NCBI GenBank assembly: GCA_963514005.1 | Contig: OY740813.1 | Coordinates: 9,858,001-9,922,000 of the forward strand | Direction: 5' to 3' | Origin: Raja brachyura | Taxonomy: Eukaryota | Length of the DNA: 64,000 nucleotides | Shown here: piece by piece, positions 1 through 64,000 of the stretch | Position numbering within the stretch: position 1 is the stretch's first letter | Layout of the letters: each line of letters begins with the position of its first letter | Program-made: the position numbers and the translations under genes | The notes under the pieces: generated by a model | The model's database searches: none | What the model saw: only the letters and a program-made list of their open reading frames with translations | Told to the model about the DNA's origin: nothing

Positions 1-284
1 AATTGCATTTTTTTTTAAAGTTTAAAATAAGGGAGGTGATTATGGCGTTGGGGAATGGGTTGCATCGGGGGAATGGATACATCACAATGGGTTCACATTT
101 AACAGCAAATTGGGGGGGGGTGGTTAGTGTGTGTGTGTGTGTGTGCGCGTGGTTAGTGTGTGTCATGTCACAACGGGAACCCGTCAGCAGTGCCTGTGCA
201 GTTGGGGGCTATGGGCGAGTGATTGAATATTGCGTTCGTGGAACAGCCCTCCTGCATTGGGGGACGGGGTTCAACTTGCTCTAG
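1..284 (+). mobile_element. 3' end of non-autonomous Helitron (truncated by window)
   Basis: Ends ...ACTTGCTCTAG|T at 281-285. Shares GAATATTGCGTT and TGCATTGGGGGA motifs with the copies at 8473-9582 and 13530-14950. Confidence 0.6.
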
Positions 285-1027
285 TTTAAATCCCTGTGCA
301 GCAAGAATATCCAAGCTGTCCAAAACTCAAAATTTGAGAGCTTTGCACAGTACTTGAAGTTAATTCCATATGTGAAGTTGCAAGTTTGCCATGTTGTTGA
401 CAGTTAAAGCATGTCAACAACATGGCAAATTTATGTTTTGTTCAATTTTGTTTAAAATTATGTCTAATTTTACAATGTTCATAATTCATTCATAACTTCA
501 TTCAAACGGCATTTGTGGAATATCATTTAACAATATAGCTAATTAAACTTGAATGTTTCTCCTGATTTACATACAAAACATAAATACCAATATGCAATTC
601 ATCTAGATGATGCCCGTCCAAATCCCAGCAGCTGTGCGACATAGTCAACTGAATTTCCATAATGTGCTTTTGTCAAAAAGTGTAAAATTCATAAAGAATG
701 TGAATATTGATTAAATGATTGCATGATTATTTTCTGTTCTTTGTCCCAAAAGCAATTCAAATCCACTTACACAGCTAGAATTGTCTCTAATCATCCTATT
801 ATTATGTAATCCACCGATTCTATTTCGGAACACATCGCATTATATTAAAACTCATTTTCTCTACCTTAGTAATCTGTTTTTACTCAAGCAGATACATTAT
901 TAATAATGTATGTAATCAATGTCAATTATATAGCTTTTATAGCACGGAAACACACCATTAGCCTCAAAAGGTTGCTGACATTGCTTATGCTCCACATTAG
1001 TCTCTGCTTTATCCAAGTGATCATTCC

Positions 1028-1121
1028 GTTTGAAGAAGGGTCTCGACCCGAAACGTCGCCCATCTCCTTCGCTCCTTAGATGCTGCTGCACCCGCTGAGT
1101 TTCTCCAGCCTTTTGTGTACC
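1028..1121 (+). mobile_element. Penelope-like element terminal fragment with hammerhead-like motif
   Basis: TGAAGAAGGGTCTCGACCCGAAACGTC...AGATGCTGC...GAGTTTCTCCAGC; the same unit recurs more than 10 times in the window. Confidence 0.7.
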
Positions 1122-1204
1122 CCAGAGGACAAGGATTTGTTAGATTACTTTTTTTTTCCATGCCTTTAATTCCCAAACACCAAGCACATGGAGGACTCTT
1201 TGAT

Positions 1205-1530
1205 TATTTAATTGGACTGTCAGAGGCACTGCCTATCAGATGAGACATTAAACCATAGTCCTGACTGCCTTGTTCAATGAACATAAAAATGCATACTATT
1301 TTAAAAGAGGGAAAGAGAGTTTATCCACAGTCAATATCTTTGCTCAACATTATCATCAGACATTTAGTCATCTCATGGATATTTGTGGTAATTTGCTACA
1401 TGCAAGTCAGTTGCCACATTTCCTACATAGCAGCAGTGACTGCACTTCAAAAGCACTTCATATGCTGTAATGTACGCATGGACAACACAAATGTTGTGAT
1501 TGCACAATATAAATGCAAATCTTTTTTGTT
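1205..1530 (+). mobile_element. Deu-domain SINE (SacSINE1/AmnSINE1-like)
   Basis: CAGATGAGACATTAAACC...CATTTCCTACA...CAGTGACTGCACTTCAAAAG...ATATAAATGCAA resembles the DeuSINE body and 3' tail as I recall them. Confidence 0.6.
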
Positions 1531-2563
1531 TATTCATAAAAGCTCGTAGATATCCTTGTCCTTTACTGCATGTGCAACAATTGTTGCCACCTTTATACCT
1601 TTTGCAATATATTACACTACCTTCAGTCCACAAAACTCCCCAAAACACAATCCCTCAAATTCCACATTGGTTTTTCTTTCAAATCTTGTTTCAGCAAGGT
1701 GGTGTTTTAGTGGGACTCACCTCACCTTCAGGCTGTGGTTCCCAGATCTCAAATACTTCCAATTCATAGGTTGTAGCTCCCAGGTCATCCCTTTTGGTGG
1801 CTCCCAATCCCACATCGGAGTTGGCAGATCTCCCATGCACAGTCCCATTTTAAAATATGTTATTTTATGTTGGTAGGGGGCAGTGGGCCATTTTAAGGCC
1901 TCTATGAATTAATTGTCCTTGAAAGAACAACGCATAATTATACCCAAAGTCTGAAGAAGAATTCCAACCTAAAACATTCCCTATCCTTTCCCCCCCACAG
2001 ATGCTGCCTGACCCACTCAGTTACTCCAGCACTGTTTTGCTCAAGGTTTGAGCATCTGCAGTTCCCGGTGTCTCCACTATTACCATGTGTCAAAGCCACT
2101 TTCCTCATTGTTCCTGTTGCTGAAGGCAAAGTACCTTAAAATTCATCTCTTCAGCTTGGTTTTCAATCACCTTCTTGCATTATTCCATTTCGCTCTTTGC
2201 AACACTTCAGATTCAAGGACCGCAATAGATATTGCAAATGTTAATTTCAGTGAGCAACATAAGGTACTCAACAGCGTGTGGGAAAAAGCTTATTTTCCCA
2301 GCGATAAGCCGGAACAAAGGAGACTTCAACATGGTTGCTTGAGATTTATGGGTACCAGCATCATTCAACGATTGAAGGTTGTAACCCAGGTCACTCTTTG
2401 GCACACCATATTTTCATATATTCAAAAAATTACATAGTCATGCCTGCCTGTTCAGTTGGATAAAAAGTTCCCACATCACTATTGTGGGAATTTTGAGGGA
2501 ATGCGCAAGGATTTAAAATGAGTGTATTGGGACATTTTGTTTTATGGGAAGGATGTAGAAGAG

Positions 2564-5500
2564 GCTGGGGGGGGGGGTGGACTCGGGTAGAGGGGGCTAG
2601 GGGACAGGGTGTGGGGCAAGAGGCAGAGAAGCGAAGTACTCGGACCCAAAATGTAGGCGAGAAAGAGGAAAAAGATAATAAACAGAGAATAAGGGATGGT
2701 GGGTTTCTAAAATGTGTATATTTTAATGCTAGGAGCATTGTAAGAAAGGTGGGTGAACTTAGAGCCTGGATAGACACCTGGAAATATGATGTTGTGGCAA
2801 TCAGTGAAACATGGTTGCAGGAGGGCTGTGATTGGAAACTAAATATTCCAGGATTTCGTTGTTTCAGGTGTGATAGAATTGGAGGGACCAGAGGTGGAGG
2901 TGTTGCATTGCTTGTCAGAGAAGATATTACAGCAGTGCTTTGGCAGGATAGATTAGAGGGCTCGTCTAGGGAGGCTATTTGGGTGGAACTGAGAAGTGGG
3001 AACAGTGTAGCAACACTTTTAGGGGTGTATTATATGGGGAGCGAGAATTGGAAGAGCAAATATGTAAGGAGATAGCAGATATTAGTAGTAAGCACAAGGT
3101 AGTGATTGTGGGAGATTTCAATTTTCCAAAAATAGACTGGGAAACACATTCTGTAAATGGGCTGGATGGTTTGGAGTTTGTAAAATGTGTGCAGGATAGT
3201 TTTATGCAGCAATATATAGAGGTATCGACCAGAGAAGGGGCAATGCTGGACCTCCTGTTAGGAAATGAGGCAGGTCAGGTGACGGAGGTATGCATTGGTG
3301 AGCACTTCGGGACCAGTGATCACAATACCATTAGTTTCAATATAATTATGGAGAGAGTCAGAACTGGACCTAGGGTTGAGATTTTTGATTGGAGAAAGGC
3401 TAACTTTGAGGGAATGCGTAAGGATTTAAAAGGAGTGAATTGGGACATTTTGTTTTATGGGAAGGATGTAGAAGAGAAATGGAGGACATTTAAAGGGGAA
3501 ATTGTATGAGTACAGAATCTTTATGTCCCTGTTCGGTTGAAAGGAAATAGTAAAAATTGGAAAGAGCCATGGTTTTCAAGGGAAATTGGACACTTGGTTC
3601 GAAAAAAGAGAGATATCTACAATAATTATAGGAGGCATGGAGTAAATGAGGTGCTAGAGGAGTATAAAGAGTGTAAAAAGAATCTTAAGAAATAAATTAG
3701 AAAAGCTAAAAGAAGATATGAGGTTGCTTTGGCAAGAAAGGTGAAAGTAAATCCAAAGGGTTTCTACAGCTATATTAATAGCAAAAGGATAACGAGGGAT
3801 AAAATTGGACCATTAGAGAGCCAGAATGGACAGCTATCTGCAGATCCAAAAGAGATGGGGGAGATATTGAACATTTTTTTTTCCTTCAGTATTCACCAAG
3901 GAGAAGGATATTGAACTCTGAGGTAAGGGAAAAAAGTAGAGTAGCTATGGAAACTATGAGATTCAAAGAGGAGGAAGTACTGACACTTTTGAAATATATA
4001 AAAGTGGATAAGTCTCCAGGTCCTGACAGGATATTCCCTAGGACATTGAGGGAAGTTAGTGTAGAAATAGCAGGGGCTATGACAGAAATATTTCAAATGT
4101 CATTAGAAACGGGAATAGTGCCGGAGGATTGGCGTACTGCGCATGTTGTTCCATTGTTTAAAAAGGGTTCAAAGAATAAACCTAGCAATTATAGACCTGT
4201 TAGTTTGACGTCAGTGGTGGGCAAATTAATGGAAAGGATACTTAGAGATAATATATAAGCATCTGGATAAACAGGGTCTGATCAGGAACAGTCAACATGG
4301 ATTTGTGCCTGGAAGGTCATGTTTGACAAACCTTCTTGAATTTTTTGAAGAGGTTACTAGGGAAATTGATTAGGGTAAAGCAGTGGATGTTGTCTATATG
4401 GATTTCAGTAAGGCCTTTGACAAGGTTCCCCATGGAAGGTTGGTTAAGAAGGTTCAATCTTTGGGTGTTAATGGCGGAGTAGCAAGATGGACTCAACAGT
4501 GGCTGAATGGGAGATGCCAGAGAGTAATGGTGGATGGCTGTTTGTCAGGTTGGAAGCCGGTGACCAGTGGGGTGCCTCAGGGATCTGTGTTGGGTCCACT
4601 GTTGTTTGTCATGTACATCAATGATCTGGATGATGGGGTGGAAAACTGGATACGCAAGTATGCAGATAATACTAAGATAGGTGGTGTTGTGGATAATGAA
4701 GTAGATTTTCAAAGTCTACAGAGAGATTTGGGCCATTTGGAAGAGTGGGCTGAAAGATGGCAGAAGGAGTTTAATGCTGATAAGTGTGAGGTGCTACATC
4801 TTGGCAGGACAAATCAAAATAGGATGTACATGGTAAATGGTAGGGAATTGAGGAATGCTGTGGAACAGAGGGATCTAGGAATAACTATGCATAGTTCCCT
4901 GAAGATGGAATCGCATGTAGATAGGGTGGTAAAGAAAGCTTTTGGTGTGCTGGCCTTTATAAATCAGAGCATTGAATATAGGAGTAGGGAAGTAATGTTA
5001 AAATTGTACAAGGCATTGGTGAGACCAATTCTGGAGTATGGTGTACAATTTTGGTCACCTAATTATAGGAAGGATGTCAACAAAATAGAGAGAGTACAGA
5101 GGAGATTTACTAGAATGTTGCCTGGGTTCCAGCAACTAAGTTACAGAGAAAGGTTGAACAAGTTAGGTCTTGATTCTTTGGAGCGCAGAAGGTTAAGGGG
5201 GGGACTTGATTGAGGTCTTTAAAATGATGAAAGGGATAGACAGAGTTGACGTGGATAAGCTTTTCCCATTGAGGGTAGGGAAGATTCAAACAAGAGGGCA
5301 TGACATGAGAATTAAGGGACAGAGGTTTAGGGGTAACATGAGGGGGAACTTCTTTACTCAGAGAGTGGTGACTGTGGAATGAGCTTCCAGCAGAAGTGGT
5401 AGAGGCAGGATCAATTTTAACATTTAAAAGTAAAGTGGACAGGTATATGGACGGGAAGGGAATGGAGGGGTATGGTCTGAGTGCAGGTAGATGGGACTAG

Positions 5501-5582
5501 GGGAAAATAAATGTTCGGCACGGACTGGAAGGGCCGAGAGGGCCTGTTTCCGTGCTGTAATTGTTATATCGTTATATGGTTA
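2564..5582 (+). mobile_element. CR1 LINE, near-complete ORF2 (APE endonuclease + RT), disrupted
   Basis: ORFs 2518-3075 (NARS, SETWL, RGGGV), 2979-3509 (GDFN, LDL, SDH), 3911-4258 (KSPGPD, NYRPVSLTS) and 4383-5213 (DFSKAFD, GVPQGSVLGP, YADN). Several frameshifts and stops. Ends in a GTTATAT-type tail at about 5563-5582. Confidence 0.95.
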
Positions 5583-6566
5583 TTCTAGAAGAGAATTCTC
5601 CAAATAGTTCAGCTATCGCTCTTCCTTCTCCGCTAACACTAACAACAGCAGTTTTGCTCTGATTTGTGTCTATACATTGGTTGCATTTTCACCACAGCAT
5701 AAAACATTGACTACATTTCCAAATAAATCATTGGATTTAAACATAGTGGCACTCCACAGAAAGAGCAAGATAAATTTAAAGGAAGAACTTGGGGAGAGAT
5801 AACAAAGGCAGGGCAGTATAACAAAAACTTTTTGCTGGAAGTGTCTAGAATCAAATAATTCTACCCAAGTATTTACAAATAATAACGCCCAACTAAGAAG
5901 TTGACATGAAACACAGCTTTTGCATGAATCTTCAGGATACATGTGCACTTCCAGATTCACCCTCCCCCTCCCAATAAAAGCATTCACTGCACTGTTCAGT
6001 TAACTTTCCTTGACTAAACAAAAATATTTTTACAGAAACACGAGCTGTACAATCCCTTCGGAGATAAAACAGGCTACATTACGCAAGCACTGCATTTTCA
6101 ATGTTTGTAGCCGGAGGTCAATGATCACTGAAACTCTGCCAAGTGAATCACAAGGCAAGTGGAACAACATTCCTATCCATCCAGGCAAACAGAGCTCCAG
6201 GCAGCCTTAAAAGTCAGTATCTCCAGTAACTAGCACTGACTGTACAACACGACTAGATTATTCAACGCTGCCAGAGAAAAGTATTTGTTTAAGAGAGTCA
6301 GATTTTTTCTCTTTGTGCAACAGCAAATTGTCAGTCAAGGTTGGTTGGTACCAATCTATTCCAAGTTAGACATTGAAGCACAGATGTCAAATTAATCAGC
6401 ACACTGCAATAATGAGGAAATTTCACTCCATTGGAGGCCTGTTGTTCAGACAAAGGATTTAACTGACAGTACATTCATCTGCACACAGGGACACAAGCTC
6501 ACACATCACTATTTTTAAAAAGAAAAATCTATTTTGGGCACAAGCACCAAACAGTTTCATGTGTCT

Positions 6567-6896
6567 TTTAAAAAAAATGGTATTTATTGATCTATTTATT
6601 TATTATTTTTATTAGAAGCAATTGTACAAGGATAAAACATTTGGCATCTAAAATTATACAATTATTGTACAGCTTCAATTTTAACCTTTTAACCTGAAAA
6701 TGAGAGAAAAGAGAGAAAGAACAAGAGAGGGAAACAGATAATTGAAAAGATAGCTCGAAAAAGCACATAAAGCACATAAAAGTGAATAAAGATATAAGAG
6801 GAAAAAAAAATGGAGATATGCCAGCCCCTCGACCCCCCCCCCCTCCCCCCCCAAACCAGAATCGGATTTAAATCCAAATTTGTGTTGTGCCATCCT
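6567..6896 (-). mobile_element. 5'-truncated L1-like 3' end with 14-bp TSD
   Basis: Flanked by the direct repeat AGTTTCATGTGTCT at 6553-6566 and 6897-6910. T/A-rich tail with TTTATT on the left. Purine-rich tract resembles the L1 3'UTR at 47500-47690. Confidence 0.65.
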
Positions 6897-8472
6897 AGTT
6901 TCATGTGTCTATAAGAGAGCAATAAGAAAAAATCCAAACTTTCTAGAGTTTACAGTCCTCTAGAAAAAAAACCTTTCAATGCATTTGTGAAAGGATATCC
7001 TGATCGTAACAATTTCCAGGTGCTGCTGGTGAACCACTGTCCCCCACGCAGTGTGCCACTGTCCCCCACCCCATCCCCTCCCTCAGAGCAGCTGAACCAC
7101 CAGTAAATAGTAAATAAGTACAAGTTTATGTTACAACTTGTATTTCTTTGCAAGACCACAGTTTTTATGTTGTGAAAAATCTTAATATGGGCCATCCTCT
7201 TCGAAAGCAACAATCCAACAGTTCTTGTTGACAAAATATTATTTTCACAAAAAGAACATCCAAATGGAAATTCCAGTTAACTTGGTCATTATTAAAATTA
7301 ATTAAATAAGCTGGCAGGGGATGGACTCATTATTGAAGTGAAAAGCAACTCAATTTAACATACCATGTATGTTTTAAAAGGCACACAGTTAACAGCTTCC
7401 GCTATCTGACAAATTCACTGGGTGAGCAGAACAACGAGAGAAGTTATGGTAATTATCAATGATTTAATTGCAAACAAAATAAAACACAAATTAACCTCTT
7501 ATTCATAAATGAACAATAAGTTTTGAATGTGATGTGCATGCATAATGACCAGTGATAATCCAGATAATGAGAAAATCTGCTCTCAGTGGTGTCAGTGTGA
7601 GGTAATGATATAGCTATTGATATCTGGGAAAACAATTACCCCGTTAAAGAGCAATTACTTTCCCAAACATAAACTGCATCACATCTGGACTCACCAGCAA
7701 CTTTAAGGGAGACTGTGTGCTGAAAATCAAGGTGAATAACTGCACTGAATAACTCAGCCTGTAATGAAACGGATGTAAATGCTTTTGAAGATGATACCAG
7801 ACAAAATGTTTTTTACAATGAGGCAAAGGATTTTTATTCGATAAACTAATTTGACTGCAGAAAAGCGTCAGAGTAACTGATTAATGTAAATTCCCCCTTT
7901 AAGTTTAATTGGCACAAAGTGAAATACTAAATTTATTACTCCTGTGCCTGAACACTTGTCGTCTTGACTGTGACATATAAAGTATTCACACGGCATTCTG
8001 AAAATTAACAGAATTGTCCCAAAAGACTGCTTTATCAACACAAAATTCAGAGAGATTCTGTATTCAAATCAAGCAATCAGCATCTGACAATGGAACAACT
8101 TACTTGCCTTTAGTCAAATTGAAAGTGCAAGCAGTTCAATGTGGACAAATGCTAAGGGGAGTGTGATTGGTTTGTAGAATAAGTCCAAACAGTAACAAAC
8201 AAGCAAGTTGACTACAACCCTTCAATACAAACCTTGAAGTTATTGTGTGCTGTTAAGTCAGAGCACAAGTGTAAAGTTTACAATTTGAGTTGCCAATGCA
8301 TTCAAGTCACTGAGAGTATAAAACCCAGTCTCGAAAGGATGATCCAAGAGGAACGACCAGATAAGTTTAAGATCCTTAATATCATGCGGGAAATACATTG
8401 TAACAGAGGAAAAAAACAAGCTAACAAAAAATGTGCGGAACGGTATCCAGGGCTGGCAAGATGAAAATCATA

Positions 8473-9582
8473 TCATATCCTTATTAAAACTCTGATCTTG
8501 TGTGTGTATATGTGGTTGTCTTTACATATTCGCACAAAAACACTATACAGTAACGATTACATTTTTACATATTCTGATTGACATTTTTCCCCTCTAGACA
8601 GAGAGCACCTTCACTGAAGATTTTATGCTTTATTCCTCGACTTATTACTGATTAAAAGTTTAAAAAAATCAAAATACTTGAATTTAAAACGTCCAGTTTC
8701 AACTGATGATGTCACAATGGTCGGCTAGCAGTGATCAGCTTTACTGAAGATTTCAGCCTATATTTCGCATGTTATTCGCAATTAAGGTTTTAAAAATGCC
8801 AACTTTAACAAGATTTTTACATATTCTGATTCACATTTTTCCCTCTAAGCAGAGATCACCTTCACTGACCATTTTATGCTTTATTTCTTGACTTATTACT
8901 GATTAAAGTTTTTTTTTAAATCAAAAGACTTTGAATTTAAAACGACCAGCTTCAACTGATGACGCCACAATGGCTCGGCTAGCAGCGATCAGCTTCACTG
9001 AAGATCGATACAAAGTTGCAAGACAGAAACACTGAACTTTTCACCTCAATGGGATTTTTCAACAGGAGGGGAAGGGCCAATTGGTATTGCAGTTGGAACT
9101 GGTGCGGCAGGCAGGGGAAGTGCAATTGGAATTTTTTTTTTAAGTCCACTGCTGAGGGAGGTGGGGGGGTGCTGGAATCTTACGTTCGGGAACGTGTTAA
9201 GTTGCATTGGGGGAACGGCTGAGTGGTGGAATATTGCGTTGGGAGCCCACACCATTAGTGGAGCAGATATATTCTGATTCGCATTTAAAAACCTTTAAAA
9301 TCATTCCTGCCAGCTTCCAACACACTTCGATAAAATGTTGCGACACAGGAACACTCTGAACTTTTCACTTCACAGGAGGGGGAGGGCGAATTGCTATTGT
9401 AACACGCAGGGGAGGTGCAATTGGATTTTATTTTTAAAGCCCACTGCTGAGGGAGGCAGGGGAGTGCTGGAATCTTACATTCATGAACTGCTTGAGTTGG
9501 AGGACCACGCCTCCCGTGGGCGCTACGGGTAGGGAACGGGTGCGTTGGGGGAGCAGACCCAACAGGTCTGCACTTGGTCTAG
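8473..9582 (+). mobile_element. Non-autonomous Helitron
   Basis: 3' hairpin GCAGACC-caaca-GGTCTGC, then ACTTGGTCTAG|T (9579-9583). 5' A|TC...TTATTAAAACTCTGATC start is approximate. No TSD. Internal tandem duplications. Confidence 0.75.
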
Positions 9583-10904
9583 TATGATTCTAAAATCCAA
9601 GGAGAAATATACGGGCCGAATAACACGTTGCAAAAAGTAGTTTCAAGACAATACTTGGCTAATTTAGGCTGGATGTTGCTACAGCAGGACTGCAGTTACC
9701 TTTTAGAATGGCTGATATTATCCAAAAAATCTTCCAAACTGTCTTGTGAATATTTAGTTTAAAAATGTTTAAGTATCATTGAAGAGAATTGCTTGTAGGA
9801 GGAAATTTTGAATGTTACAATTTTTTATTGCGCATCATTTCTGCACTTACAAATCACTCAATCAATGCAAATGCTGAAATAGTCAATATCTTTTCATTAT
9901 TCCACTTTACAGACAGTATTACCAAACTGTTCAATTGAGAAACAGTTGTCCCAGGAAAGCAGGGAATCAAAAGAATGGTTAAGGAAAGCCAAGAATGATC
10001 CCAATTTCAGATGTATTACAGCAAGACTCTTCAAGACCCACCCACTCCAGGGCCTGATTATACGGATTACACTCACACAAAAAGGGAGTGAAATCTCAAC
10101 AAAAAAAAGGCATTTCCAGAAATGGACTTTCATGATAAATGAAACCAGATGGGTATTGCTGGCCTGCACAGCACCGAGGGAATTTGGGTATTGGATAATT
10201 TCAACAACATTGATGATTTGTTATTCCTTCTTCGTTGCTAGCTTCAAAAGACTGGCTCAAATATCAAGACCCACGCATTTAACATTCTGCGAAGAAACAA
10301 ATTGGAGAAGTTCACTTAGCTTTCCGTAGTTTTAACTGACCTAATTTGAATAACTGATAGCATTTCCATGTACCAATCCCATTTTCAGAGCATGGTATTT
10401 AGAACATTTCCAACACCTGCTGCATAGTTCCACCACTTTCATTAACTCAACTCAAAATGCTACTTCAACTCAAAATCCGCTTTCTTTTCCTCCCTATCAC
10501 ACAGGTGATTGTAAAGCCTGAAAGGATAACAAGAGCTATGCCCATACCACTGTCCAACAGCCCTCACAGTTGCTGCTCAGGGCTAATTCCCAACCATTCA
10601 CCCACTTCCTTCCCTCTCATGCCTTAATGAGTTATGAGGTGCATTAAACTACAAATCTGCTAATAAAAACATTTCACTGATCCAAAAGAAGCAAATTTTC
10701 ACAATATCAGAAGCAGAGATAACATTCAAGCCTTTTCTTAAATTAATCCAGTGCCCTCAAACTACTTTTGGCAGATTAAATTAAGTTTGATGGCAACATC
10801 TGTTACAGAGGTGGATTTGTGTTTACAGCAGCATGGCCATAAATGCAATTGGCCAAAATGGTCTTTTATGACTGTTAACCACATCGGCACACCAACTAAC
10901 TGTA

Positions 10905-11275
10905 GAATTCAATGTTCATACTGGTGAATTGTAAGCTACCCAAGTGGAATACGAGGCGCTGTTCTTCTCGTTTGCATGTAGCCTCCCTCTACTAACGGAA
11001 GAGGCCCAAGATAGTGGGTTAACTGAAAATTATAGATTTGGAGCCAAGACAGGAAAATAGAACGGAGATACAAATCATTCCCAATTGAATAGAATGGGAA
11101 TAGAGATTTGAGAGACTGAATGGCAAATATGTATCAAGGGTAAATAAGAACTCAAATGTCTTTAAATGCACATCAGGTCGGGCAGTATGTATAGAGAGTG
11201 AAACAGTTAATATTTCCACACGATGACCGTTCTTCAGATGTGACTGACCGGTTGAATATTTCCAATCTTCTTAGC
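10905..11275 (-). mobile_element. Degraded Penelope-like fragment
   Basis: The minus strand reads like the GIY-YIG C-terminus (KREEQRLVFHLGSLQF...MNIEF), followed by a decayed terminal unit. Confidence 0.5.
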
Positions 11276-11859
11276 CTTTGACAGCAATAAATTTATTGCA
11301 GGATGATTTAAGCATTAGGAATTGCTTGTTAAATCCTTTTAATAAACCTCTCTCTTTCTCTCTCTCTCTCTCCCTCAAGGCCTTCCCAGAAACAAAAACA
11401 AACAGGTTAGATTGTTCTAAATACAAAAATCTCAGGTCTCATATTGGTTAATGTTAATCTGAGTATTGCTACAATGGAAAACATTAATGCGAGATCCTAA
11501 AGCACAGGTCAGCCTAACCCAATGCCCAATCAGCCAGGTTTATCCTCTAAAATAAAAGTTTATATAATTTAATAACTTTCAGTAATTGACTGGATTCCAG
11601 AAAGTATGTTGATTTTTTTTTTACAACAGTACATTCTGTTATGAGCATTTAGTACCTTTTAAGCACACTGAAAACATTGAGCCAAAATATCCTTGATACA
11701 AATGCCTTAAGCTTTTTTGTGATACATGAGGCTGTCACTTAGCTGAGAACAGAACTTCAATGCATTGGTTTCTGCTAGGAAGAAAAGTACATGGACACTG
11801 AACCTGCTCAACTTCACTGCCACCTCTTTTCACCTCTACACACAGCAAATTATTAGATG

Positions 11860-12420
11860 GCTTGTCCAACAACATGAACAAAATGAGCAGCAATTTCCAC
11901 ATTCAAATCATGAGGAAGTCTGAGAGCACAATCTCAGAAACCTATGGCAGACATCAAACTTCCAAAACCACACCTTTTCCTTGCAACCACTCGAAATTGA
12001 ACCAAGCTATTTGCAACCTTGATATCACGTCAGCCCCAAGATGAACTCTGTACCAACTGTACATCTTCACCACAATGACTATTTCCAACCTCAACAGCCT
12101 CCTGACACTTAATGTTGGTATATCAGTCATCCTCATCTTCACTTCAATAGTTTCCAGTTTGATGACCTCAGATTCCAGGCTCCTGTAATTCAGGCTTATC
12201 TGTGCATTTAATGTCTCCTCTATTGGCGATTGCACCATCAAATTCCAAGACCATAAAGAAAGGAATTTATTTTCTAAATTTCCTCAGCTCCCTTCTCAGA
12301 TTTGAAAAGCACCTAAAAACAATCCAATTTAATTTTAACATCTCTGTAGCATGTTCTCCATACTTTCAAGTCTGAATTATCTGTATAAATGTGAAAGTGC
12401 AATAAAACTCTTCTTTAAAT
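11860..12420 (+). mobile_element. Old L2-like LINE fragment
   Basis: Decayed RT C-terminal-like peptides (MSSNFH..., ICNLDI...). Confidence 0.35.
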
Positions 12421-13359
12421 ATTTCATTCTCAAGGCACTGCTTAGGTACTTGTTGCATAGTATGCATTATATTTTGAATTCAATGTAAATTGTGTCACGG
12501 AACACAATTTAACATTTCACATGACATAGGATTTAATTTCCATCTAAATGGATAACCGTTACATTGGGAATTACTTAAGTAGAGAATAGTTAAAGAAGAT
12601 TAAGTCCACATACATAAAGCAAATTTTTATAGAGTTGGATTTATATTTCAGGCACTGTGACTCACTAGCATTGTAAATATTTAAAAACTACAAATTTGTT
12701 CAGGGAAGCATGAGTAACACGAACATCCTTTGCTTTTTAGAAAATTACAGGCTCCCAATGGCATTAGGGCAAGAAGCATTCCCGTAACCAGCTACGCTGA
12801 ATAATGCTGCAATATTATTCATAAATAATGCATGTCCATAATTTAGATTGGAGGTTTCTCATGTGGGTTGCGGATGTGAATATTTATATTTCACTGAGGC
12901 AAAAGGATATTTGTTATCAAAAGCTGTTTGGAAAGACAGGTGCTTTAAAATTGACTATCTGGCAACCACTGCATACAATAAACTAACATCCAAGTTACCT
13001 GACTGAGCAGCCAACTGACAGCCAACTAATTTATTCATTTTTATTTTACTAAAATGCCACAAGTTCCTTAGCAGCCACCGAAGCAATCAACTATTGCATT
13101 GACGCAACACCTCACTTAAAGAGCTGCGTCCCATAATGTGTCTCCCCTCAGTGGTGCACCAAAGCGTCATTCTACACAATATTCTCAAATCCTACTAGCC
13201 TTGAAGTCCCAACACTATGATTCTGCAACATGAGTGTTGCAAACTGAGCCAAAATGGCACATACGTTTTAGTTTTAAAATCAATAAAATTTGGCTCTTCA
13301 AAACCCAATAAAACATTTCTAATCTCAGCAAGAATTTTCTTTTTACTTGATTGAAAAGG

Positions 13360-13525
13360 TCAAGAATCAAGTGTTTTATTGTCATATGTCCCAGATAGAA
13401 CAATGAAATTCTGACTTGCTGCAGCACAACAGAATATGTAAACATAGTACACTGTAAATAATGATAAATGAGAGAGAGAACAAAAGTTCAGTGTGTACAC
13501 ATACACACACTCACATATAATTATA
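13360..13525 (-). mobile_element. Retroelement 3' tail (Rex1-like)
   Basis: GTCAAGTGTTTTATTGTCATATGTCC...GCAGCACAACAGAATATGTAAACATAGTAC; near-identical copy at 28530-28800. Confidence 0.5.
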
Positions 13526-13529
13526 TGTA

Positions 13530-14950
13530 CTAGACCAAGTGGGACCCGTTGGGCCCCGTTCCCCCAACGCAATAATCCACCACTCACCAGCTCTCCCAAT
13601 GCAACTTGTTTCCACCACTCACCCGTTCCCCCAACGTAACCCGTTTTCCAACGCAATATTCCACCACTCACCCATAGCTCCCATCGGGAGACCTGGTCCC
13701 CCAACGCAACCCCCAACATAAGATTCCACCACTCACCCGTTGGGTCCATGTCCCAAGGGAGGCCTGGTTCCTCCAACGCAACCCATTCCAACGCAACATT
13801 CAACCACTCACCCCTAACCCCCAAGAGAGGCCTGGTCCCCTAACGCAACCCGTTCCGCAACGTAAAATTCCATCACTCACCCATTGCCCCAACACATCTC
13901 ATTCCCCCAATGTAATATTCCACCACTCACCCATAGCCCCCAACTGTGCGGGTCGGCTAATTTTTTTCACCCTCCCATATTTTAAACTTAAAAAAATGCA
14001 ATTGCACTAAGATGTGATGTAGGTGCCACCGACAAGGCGATCTTTTGTTTTCATAGAACATAGAAACATAGAAAATAGGTGCAGGAGTAGGCCATTCGGC
14101 CCTTCGAGCCTGCACCGCCATTCAATGTGATCATGGCTGATCATCCAACTCAGTATCCCGTACCTGCCTTCTCTCCATACCCCCTGATCCCTTTAGCCAC
14201 AAGTGCCACATCTAACGCCCTCTTAAATATAGCCAATGAACTAATCTAAAACTAATCATTAAAATTAGCTATGCTGGGTTAGGCTGGCAGATTCTTTCCC
14301 TGAAGGACATTTGCTGTGAAGGACTCAGTGTTCTGGGATAGCAACATTATAGTCGGTAGGGCATTGCGACATCATAACTGCCAGTGCATATTTGAAGAAA
14401 TCCGACTTTTAAAAGTCACTTTAAAACTTTTAAAACTCCCCCACTACATCCCTCTCCTTGCAACAATGTAAAAACACTCTCATAGCTTGTATATTGGCAG
14501 CTGAGATCACATTGTGATGTCATTTTCAGCTGTCAGAATGTTCAGGGCAGCTTGTGTAAATGAGATCCCATTGTGATTGGAGGACAGTGAGGTGTCATGG
14601 TGACATCATCACTGGAAGCTGATAGAAACGTCTCCCTCTCACAGTCAGTTATTATTCTTAGTTGGCTTCTTTAAACCTTTAAACATCAATAACTTGTGAA
14701 TATATAACAAATCTGAAGGAAACTTGATTAGATTAATGATGGGAAAAAGCAGAGTAAGGTTCCCCAAGTGGGACACTTTGGGCCCCATCCCCCGACGCGG
14801 GGGGGGGGGAGGGGGGGGGGAGGGGGATTGCGGTGGCACATGGGAGGGCCGGTGATGTTGGCTGCATTGAATGTGTGGCCAGGATGGTGTCGGCCTCCGA
14901 TGATGTTGGCTGCCTTTTTGAGCAGCAATCCCATCAATCCCTATCATATC
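13530..14950 (-). mobile_element. Non-autonomous Helitron with internal minisatellite (far boundary uncertain)
   Basis: A|CTAGACCAAGTGGGACCCGTTGGGCCCC is the reverse complement of hairpin + CTAG|T. About seven copies of a CCCAACGCAATATTCCACCACTCACC unit at 13560-13940. Confidence 0.65.
14051..14242 (-). mobile_element. CR1-type LINE 3' tail nested in Helitron
   Basis: (CATAGAAA)n tail then TAGGTGCAGGAGTAGGCCATTCGGCCCTTCGAGCC; second copy at 56628-56765. Confidence 0.7.
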
Positions 14951-15450
14951 TTTTCAAGAATATGTAGAACGTTTCATTTTCAGAGCAGCACTTTTTTCCC
15001 CACTGAATTGAAGCATAATATGTGCCAGTCAGGCAGGCAGTTATGTGAAGTATTCTATACAACAATCTGCCTTGGGTCACATTCTTTATTGTAGGGCAGC
15101 TCTTAAGAAAGAAAAACAATGTTGGAGGAGGCAACACTGGTGCCCACACTGTCCATGCCTCATGCAAAAATATTACCCAAGAGCTGCTCAGTATAAAATT
15201 CATAGACAAACACTCACTCTGTGGTCAAACAAATTTACAGAATTAGCAAACAGATACAGCTTTACAAAGTCAAAACTTGCATCAGTTAAGCTCTATAAAC
15301 ATGATGGTAAAGCGCAATAAAGCGAGTCAAACGTTGTGAACTCAAGGACAAGCTTTATTAAACAAAAAATAATTCCAAAACACTAGCAGTGTTGCTGAGC
15401 CCAGAGTAACTTCATGTCCCTGCAGCAATCATCCTCGACTTCGTTTTTAA

Positions 15451-15530
15451 CCCCGCCTCAGTCACGTGCCTCTTACCACATGATGAACGAGGGTTCGATT
15501 AGCCAGTGGCCCGACCACCAGATGGCGCCA
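15451..15530 (+). promoter_or_regulatory. Candidate intronic regulatory cluster: GC-box, E-box, CTCF site
   Basis: CCCCGCC (15451), GTCACGTG (15461) and CCACCAGATGGCGC (15515-15528), which matches the CTCF core CCASYAGRKGGCRS. Local CpG enrichment. Confidence 0.55.
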
Positions 15531-15949
15531 CAATGGAACAAAAATGTTTACTTTAGCCCAGATATTCAAACTGCGTAGAACAACCCTCTAACTCGGTGGA
15601 CACAAGACTAAATTAGAGTTACTTGTTTGGGCAGGAAACTTGGTCAATGTAGAATATGTTGGACACATGATGCTTGTAAGAGCTACACTGCTATCATCAT
15701 TCAGGAGTCAAGAACCGTGTAACCTTAGATCATTCGAGTCCAGAAGAAATGGACGACGATCAAAAACATAAACATTGGTAGGCAGGGAGCGTAGAAGTAT
15801 CCTCAAATGCATCTTACTCTCAGCATTTATTCTCAGTGCTGGCAAGGATAAGAGTTCCTCAAATGAGTAATCCCGAATCAAATCTAAAATACTGAGCACA
15901 GTTGCACAGGGAAGAGAATAAAGGGAGTGGAGGGGAGGGGGTAGGTGGC

Positions 15950-16200
15950 GGAAAAAGGCATTTTTTGCAGCAACACAGACATGGCAGGTTGGTAGGTTGC
16001 CTTCTTGGCACCAGGATCAAGAACACAGGATGCAGAATAGGCTGAAGTGAGAGGATGAACCCAGAGGTTGTGCTGCATAATGGTACAAAGAGGCAGAAAA
16101 AGAATCAAATCCTTCTTTACAATGAGCAAGAAATTGATGAAAAAGCAGAACTTAAAATCTACCACTACAATGTACCAATAAGGATAAAATAGAGATTGTT
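15950..16200 (+). mobile_element. Degraded CR1 ORF1 (SGNH esterase) fragment
   Basis: Reads CLLGTRIK...PEVVLHNGT, cf. CR1 ORF1 CLPGARV...PEVVVHVGTND. Confidence 0.45.
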
Positions 16201-17545
16201 GCTAATGAATGAGAACCTATGGAGAAGGCCTCGGATTCTCAATCCACCAAGACCAGTCCTTGGGAGGTGGGGCCTGCATGTTTCACAGTTCAACAGTGCT
16301 GGGACCAATACATTTGTACAGAAAGTTTGCTGGTCTCAGAGGAAGGGTTTAAGGCAGTAGTACACAGTGGGAACCTTGGGTTAGTATCAACACGTATCAG
16401 TGCAAAACAATTTCCTTCAATTCATGTTTCTTGACATTTGCACCGATGATGTAGCTTCATGTCATGGAAATTCGTGATAAGGACTGGTTTCTAGGAGCAC
16501 AGTCTGAAGAAGGTTCCCGGCCCAAAATGTCATCTGTCTATTCCTCCCATACATGCTGCTAACCCGCCTAGTTCCTCCATCCCTTTGATTTTTGGTCAAG
16601 AATCTCCAAATCATTTTTATCCTTGAAAATCTGAATCATCCCCACTAACGTGTGGATTCCTGGCACAAGACAACACAAAATGAAAGAGGGTGAATTCCGG
16701 ATAGTACTGAAAACATCAAGTTGCTTCATCAGATGCACAGAAAGGCCCAGCACAGTGGTGGAAGAAACATACCACCTACCACACTTTTCACTCACTTGCT
16801 CCACTGAGATCTCCTGTCCTCATCTCTGGTTCAGTGTGTGGAACCTATACTGACGTCATCAGTCACCTCAGATCTACAAGCAAGAGATCATCAACCCCAA
16901 GGTTCATTGCATTTAAAAAGTGCAGGGAGGCGCACTTAATGTGCCATAACCAACCAGTGTGGAAAGAAAAGTTCTAAATAATCAATTGTAATAAATTCAA
17001 GGTCATCACAAAACTGGCACACACAAGGAATGAGCTGAAAGACCAAAAGAGTTGCGAATTGATATTATTCCAAACTTTTATTTTGTGCCTGGCATGAATA
17101 TGTTGGGCTAAATGGTTACCAAGAGTACTAAAAGTATATCTACGTTATGGAAAACCAGGCAGTTTTAACCTCATCGAATGAATTTATATTACATTATTGT
17201 TCATCAAACAATTATTCAGGCCAACACGCCACTACCAAAGTTGGAATGAGCTCAGTTAGATTATTGCCTCAGTAACAAAATAACTGTTGTTTACAGAATT
17301 GAACAAATCGTTCAGCACAATCCTCGAGTGTGCCAGTTATATGACAACCTTGAATTTATCACAATGGATTGTTTCCAACTGTTTTACTCCATACTTGTGC
17401 ATTTCAAGTTGGTCCTCATCTGTTTCCAACAGCAAGCACAGCCAGCGTTTAATGAAGCCTAATTCGTGGTGAGCACAGCAAGATGGTACACCTCAGAAAA
17501 GTGGATTGGTTGCATATGCAATCTTATGGTCAATGATAAAATAAA

Positions 17546-17942
17546 ACAAAGATAGAATGTAGTTGGAGGCTGTAAGACTGGTGGGAGAACTGGGAAGGGT
17601 ATGGAGCGAGAGGGAAAGGTTACACCCCAGCTGTATGAATATTGACTTCAAATACCCAGTGTTAACTTCAAATAGCCCGTGCTTTCCCTCTCTCTCCATC
17701 CCCCTCCCTCTTCCCAATTCTCCCACCAGTCTTACTGTCTCCGACTACATTCTATCTTTGTCCCGCCCACTCCCCTGACATCTATCTTTGTCCCGCCCAC
17801 TCCCCTGACATCCGTCTGAAGGGTCTCAACCCAAAACATCACCCATTCCTTCTCTCCAGAGATGCTGCCCGTCCCACTGAGTTACCCCAGTATTTTGTGT
17901 CTACCTTCAATTTAAACCAGCATCTGCAGTTCTTTCTTACAC
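17546..17942. mobile_element. Penelope-like fragment with inverted terminal repeat
   Basis: 17546-17619 is the imperfect reverse complement of about 17682-17760. LHPSCMNIDF is GIY-YIG C-terminus-like. 30-bp tandem duplication at 17751-17810. Confidence 0.75.
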
Positions 17943-20234
17943 ATATAAAATAAAACATGCTGCGTAAGAGGAATGTCATTAAAATTAAAAAAATGAATCT
18001 ACTGGTAATTGTATGGGATGTCACTGAAGCACTGAGTTATAAACAAAAATGTGTAAGCCAAGCTTAACATTCACTGACATGCCACCATTAATTCTGCAGC
18101 TGTGTTTGCAATATTTAAGTATTTCCAATCACAATTATTGAATTACGAGAGCAGCAATTACGAGATCTAGACGAAGAATTCAATTTTAGAAATCCAAAGT
18201 TATTAATTTTTTTTTAAAAAGGCATCTTGCACTTTAAATTAAAACAGTCAATCCTTCTCCTTGGTAAAATAAAATATATTGGTCATTCCTTCCTAACATG
18301 AATTGAGAACAGAAAACCTATTGCTTCGTGCTCTTTTACACTTGGAGTCAATCAGCTGAGCTATCCCCTATTTGAGGCTGAAAAGTCCTATCAATCTGTC
18401 TCTGCCAGCTCTAACTGCGAATCCACCTCAGCTTTATTATGCACACTGCGTAATGCTTAGGTGTCTCCAGCTATAATTGTTTACTATACTCTGGGGTCCA
18501 GCTTCAACAGAATGCCCAGAGTATGGAATCTACGTTGGGAAAACTAGACAAATTCAGGAAGCTGGCTTATCATCACCTTTCTAAGGGCAATTACAGATGT
18601 GCTTTGAAAGATGGCATTGCACAGTCCAATATATTGGGTAAAACATAACTGCCATGTTGGCAGTACAGTACACCACGGAAAAAAAAAAAAAAGCAGAAAA
18701 TATACAATTAAAAATAAAATTGTACCAAGGCACCATGCTTGGATACACAGGGAAAATATAAAACATCATAACCATGAAATTAATAACTTATCTTTATAAT
18801 GATATGAAATTCTATATATATTATCAAAGTATTTTCACATCCATAATGGGTTTTTTTGTACAGCACTAGGGATCAATGACAGGTAATATTTAGTGCTGTC
18901 AACACAACTTATTCAGGGGGTGATCACTGGTTATTTTGTCCAAATTATGTCACCAGCAGTGCAAATTTATTTGGACTAAAGGTCAACCAGTTCTATACTC
19001 CATATACAAGGAAATAAATAAACGCCATATTTTAACAGTGTCCTGCTGACACGCGGTATTGCTCAAAATGTTTCACAACCAACAATGTATAATTATGAAA
19101 AGCAGTGGTCCATTTGCACACTGTAAAGAGCCACATATCACTGATTCTCTGGTCATTTTCTTGTACTTTTGGTGACAGTGCTTTTGGCAAGGATAAGAAT
19201 TTATTGGGTCATGGAGGACAACACTGCTTTTTCGTCAAAATTGTGGTAGGTTGGAGGGGGCGGATGTGCATTAGGAAGAAAGCAGAGGTACTTGGGGAAG
19301 AGAATGGTAGGAAGAAGAAGAATAACTGTCTCCGACAGGAGGGGGAAAATCATAAACATCAAGAAATGTTGAATTTAACACCAATGCTGCTCCAATTCCC
19401 ATGGCATGTATTCAGCTCCTGTTAGGCTATTTTTCAATTACATATTCACAAATACGAGGGATTTACAGAGGTTGTGTATTAAAACACCAAGAGCCATAGG
19501 TACATCCTGTGGATAAACTTGATGTTATATTTCCTGAATGTAATCACAAAACTCTTCTAAATGACAATACAGCTGCAATATGTCATTTCACTACCTTTCC
19601 TTACTCTGATTTTCCAACATTCTCAACAATGACACCGTGCAAAGGAGGAGGAGGCAAGTGAAATAGAGGAGATGCAAAGGGGAAAGTGTGACAGCATACT
19701 CTGGAACTTGGTGCGCTGAAGAAAGACGACAACTTTCATTTATTTTTTACGGCAATCTATAATTTCTTATCAAAGATCTGAACAGTTGAGCCAAATCTCA
19801 CCAGCTAAACACTAGCAATTCTGAATGATACAGTGACATGGAGATAATCCTGACCTTGGATGGTGTCTGAGTGACATTTCTCCCTGAAAGCAAGATTTTC
19901 CCGTTTTGTCCCATATCCCAGAGACATGCTGGTTGGTTAATTGACTAAGTTAAAAGTGGCAAAACAGGAATCAAGGTGGAATTTAGGGGTACTTAAGAGA
20001 CAACAAGCTGATATGGTGAACTATACGGCGAATGGGGCTCGAGAGAGTTGTGCTGCAGGGAGATGGGATTGTGCCAACGGCTGAATGACTTCATTATTAT
20101 AATGCCACATTTTAACCTTTTTTTAAATATGGCAGCAAGTGAGGGCTGCAATCGCCCTAAACTGAAGACAACACAAATAGACAAAGGCTGAGTTTGAGGC
20201 TTGGAAATAGCTCTGGTGGGTTGGCAAAAGTTTA

Positions 20235-20953
20235 GATTTGTATATTATTGTCATGTGCACCGAGTTACAGTGAAATGTTTTTCACTGTGTGCTATCTAGT
20301 AAAAAAAAAACTCTGCATGGTTACAATGAAGCCCTCCACAATGTACAAATGCAGGATATAGGATACAATATTTAGTGCGAGATAACGTCTGATAAAAGAT
20401 AGTTCAAAGGTATCCAATGAAGTAGATCGGAGGTCAGGACGGGACTCTAGCTTGTGAGAGGTTGGTTCAGTTGCCTGATAACAGCCGGAAAGAAACTGCC
20501 ACTGAACCTCAAGGAGTGCATTTTCAAACTTCTGTACCACTTGCCTGATGGGAGAGGGGAGAAGAGGGCATGGCCAGGGTGCAACACGTCATTGATTATG
20601 CTGCTGGCCTTGCTGAGGCATAAAATAGAGTCAATGACAGGGAGGTTGGTGTGCGTGTTAGTTTGGGCTACATCCACAAATCTACAATTTCTTGCGGTCT
20701 TGGGTGGAACTGTTCCCACACCATGCTGTGATGAATCCCGATAAAATGCTTTCTGCGGCACATTTGTAAAATTTGTTGAGGATTGTTGGGGACATGCCAA
20801 GCGTCCTAAGCCTTCTAGGGAAGTAGAGGTGTTGGTGTGCTTTCTTGGCCATAGCTTTGATGTGGGTGGTTGAGGGCAAATTGCTGGTGATATCTATTCC
20901 GAAGAACCTGAAGGTTTTGACCATCTCTACTTCGACACCATCAATGCATTCTG

Positions 20954-21012
<59 letters not shown>

Positions 21013-21085
21013 GCTTCACTTCCTGAAGTCAATCACAATCTTCTCCACCTTGCTGACATTGTGGGGGAAGTTGTCATCTTGCCAC
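20235..21085 (-). mobile_element. Rex1/Babar LINE 3' fragment
   Basis: ORFs 20682-21032 (AKKAHQHLYFPRRLR...FYKCAAESILSGFITAWCGNSSTQDRKKL) and 20447-20800 (HPGHALFSPLPSGKWYRS...FFPAVIRQLN) are typical of the Rex1 C-terminus. Confidence 0.85.
20956..21009 (+). repeat. (GT)n microsatellite
   Basis: About 27 perfect GT units. Confidence 0.95.
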
Positions 21086-22643
21086 CTGTTCACTCTCCAA
21101 ACATCTTTAATGGGAAATAAAAACTGTTTTATTTCAAATCAACATAGACGGATTAAAAAGAACCCTGAAAACATTTTTTTTTAAATTGTTGGCTAACACT
21201 GAGCAATCATTAATGTCCCAATATATTGATCTGTTAGGCATAAGCTGTGCAGATTAGGGACAAAATGGATAGCAGTTTCAATGACCAAATATAGACAAAA
21301 TGTACCTAGTCATCTTTGTTTTTGCCATACAATTCTTTTATCTAAGCATTACTGCAGCAGTATCCTTTTTTAACATCGCTGTTCAAGGTGTTTCTAGATT
21401 GTAAAAACACATATCTGGTCAACAGAGATTTGTCACCCACGATTAACAATTAAAAAAAAACACACCAAAATCCTTTCCATTCTCAATCCCAACACTCGGC
21501 TGATTTGTCAGTGCTAATTTATGCCTCTTTTCAGTTCTTTGGCACTGCAATTTTTCTTTTTAAAAAACTGCACAGCAATAAAAATGTCACTGTAATTACT
21601 CCAGTATAAACATTCTTTGAATATTAACAAAACAGGTTTACAAATTTGTAGATATCATTACAAAACCAAATACGAAAATGTAGAGCTCCAAATCTAAAAT
21701 ATTCCTTACTTTGCTCGTTGAGTTAACAACTCTATTCAGCTTTCCATGATAACAGTAGTATCTTGTCATTCAGCTGGCGTGACCAGGAAATACACAATAC
21801 TTTTTACACAGAAAAATGAGATCTGGCAAATGTAATCCACATACTTTGGAACGGGTCTGCTGCTCATTACTTGTATAAGAAAAGTGTTTGTGGTGAGTGG
21901 GTGGGAGAGAATGCTTAAAGAATGCCTGTTAAAAATCTACAAGATCACCAAGTAGTCAAAAACAGAATATAGTTTTTGTGAAGGCAAACAGTGCCTGCAA
22001 AGAATTTTGTTTATTTACAAAGCTGCTCATACCATAATGGATGCCTACATTTCTATCCTGATCTTTCAGACAAATAATAGGATTTTGATTGTAATGACAA
22101 ATTGGGTTTTTAGGTTATAAACATAAGATGATCACTAATAAATCCAACCAGAAATTAAGGAAAGTATTTTGCCAGAGAGTGGCCAAACTGCTATATCAGT
22201 TAGCCAAGTTATATTATAATTAAATTGAAGGAGAAAGGTATAGAATAGGTTTAGAGGGATATGGGCCAAACAGAGAAAATACTTAGGTCCCATTAGGTGG
22301 GGCATCTTGGTCAACATGGACGAGTTGGGCTGAAGGGCCTATTTCTGAGCTGTAAGACTCTACAATATGACATAATGGTGCATTTTGTGGATGAGGTATG
22401 GTAGGAGGTTGGAATTAAGGAAAATGCTGGGGTTGCTGTATAAACAGGCTGGTTCCATTGAACTCAAAATGCTTATAAGCGAACGCTCCATTGCAGTATT
22501 TGGAAGGGCACAACATGTAGGTGATGGTATTCTCAAAGATTTTCAATCTTACCATCCAGATTATGTGGTTTCGGATCAATGCTCGGTTTTGTAAAAATGC
22601 GAAATAAAGTTCATAAAAGACCTTTCACAAAGAATTACAACCT

Positions 22644-23319
22644 TCCAATATCATGAAGTTTGAAAATAAAAATAAAAACGACTTCGATACCGATTTTGCA
22701 TTAAGTGTTTCTAGTGAAAAAGAGAACCATCCAGATGTTGGTTGGGCTTAAGTTTATAGAGAGGTTGGACAGACTGGGACATTTTTCTTTGGAATTAGGA
22801 GGCAGTGGGGTGGCCTTATTGAGATGTGCATGATCATGGAGGGCCTGGATAAAGTGAATGCTCACAGTCCTTTTCCAGTGTGGAGCTTTCTAAAACTAGA
22901 GGGCATAGGCTGAAAGTGAGAGGGGGGGGGGGGGGGGTGGGGGAGATTTAAGAGGAACCACAGGAGAAACTTTCACTCAGAATGTTGTCCAATGTCATGA
23001 AGTTTGAAAATAAAAATAAAAACTACTTCGATATCGATTTTGCATTAAGTGTTTCTAGTGAAAAAGAGAACCATCCAGATGTCGGTTGGGCTTGAGTTTA
23101 TAGAGAGGTTGGACAGACTGGGACATTTTTCTTTGGAATTAGGAGGCAGTGGGGTGGCCTTATTGAGATGTGCATGATCATGGAGGGCCTGGATAAAGTG
23201 AATGCTCACAGTCCTTTTCCAGTGTGGAGCTTTCTAAAACTAGATGGCATAGGCTGAAAGTGAGAGGGGAGAGATTTAAAAGGAACCACAGGAGAAACTT
23301 TCACTCAGAATGTTGTCCA
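22644..23319 (+). repeat. About 340-bp tandem duplication spanning unique DNA and a CR1 fragment
   Basis: 22644-22987 is nearly identical to 22988-23316; TCCA at the junctions. The copies differ mainly in a poly-G tract. Confidence 0.9.
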
Positions 23320-23530
23320 TATCTGGAATGAGCTGCCAGAGGAAGCAACAGAAACAATACAATTACAAATTTTACAAGACATTTGAACCGATATAGGGGG
23401 AGGAAGGGCTGGGAACGATATTGGTCAAATGTAGGCCAATAGGAATAGCTCAATATGCCAACTTGGTCGGCGTGGACAAAGTGGACTGAGGGGACTGTTT
23501 CTGTGCTGTACAGAGCTAGGATTCCATGAC
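23065..23530 (+). mobile_element. CR1 LINE 3' fragment
   Basis: Reads LSL*RGWTDWDIFL-like across frameshifts (cf. LSYRERLDRLGLFSLE); AAAACTAGA(G/T)GGCATAG and TGGAATGAGCTGCCAGAGGAA; CR1 3'UTR. Confidence 0.75.
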
Positions 23531-26500
23531 TCCAGTGGGGTTTCCTTTGATTACTCAGTGTCAAGGAAGTTTCCCTTGCTACTGTTTACAACATTTACAA
23601 ATTAAAACCAGCAGAATAAAAATGATTAATCACACAAGTACAAACATTGAAAGAAATCCACTCACTTTGGAAAAAGATGGGAGCAGAGGGAGGCCACTAT
23701 ATGGGCGAGAGGTCACCCAGACCTCAACCACACGTAATCTGGCAGATGGGGCTGCTTATTAACAAAGTGCAAGTTCACACGATTACAGATATAAAGGAGT
23801 TATTATAGGTAGCCTGACGCATTGGTATTCACAAAACTGAAGGACAACAGGGACTAGAGCCTCCTTTTCCAGCATTGTCATTTCTTCTAGACTAACAGGA
23901 AGTACTTTTTTGATCAGGTTGAAACTTGGTGGTGCCCCAAGAAGGTGATTTTAATGTAACCTTTCTTTTGAAATCAGCCTTGGATAGGCTGGATAGAAAT
24001 ATACAATTTTAATATTAACGAGTTTAGTAAAAGTAACCTTGTATTGCAAAAATCCATTTTCTTCCCATCATCCTTGCACTTTAGCTTTCATTCTTACAAT
24101 TTAGACTTTATTCATTTTCCATCAAAGATCAAAACTGTGGGCTTGAGCATTTGATATGCATTTTAAAACAGGAAGCACTTTGTTTTCTAAAGCTCAGCAT
24201 CCAACTTTATCTAATTCATGAAGATAATAGGACCACTGTGTGGCTATTAAGATCCAAGATCTCTATTCTGAAAAAAACTCTTACTGTTATAGTTCCATTA
24301 ACTGAAGGATACTGCAGATCTTGGAAAGATATGTTTAATGCACCTGAACAGGGAAATATGTGGCACTTGTCGCATGAGTCTGTTGGAACTGGAGGGTGAA
24401 ACCACTGTTCACAATCAGCTGTCCGCAGGGTGCACCAATAAATATTTCACAAGTTAGTAAACCACAGCATTTTTATCTAAAATCCCTCAAAACCGCATTG
24501 TGTCCATTAACATAAAAAGGCCATTCAAACATTCTACCATTCAATAATGGTTGATTGATATTTCTCAACACCGTCTACCCAATTTGGCTCCATATCCCTT
24601 AATATAATTGACTGAAGATCGACTGTTCTCAATTTTGTTATTTTGAAATCCCATTTTCAAACCCATATCATTGTGATTTTACCCAGTGATATGCAATCAA
24701 CTCCATTCAGCTTTATAATCATATTACTTCAAAATTAATATCTTAAATTATGTGAATCTCATCATTTGTGAGATAGTCTTTATAAGCAACATTATCATTC
24801 AGTCAAGCTCAGTTTTACTTTATAGCAGATGACTGACACAAAAAGCCAAAAGAATAAACATCTACACAAGAAACTGTAGATGCTGGAATCGTGATCAAAA
24901 CACTAAGTTCTGGAAAAAGAAAAAATCAGTGGGTCAGGCAGTGTTAGTGTTCAGGTGATATTTCAGATTGGGAACCTTCCACAGCCCGAAGAAAGGTTCT
25001 GGCCCAAAACGTAGCCCATTGAATTCTTTCTACAGATGCTATCTGACCCGCGAAGTTCCTCCAGCACTTTTGTTTAAGATAAATATCAAGTCAGTTGTGT
25101 TGTATGGTTATACTTATGACATGAGCTCCTCCAAAATTAGGTGCTCCCTTCTCAACTAAACACTTAAAGGGGAGGAGTTGGAATGTATCATTTAATAGGA
25201 ACAGTAAAGAAATTATAAGCATTCACATATCCCAATACAAAGTTCACAATTTATCCATGTTTAGCATATCTGTAGGGTCTTGAAAACAGAAGTTCCTCTT
25301 GCAGATGGAATTCTATGCGCTTAATTCTAGGTAAACCTACAATACAACGCTCAAAAAGATGCTGCCTGGCCCACTGAGTTCCCCAAGCACTGTACTTTGC
25401 ACAATATAATCCTCTAAATGGTACAGTGGTCAATCAGCAGCAAGACATCACAATTCTTTCAAAGCCAGTAACATACCAAAAATAATCTCCTTATCCATTG
25501 TCATGTCACATCTGTGCCACACTTCTGAAATGACACAGGAGGGGATTCAGCCTTTCAAGTGTACCAGCTCTCAGAATGACCCCATCAATCCTGTTGGTGC
25601 ACTCATTTCCCTATTACCCATTCTCTCTCACATACCAAGACACTGTGCTGGAGTAACTCTGCAGGTTAGGAGCACTTTATCTCTTTTTATAAACGAGCAT
25701 CTGCAGTTCCTTGTACCCCCTCTCTCACATGCCTATCAATTATGCCGCTACCACCCTCCTTCCCCACAATTCTGCCAACCTATGCCAAAAGACATTTAAG
25801 TACCAATTAACTAGATTATATGTTTGTATTCAGGAACAAACCAGAGCATCACTTGGGATGGGGTAAACCTATGTAGTCACATGCAAAATCCACACTGAGG
25901 TCACCAGAAGTCAGAACTGTTACAAAGCTATGGGGCATCAGCATTAATTGCTATGCCACTGTGCTGCCCTCTCCCTGTGCAGGTTCATAGAATGTGCCGC
26001 TCAAGGATCCATTCAATCCTTAAAATAATGAAACATGAGCTTCAAGAACTTGGGTGTAATGACAGATATGGTTTTCTGTTTTTTGGGAATTAAGCCAGCC
26101 AGGTACTTTAAACAAAAATGAATTAACTTCACAATCCACAAGTGCATAAAGTCATTGTTCAGTCTGAAATCAATCACCACACTTTGCAACTCTGAACTTT
26201 GTCATGTTTCACTTCTGTTGCTTTTTGTTATAAATTCACCAATAAGTAAAGTTGGTTCTACCTGCCTTCCAGAATTTGATGAGAATTTCACAATGCTGAA
26301 ATAAAGCATTACTTTTCCAGGAAAGAAAATATCCCCAAATTTTTGACAGAATAGGGACACATCTAAAAGCTATTGCTGATCGTTTTAAGTCTCCATTTTT
26401 GGCGGGGTTTCAATTTTCTCTGTGGGCCCCAAATCCTACTCGTCATTTTGTCACACTTGTATGGTGTTACTGTTTATTGTTCAAATGATGACTCCAATGC

Positions 26501-27649
26501 AAGGTATTGAAAGATTATGAATAGAATAGAATATGAAGGGAAAATATACTTCCGCGTATTGGGGAGACAAAAATTAAATGCCATGAATAAAAGATCCATC
26601 AACGTTGCTTTTGACGTTGTAATAAATCAAACGTAATTAAGGAGAAAATTCATCACCTAAAGAGGATAAAACACAGAACTTGGGAACAGGTTGCTGGGAT
26701 AAACAAATGCTTTTAGAGAAAGCTGAAAATTAGAACAAAGAAGAAAATCACAAAGGGATATATTGATACGGTGAGATGACATATAACATGAGGACGCATC
26801 TGTGGGACACAAATACTAGCACAGAATAAAAGGGTCACAGCCAATTGTTTTGCTCCAAATTATCTCTTTTGTAATGACTAACTGAGATATGGCTCAACTC
26901 AATTGGAATAAAAGAGCAATTAAATTGAATGTTTCCTTTCAGATCTTGGTAATTACATAAAGAAGATAACAGTGAAAGTACTTGCTGGAAGCCAGGCTTC
27001 AGTTATCTTTGAATATGCCACCTTCTAGCCAATGTAGTTGCATTGCCTCGAGGCAAAACCATGTTCTGCACAAGAAACTACTCTCAGCTAACACAAGTAC
27101 AATAGATTATATGGTTGTTAACATGATAGTATTTTTAAAAGCATTTGTAGAAATTGACTTCTACATTTCCTTCAACACTAATTATCATAACTATAACTGC
27201 TCTATAGATTGTAAAATGGTTTGGAACATCCTATCATATGGAAGACACTATGGTAATGTAAGCTTTCGTTTTATTAGATCCAAGACTGTTATGCTGATTA
27301 AAACGTTTTATGTAGCAATGGAAGACTTGCTGGTAACACAAAATAAGTTTACGCAGTTTGGAGTTCAAGTAATATAACTTAAATACCTTTACATTCACAC
27401 TTAACCAACTAATTACAACAACAACTGCAAATCCAATAAATAATGACTGAATACATACATCATACGAGTCAGTTGCAACCAGTGGTGCCAATTTATAAAT
27501 ATCAAAAGTAGAATTGAATCAGTGTTTACATTTATCAAAATACTTGCAGAAGTTTCATAATTCAGTGAAGTATAACATTGAAATCATACATTGATGACAA
27601 GCTCTTTGCCATCAAACCTCATTTCTCCAATCATGAGATTTCTCCTTAC

Positions 27650-27782
27650 CGTGCTCCACAAAAACATTGAAATGTTGAGCTCCATGTTTGGCTGCTTCTC
27701 TCCTCCCTCCTTTGATAAACTGCAGCGCCGTTAAAGTTGGCCTCCTTTGGTCCGCAAGAACTTTGCCTGGTTGTTGCCCCAT
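27650..27782 (-). CDS. ABL1: ABL1 tyrosine kinase, coding part of exon 1b (N-myristoylated isoform)
   Basis: Translates [44 protein letters not shown] + G|GTAAGG (133 nt, phase 1). Closely matches human ABL1 1b [46 protein letters not shown] and not ABL2. No downstream exon recognised in the window. Confidence 0.95.
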
Positions 27783-28199
27783 AAATTAACCGACTCCAGG
27801 TCCAAGCAATTTAAAAAACTCATTTAAAACTGAAAATAGGATACGAGAAGGCAAGGGAACAGAGAGGTGTAGGATTCCTCTCGGCATAGAAACAAGATTG
27901 GGACTGGTCGTGGCGAGTAAGTTCAGGTAGTGGTGCGGGTAGCAGGGGTTTAAGGCAACAGAGCGAGCTTACATTGGGTGTTATAGGATGAAGTGCAGAT
28001 AGAAATCACAAACTTGGGGTCAAGGTGAGATAATAAAAGGGGTACAGGGAGAGGGGACACGGGCCACAGGCAATGGGGTCAGTCACAGAATTGGGGTGAA
28101 AGTTCGAAGCCCAGATTGAGAACCCTCTGAGGTCCCTTATGGGGCAATATTTCGGACCGACTCCGTTCCCATCGGCTTCTCTTCACTCATATTTCTCTT

Positions 28200-28445
28200 C
28201 CCACACCTCGTAGAGGCAGGGGTGGGAGGAAGGGCTAGAGGTAAAACTTTCTTGAGATGGAAACCGCCTCCACTCTGTCTCGCTCACTCGCTCAGCCCGA
28301 GACACCCGCCATGTTTGGGGTAAACTGCGCTCAAAACGAGGCCACGCGCTGCCCGTGGCGTCATTGCGTAACTGGGGGGGGGGGGGGGGGGGCGCGGGGG
28401 GGAGGACCCGCCGGTTGTCAACGACCGGGTTGCCATGGCTCAGGT
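28200..28445 (-). promoter_or_regulatory. ABL1: ABL1 1b CpG/GC-rich promoter and probable non-coding first exon
   Basis: CpG-dense island. YY1-type AAACATGGCG on the minus strand (28307-28316), G-tract/GC-box 28374-28404, CGTCA half-CRE, and X-box-like GTTGCCATGGC (28429-28439). Confidence 0.7.
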
Positions 28446-28550
28446 ACTAACTTAAAATAATGTTTTCCTGTGGGTGTGGCGCTTTTGAATGTCGTGGGAC
28501 AAGTGAGAAGTTGAAAGTTGAAAGCGCAGGAGTCAAGTGTTTTGTTGGTT

Positions 28551-28676
28551 AAGAAGGAACTGCAGATGCTGGAAAATCGAAGGTAGACAAAAGTGCTGGA
28601 GAAACTCAGCGCGTGCAGCAGCATCTGTGGAGCGAAGGAGATAGGCAACGTTTCGGGTCGAGACCCTTCTTCAGAC
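28551..28676 (-). mobile_element. Penelope terminal fragment with intact hammerhead core, nested in Rex1-like tail
   Basis: Minus strand CTGAAGA A GGGTC TC GACCC GAAA CGTT. GTGTTTTGTTG-type duplication on both sides (28536-28548, 28677-28688). Confidence 0.7.
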
Positions 28677-28954
28677 GTGTTTTGTTGTCATATGTCCTAC
28701 TTGCAGCAACGCAGCAGAATATGTAAACATAGTACTCTGTAAGCAATATAATAAACGAGAAAAAAAAAGTTCAGTGTGTGTGTGTATACACACACACACA
28801 AAAACAAATAATAATGCAAAAAGGCAAAACCAATGCCCCCAAGTCTATGTAGTTCAAACCTTAACTGGAGGTTGGAGTCATATAGTGTGGAACCATGCCC
28901 TTCGGTCCAACTTGCCCATGCCTGCCAATATGTCCCAGCTATACTAGTCTCAGA

Positions 28955-30660
28955 TTAGTCGATCGTGCTATTTGGAGTGCTCATAGACAACATGTTTCTT
29001 CTAACCTTGAAGGAGAGCAACCCAAGGCCTTTTGGAGGTATGTGAAATCTAGACTTAAAAAGAACACACAATACACAATAAGATTTAACACAAACATCCA
29101 CCACAGCATTCTTCACTGTGGTGGAAAGCAACAAAGTGCAGCCAGTTCTCCTCCCTTGTTCACTCGTGGTCGGGTCCATGAACCCTCCGTAGTTGCCACT
29201 ACGGACGGCCGGATGTACAGGCTCTCACGTCGGGATGATCGAAACTCCGATGTCGAGACGGTTAAACACACTCCGCAGCTTGGAGGTCCTGAATCGGCAC
29301 TTTCCTACCGGAGACCGCGGCTTCAGGATGTTATAAGCCGCATGCCGGCGGTCGGAGCTCTTCTCTGGTGATCCCCGGCAAGGGATCCCAGACTCCGGAT
29401 GGTAAGTCCATGCCACGCCTGCAGCTAGAAGGTCCGCAGACCACAGCCCCATGATGCCAAAGTCACCAGGCCAGCGATCGGAACACTCCTCTATGGTAAC
29501 CCCCAGCAAGGGTTCTCCCCGCTCAGCGATGGAAAAGTCCACGCTGTGCCCGCTGCTGATGCTCCGGGACCGACTCCGAGAAAGGCCGCTACAATTCAAG
29601 CTGTTAGGCCGCGAGGGAGGCGACTTGGAAAAACTCGCCTCTCCGTCGAGGAGGCAACCAAAAGTGGTTCCCCCCTTTCCCACCCACCCCCCACACAAGA
29701 CACACCAAGAGACACCTAAACTAACATTAGACACACCAAAAAAAAACCAAACACGCTGCTGGCAGGGCAGTGGACTCGCAGCACACCCACCAACCTCACA
29801 CAACACTGGTGTCCAGGTGCTTAATGTGAACAAGTGTCTGATCACTGAGGACCAGGCGAAAGCAGAAGGTCTTGCAAATCAATTTCAACACGTTTTCACC
29901 CGGGAAGATACGAAGCTTTCATCATTTCCAGACCTACTGCCCAGCCCGTATGCTAATATGCTTGCTATTAAAATTGAGGTTGATGGTGTCAAGAAGTTAT
30001 TGCTCAATATCAATACAACAAAACCTATTGGACCAGAATCAAGCCCTCAAGATCTCAGCCGAAGAACTGGCTCCTGTTTTGCAGTTCATTTTGCAACAGT
30101 TGCTTGGCTCAGGTGATGATTCGCTGGATTGGAGGAAGGCTAACATCACTCCTCTCTTTAAGAAGGGTTCAACCACCTTCCTGGCGAATTATCATCCTGT
30201 TTCATTAACAAGCACTTGCTGCAAACTACTGGAGTATTTAATTGATAGTAATCTGATGAGACACCTTAGCGAACATAACATTCTTGCTGACAACCAACAT
30301 GCATTTAGGAGGCATAGATCATGCAAGTCTCAGCTTTATCCTGATGACAAATGACCTGGCCAAGAACCTTGATAGCAATGTCATCACGGATTTAGTAGTG
30401 CCAGACTTTTCTAAAGCATTTGATGTCATCCCACACCAGAAACTGCTTTGGAAGCTTGACTTCTACGGTGTTCGTTCCAACACAAAACAATGGATTTCCA
30501 GTTTTCTGACAAAACGTCTTCAGCGTGCGAGTGTGAATGGAAAAAGCTCTGATTGACGTCCAGTGTTAAGTGGTACACTTCAGGGCACAGTACTGGGCCC
30601 AGATCGGTTTTTGCTTTACATTCATGAGATCCATGAAAAAGTCACAAGCACGATTGGATC
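28955..30660 (+). mobile_element. CR1-group LINE RT fragment, interrupted by a nested insertion
   Basis: QPKAFWRYVKSRLKK / NTGVQVL...LANQFQHVFTRED, WRKANITPLFKKG, NYHPVSLTS, NQHAFRRHRSC, DFSKAFD, QGTVLGP; frameshifted. Confidence 0.85.
29064..29800 (-). mobile_element. GC-rich non-autonomous retroelement inserted in the LINE
   Basis: Splits the host reading frame between KSRLKK and NTGV. CpG-rich body with an (ACACAAT)n-type tail on the left. Confidence 0.55.
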
Positions 30661-30661
30661 A

Positions 30662-31106
30662 CTGTTGGAGTGAGACCCAGCGCAAGTTGGAGGACCAGCA
30701 CCTCATATTTCGCTTGGGCAGTTTACACCCCCAGCGGTATGAACATTGACTTCTCTAACTTTGTAACCGTTGCTTTCCCTCTCTGCATCCCTCCCCCTTC
30801 CCAGTTATTCGACTAGAGTCTTTCTGTCTCTGACTACATTTTATCTTAGCTTTGTTGTTACCTTCTCCCAGCTAACAATGATTAATTCTACATTTTCCTT
30901 GATCAACAGTTCCCTTTGTTCTGTTTTCACACCTTACACTTCCTCATCTATGTATCTCCCTCTCCCCTGACATCAGTCTGAAGAAGGGTCTCGACCCGAA
31001 ACATCACCCATTCCTTCTCTCTAGAGATGCTGCCTGTCCCGCTGAGTTACTCCAGCATTTTGTGTCTATCTTCGGTTTAAATCAGTATCTGTAATTCCGT
31101 CATACA
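30662..31106 (+). mobile_element. Penelope-like element 3' part (GIY-YIG C-terminus + terminal repeat)
   Basis: ETQRKLEDQHLIFRLGSLHP...MNIDFSNF; hammerhead-like motif at 30978-31005. Confidence 0.85.
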
Positions 31107-31499
31107 CTACACCACTTGGTTGTTCTCCACTGAACTCAATTTTTAACACCTCTGTCAAAACCCTTAACACACTGAATGCCAAAGAGAACTGATGTAGGCT
31201 TTCTATGTATTTGATACCCTGATGGGAATCTCAGAGAGCTTGACATTTTGTTGATCCATTAAAATGTTGTACCTGTAAACCATTGTAGCATTAAAACCTG
31301 TAGAGGTTTGTTCAATAACTGAATGGCAGTTATACTGAGCGAGGGTTTAAAGACCAATGGCTAGCTCAGGGTTTAACCTTTCTGCTCTTGTGTATAAGTA
31401 GCATTCCTTTTTATTTATTTGGTAATATGCTCAAGATTTGAATCAGATCAGCAATTAGTCTCAATAGATTATCACTTCTGTTTTGTTTTGAAGGACCAA

Positions 31500-34400
31500 C
31501 TATGAAAATGTGGTTTTTGTGGTAATCCATGTTGTCTTGCACCACAACACTTTGATGACATCTTCTGGTGCTTCATTCACTCTTTGTCTATTTTGCTTCC
31601 TCCCTGAAAGAGCATGACTGGGCAGAGAGACAATTTTCTTTAACAAGGGACTCTCAAATTGGTGTAGATTGCATCAGGGTAAGAGGCTAGCCATTTTAAG
31701 GAATAATTGCATTCAGAGAATTGGAAATCATTGGCATTTCTTATCCAATTGTCGAAGACATGCATTATTGAATTTCATATATTTTTGGATTGGTAAAAAT
31801 TTGATGATTTGTGTTACAATGTGGAAAAGGTACAAGATCAGCCATGATATTGATTAGTTCAAGGGGCCAACTATTTTTGTTTGTATGCTGAGAATTTTTC
31901 AAACCTAATGATAGCAGTGCTTGTTCCATCTTGACTCTGAATCGGATTTAATTATGGATAACAAGTGCCAAATGTAGAGAAACTGTAAAGTGGGAGAAAA
32001 TATGTTACGAGAGTAAGCTAAACCAGAACATAAAAGCAAATATGAGAGCTTTTGTAAGCACATAAAAGTAATAAGGTAATTTAGGGAATGAAATGGGGGA
32101 GTTTCTAATTGAAAACGAAAATGACATAGACTTTGAATTTGAGTTGCTGTCTGTTTATAGAGTAGGGAACACTGAAGGCATAGTGAATATGGTGGAAAAT
32201 CTGGGGGGAAATTTAACAAGGCACATTCATTAGTAAAATTATACCAGTGTACTAATGTAATTAAAGGCTGTCGAGATTTGCTTCATGGGAGCTCAACAGA
32301 CATGGGTCAAAAATCATGGACAGATTGCACACAATCATTCTAGTTTCATTGGTTCCAAAAAGGTCCCAGTGGGATGGAATAATGCAAATGCAACTTCACT
32401 TTTCAGGAGAAAATGGAAATGAGGCAGAATGCCTCTGGTAATTGACCTAACCTCTTACTGGAAAAATAGTGCACTCAACTATTATTCTTATGTAGTCCTT
32501 CAGGATCAAAAATGATTTCCTTTCACTGCATAATCCTGATCACTTCAGAGTTGAAGGCCTTTGTAAAACCAAAGGTGTCAATCCTTAATAATCAATGGTA
32601 CTTCTGGCATTTTCCTTGGAGTTATCATTGCAATTATTGGTGGATTGGATTAGCTATGCTATTTGGGGAACTGGGAGGAGGTATTTGACAGGAACTCTGT
32701 GATGGTTTTACCTATAGCATAGAGCAGAGAGGCCCCTCTAATTGCTGCAATTAAAAATTTCTCCTTGCTGATTGCAATTGAAACTTCTGAGTTTCCCTGG
32801 AACATTGTCCACTCGCCAGATGAAAGAGGCAAGACTTAACATTAATGGCAGTAGTTTCTCTTTCTCAAGTTTTAGAATTTCAAAAGCAAAACCATCTCGT
32901 CGATTGCTTGTTGATCTGGAGTTACAACAATATGAGACCAGATGGCATATTGTAGAATGGATTTGAAGATAATCAGGTCAAAGACAGAGGCTTGGTTCAG
33001 GATTATTCAAGCCCTCCTTTCAACAGGCTGTCTGTCTTTTTAATGAGCTATCCTATGTTTCCAACACTCTGAAAGCGGATGGGTGTTGGGCCATTGATGG
33101 AGTTGACAGCACTGAAGAATCAATCTTGTTGTGGTTATTAACCAGATGCAGTATTTCCTGTGCTTCCCCAACCGTAATTGGCTCACATGTTGGTCTGTTG
33201 GATTTCAACCTTCATAAATGTGCAGAGCTGTGTTCCTCCCCTTGAAGTATTGAGTTTCTAATTCAAGAATACCTTGCATTATGGTTAGTTAGCTACTGGA
33301 TCTCCTGCTCATTTTATCAAAATAGTTCTGGTGTCTTCTATTAGTGAAGCAAAGAGTCTTTTCACTATTGCCAACTACAGTGGATTTCATAGCTGATCCA
33401 GCACTGTGTGGTTCTTGTTTGATGAGAACTGTCAACTTGTCTGTGAGATATTATTTATTGGGACTTTCAGACCTTCAATGTGGATTTTCTTGCCGCCGTG
33501 TTTTATTATTTTGTTGCCAAATTGATACAAATTATAGTATGGATTAGGCACTCGTTAATCCAGCATTCATAGAATATGGCATGGTGCAGATGACACAGAC
33601 ATTCTTACAATGTCTTAATCAGAGGATGAGCTAATCAAATAAATGCATGCATTGTGGGTTTCCCTCAAGTATTACACTCTTCTCTCTGATGAAAGAGCAT
33701 GCTGGAAATGACGCAATTTTGTTCTGAATATTTTATCAAGGGAAGAACTCCACTGGAGTTGGCTTCCTCTGCTCTTTCCACATCAATCACAGCTTTTTGA
33801 ACCGTGGGATTGATTTGCCTGGAAGAAATGGTCTGATTCCTGTTGGGATTTGGCCTGGGGCTTTTTCAAGCAGACTTCGCATGGTTTTCCATCATCAAAA
33901 GGTTAATAACAGGTCCTAGAGAAAATAATAATACAAACAAGAAGAATCAACATGAATGACAAATTGTTTTACTCAAAAGTTTGTATAGTACTTTGGGGAT
34001 GGATGAATGGCCTGCGTATTGAGGCTGGGACCAGTCCTGTTCATATCTATACTTAATACTTTGGTGGATTAACAGTAGCCATAGATATTTATAAAATAGA
34101 AGCAGGATTAGCCCTTTGGACATGCAGCACTATTCAATGTGACCATGTCTGATCTTCCACATCGGTACTCTGCTCCCCCCCCCCCCCACCCCTATATTGA
34201 GCTATATTCCTCAGTCCCTTCAGCCTCAGAGGGGGGGAGGGAACTGGGGGAGCGGGGGGGTTGTTACCGAACTGGGGAGAGAGGAGGTGGGGAGAGAGGA
34301 GGGGGGAGATATGAGGGGAGAGAGAGGGGGGGAAATGGAGGGGGGAAAAGGGGTTTGAGGAGGGGAGAGGGGGTTGGAGGAGGGAAGAGGGGGGGAGAGG

Positions 34401-36286
34401 GGGGTTGAGGGGTAGAATTATCCCTAGTGTGTGAGATAGTGTTCGTGCGGGGATCATTGGTCGGTGCGGACTTTGTGGGTCGAAGGGCTTGTTTCCACGT
34501 TGTATGTCTAAACTAAACTTAAAGGTGGAAAAGGGATTTAGAAGAGTAGAGGCATTGTATCCGATGGTAGTAGATCCTTTTCTGAGAAGAACATGTAAAG
34601 AGTCGCCATGCTCCCTGATAATATTATTCCATTATCTTATATTTATAATATGAACGATGTTTTGTTTTTTTGTCGTACCTTGTATTTCTTGCTCCGGTTT
34701 TTGGAGGAGGTCTGCGGGTGAAAATATTTCACTGCATCTACACTTGAATACAAGATTTAAATTATTTCTATTGGAGTGTCGTCATGAGAGTCCATTTGCT
34801 GACTCATGTCCAAGAAAAACAATGCTGAAAATTAATTTCGCAACTGAGAAAAATGTTACATTATTAAAGCAGTCTTTTCTTTGCATAACGCATTAAACCA
34901 AGACTTTGTTTGCCCCTTGACTCCCAGGATAAGATCATAATGCACTTCTAAAAAGAGCCAGGAGCAATCTCCCCAATGTTCTAGTCAATATTAATGCTGC
35001 AGATGAATTAACGTGGGTGATCAAGCTATTATCCCATTGTTACTTGTGCAGGTTTACTGTGTGGAAATGGTTTTATATTTTCCACATAACAGTACTTAAC
35101 AAAGTGTATTGTTACCAAGGAAATGCTTTTTTTCCGTTCCTATGATAACTGATATACTGAATGCAAATCAATAAGAAGGCCGTCAGAATAATTTGTGGAT
35201 TTCAAACTGTAGCCCAATTGCCTTTCTTCACTGTTTTAACATTTGAATTAGACAATTTTAGCAGGGGCCTGAGCAGGACATTCAATCTGATGTCTTTTGT
35301 AGAATCATGTGTATGCCGTCCCAAATTTATGTTTTTTGTGTCCAAGGTCTTTAGTTCAACATATTTGGATGTCCTTATTTCAGTTTAATTTGGAATGATA
35401 CTGGAGGTGATTTGTAAGGATCCAGCACCACCAGCTGGCTGTGTTGATGTATTTCCTAAATAAAGTATTTGGATCTGGAACAATTATGTATGAAATTAAG
35501 CGGGTCATGTTTCTTAGGACGAATAATCGAGATGATAAGAGCTCAAATCCCTTATGACCATTTAAACTGATTTTTGGCATTTAATTTAATTAAGTTACGA
35601 AGCTCTCAGATTGAGGATTTCCCGTTCTATTCAACAGCAATCAATCTTGATTGTGGGAGTCTTCTTATTGGGTGAAAGCTGCTCTTAGTAGCGCTGTACT
35701 TGTGGTCTAGTTGTTCCAACTGCACTGTTGCAAATACCTGGCGGAGCTTTTTCCAATTTAGCTGGAGCTCAATATCCATCATGATACAAACCTACAGACA
35801 AAAGGCCAAACATGATCTCAGCCAGGCTCTCATTTTGATGAATACTTTTATGTGTGGATTAATCAAGCTATGCATGAACCCTATGCACCAGGATACATCT
35901 ACTGCAGATGTATCTAGGTACCACAATTCAATCTGGTGTAAAAAGGATGTGCATGTTTTTATTTCCACAGACATTTCTTTTAATTGGACTGGGCAACTCT
36001 ATCTTCTAGTGCATATCATGCAAAAAAACACATTTGTTCATTAATAAATCATTAATTTACCTCCAGAAAGATTTGGGAAGAGATATTAGTTGTCAAGCTC
36101 ATCCCAATCAACTATAAATTAGAGGGCTTTGTTTTTCTTTGGGCTGTTTCCAAGGTTACACACTGAGGCAGATATCAGCTGGTCTGTCCATAGCAAGCTG
36201 GTCAAGATGTTGTCTATGATTGAGTGGTACAACCTTGGGTCCGGGGCTGTATCCTGAGAGTTGAACTCAAAATGAGTGCAGCTACT
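31500..36286 (-). pseudogene. Candidate unidentified multi-exon pseudogene
   Basis: Exon-like blocks with polypyrimidine-AG acceptors and GT donors at 36286-36061, 35791-?, 34843-34679, 33915-?, 31603-31500. The checkable junctions are all phase 1. Frames are protein-like but contain stops. Confidence 0.35.
34413..34520 (+). mobile_element. HE1-like SINE 3' half
   Basis: TCCCTAGTGTGT...GGGATC...GGTCGGTGCGGAC...GGGTCGAAGGGC...(CTAAA)n tail. Confidence 0.6.
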
Positions 36287-37599
36287 CTGTAGGGGAGGGC
36301 CACAGTTTAAGACATTTTAACGCAGTTGATCTGTGTTTAAAACCCTATAAACTGTTTGCTCAAGGGTTGTATATAATTGATAAGTGGTGTGTTAATGTAA
36401 ATTAATTGGAATAATATGACTTGTGATGAGAATGTTAGCTTGAATTTTCTGTATTGTAGACACGTACCTGAGATGAAAGCATTATTTTTGGACACTCCAC
36501 AGGCAGGCAGGCCTGGGAATCAGGCAATCAGCAGTCTAACTTTGGGCATGCCACAGCTGTGATGTAAATTTTATACTTTAATGGAAAAACAGCCTGTATT
36601 GATTAATATGAGCAATTGCGCCAGATGATGCATTCATGATTTGACATACTACAGAAAATTTGCTTATTAAAGTTGACAGGTTAATCTGTGAGGAAAAGTT
36701 GCATAAGTTTGCGTTATGCTATATTGGGCATTAATGTTTTGAGGGATAATCTGATCCGTTGTTAAAGTGATGAAAGTGTCTGACAGAGATGCTGCAGCAA
36801 AAATCATTTCCCCTGGTGATTTGTTGATGTACAGATCAGTCACAGTCTAATGGCATGGATGGAAATAAAATATTCCATTGCCACTCTTTCAAAGGGCAAA
36901 AGCAGTCTCTCGAGTGCCCAGAGACAATTTCTTTCCTTTCCCCAACATCACTGAACAAAATTTCTAGTTTTTCCAAGTTATGACAGACGAGCACCGTGGC
37001 CACGAAGAATGCTGTGAAATGAATACATTTTCCTTGATGAAGAATGGGATGAAGACCAGCAGATGCTGTTAGGAAGTGCATGCTCACTGAAGATTTCCAG
37101 ATTACCTGAAATATTTTTCTACCCCCTTCTCCTCTCCTGAAGTGCAGATTGTGAGTTGAGTGCTGAATCAATTGATTGCCTTCATCATGAGTTGGCATCC
37201 TTGCATTTAGTGCAGTTGTTGCTCCTTCTGAATATATAATTTACTTAAATAAGCTCATGCGTTCTTTAAAACACGGATGGACCTCCATTTAACACAATGG
37301 CTCATTTCAAGAAGTACATGCAGAAATTGTGTTGTGTTTTTTAATTAAAGGGAAATAATTATAATCAGGTTTACAAGATGATTCTTTAATATACCCTGTA
37401 CAAATATTTATTGGGGAAAAAAATCCAATTTAAACTTGTTCACAACTTGTTACTCATGTTGATGAACTTGTAACAATGATTACACTGTTCTGTTGTTGAT
37501 GTATGAATTGTGAGGGTTTCGTCTGGGGTACTGGAGGGAGTGGTTGTGGTTTAGAGATAGCAGATGTGAGTGCATATAAAAAAATTGATACACAGTTAT

Positions 37600-38700
37600 T
37601 TTACTTTATTTTGTCTGTCTCTGTAAACTTCCCTGCATGGAGCCAGCACATCCTCAAGTTTTATGTTGATTTCTAAATTATGTTCCATAAATGGATCCTC
37701 AGTAAAATGAAAAGCTTCTGACAACCCTCGTTTAAGGCTCGTCACTCTCTGATGTGGCTTTGGTGCTCTCTCCACCTTTTTGGTACTTGGGTTCCTTCAG
37801 CTCTTCCTCCAGCAAAATACCCGAGCAGTTCTTTCATGGCCATTGTCTGGAGATCGCCAAAACCGTCTTCTCCAATACAATGTTCGAGCCGTTTTATCTT
37901 TTCCATCTCGTGTTGCATTTCTAAAAAACCTCAAATCATTCACTGGCTTTTGCTATTAACCTTTCCAACATGGATTGATGGTGGCAGTTTTATTTAATCC
38001 AGAGACTCCATTTATATTTTTAATAATTTTGCTCTGGCATTGCCCTTCTGGCAGTGCATAATTATTGTGCAGAAGCATCTGTGCCAGACACAGTCCAAAG
38101 CATCTCAGTTAGGTTGAGTGTAACTTCAAAAAACACTTTGACACATTGGTCTGGGGGCTGGAGGAATGATACGGCTTTTGGAGGCAGAGAGAGCAAATCT
38201 ACATTGGAAAATGCAGCGTGAAGGCTTTCAGAACGGCTCGGAGATATCAAGGATCAATAGAATGTTAACTGCCAAGTACTTTGATTCTAAGTAGCATTCT
38301 ATTTTGTTTACAAAACAAATCTGAAAAGAATCCATAAGCACTGAAGTAACTATTGGTAGCTGATATTTATTCTCACACTTAAATACATAGGGATTCTGAA
38401 CCATTAAAAAGCATTAGCTTCATCATAAATTCTCCCCATGCAATTCCATGGATGAGAAGAATTCAGTTGTAAGAAACCCAGAGGAGATTTCTCATTTATT
38501 TGAAAGAAATTTTCCCTTTGGCATCTGTTCCCCACAAAACTATTTGCATGAATAATGTTATAAGTTTAATCCTAAATGACTTTGGCCAGTTCAAGTGGAA
38601 GTCTTGTGGCTCCTTCATTGATTGACTAATTTAATGTTATGCAGCCATCCCTTTGAATTACTCAACCATGCTGACATCACTCGCACTATTCAGGGAGAAT
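37600..38700 (-). mobile_element. Tigger/pogo (DDE_1) transposase fossil
   Basis: Across frameshifts reads LHNIKL, NPYVFKCENKYQLPIV, ILLILD, LPPKAVSFLQPPDQ, IGEDGFGDLQ...KELL, EDPFMEH...LEDVLAPCREVYRD. This is collinear with Tigger motifs NPRALKGKDKHQLPV, LPPNTTSLIQPLDQ, GGEGFQD, DPSM...LVPYRNIF. Confidence 0.75.
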
Positions 38701-41700
38701 TAAAGGCTATTAAACCATCTTAAAGGAACAGATATATATTTCAAAGAGATGGTATGTGACCTCAGGAACTGGAAGGTGAGGACATCCTCATGCATTTGGA
38801 TCCCTCGTCCTCTGGATGCAATGGGTCATGGGTTTTAAAGGTTCTATTGAAAAAGGCTTGTGTTATCAACTGTTGTGGAAAGGTAGTTGGCAATTTGCAA
38901 AATACGAAGAGGTCATAAGCAGATTCCTTCGCTCAACCTTCACTTAAAAGCAAATGCTACCTGTCGATCATTGTTAACGTTACTCTGAAACTTCATATTG
39001 ATATTGTACTTCAATGGGTCCTTTAAAAAACCACAATGTAATAATCAATTAATACGAAATATCAGAATAAAAGTGCTCACAATCATATAAATATTGAGCT
39101 GAATGCTTTAATGGAAAATGTGCAATTGTCCCATTTTTTAATGATTTGCAATTGCAAGCTGAGTAAATAGTCTCTGCTTGAAGTCAATCTGAAAACCTGC
39201 GTGTTTTGTTGTATTCAAGCCCAGTTAGAATTATACAGAGTATTTCATCAGCATCTCCTGAAGAATGCCATAGAGTGTGGCCCTTTTTGTGGTTTAGATG
39301 GCTATGAAGGCTTGCAGTTTGCTCAATTCATAATGTTATCTGTGCATCTGGTAACTGATTACATCTCATTCCTTTTATATGCACCAGTTACTGGCATTTT
39401 CTTTTTTTTTTTTGCATTACATTCAGGAGCATTTGAGATAGAAGCAGGTAATTTGACCTATCAAACCTTCTGTGTATTTGATTAGTTTACGGTGCTCAGT
39501 GCCTCGACAATTTATCTACCTTTACTTCATGTCCCTCTTTTCTCTTACCCATCAAATACTGATGGTTTCATTTGACCTCTGTCATCCTATGGCTTCATAC
39601 TTTCAGATATCTTTAAGCCTTCTGTGAGAGTTGCTTCATGGTTTCTTCCCAAATGCCCTTGCTGTGTCTCCTCATACTTGACTTGACTTTGAATTGACTT
39701 ACATAAAATAATTTCCCTGTATCTAGTCCATCAATTCTTACAGCATTGATCAGACCAACCCTCTTTTTTTGCACTATGCCTAACCACGATAAAATAAATG
39801 TAATGTAAGAAATGGAAGAATGCCAAGGTATTCTGTCCATTGAGCTTGCTGCACTAAATGATTATGGTTAATCTCCTACTTCAGTTGCACTTTCATTCCC
39901 TAATTCCCATCTCCTGATGTTTTTTTGTTGCATTGAATAATCTATCTATCACATTTTTACACATTCTCTTACTTAGTATCCACCATCTTCTGGGATAAAT
40001 AATTACAAACATTCATAACCATCTGAGTAGAGTAATTTTAATCAGGAATACTGACCCTTTATCATGAGACCATGACCATGGGTTCTCTTCTTCATCTACC
40101 ATATCAGGTTCCTCATTAACCACATATGATTCTTTAAAATGTTCATGGAGTCAGAGCTTTCAACATGGAAATAGGCCCTTCAGCCTATCAAGTCCATACT
40201 GACCATCAAGCACCTGTTTATACTAATCTCACACTAGCCATTTAATTGTTCCCACATTTCCATGAGCTCTCCTTGCAGGAGATACAATTTACAGTGCCCA
40301 AATAAGGGGATGTGGAAGAAAAACCATTCATTCACAGAAAGAACATACAAATTCCTTTAAGGGAGCTTCATAGGTCAGTGTTGAACCCAGAGCAATGCGC
40401 ACCAAGGGCAGCATTTCTAACAGCCTCCAAACTTTATAGAATGGTCAGTCTCACATTGTGATGCAACACTACAAAACCTACCTTCAATTTAACTTTCAAA
40501 GTCCCAGTGTCATCCTGATTTACTTAGTCGCACATGAGATGATACATTTCCCAAAATACTTTGCAATGACCTAACTGTAAATGCAATTCAAATTCCATGT
40601 GATTCATGAAAAGGCGGGATGTAAAGGTGAGGCATTTCAATCATTTTAAAGAGGTAAGCAAAATAAAAAGGATGAAAACGAATTGATCCTTTTCAGTGAC
40701 CAATTTTACATTGGAGAAAACTTGAATGCAAATCCCCAGACCCAGTGAAAAGGATTCACCAAATGAAACCTGGAATGTCATCGAGCAAGTCATAGATAAA
40801 TTGCCTAAAAAACCCTCAGCGTTTTTCTCTACTTTCCAAGACCTCTGTTTACGTGTTGGTCTACTCGGCCTTCCCCTTCCTTTTCAGGTCTCCATTCTAG
40901 GTCAAACCGAGAGCTTCTGTTACTAAACCTCAATTTTGGATAAGTTACATTAAAAGGAACCAGGCCATTTTGAAGGATTAATCTGAAGTTCAACACCCTC
41001 ACCATAGCACGTTATTTTACAAAATTGCATATCAAAGGAATGAAACAGAAAGTGCTGGAAGTCATCAGTAGGTCAGCTACCATCCGTAGGGAGCAGACTG
41101 GGAGTCAGCCATTCAGCCCCCTGATCGTATTATAACATTGTCAGATCATGACTAACACATATCCTAACTCAATTTCAGTTTCAAATCTTTTATACCCACT
41201 GCTATTAATCTTAACTATGAAATCATTATTAAGTCAGCATTTCTTTACTGTGAAAGAAATGTCTCTGTTTAAAACTCTTTGAGTGATGTATTTTTAAGTT
41301 CTCTTGTAATGATCTAGTTCAAACTTAACCAATAATTAGCGATCAGCAGAAAAAACGTTTCTCCTCCATCGACCTGAATAAGTTATTTCAAAATTCGAAA
41401 TACTCATCAAATCATCCTTAACCTTTTTTTAATTCAAGGAAACACAAGCCTAGTTTACGCAGTCTGTCCTCAAAATACAATTCTTTGAGCCTGATACATT
41501 GTGTGAATGTCTATTCCAGGTGCCGTCCCCAAAATTGTACACAATACTCCAGATGTGATGTAACCAGAGCATTCATTACACATTAGCTTCATAATAACAT
41601 ATACATGTACATACATATAGAAACACATCCACATTTAATGTACACATGTATGTATTCTTTGCAAATGTATATGACATTTAATAATGCATATGCATATTTC

Positions 41701-41837
41701 TACTGGACATGTGTTTGTATGTCATATATACGGTCCATATGTGCATAATGCTTTACTAAAATTATGCAAGAAGCTGTTTCATGAACTCAATACTTGTCAG
41801 CAATCAAGCAATGAGTCACATTGCTAAACCTCTTTTT

Positions 41838-42097
41838 TTATTGTCCTCCATTTTTTGGCCTGATCTTCATCTCTACATATTTGAGTGAATATTGCCAGCC
41901 GGTCCAGGAGGACCACTCGATTCCATTTGCATAAGAGGTGTGGTGGCCCTTCAGATATCGGCCATTGAGGTTAGAAGTATGGCAATTATGGTACCACCAG
42001 GCGCCATGGTAGAACATAGCGCAATTATTCATGGAGAGATCATTGTCCCGATCCTTGGTTGTGAATCTCATGCCGCTGTGCTTCAGGAGGGAGTCCC
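41838..42097 (-). CDS. FIBCD1: FIBCD1 last coding exon (fibrinogen C domain, ligand/Ca site)
   Basis: TTCCTACAG|GG GAC..., [45 protein letters not shown]...[25 protein letters not shown]. Confidence 0.95.
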
Positions 42098-42269
42098 CTG
42101 TAGGAAGAAGCTAATGGTTACTGCACTGCTTTTGAACAGCCCTGTCTCGAGCTTATCACGCACGCCACCCCTGCCATCATGACAGATCATGCTCATTACC
42201 ATTTCCTGTTTGAAACTGTGGTTCAGTGGTTTTGTCCTTTCCAATGGGTCAGTAGATTGTGGCTTTAAA

Positions 42270-42610
42270 TTCCACTGTAGAGAGTACAGAATCCAAGCCG
42301 ACACTCAGTGTACCACACTGGAAGTGTTGCATTGACGGAAGTGACATCTTTTGGTTAAGATATTAATATGAGCGCTCTTCTGCCCTTTGAGGTATATACA
42401 AAAATATACCATTGTTGTGGTTTTAAAGAAGAGCAATGGAATTTTTCAGTGTTCTGAACAAAAATTAACCCTTAACACCTTAAAATGGATGAACTATTTA
42501 CTATTTTATTATTTTTAAATGGGATACTCCTTTGTTCAATTTGGCAGCCTTATGCCCTATCTTTTAATGGAGCCTTTATTTCAAAAGCAGTTCATTGGCT
42601 GAAAGCATTA
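42270..42610 (+). mobile_element. Deu-domain SINE (SacSINE1-like)
   Basis: ATCCAAGCCGACACTCAGTG...GTGTTGCATTGACGGAAGTGACATCTTTTGG...GAAGAGCA; related to the copies at 1205, 34900, 46080, 50290 and 58000. Confidence 0.5.
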
Positions 42611-42885
42611 TTGGATGACCTCTTCATTGTATCTCCAGATAATCTCCTCTTTCCATTTCCTCCCATTTGTAAATTCTCTCCTGTACTACTTGTTAATCTG
42701 ATTACGCTGCCCAATAATTGCTTTTTGTCCCCTTTTGTCTCTTCATGCTCACCATCTTTTGCTGAAAATCTTTTACTGCGAGCCTGTTAACTTCTTCCTG
42801 ACACCTTGTTAAATTACCCATGCTAACCTCAGCAAAACCCTGCAAGCTATTCCCTTGGTTAGTTAAACAAAAATGAAATTGAGAC

Positions 42886-43065
42886 CTGCAGTTCCGGTGT
42901 ACTCTGCCACAGTCAGTGGATAGCTGTCCCTTTCTGGATCAACAGAGAACAGTCCAATTCCAAATGTCCCATACTGAGCATAGGCTGTACTGTTCTCAAA
43001 GTCTTCCATCTCCACACGGAGTTCGTAGTGTGATTGAATGGTGAGAGCGTGAATCCTCTTCAAAC
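42886..43065 (-). CDS. FIBCD1: FIBCD1 internal exon
   Basis: TTTTTAG|GT TTG..., LKRIHALTIQSHYELRVEMEDFENSTAYAQYGTFGIGLFSVDPERDSYPLTVAEYTGTA G|GTCTCA; 180 nt, phase 1-1. Confidence 0.95.
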
Positions 43066-43429
43066 CTAAAAAAATTGAAAAAAGTTTCACATCGAGTCAT
43101 CAGGACAGGGTACAAAGTTGACAGCATTAACTATTCATACAAATAGGCATCAAATTGACTGTTTACCATAATAGGTCAACAAGATTCAAGTTTAATCTAC
43201 TGGAGCAGAATACCAGACTGCTAATAAATGTTGAGATGCAATATGAGTCATTTTGATAATATGGCATTATTGCTGGACTATAACAGCATGATACTAATAG
43301 TGACGTTCCAATAGTGACAACATTTCAAAAGTATTTACTTGGCAGAATTGTAGCTGCAAATCACATTAAATTGCTTTGTCTGTATAGATTTTTGGAATGG
43401 GCAGACTGAAAGAAATATGAAGCGGCTCC

Positions 43430-44672
43430 ATATACAGTATGACTGTAAAATAGGTGGTATCATAGACAGTGAAGATGGTTATAAAAAATTACAGCAGGAT
43501 CTTGATCAACTGGGCAAGCGGGCCAAAGAATAACTAATGGCATTAATACAAATAAGTGTGAGGTGTTGCATTTTGGAAAGTCAAAACAGGCAGAACCTTC
43601 ACAGTGAATGGTAGGGCCCTGGGGTGTGTTGTAGAGCAGAGGGATCGAGGAGTACAGTGCACACTTCTCTGAATGTGACATCGAAGGTAGAAAGGGTGGC
43701 GAAGATGGGTTTTAGTTTTGTCTTCATCAGTCAGGGAACTGACTATAGAGGTTGGGATGTTGCATTATGTTGTACAAGATGTTGGTGAGGCCACACAAAG
43801 TATTGTGTTCAGCACAGCCTATGCTCTGTTGATCCACCCTTCTCTGGGAGAAATGCCATTAAGATGGAAAGAGTGCAGAGAAGATCAACAAGGATGTTGC
43901 CAGGACAGGAAGGTCTAAAGGAGCTTTCCCACTTACTCGACTTTTCAGCAACTGTCTTTTACCTTCAAGCTCGAGGGCACTCGCCTGAAACACCTCGAGC
44001 TGGATCGACCGTCAGCACACACACAAACACATCGCAAAGGTGGGGGCCAGGGAAAGCAGGGGAGCGCTGTCTGAAATTCACACCCGCCATGAACAGGAAG
44101 GTAAAAGACGGCTGGCACAGTGTACGGTAAGTTCTTTAGAGAGCCGGGGGGGGGGGGGGGGGGAAGAGGAGGGGGGAAGAGGAGGGGGGGGGGGGGGGGA
44201 AGGAGTCGAGACACTTTTAAGAAACCAGATAACTTTTGATAAAGTTTAGTGGGCATTTAACATTACCGGTCGGTTTTCCTTGGTTCTGAAAACTCCAATG
44301 AGCCAATTAAAATGCCCAGTCAGCAAAGAAGATTGCCTACGGCTACCTCGACTGCCTATAACTACATGGCGACCCCACTACGAGTTCAAAAGATCCATGC
44401 CGACCAATTTTTACTCACAGAAAAATTTTCAGCATGCTGAAAAATTTACCTCAACCAAGCTGAGGCCACGAGTATGCGGGAATTTCTCTTGAGCATGAAG
44501 GAGAGTTCCAGTGACCTCCTAGGACCACATGTCGACCATGCTGCGAGTTTGTGGCGAGCGCAAACTCTTCTAAACTTGCAAATTAGGTCGCCATAGTGGG
44601 ACAGGCCCTTAAGTTATAGTCAGAGGCTGGACAAACTAGGACTTTATTCCTTAGAGTGCAAAAGGCTGAAGG
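43430..44672 (+). mobile_element. CR1 RT fragment split by a Harbinger MITE
   Basis: KIGGIIDSEDGYKKLQQDLDQLGK...KCEVLHFGK...MERVQRRSTRMLPGQEGL|SY resumes after the MITE. Confidence 0.8.
43919..44609. mobile_element. PIF/Harbinger-type MITE
   Basis: TAA TSD (43916-43918, 44610-44612). Imperfect 15-bp TIRs AGGAGCTTTCCCACT / AGTGGGACAGGCCCT (12/15). Host CR1 frame is restored on removal. Confidence 0.85.
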
Positions 44673-44684
44673 AGGAAATCCATA

Positions 44685-45256
44685 ATGGACTATTATACAT
44701 CAGCGATACCAAAGGTAAACTGGGCAATCGTTTCGCTAAACACCTTCACTCAGACCGCCTGGACCTACCTGATCTCCCGGTTGCTAAAAGACTTTAATCC
44801 TTCCCATTCCCACACTGACCTTTCTGTCCTCGGTCTCCTCCATTGTCAGAGTGAGGCTAAAGACAAATTGGAGGAACAGCATCTAATTTTTTGCTTGGGC
44901 AGCTTACAGCCCAGTGATACAAATTTTGATTTCTCTAACTTCAAGTAACCCCGGCATTCCCTCTCTCCCCATCCCTCCCTCAGCCAAATCGCACCAACTT
45001 CTCGTTTTCACACAACAAACAGCTAACAATGGCCTATTTCCTTTATCATTGTTTTTTTTGCATATCTTTAATTCATTGTTCTTTATCTCCATACATCAAC
45101 ATCTATTATCTCTCATTTCCCTTTCCCCTGACTAGTCTGGTCTCAACCCAAAACGTCACCCATTCTTTCTCTCCAGAGATGTGGCCTGTCCCGCTGAGCT
45201 CCAGCTTTTTGTGTCTATCTTCGGTTTACACCAGTACCTGAAGTTCCTTCCTACAC
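44685..45256 (+). mobile_element. Penelope-like element 3' part
   Basis: ORF 44685-44948 FNPSHSHTDLSVLGLLHCQSEAKDKLEEQHLIFCLGSLQP...FDFSNF, followed by the terminal repeat. Confidence 0.85.
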
Positions 45257-47390
45257 AGTCCTTAAGGGGAGCAGCAATTCAGTTGCACTTCTTCCAATTT
45301 AGTGTATTGCATTTGGTGCTCACGATGGGGTGTCCTCTGCAATGGAGAAACTAAAGATTAGGTAACTGCTTCGCTGAACACCTCTGTGCAGTCCATAGGG
45401 TAAATTCTGGCTTTCAATTGGTGGTGCCTTTAATGCTCTATCCCACTCCTGCTCTCACATATCTGTCTAGCTTCTGGCATTGTTCAATAAGCTCTTCTGT
45501 CACTATTAAATTGTGGAGTCACAGGTACTAGCCCAACTAGCTAGCCAGATGGAAAATATAGACTTTGATTCTCAATATTAAATTCAATAATTTCAGATTA
45601 TTTGCATTCTCAGTTGGAATCAAAACTAGCCAGTTTTTTGTCAAGTTATCTATTTGTCACATTAAGTCATTTTTTTCCTCTCCATTGACACTGATCTGCT
45701 GGATACCTCCAACATTCTCCTTTTGCTTTCATGATCAGCACCATTGTACAGTAATGCAGCCAGTGCAGCTGCTACTTTGCATCTGCAGTGACTTGGCTTC
45801 AATACAGAGAGGATAGGTTCTATTTGTTCTCCCCCACCCTCTCTACATCTTGAAACTTGCTTGTTTTCTCACTTTCCAATTCTGTTGATGGGCCTTGGAC
45901 CTGAACATTAACTCTATTTTTCTTTGCTGATGTTCCCTGATTTGCCGCATACTTTCTACTTTGATTACAGATTTCCGGCACCTGTAGTTTTTTGTTTGTT
46001 TGTTTGCTGTGCACAACAAGATCCCAGATAAATCCATGATCCAAGCCTATACCCACTATGACAACTGATGTACTTTTGTACTGTTGTCAGCGCTGTATTT
46101 CAGGTGAGATGTTGAATGAAGACTTTTAAAGACTTCTATTTGAAGAAGAAAATTGCATTCTATCCAGTGCCTTGGGCCAATATTTGCTGATCGAGTTTGA
46201 ATAGAACAAGAAAATTGTTTAGTTAGATGCTGCATGGGGAAGGATGCTAAACACAATTTAGCCGGCATGTAAATGCCGACACTTAAAATAAATACCTTAA
46301 TTGGATGTAAAGTACTTGCATTGTCCTGTTGTTATGAAAGGCTTCAAGCCTTTCTTCACATGAAAGATCAATACAAAATTAACTTCTGAATTAATTTAGT
46401 TGTTCATTTTCTTGGGCAAGATTTGAGAGCCAACGAAAAACTATGCAGATGCTGGAAATCTAAATTTATTTCATGTAGTTATGAAAATTGACATGTTATT
46501 AATCGATCTTACTCCAAGTTGTATTAACTGCTTTATTTTAAGAAAAAGGAAGGAAATTATTTGGTAAGTAATTCAGGCCAGCTGGCCAGCATGGGAAGCA
46601 TTAATTATCATTGTCTGCTCAAACAGCATATAGTACTCTGAATCAGCTGAGCCAATTAAGGTAATCTTCAGTCTGATGGCCAGGAGAAGCCCCTGGGGTG
46701 TAGGCTATGTGCTTTTTGCATAATGATTACCCACCTGCACTGTGCTTTCCTTGTAACATCATGACCCTATGAATCTGATCAATTGGAACTTGTTCATCTA
46801 AGCCGATGGGGACATTTCATGCCTTCCATTTAAAAAACACCTGAAATATCCCACCAGTAACATCACCCCCAGCTTTCCATATCAGTATTTTCTTATGACT
46901 AGTCCCCAAGTCTCGAATCTCTTCCCAAACATCTTTCTCTAGGTCACTATTCTTTCTCCAAATCCAAATATCATTGCTGTCCCCAATCCACCATTCATTC
47001 CCCACCACCCGATTCTCCAAATCTCAATGGTGTCTTTAATCATAGCTTCAGTCTTGATCTTGTATCCTATTCCATCCCTTCCAAGTTTCTCTGATCTCTC
47101 ACTTACAGAAATCCCTTCTGGACACTTTCTTGACGATCTCAATTATCTTTAATGGTGTGGCCTCATGTTCAGTCAGCTTTGCCAAGAGTTGTCAAATGCC
47201 AACTTTTGGTGTACACAATCTCAGCTTGTATTCCTGTACGGTTCTGAAGGAATCCTGCATTTCTGGAGGCACATCATAAAACTCAGACATAAAACTGAGG
47301 CTCCAATTGACATTAGAGCCCTTGGGATCTTTCACCTGGGAGAGCAGACACAAAATGGGAGAACAACTTCTCATTTTATGGCAAATAATC

Positions 47391-49540
47391 CTTTTTTTTA
47401 TATCTTTATTTATTAGTGGTACTGTAAGTTACATCAGTGTACATCCCTTGTATTGTATTACAGTAATTGTACCCCTTAATTTTTTATTTTTATTTTAAGG
47501 CTTTAGAAAAGAGAGAATAGAGAGAAAAATAGCAGCATAGAAAGTAGAAAAGTGAAAAAGAGATGTGAAACTGCCAAAGTGTGACAGAGGGAAAGGAAAC
47601 CCTTGAAGAGAAAGAAACGGGAATTAAAAGATAGACCCTGGAGAGGAAAGAAAAAGAAAGATGGAAAAATAGAGAAAGAAAAAAGAAAAGCCAGTTACTT
47701 TATTATAAACATCTCGCAAAAGGAATCTACCAACTCGACAATTTTTCTTCCCCCCTTACCAAGACCCGACACCGGTACGTTTTTAAGGTATTCTTGCACC
47801 TTATCCTTGTAATAGATTTATAAATGCAGACCACGTCTCATAGAAACAGTCTGATTTTCCTGCTAGTCAGAGTCTGATATCTTCCAAGTGTAGTATTTCG
47901 AACATAGATGAAATCCACATATTGACTGTGGGTACCGGAGAATTTTTCCAGAATTTTAAGATTAGCATTTTTCCAGTTATTAAGCCATATTCAAATAGAG
48001 TCTTTTGAAACACGTTTAAATCGGGGCAGTCTTCTGATATCCCAAAGATTATCCAGTCTGCTTCTGGGGTCAGTTTTATTTTAAATATATTTGTGCAAAT
48101 TTCAAAAATGTCAGTCCAAAATGTTTGAATTTTTGTACAAAAGACAAATGAGTGTGCTATATTAGCTTCTTGACATTGACATTTATCACATATAGGAGAG
48201 ACGTTGGGAAAACGTTTACTTAATTTAGTTTTTGAATAGTATAATCTGTGTAAGATTTTAAATTGTATTAAGGTGTGCCTTCCATTAATTGAGCATTTAT
48301 GCACATTTAATAAATACTCTTCCCACCTTTCTTTGGGAATTTTTATACTTAATTCTTTTTCCCAGTCTCTCCTGATACCATCTGTTGTTGGTATTTCTGC
48401 ATTTAGAATACTATTATATATATATGATATTAGGTTTGCTGATTCTGCCTTTGTATTCATTACTTCTTCCAGTACGTCTGGAGGCATATTGTGATAATCT
48501 TTTTTCAAATTTTAAAATAGTCACAGATTTGGAAATATTTAAAATACTGATTGTTTCCCAAATTGTATTTTAGTTGTATTTGTTTAAATGATAATAGTTT
48601 TCCCGATTCATATACATCTCCGAAGATTTTAATTCCAGCTCTTTCCCATTGTGTAAATACTTTATCTATAGTTGAAGGTTTAAATGAGGGGTTTTTACCG
48701 ATAGGAGATAAGAGAGATGCGTTTCTTAATTTTAGATTGTGTTTTATTTGTTTCCAAATTCTGATTGTACTGTATATAACTGGATTATTGTTGTAATTTA
48801 TATTATTCATTGATATTGGAGAGAGAAGGATTGCACCAATATTATAAGGAGAGCAATCCTCTTTCTCCATAATCGTCCAAGCTGGTTGTTGGGGAGAGTT
48901 ATCCAGCAATTGAATCATGTTTCTGATATTTACAGACCAGTAGTAATACATAAAATTGGGGCGTGCTAATCCCCCTACTACTTTGGGTTTATTCAGATGA
49001 GCTCTTTGTATTCTGTAGGATTTATAATCCCAAACAAAATTTGTGATATCTGAGTCCAGTTTTTTAAAAAACTTTCTGGGTAAATATATTGGGATAGATT
49101 GGAACAGGTATAAAATTTGTGGTGGAAAAATCATTTTTATGGCATTTATTCGGCCTATTAAGGACATCGGAAGCGTTTTCCAAAATTTAATCAAATTACA
49201 TAGTTTCTTAAGTAGAGGGTTATAATTTTCGTCAAACATATCTTGATATCTTCTAGTAATTTCGATGCCCAAGTATTTAAATTTTTCCGTAGCTATTTTG
49301 AAAGGAAATTGTAAAAGATGCGTAGAGTCTTTTGGTTTTATTGACATGATTTCACTTTTATTCCAATTTATTCTATATCCTGAGAATGATCAGAAGTCCT
49401 CTATTAATTTAAAAATATTTGGTATAGGAATATGAGGTTTTCCTTGGATATCCATGGATACAAAACAAAATACTCCAATAATAAAATATCACTACATCAC
49501 TATACGCCGACGACGTACTTTTGTACATCACAAAACCTCA
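47391..49540 (-). mobile_element. L1-clade LINE, 5'-truncated with 5' inversion, 14-bp TSD
   Basis: ORFs 48505-49347 (FKYLGI, LPMSLIGRINAIKM, GGLARPNF) and 47867-48508 (QFKILHRLY, CxxC...H...C). A-rich tail at 47391-47415. YADD segment inverted at 49446-49543. TSD TATGGCAAATAATC. Confidence 0.92.
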
Positions 49541-50037
49541 TATGGCAAATAATCTTCAATCTGAGTCAGACTACAGGTCGCCTCTCACCATATCACATTT
49601 TTAATGCCCGCAGAGATTCAAAAGCAGGAAGATGTTCCATTACGAATTCTGCTAATGAGTTACAGTATTATCGTCTTTAAAAAAGAGCAGCAAAAAGAGC
49701 ATATTAATGTAATCATATAGGGGAAAACTTCCTAAAATAAATCAAGAAATCAGTGGCAGATCTGTCCCCTTGATACTGGAAAGAAAATAAGTCATCACAC
49801 ACAGAGTCTATTCCACACTCTCCTCAACCAAGCCAACAGTGCCCCACAAACATTTCTGGATACTAGGGAAGCTTTCAAGACTTGAGACCAATTACTTTTT
49901 GTTGGATATCAAAAAAATGAGCAAAGGCTGTGAAACTGAATTGCAATGCCGGTCAGCCATGTTGTTACAGAATGACTAAGCAGGCTTGAGAGATTGTGCA
50001 TCGTCCCCTGTCACAAATAAGATATTTGTCTCTTTAC

Positions 50038-50134
50038 CTAACCAGTGCTCTCCTGTTATCCTCCCAAATCCATCTTTGTAGGCATCCCATCCTTTGAAAA
50101 AATCCACTGATCCATCTTTCCGCCGCTGAAATAC
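50038..50134 (-). CDS. FIBCD1: FIBCD1 internal exon
   Basis: TTTTGCAG|VFQRRKDGSVDFFKGWDAYKDGFGRITGEHWL G|GTAAAG; 97 nt, phase 0-1. Confidence 0.95.
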
Positions 50135-52737
50135 CTGCAAAAACGCAAAAAGATGCAAGGAGACTTGTGAAAATTGAACAGTCTAGGAGTGACGGAAGAG
50201 ATAAATATGATGCGTCTCCTTCCCCCATCCCAGCAAAAATTGTGGACAAATGGTTATGACCAGCATAATAAACGGGCAAGAGGAAAGAAGAATGAGAGAA
50301 CAAGTGGTACTTTGGTCTTATCTAAAAGGCAGCATCTCTGACAGTGCAGCAGTCCTTCTGGCCCACTGGGAGTGTCAGTCTGGATTACGTCTTGAAGTGA
50401 AACAAATACTTAGAACTGAGTCCTTTAGACTTGGTACATGAGAGTGTAAGGCATGGTAAAATTATTCTTGATATTTAGGGTGGGGGATTACAAAGAGTAT
50501 GGTTTATTGTAAGTCTTAATTTCAGTTCAAAAACAAAACTGGAAGGGGAACATTCAGTTCAGGATTGATATCAGCGAAGAAGGATCTCAACCCGAAACGT
50601 CACCCAATCCTTCACTCCAGAGATGCTGCCTGTCCTTCTGAGTTACTCCAGTATTTGGTGTCTATCCCCACAGCTTAATACTGTGAACAAGGTCTGGATC
50701 AGGATACAGAGGCAAAAATCTATCCATTGTTTCAGAAACTACTGAGACTGCAGTATGATGGGAGGGAATTGCTGGTTTACAAAGACTGAGCTGAAGAATC
50801 ATGCATCTATCCGTAACTTCAAATGCAGCAAAGATCTCAAACCCTCTTACAGCTAAGAACAAATGTACAGAAGTCACTGTGTGTAAAAGAAGATAATTCC
50901 CCATGGATTTTCCTTCACACTTCCACCACAAATTTGATAAACTAATCTTTTAGTCTGCCTTAAACCAGCTGCTGCTTTGAAGTGGAAGGAAAGTGTGGAA
51001 GTGCTGGATTTGCTCAGTCAATGCATGATGTCCTGTAAAGCCATGGTTGCAACTTGAGGCTTAGGCTTGATTCTGCAGTGAGATAATGATACAAATTTAA
51101 AGGCTGTGGGCTGAACTACACGTGTTGAAAGCAAAAGCAAAATAAATGGATTTCACCAAAATTGCTTTCCATTTTATGTCCTATGAAGCAGGGAAATGTT
51201 GGAGAATGGAAAATCCTTTTCTTCCCCTGTATGATTTATTTGAGGGGAGAATCAAACCTATTGGTGCCAATGCCCTTTAAGCTATCCTTTGAGCCTACTA
51301 CCCTGAAAATGTAGCAAGCATCCCGTTCCTTGAGCATGTTACACAGCTTATAATTCTACACAAAGGAAATACATTGTTATTCTGCACCCTTATGTGTTAC
51401 CATGAACTCCCAACATTGGTTGCCAGACTTGTCACTCCATTAACGACACTAACTGGCCCTATTAATGAAGGATGAATGACTTAATTTATTCAGATATTTA
51501 TATATATTTTTATATTCTATACTTAAAAAAGCCATTGCATTAAAGTGGTTAGTAAGCTCTTATTGGTTTTAATGGCAGTGGAGCTGGAATTTTTTTATTT
51601 TTTTCTCTCTACCTATGGTTTTCTAATATCAAAGTAGCAGGATATTTCCCAAATTTACTGTAATATAACCTTTTAGGGAAGGCCAGACAAGCTAGTGGAA
51701 TCATAAATGTATGAATAGCAACACTGGAGGATCGCCGTAGGCAACTGTTGAACTGTAACTTTACTTTGTGTAGCAATTTAGCTACCAAAGTTGATATTTG
51801 GTGGTATTATGAACTTTTGTCGGGGAGAGTTGTAGCAAGTTATATTAGTTGGATACTAATATATTTAATCATATACTCCATGTTTTTTTGAGCTAGTTTT
51901 CCAGGAAAAAAAACTGCAGTAATCAAAGCCAGAAAGGGTAGGATGGGCTGAAGCCCAGTGTTTGGACGTTGGAATGGGTTTTTTTTTATTCTAATGGAAT
52001 GATTTTCCAACTCCAGTGGTAATTAAATTTTTCTTTCACTCCTAGTTTTCTTTACATATATATTTTTAAGAAGTTTAAAAAGTTGAATAAAATAAACGCT
52101 TAAGAAATGAGATGATGTTTTTTTGCTCATGTGACAAAATAAATTATATATAAAATGATACACAGGGGAGAATAAGACGTAAGTTACCAAAAAACTTTAG
52201 TCGAAGGTGAATGACATTTTGTGATAAAGACTCAAGGGTGAATGACACTGAAATAGTTTAAGAAGCGCTGCTCCAGAGTATAGGATCTGGGCATCAATTT
52301 GAGGACAATTGGAGATAATGCACAAAACGAATGCAGTGGTGCAGGGTTTCACTGTGGCTCACACTGGTGTGTGTGTGTGTGTTTTTTTAAGGGATTGCTG
52401 GATAAACCAAGAACAGGCTCACAGGAGAATCTGTACATGAATGACTGCTTTCAACTGAATGCTGCAAATAGAATCTTTAATGAAGCAGCCTGAGCTCATG
52501 TAATATGATGGGTAAACCTGGGGAATTCAAACTACTTTAGAACTTTAAGTGCTTTACTCAAAAAAATCTCTCAAAATAAAAATGGTCTGCTCAGAACAAT
52601 TTGGGTTCACATGGTGAAGCAAGGGTTGATTAACAAAATTGTACCTTTGATTCATGACATAAATTGAAAAATATCCCTAGTGCATACACTGGAATTTAAA
52701 TATGATTGTTTTTGAAAGAACATATTACAATGGTAAT

Positions 52738-52791
52738 CATCACACACACACACACACAGACACAGACACACACACACACACACGCACACAC
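52738..52791 (+). repeat. (CA)n imperfect microsatellite
   Basis: CA repeat with occasional GA/CG interruptions. Confidence 0.9.
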
Positions 52792-53599
52792 ATATCCTCT
52801 CCTGCACACTCGCACCCACTCTCTGATTTTATAGGGTTTCTCCCCATGACAATCTGTGCATGTTGCTTCTCCCAAAAATATACACCTGCAAGTCATAGAA
52901 ATCAAAAGAAGGCAAGTTTTCGCGGAGGCATTGGCTGCATGCGAAAGTTGGATTTTATAAAAGAGCAAAAGGAAAGGAATCCACTGGGTTTAATTTTGGT
53001 GCTGAGGAATATTGATCAAAGTCCCACCGATAACAAATAAAACCACTCTTCCACCAATAAAACGACCTTCCTTTGAAATTCAAGCAAATAATAGAACAGA
53101 GATTCATATCTACTAAAGTGAAAGAGAAATGCCACAAATAAGATGAAAGATTGGGATCAAAGTCACAACAGAAATATCACTATGCCGAAGATAGACACAA
53201 AATGCTGGAGTAACTCAGCGGGACAGGCAGCATTTATGGAGAGAAGGAAAGTGTGACGTTTCGGGTCAAGACCCTTCTGCAGAATCTACAGCCTCTTCAG
53301 TCGCTTCAGTATTTTGATAGCAATTGGTTGGAGAATGTTAATCCATGAAGTCAAAAGAAATGGACACCAACTCAACGCTGTCTGATAGTTGCAACAGACA
53401 GACAGACAGACAGACATGATGTATTGCTCTACATCATGACACCCCAAGCATTATGTATGGAGCAGACAGTGAGATGTTTCAGAACATGGAAGATCTGGCA
53501 GGCCTAATTGCATTTACTTTAATGCAAGAAGCCCTACAGATAAATCAGATGGGCTTATAGTGAGGATTATAGTTACAATCACAGTAGCTCCCTTGCACA

Positions 53600-54462
53600 G
53601 TTTGATCGTAAGTACTTGGAATGATACAAAAAGTGGTAGTGATGCAAGTAGCGAGGAATGTTGTCTCAGGCTCCAACAAATTATAGATCAGGTGGAAAAT
53701 TGGGCATTGTGTTGGCTGATGGAATTTAATCCTGACAAATGTGAGGTGATTGATTTTGATTTTGACATTAAATAGGGGTAGGCCATGTGCAGTAAATGTT
53801 AGGACACTAAGAATGCTGACAAACGGAGGGCTTCCAATCCATGGATCCCTGAAAGTGGCAACACAAGTAGATAGGATGAAGAAGTCACTTGACATACTTG
53901 CCTTCATAGTTGGGGCATAGAATATGAAAGTTGGGAGGTTATGTTTCAACTTTACAAAACATTGATGAGACAAGTATTGTGTGCAGTTCTGGTTGGCGTA
54001 TTATAGTAAGAATGTGGTTGTATTGGGGAGCCGATGATATACACTGGGATGTTGCTTGAAACATAGGACTTTATTTATAGAGAGAGATTGGATTGGCTGG
54101 GCTTTTTTTTTTCTCTCTCTCTCTCTCTCTCGTGAACAAGCGTGAGGAGTGATCTGATGAAGATAGATACAATTACAAGAGACATAGGTAAGGTAGACAA
54201 TCAGCATCCTTTTCCCACAAAGGATTTGAGGGGAAAGTTTATTTTACACAGAGAATGGTTGACACCTGGAACTCACTCCAGGTGGTGGAGTCAGACACAA
54301 TCATGTTTAAGAGACATTTGGACAGGGTAAGGCATGGAAAGATACAGATCTAATGCAGGCAAGTGGGATAGTGTAAGGCAAAAAGATTGGCATGGACATG
54401 GTGGGCTGAAAGGCACATTAATCATCAATAGTCAATTTTATGTGCTGTATGACTCTACAACT
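53600..54462 (+). mobile_element. Degraded CR1 LINE 3' fragment
   Basis: LRLQQIIDQVENWALCWLMEFNPDKCEVI..., YCVQFW, CR1-like 3'UTR. Confidence 0.75.
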
Positions 54463-55788
54463 CTAATTTTAAATCATGTGTCTATTACTATGCAGGCATC
54501 AAATAATATTAAAACAAGCAGGATGGGATTTTCAAGGGATGACCTGGTAATGGTCTTTAAAGTTAGGAAACTTTTAAATCGATAAGGCCAACATTAATTG
54601 GACACCTGAAATAAATGACTTAGAGCAGTGAAGAATCACTGGAGTTTTAAGTTACATCCAGGCCAGATTGTGTAAAGGTGTATATTTTCAAGTCGGTGGA
54701 TTTGCTTCCTGAAAGGAATCAGAAGGATTCAAAACAATATTCTGGTGGCATTAGGCTACTGTTACAGACACAAGCTTTTTTATTCCAAATTCACCAAATT
54801 TAAATGTGGTATGATTTGAACATCAGCAGTCCATGCTTCTTGAAATTTGGTATAATAACAACCAATATTGTGATTTATCCCTTGATATGAAGTAACGTGA
54901 TGAATAGAAGTAACAAAGATGTTCTTTGGCGGAGGCTAAAGGTAAAGGCATACAGCACAGAACCAGATAAATTAGTTTATCAATAATATATTTATTTGAA
55001 GGTCAGGATGGAATCTGTCTATCAGAAGAAATGGCTAAAGGGAACACTATGAATCTATTTAATAATAGGCTTCACAAGTGTGTGAAGGAGAAAGGTATGG
55101 AGGACATTTTGAGAAGTACGGTGCTTGAAAGAGGTTCATTTCAAGAATTAGCACCAGCATAGACCAGATGACCTGTTTGTTAGTTGTGAATTCTATATGA
55201 TATTTCAAGAGCTGTTTCCAATAGATTTCATTGCTCTCAATTAAACCAGATCCAGGCCAACAAAGGACAAAACCAGAGAATAACAATCAGCATATCAATC
55301 AAAATAGAACCAAATTGTCTGGACTTAGTGAATCAGTTGCTGAAATCAGTGGACAGGTTTAGATGACAGGATCATAGAGCCTAAAATAATGTGGAAAATA
55401 ACTGGCCCAAGGATGAAAACATTTTAAAAAGTGATTATCTAATTTTGTTCTGTGAGCATATAATCAGATTGAGACTGGGAAAATAAAATGGAAGGCAATG
55501 AAGATGGAGAACTGAATAAAATATGGAGAATGAAAGGAGTGAGAAGTAGAGAAAGGAATGCAATTTTGAAGAGAGAATGAAATAGATCAGGAAATATAAT
55601 TGAATGGATTCATAGATAGTATGGACGAGTTTAGGAGTTAAAATGGAATGGATTATCGGTACGATTAAATGGATGGGGAGCTAAAATGAAATAAGATTAC
55701 AACATAAAATTGAGTTGGATTTGGGCTTTGGGAGATAAAATGGAATTTCACGAAGAAAGCATTTTTCAGGTGGAGATTGACTACTTAC

Positions 55789-55925
55789 TGTCCAGCCTCC
55801 TCCAGCCACAGTCATGTCACATGAGACCTGAAATCCTCCAGGGTAATGGGTAGGAAAAACAGAATAGATTCCATCCTTTTTGTAACCCCTCAAGAAGATG
55901 TCATAGCAGTCTTTGGGGCGAGGGT
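55789..55925 (-). CDS. FIBCD1: FIBCD1 internal exon (start of fibrinogen C domain)
   Basis: CCTTGCAG|AC CCT..., DPRPKDCYDIFLRGYKKDGIYSVFPTHYPGGFQVSCDMTVAGGGWT|GTAAGT; 137 nt, phase 1-0. Confidence 0.95.
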
Positions 55926-55984
55926 CTGCAAGGAATTTCCAAAATAGAAAGAGAGTGTATTACTGTTAATCTACATAACAACTG

Positions 55985-56855
55985 CAGTCATACAGCACAG
56001 AACCAGATCCTTCTGCCCGTATTGTCCATGCCCACTATTCAGTACCAACCTGCGCTAATCCCATTTACCAACACTTGATTTGTAACTTTCCACCCTTGCC
56101 AATTCAAGTGGTCATCGAGATACTTAATTAATATTGTGAGAGTCCTTCCCTACTTGACCCAGTTAGGCAGAGTGGTCTAATTACAGTCACCTCAGATCCC
56201 TTCCAAACTCTTACAACTTACCCTAAACGTATGCCTTCTATTTTTAAATATCTCTGAAATGAGGAATATTTCCTATTATCTATCATCTACCCTGTCTGCT
56301 TCCCTCATAATTCTGTATAACTCTGACAGGTCCCACATCAGCCTTCTTTATTCCAAGGAAAATAAACCTAGTCAATCTAGTTTCTTCTCTTATCTGAAAT
56401 GCTCCATACCCCCAACATCCTGGTAAATCTCCTCTGTATCCTCATGTCCTTCCTATAACATGGCGACCAGAACTGTACACGGAACTCCATTTGTGGCCTA
56501 ACCAGTGCTTTATAAACCAGCTCCATAACCTCCCTGCAGTTAGATTCTATGATCCAACTAATGAAGACAAGTATCCCTTGTGCTTTCTTCACCCTCTTAT
56601 ATTAAAAAAAAAAAAAAATTTTAATTGATAGGTGCAGGAGGAGGCCATTCAGCCCTTTGAGCCAGCACCGCCATTCGTTGTGATCATGGCTGATCGTCCG
56701 CTATCAATAACCCGTGCCTGCCTTCTCCCCATATCCCTTGACTTCACTAGCCCCTAGAGCTCTATCCAACTTATCTATCCATGCTGCACCTTCAGGGATC
56801 CTTAGGATTACACACTGAGGTCCCTCCATTTCTCAGTGATCCCTAGAGTCCTACT
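55985..56855 (-). mobile_element. CR1 LINE 3' fragment with a younger LINE tail nested at 56603-56768
   Basis: ORF 56377-56592 REVMELVYKALVRPQMEFRVQFWSPCYRKD...IQRRFTRML. Confidence 0.8.
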
Positions 56856-58809
56856 ATTTATAAAATTTATAAAAGTGAAGAACTGAAAGAAGGAACATTG
56901 ATTTATGAAGCATTTTTCAAAACACTAGGATATCCAGAGATATTACTATTATAATGTAAGAAACATGGCAGACATTCTGCAGCACAAACAGCAATCAAAA
57001 TAATCCATTTCAATAATGGAGTTTATAGAATATTACAAGATATTAAAAGCATAGAAACTGCTATTGTAGGCATTTATGCTTCACTCAAGCTTCCCCCTAC
57101 CCCTCTTTATCTAATCCCGTCAATATAATCTATATTTTCTCCTTGTGCTTCCCTTTAATTGAATCTGTAGTACTTGCATAAAGTAGTCCTTAAGCTACCA
57201 GGTTCTACATTCACCTTATTCTTTAGAGAAAATTCCTTGTGAATTCCCCATAGTATTATTTTGTATCTTGTGGACTCTAGTCAGGTACAGCTTGCAACTA
57301 AACATTCTCTTTATATCTATCTTGTTAAATCTATTCATAATCTTAAATTCCCAACAGTCTTTTATCCAGAGAAAAGTGAACCAGCTATATTTTTTAATAA
57401 GCACGTTATTTCAGTTCTGATATAATTCTCCTATTTTTAATCCGTCTCCTGTGCCCTCTTATTATTTTTATAATATGGATACCAGAACTGTTCCCAATAT
57501 ACCAAGTATAGCCTCATCAAGGTACTAAATAACTTCTCTAATTTTCAAATATATTTCTCTTGAAGTAAATTCCAATGTGTCTTTTTTAAGTGGCCACATT
57601 TACCAACTTTTAGTGATCACTATGTATCCCCATGTCATTCTGTATTTTAATCCATTCCAATGTTAATTTTCAAACAAGACATGGCTTCCAGAATGTTTGA
57701 CTACACTTTGTGTTATATTGAAGTTATTTTCTCAGTTCTGCACATTTATCATCTTCATGTATTTGTCTCCGTTTTCCTCTGTATTAACTACACCTCTCTA
57801 AATTTCTGAAAATTGGCAACATCCTGAATCACAATTAATTTTAAATAGTGACCAACAAAGATCCGAGCAACAAATCTCCCAATAGACCACTTTGAGCCAG
57901 TTTGATATCCATTCAGATTCTCATTCCCTAATTCTACATGTCTGAACTTACTCAGGTCAAGGTATAAGTGTTTTGCAGCATATATATTCTACTGCACCTT
58001 TTTGAAACAAAGGGAGAAAGGCTTTTTAGATCCCTTCAACACAACAGAAGGGTTTTTCTATCAGTGTTCATAGGAACCTTGACACTGCAACATTCCTCCT
58101 GTAATGTTTTGGGAGTGTCAGTCTAGATTTGTGCATTTAGGTCTCTGAATGGGACTCAACCCACTACTCACTGACAGAGGAAATCAGCTCTACACCCCAC
58201 CAGCCACCTCCTCACCCCTCTTAAGCCATCCAGAAGTCGTAGATTTAAGCAACATGGAAACAGGCCCTTTGGCCCAATCCATCCATGCCAACCGGAATGT
58301 CTAAGCAGTCCCATTTGGTTGAATTTGGTTCATATCCCCATAATCCTATACAAAGTGCGATTGCCTTTTAAACACCGTATTTGTACACACCATTACCACT
58401 TCCTCTGGCAGCTTGTTTAACATACCCATCACCTTCTGTGTGAAAAACTTGCCCTTCAAGGCCTCTTTACATTTTTTTCCATCTCATCTTAAATATATGA
58501 TCTCTAATTTCTGACTCCCCCACTCTGAGGGAAAAAACCGTGACCATTCACCTTATCTACGCTCCTCATGATTTTATGTATGTCTTTCAGGTCAAGCCCT
58601 CAAATTCCTTTGCTCCAGGGAAAAAAAGGCCCACCCTATCCATTGATAGGATTGAGGTACAGAGGGATCTTGGGGTCCAAGTCCATAACTCTCTGAAAGT
58701 GGCAACACAAGAAGATAAAGCAGAAAATAAGGCATATGGTTGTGAATCTTACCAGCTTAATGACATCTTCCCTGTACCTCAGCGACTACAACTGCACACA
58801 ATACTCCAA

Positions 58810-59340
58810 GTGCGACATGTCTCCAACAACTTTTATCAATTTCTACGAATGCACCATAGAAACCATCCTATCCAGATGCATCAGAACTTGGTATGACAAT
58901 TGTTCTGCCCAAGACAGCAAGAAATTGCAGAGTTCTGACTGCAGCTCAGTCCATCATGCAAACCAGCCTCCCTCCTGATCGACTGCATCCACACTCCATC
59001 TGCCTCGGGATAACAGCCAACATAATCAAGGACTACTTACACTCAGATCATTCTCTCGTCTCTCCTCTCCCATCAGGCTGAAGATACGGAAGACTGAAAG
59101 CGCATACCACCTTCCAAAGGAAGGAAGAGGATGAATTCCCAATCTTCCAATCTACCTGGTTGTGGTCCTTTTTTATCTGCACATTATCTGTAGCTTTAAC
59201 ATTGTGCATTCTGTTTATTTTCTCTTTTGCACCACCTGATATATTCATGAATGGAACGATTTGGTTGGATAGCACACAAAACAGTTTCACATGGTATCTT
59301 GACGTACTTGATGCATACAATAAACGGATACCAATACCAG
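58810..59340 (+). mobile_element. Rex1/Babar LINE 3' fragment
   Basis: MSPTTFINFYECTIETILSRCIRTWYDNCSAQDSKKLQ...NIIKDYLHSDHSLVSPLPSG. Confidence 0.8.
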
Positions 59341-60889
59341 TGATGTGTTCAGTTGTAGTATAACTTCTCAACTCTTGTACTCCATGCCCTGACCAAAGAA
59401 GACAAGCATGCCAAAGCCTTCATCACCTGTACCTGTGTGCGTTAAATCACTTTGAGTGGAATTAATCCGTCTCGATTAATATCAAAGCAGTTAATAATCT
59501 TAATGAACTGCTTTGTAATACATGGAGACAGATGGTAAGATGGCACCAGATTTTGGCTTTATATACAGATTCTGAAACACTTTTTGCTTAAAATATATTT
59601 CTGCAATTATCACCTTTAAATGGGGAATACACCTGCTTCTTACAAATCAAACACCCATGCTGCACTGCATAAATATATAATGTCTGTACTGTAAATACTT
59701 TATGGTGATTTAAAATCCTGTGGGCCATCAAAGAACTAAACGAAAATATTCCTAATCCGACTTGTTTTAACCTCATGCTTAACTACTTTGCCGTGTATAA
59801 CAGAAAGGGGCGATATAGTTCTTCAAGTCTATACTGGCTCCCGGGGGAGCAATCCCATTAATCCCATTCTCCCTCTCCTTATTTATCTTTACTCATGAAA
59901 TTGAAATTCTTTCATACATGCTCATCATCCGATTTTTTTTTCACATAGATCAAACTAGAGTTCCTGGAGCTGTGAAGCAGCATTGACTACTACGCTGTCA
60001 TGTCCTCTATTGTAATGCTTTCTTGATCAGCTTCTTATTTATAATCCTCTCCAGACTTAAGCTCATCCAAATCTCTGCTTTCCTAACTCACACCATTTCA
60101 TCTTCTCTCATCAACTCTGAGTATGTTGACTGAGTATATTGGCTCCTTGTTGAGAATTGCTGTGAATTTAAAATTGTCCTCAAACCGCTTCTTAGCTTCA
60201 TCTCTGTCTTTCTCCGTAACCTCTTCTTCCAACCCTACAATTTGCTGAGATCTCTGTGGTCCTGCAATCCTGACCATTTTGGGTCTTCATTCTTACCTTC
60301 GTTTTCAGATGGCCAGATCCTAAGCTCTGAAATGTCCCCCCAAAATCTTTGTATTCCTGAATAACTACCTTTTTGACCCCAAAATTGGATCATTTGTCTT
60401 AAATGACTCATGAGCCACCTTGTCAACTTTGTTTCATTTTGTTTATTTGACCCACATTGAGACATTTTTATTATACTCAGTGTGGTCAATATATATTCAA
60501 ATATTGTATTACTTATCTCGGGTTGATGGACATAGACGATGGTGTGAGTGTGAGATCAAAACATTCCAGTGAATTTGTCACACAATTTCTCTTTTGCACA
60601 TCCACACATACTCTGTCAGTCCACTTATCATTTTCCAAGCACTCTGTTACCACTTCCTTAATAATAGATCACAATATATTCCCTGCTGTTGATGTTAGAC
60701 TAACTAATCAAAAGATCATTTTTTTCTCACTGTTCTTAAATTGCGACGATACATTTTATATATTCCATATATATTTGAAAAGTTTCCACATGTTTATTAA
60801 ACAGTATTGGAGTTTGTGGCATTTGGACGTTTTATGTTGGCAAGAATTGAGGATTGATTAATCGAGAGAAATCAAAACATATAAATACA

Positions 60890-61650
60890 GGTCATTTTTG
60901 GGTTGTGAAGCTGAATCCAACAGAGTGCTGCAGGGATCAGTGTTGGAGCCCCGTCGGTTCACAATCTTTATCATTGATATGGATAAGCGTATCAAGTGTA
61001 CTGAACCCAAGTTTGGTTATGATATAAAACTAGTTAACAGTAGGCTCTGTGAGGATGCAAAGAGGCTTCAGGGAATATAGACAGACTAAGTGAATGGGCA
61101 AGCACACAGCAGGTAGAAAATAACATGAAAGTACATACGTCACCCACTCTGGTAGAAAAGGTTATTTTTAAATGTTGAGGGAATGACAGGATCAGAGGGC
61201 AGGTGATCTTGTGCACGTATCTCTGGGTCAGATTGATTGCTTGAATGATGGGTTTGTCATAAGAGGAGATAAAAATCTAACTGAGCCAATGCTCTTTGTA
61301 GTTCAGACGAATGCGTGATGAACTCGCTGAAATGTTCAGAGTTTTTTAATGGTTTGATGAAGGAGTGTGTAATTGATGCTTCTCCTTCCCTAGGTGCCTC
61401 GATACAGGGGCCACAGTTTCAAAATAAGAAATTAACTGTTCAGGAGATTAATTTTTGTAATTCGCAATCCATACAGAATGTGGAAACTCATCACTAACTA
61501 TATTCAAGATGAAGATCAAACGTTTTTGGACATTAGGGGAATCAAGGAATGTTGGGATCATCTAGGAATGATGTAAAAGATCTGGTATAATTTTATTGAA
61601 CGGTGAAGCAAGAATGAGGGGGCTGAATGGCCCACTACTTTTTTCATGTC
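60890..61650 (+). mobile_element. Old CR1 RT fragment
   Basis: VLQGSVLEPRRFTIFIIDMD...KFGYDIKL...CEDAKRLQG. Confidence 0.65.
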
Positions 61651-61839
61651 ATAGGCTGATAATTGTTGTGACACTAATGATACTGGGGAAAAGATGTACT
61701 CTCTTGTATATGTAAATATTCAACAGATAACAAGACACCTATCAGAAGGATTTAAAAGACCCTATGGCAGTATTTTAATGACTAGCTCTTCTCAAACTCA
61801 TGATTAATATTTTTTGCTCAATCAATTTTATTAAAATAC

Positions 61840-62620
61840 TTCACAAACGCCTGCACTCTGTCAATCAAGGCCAACTAGCGTTCCTGGTTGCTAACTACTT
61901 TAATTCCCCCTCTCTTTCCCATACTGACATATCTGTCCCTGGCCTCCTTCAATGCAAGAGTCTACAGGCAAACTGGAAGAATAATGCCTCATATTCTAAT
62001 TGCATCAACATTCTCCCACACATACACACACACATGCACTCTCCTCATCTACCCAGATTCCCAACCAACATTGCACATAATGTTCGTTCCACTTCCCCCA
62101 CCTCCATCACCCAGATCCCTTTCCCTCCTCCATCTGCTCATCACCCACCCCTCATACTCCAGTGTCCCACTCTTGCTCCCATTCCCCTCTCTCTCTCTGC
62201 ATTTTACTGCCCCACCTTCCATATCAGATTCTACCATTTGCACCCTTTTGTCCTCCACTGGAGGAAATGAATGGGTCAGGCACCAGCCGAGGACATGGAC
62301 AGATGATGTTTCAAGTTGGGAACCTTCTTCAGACTGACGGAGTAGAGTGGAGGTAGCTGTGAGGGGAAGGGGTTGTCCCAGAGCCTCGATTACCATCTCT
62401 ACCCTTCTCTGACTCATTTGTCAATCACCTCCCCTTACTTGGATCCACCTATTACTTGCCACCTCTTGGTCCACCCTTTCTCTTCACCTGTTTATGGCAG
62501 CTATCTCCCCACTATTCCATCACTCTGAAGAAGAGTCCCGACCTGAAACGTCATCCGTCCATTCCCCTCTACTGATGCTGCCTGACCAGGTAATTTCCAT
62601 CCGCAGTTTGTCTTTTATCT
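61840..62620. mobile_element. Penelope-like element with inverted terminal units
   Basis: FNSPSLSHTDISVPGLLQC is GIY-YIG-like. Hammerhead-like motif on the minus strand at 62303-62337 and on the plus strand at 62525-62552. Confidence 0.7.
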
Positions 62621-62959
62621 CATTAATACAGTTATTTGGTTATCAGCACATTGTTGTTTGTGGTGCTGGGTTTGTGGTGCTATGTTTCCTGCTGGGTATA
62701 ATTTGCATGCTACATATTTTCTACATGCAATAATGACGACAATGCTTCTGGAGTAAAGTGCTTTGGGATATCCTTAGGTTAATAAAGAATCAATGTAAAT
62801 ACAATTATTATCTTAATTTCTTAATCCCTTTCTCTCCTTCTGAATTGGAGAAACATGGGTTGGATGAGTTGCACGAAAGTGTGGCAGAATGATTGCCAGA
62901 TGGGGCTGGATGAGCAAGGTGTTGGGGAAAGCAATGATGTGAGTGCCAATCACACTTAC

Positions 62960-63116
62960 CATTTGGGCAATGCTTGGGCCGATGTCTAGTTGGTCCTTTC
63001 ACCAGATTTGCCTTCACATGGGGCTTTAAGGCTCCTTGTTCTCTCTGGAGAGAATCCAGTGCATCTGTCATCGAACCGATGACGTTAACCAAGTTTATTT
63101 GACTCTCTGAGAGCAG
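62960..63116 (-). CDS. FIBCD1: FIBCD1 internal exon (coiled-coil/polycationic stalk)
   Basis: TTCCCCATAG|LLSESQINLVNVIGSMTDALDSLQREQGALKPHVKANLVKGPTRHRPKHCPN G|GTAAGT; cf. human LLSESQGHMAHLVNSVSDILDALQRDRG. Earlier exons (TM domain) lie beyond the window. Confidence 0.9.
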
Positions 63117-63519
63117 CTATGGGGAAGAGAAACGGTATAATAGGAAGATTTAGGTGTTGTCAACTCTTGTTGGCCTTATTCCTAGAGGAGTCATATACCT
63201 TGCCTGTAATATCACACCTCACTCTCTGAACATAAAATGTCCAACATGCCCTATTTTCTAACACTAATCAGAGAACCCAGCAGACCTTTCATTACTCTCT
63301 CCATCCGCCCCGATCTCCTTTTTTGTTTAATTAATAGCTTTTGCAGTGCAGGATCTGGCAGAAATTATTTTAAATCCATAAGTACTCCTAGCTACCTGAG
63401 GTCCCAGGATATTAGTACAGCTGTTCCCCTAAAGCCGACTGTCCATTGCTGCATTGTTAATGATAATGTTAAATTATATTTTACCTCCTTAGAAGATAAA
63501 TAAGCCCACTATGGATAGC

Positions 63520-63960
63520 CCAAGGGAACCACTAAATGGAAGTCTAACTGGAACAACCATATAAATCATAAGGTTATTAGAGCAGGTTGGGTGCTAGGCA
63601 TCCTGCGTTATGTCACTTATGAATAGCCAGTGTCTTCCTACCATCTAAAGACAGGAATCAAGAATGTAATGTACCAATGTCTACTTGCCAGGGTGACTGT
63701 AGCAGCCATAACACTCATGAAGCTCTAAGCTATTCAGGACAGAGCAGCCTCTTGATCAGTCCCTAAAGATTAGCTCTTGTCACCATCAGCATACCATGCG
63801 TATGCACCACACTCCAGCCAAAAATGCAATGTAGAAAATTGCCACTTTTCTTTACAATAAATCTTGCGTACCTCTGAAGGTCATCACCTGGAAGCACGAG
63901 GGTAGCAATCAGATGGAAGAGCCATCATCTCCAAGTGTCCCTTCAAGTCCCACCATTATA
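63520..63960 (+). mobile_element. Degraded LINE RT C-terminal fragment
   Basis: KSNWNNHINHKVIRAGWVLGILR, cf. WTSHINTVATRAGQRLGILR. Confidence 0.5.
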
Positions 63961-64000
63961 ATGTGGAATTTTAATGCCATTTATTTACCATAATTGGATC

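Follow-up and report, generated by a model that had tools for sequence, protein, structure and literature searches.

The window, by which we mean the whole 64-kb stretch of DNA that was analysed, contains an L1 copy of 2,150 nt whose two parts lie on opposite strands. A minus-strand body with its A8 tail (47392-49441) is joined at the element's 5' end to a short plus-strand piece (49448-49543), and the element is flanked by a target site duplication (TSD). The features of the locus are as follows:

47377..47390, no strand: TSD copy at the poly-A (3') end of the element; 14 bp, perfect, present as a single copy in the empty site
47391..47399, minus strand: extra base C (47391) and short poly(A) tail, A8 (47392-47399), read from the sequence
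47400..49441, minus strand: non-inverted L1 body with the RT end, C-terminal ORF2 and 3' UTR; family positions ~4323-6387
49430..49441, minus strand: first 12 nt of the body, repeated at the end of the inverted piece (cDNA overlap), from the sequence and the copy alignment
49442..49447, no strand: 6 extra nt (CCTTGG) at the inner junction, from the copy alignment
49448..49543, plus strand: inverted 5' piece, RT region with YADD; family positions ~4247-4334
49488..49495, plus strand: 8-nt insertion, a near-tandem repeat that could equally be placed a few bases away; none of the 28 comparable copies has it
49541..49554, no strand: TSD copy at the element's 5' end; its first 3 nt (TAT) double as L1 sequence (microhomology)

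The perfect 14-bp TSD of the original prediction was confirmed. Within the 64-kb window, TATGGCAAATAATC occurs at 47377 and 49541 only, and it is single in the empty site described below. An alternative reading gives a TSD of 16 bp with one mismatch (47377-47392 against 49541-49556). The 12-nt breakpoint sequence said to be held by both pieces was likewise found once per strand in the window, as AAAACCTCATAT at 49532-49543 (plus) and as its reverse complement at 49430-49441 (minus). The inverted piece begins directly at the TSD, and its last 12 nt repeat the first 12 of the body. No spacer separates it from the 5' TSD, and the TAT that was predicted to overlap the element is indeed common to both; since TAT begins at 3.1% of family positions, however, a 3-nt microhomology is weak when taken alone. 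The strands and right ends first given for the two parts are correct, but their left ends had to be moved. The body does not begin at 47391, which is an extra C followed by a T8 tract from 47392, and the L1 sequence of the plus-strand piece begins at 49448, not at about 49446.

The 96 nt of the inverted piece consist of 88 nt of L1 and the 8-nt insertion, and it is this insertion that makes the peptide of the original prediction change frame. At the inner junction, the six extra nucleotides complete an imperfect 10-nt tandem repeat (49441-49460, 9/10) of the inverted piece's last 10 nt; if they are read as part of this repeat, at most one nucleotide is shared at the junction. At the opposite end of the element, the A8 tract comes after the family 3' end and closes the forward segment. 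In the six-frame translation, the minus strand carries ORF2 from KPHIPIP on and the plus strand carries the YADD region. The C-terminal ORF2 of the body shows a match to zf-RVT (PF13966) that is below the Pfam cut-off. The body differs from the column majority of related copies at 52 of 2,042 positions (2.5%), and the copy is dead, with a stop codon and a frameshift. The window also holds a fragmented endonuclease/RT LINE of a different family at 2970-5213 on the plus strand (Pfam PF14529, PF00078).

Long copies of the family measure approximately 6.4 kb and carry a frame at the ORF1 position, ORF2 and an A-rich tail. The ORF1-position frame is a broken ORF of about 1 kb lying upstream of ORF2; by its look this frame may be of L1 type, but a 174-aa piece of it gave no meaningful Pfam or PDB match. 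The ORF2 pieces of one copy, L058, exceed the Pfam cut-offs for endonuclease (PF03372) and RT (PF00078). The best PDB hits of the family RT are human L1 ORF2p, with an E value of ~1e-52, versus 1e-16 or weaker for R2. The 5' end of L058 was considered as the start of the family, which would then be without ORF1; this was rejected because at least seven copies reach further and the long copies carry the ORF1-position frame. L058 itself is a 4.8-kb copy within an older antisense L1, and its flanking duplication of ~160 bp (2515-2674 and 7474-7633, 95% identical) is unusually long for a target duplication. A 22-nt motif close to the 3' end of the family is matched exactly at 620 places in the genome, so that the family has at least 620 copies. 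With regard to the host, its RAG1 is 96% identical to that of Amblyraja radiata, 83-84% to those of two other batoids, 79-81% to those of sharks and at most 72% to those of the remaining vertebrates listed. The RAG1 sequence thus indicates that the host, predicted to be a probable cartilaginous fish, is a skate. An ORF2 homologue search returned teleost names only, with 38-50% identity.

An own-genome search was performed with 49000-49543, and 40 of the 3,696 candidates were scored. In the other copies found, the two parts match opposite strands at adjoining places. The two pieces are collinear on one strand in 28 of 29 aligned family copies, where they form continuous sense sequence; the remaining copy (L021) is 5'-truncated before the piece. 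This collinearity means that the arrangement is specific to the window copy, and the concern that it might be built into the family consensus was dispelled. Compared with the family, the inverted piece shows 2-8 mismatches in ~88 aligned nt and the body 13-19 in ~442 nt. Both parts belong to the same L1 family, contrary to another initial concern, that the inverted piece might come from a different subfamily.

Empty and filled orthologous sites were found by a run search with 49380-50600, which listed 21 runs, six of which were compared with the locus; one of these, X1, had no coverage of the right flank. In organism B (X2), position 47376 is followed directly by 49541 in a single contig of 2,623 nt; 2,164 nt are skipped and 14 letters fit both sides. 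This contig is the pre-insertion site with a single TSD copy. In organism C (X5), a contig matches 49541-49689 and its loose end before 49541 is the left flank, again an empty site, so that the anticipated site with one TSD copy was recovered in two organisms. The right flank is unique in the genome (one match), which excludes a paralogous empty site there. The insertion was seen in organism F (X16), which may be the assembly's own source, and in two samples bearing another organism label, G (X18 and X21). In each of the three, one contig leads from left-flank sequence into the poly(T) side and another leads from position 49514 in the inverted piece into right-flank sequence; the L1 sequences at the two ends lie on opposite strands. 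These are short-read contigs holding 27-30 L1 letters per junction, just below the 31-letter threshold for bridging. The inner junction is spanned by no contig among those listed, outside which there are 135 further pieces. Organisms F and G share an identical outer 5' junction, no uninverted allele came to light, and an allele with the body and full TSD but without the 88-nt piece was not found in the six runs compared. The insertion probably took place only once, in an ancestor common to organisms F and G after its split from B and C.

Since both outer junctions are present in contigs of other organisms, the insertion is not an assembly artefact. We attach almost no credence to the suggestion that an antisense fragment came to lie beside a truncated copy through two independent L1 insertions or an assembly error. 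Nesting of L1 copies of the same and of older families does occur (e.g. L058 and L183); however, the piece at this locus lacks a TSD and a tail of its own, and chance would have had to place it within 12 nt of where the body starts on an element of 6.4 kb. Further, one TSD encloses both pieces and the empty site is without both, while the recurrence of the junction contigs in three runs and two organisms speaks against an assembly error.

Based on these observations, we propose, with a probability of about 0.88, that the window contains a dead 5'-inverted L1 insertion in a skate, likely generated by twin priming, and that this pathway is a rare side outcome responsible for ~1% of family copies. 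Under twin priming, the inverted piece should begin directly at the 5' TSD, with microhomology there, and the inverted and forward cDNAs should converge close to a single position on the RNA. The window copy shows each of these features. The mechanism is read from its product. ORF2p would have made the first nick in the window's plus strand, at the TSD's right end, and a first cDNA of ~2.05 kb would have been copied from the poly(A) tail of the RNA. A second nick, 14-16 nt away, would have been made before this first copy was complete, and its 3' end (..ATA) would have paired with UAU in the RT-coding part of the same RNA. The second cDNA, of ~90 nt, probably slipped twice, giving rise to the 8-nt insertion and the 10-nt repeat at its end, and the two cDNAs would then have been joined end to end. 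The first-nick site is AATC/TT, or TCTT/CA under the 16-bp reading of the TSD, and does not correspond to the human TTTT/AA consensus. CTCAT is present at 47369-47373, in the flank outside the left TSD, and at 49535-49539, in the L1 beside the right TSD; pairing beyond the 3 nt kept may have been available to the second primer. A longer primer pairing via ATGAG, 2-3 nt outside the TSD, was considered and rejected, as it would require an unexplained 3-nt loss. Fold-back of the first cDNA was also rejected: the sequence repeated would then come from downstream and not from upstream.

Two further, independent family copies are 5'-inverted with the same anatomy. In L153 (G000:C9:65375800-65385300), 2.6 kb are inverted, with a 74-nt gap, an 18-20-bp TSD and no poly(A) tail; a 20-nt re-copy of the flank is found at its 5' junction, between the TSD and the inverted piece. 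In L228 (G000:C7:56324500-56333500), an older copy (86-88% identity), 0.97 kb are inverted with an overlap of ~6-10 nt and a perfect 10-bp TSD core, and most of the ORF1 region is flipped ahead of a 4.8-kb body. Five other candidates for twin priming (L081, L147, L180, L208 and L219) were rejected, as the opposite-strand hits for which they had been flagged proved to lie inside the element or at its 3' end, or to come from a separate copy. L180 (G000:C21:32528700-32538200, near 8730-8921) is full-length with a TSD, and its last 38 nt are replaced by a 191-nt antisense ORF2 piece followed by an A-rich tail, a 3'-end inversion that twin priming does not predict. L081 (3810-3963) and L219 (7072-7302 of the oriented locus) contain tailless antisense fragments of the same family, of 154 and 230 nt respectively, with almost no loss of sequence; these are possibly templated insertions at repaired breaks. 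L147 (G000:C3:34003400-34009600) has an internal 189-nt inversion with other repeats at both breakpoints, which is likely a later rearrangement. The inversions in L081, L147, L180 and L219 demonstrate that routes other than twin priming exist in the family. Among other unusual loci, L197 (G000:C2:52359104-52377017) is a tandem array with a 5.96-kb period in which the motif occurs four times, two units are 99.6% identical and each unit has a 2-kb ORF2 fragment from a related L1 family, and L123, L125 and L132 have kept both ends with 0.6, 0.7 and 3.7 kb missing internally.

One such route could in principle account for the window copy: an ordinary 5'-truncated L1 might have been inserted first and had its first 90-100 nt inverted later, by staggered-break repair that duplicated 9-12 nt. 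The rearrangements unrelated to twin priming in L147, L081 and L219 set a precedent for this, and the two slippage-like repeats of the window copy could be repair scars. Nevertheless, we consider such a history very unlikely, for one of its breakpoints must hit the TSD edge exactly and leave the TSD intact. There was also no prior inverted repeat, since the empty site runs on into flank and not into L1, and the shared outer 5' junction of organisms F and G, together with the lack of an uninverted allele there, is hard to reconcile with a later event.

A similarly slim chance is given to a course of events with no second RT priming, in which a host repair polymerase extends the target 3' overhang on the L1 RNA/cDNA (templated insertion) and then joins it to the first cDNA. 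It would fit the extra, locally templated nucleotides seen at the window copy's inner junction and, as the 20-nt flank copy, at the 5' junction of L153, and the consulted parts of PMC4245944 link 5' extras and inversions to host factors. However, the inverted piece lies upstream of the first cDNA end and must have been copied from RNA, which needs RT activity, and we infer that the lengths inverted in L153 (2.6 kb) and L228 (0.97 kb) exceed what would be usual for a repair patch. Templated insertion and twin priming differ mainly in the enzyme that extends the second end. We retain twin priming as the preferred reading of the window copy.

The frequency of 5' inversion in the family was estimated from 200 fetched loci, of which 192 held the family and 186 had the 5' end in view. 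None of the 114 copies sampled by their 3' end was 5'-inverted (95% interval 0-3.2%), and 91 of these 114 reach at least 600 nt. Of the copies sampled by upstream motifs, 2 of 72 were 5'-inverted (L153 and L228), in a set enriched for unresolved copies: 29 of 67 and 53 of 100 listed motif hits were left out as already fetched or as collinear-looking from same-strand partner hits, five more were also left out, and L153, first seen as L024 (one of 29 loci), was later fetched on purpose. Overall, 2 of 186 copies (0.1-3.8%) were 5'-inverted compared with 165 of 897 in the human germline (Fisher p ~1e-12), a comparison in which the skate count is lowered by the age of the copies (~80-98% identity to reference copies), their frequent splitting by later insertions and the omission of pieces <30 nt, and in which the human rate refers to young insertions. 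Thus 5' inversion in this family is rare, at ~1% of copies, unlike the mammal-like 18-31%. TSDs adjacent to the 5' end have a median length of 13 bp (n=46, minimum called 8), which is in the mammalian range; 20 of these 46 start with AA and 4 with GA. The original prediction that twin priming also operates in a chondrichthyan L1 lineage is supported, and extended by the two additional copies, but the outcome is rare (2 of 186 sampled).

Of the steps in L1 integration, second-strand cleavage is the least well understood. A 5' inversion preserves a trace of it, namely a second nick that preceded completion of the first cDNA. The skate insertion, its empty orthologous sites and the two sister cases document this outcome in the skate germline, and the family provides a first rough inversion rate. 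The locus represents a known mechanism in a new host lineage; it is a well-supported example, not a new mechanism. The copy has no evident function, and the low inversion rate is more informative than the copy itself. That the family combines long TSDs with few inversions suggests that the rate is set by timing or host factors and not by overhang length. The chances seem to us about even that twin priming is an ancestral ability of jawed-vertebrate L1 elements and not a mammalian trait, with its rate set by something besides overhang length; the skate family combines mammal-length TSDs with ~20-fold fewer inversions than human L1. Among the papers listed in literature searches, none reports 5'-inverted L1 in fishes, cartilaginous ones included, in its title or abstract opening, although Ostertag and Kazazian 2001, Ichiyanagi 2007, Ichiyanagi and Okada 2008 and Kojima and Okada 2009 may already address the subject.

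For comparison with known systems, we relied on the twin-priming model (Ostertag and Kazazian 2001) as described in the consulted parts of PMC2912911 and PMC12016303. According to the same parts, 5' inversion affects 30.9% (639/2068) of human- and chimpanzee-specific L1 insertions (PMC2912911, Table 2) and 18.4% (165/897) of human germline L1 polymorphisms (PMC12016303), while a passage of PMC11484939 gives 18.7% for L1 in a pangenome. In human 5'-inverted L1, the cDNA ends are ≤20 bp apart in 46%, with a median overlap of 12 bp and a median TSD of 13 bp (PMC12016303, consulted parts). The consulted portions of PMC4245944, a cell study, report inversion only for human L1 in human cells and for one insert of zebrafish Nimb-2_DR in chicken cells, with none for human L1 in chicken cells; they associate inversions with 10-20-bp TSDs and propose a requirement for a 10-20-nt overhang opened early. 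TSD peaks of 13-15 bp are cited for mammalian and zebrafish L1 alike in the relevant section of PMC6007223. The words "inversion" and "inverted" are absent from the consulted text of PMC5381506, a review of vertebrate L1, and the term-searched portions of PMC13174262, PMC3747384 and PMC5389967 added nothing on non-mammals.

The skate copy resembles human and chimpanzee 5'-inverted L1 in that its inverted piece abuts the 5' TSD with microhomology and its forward body carries poly(A). Its cDNA overlap (12 nt, equal to the human median) and its TSD (14 bp against a human median of 13) are also similar. In contrast, the skate rate of ~1% (2/186) is far from the human 18.4% and 30.9%, the inverted piece is short (88 nt against a human germline median of 751), the nick site is not TTTT/AA and the copy has two slippage-like repeats. 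Zebrafish Nimb-2_DR in chicken DT40 cells, as excerpted from PMC4245944, is likewise a fish LINE with rare 5' inversion (one insert). However, Nimb-2_DR belongs to another LINE clade and its inversion was in an engineered insert in a foreign cell line, whereas the skate copy, of the L1 clade, was inherited within its own host and has empty orthologous counterparts. Lastly, the 5'-inverted Alu (1/5554) and SVA (4/477) insertions in the consulted parts of PMC2912911 share the anatomy and a rate of ~1% or less; these are non-autonomous RNAs moved in trans by human ORF2p, whereas the skate family is an autonomous L1 and yet has a low rate.
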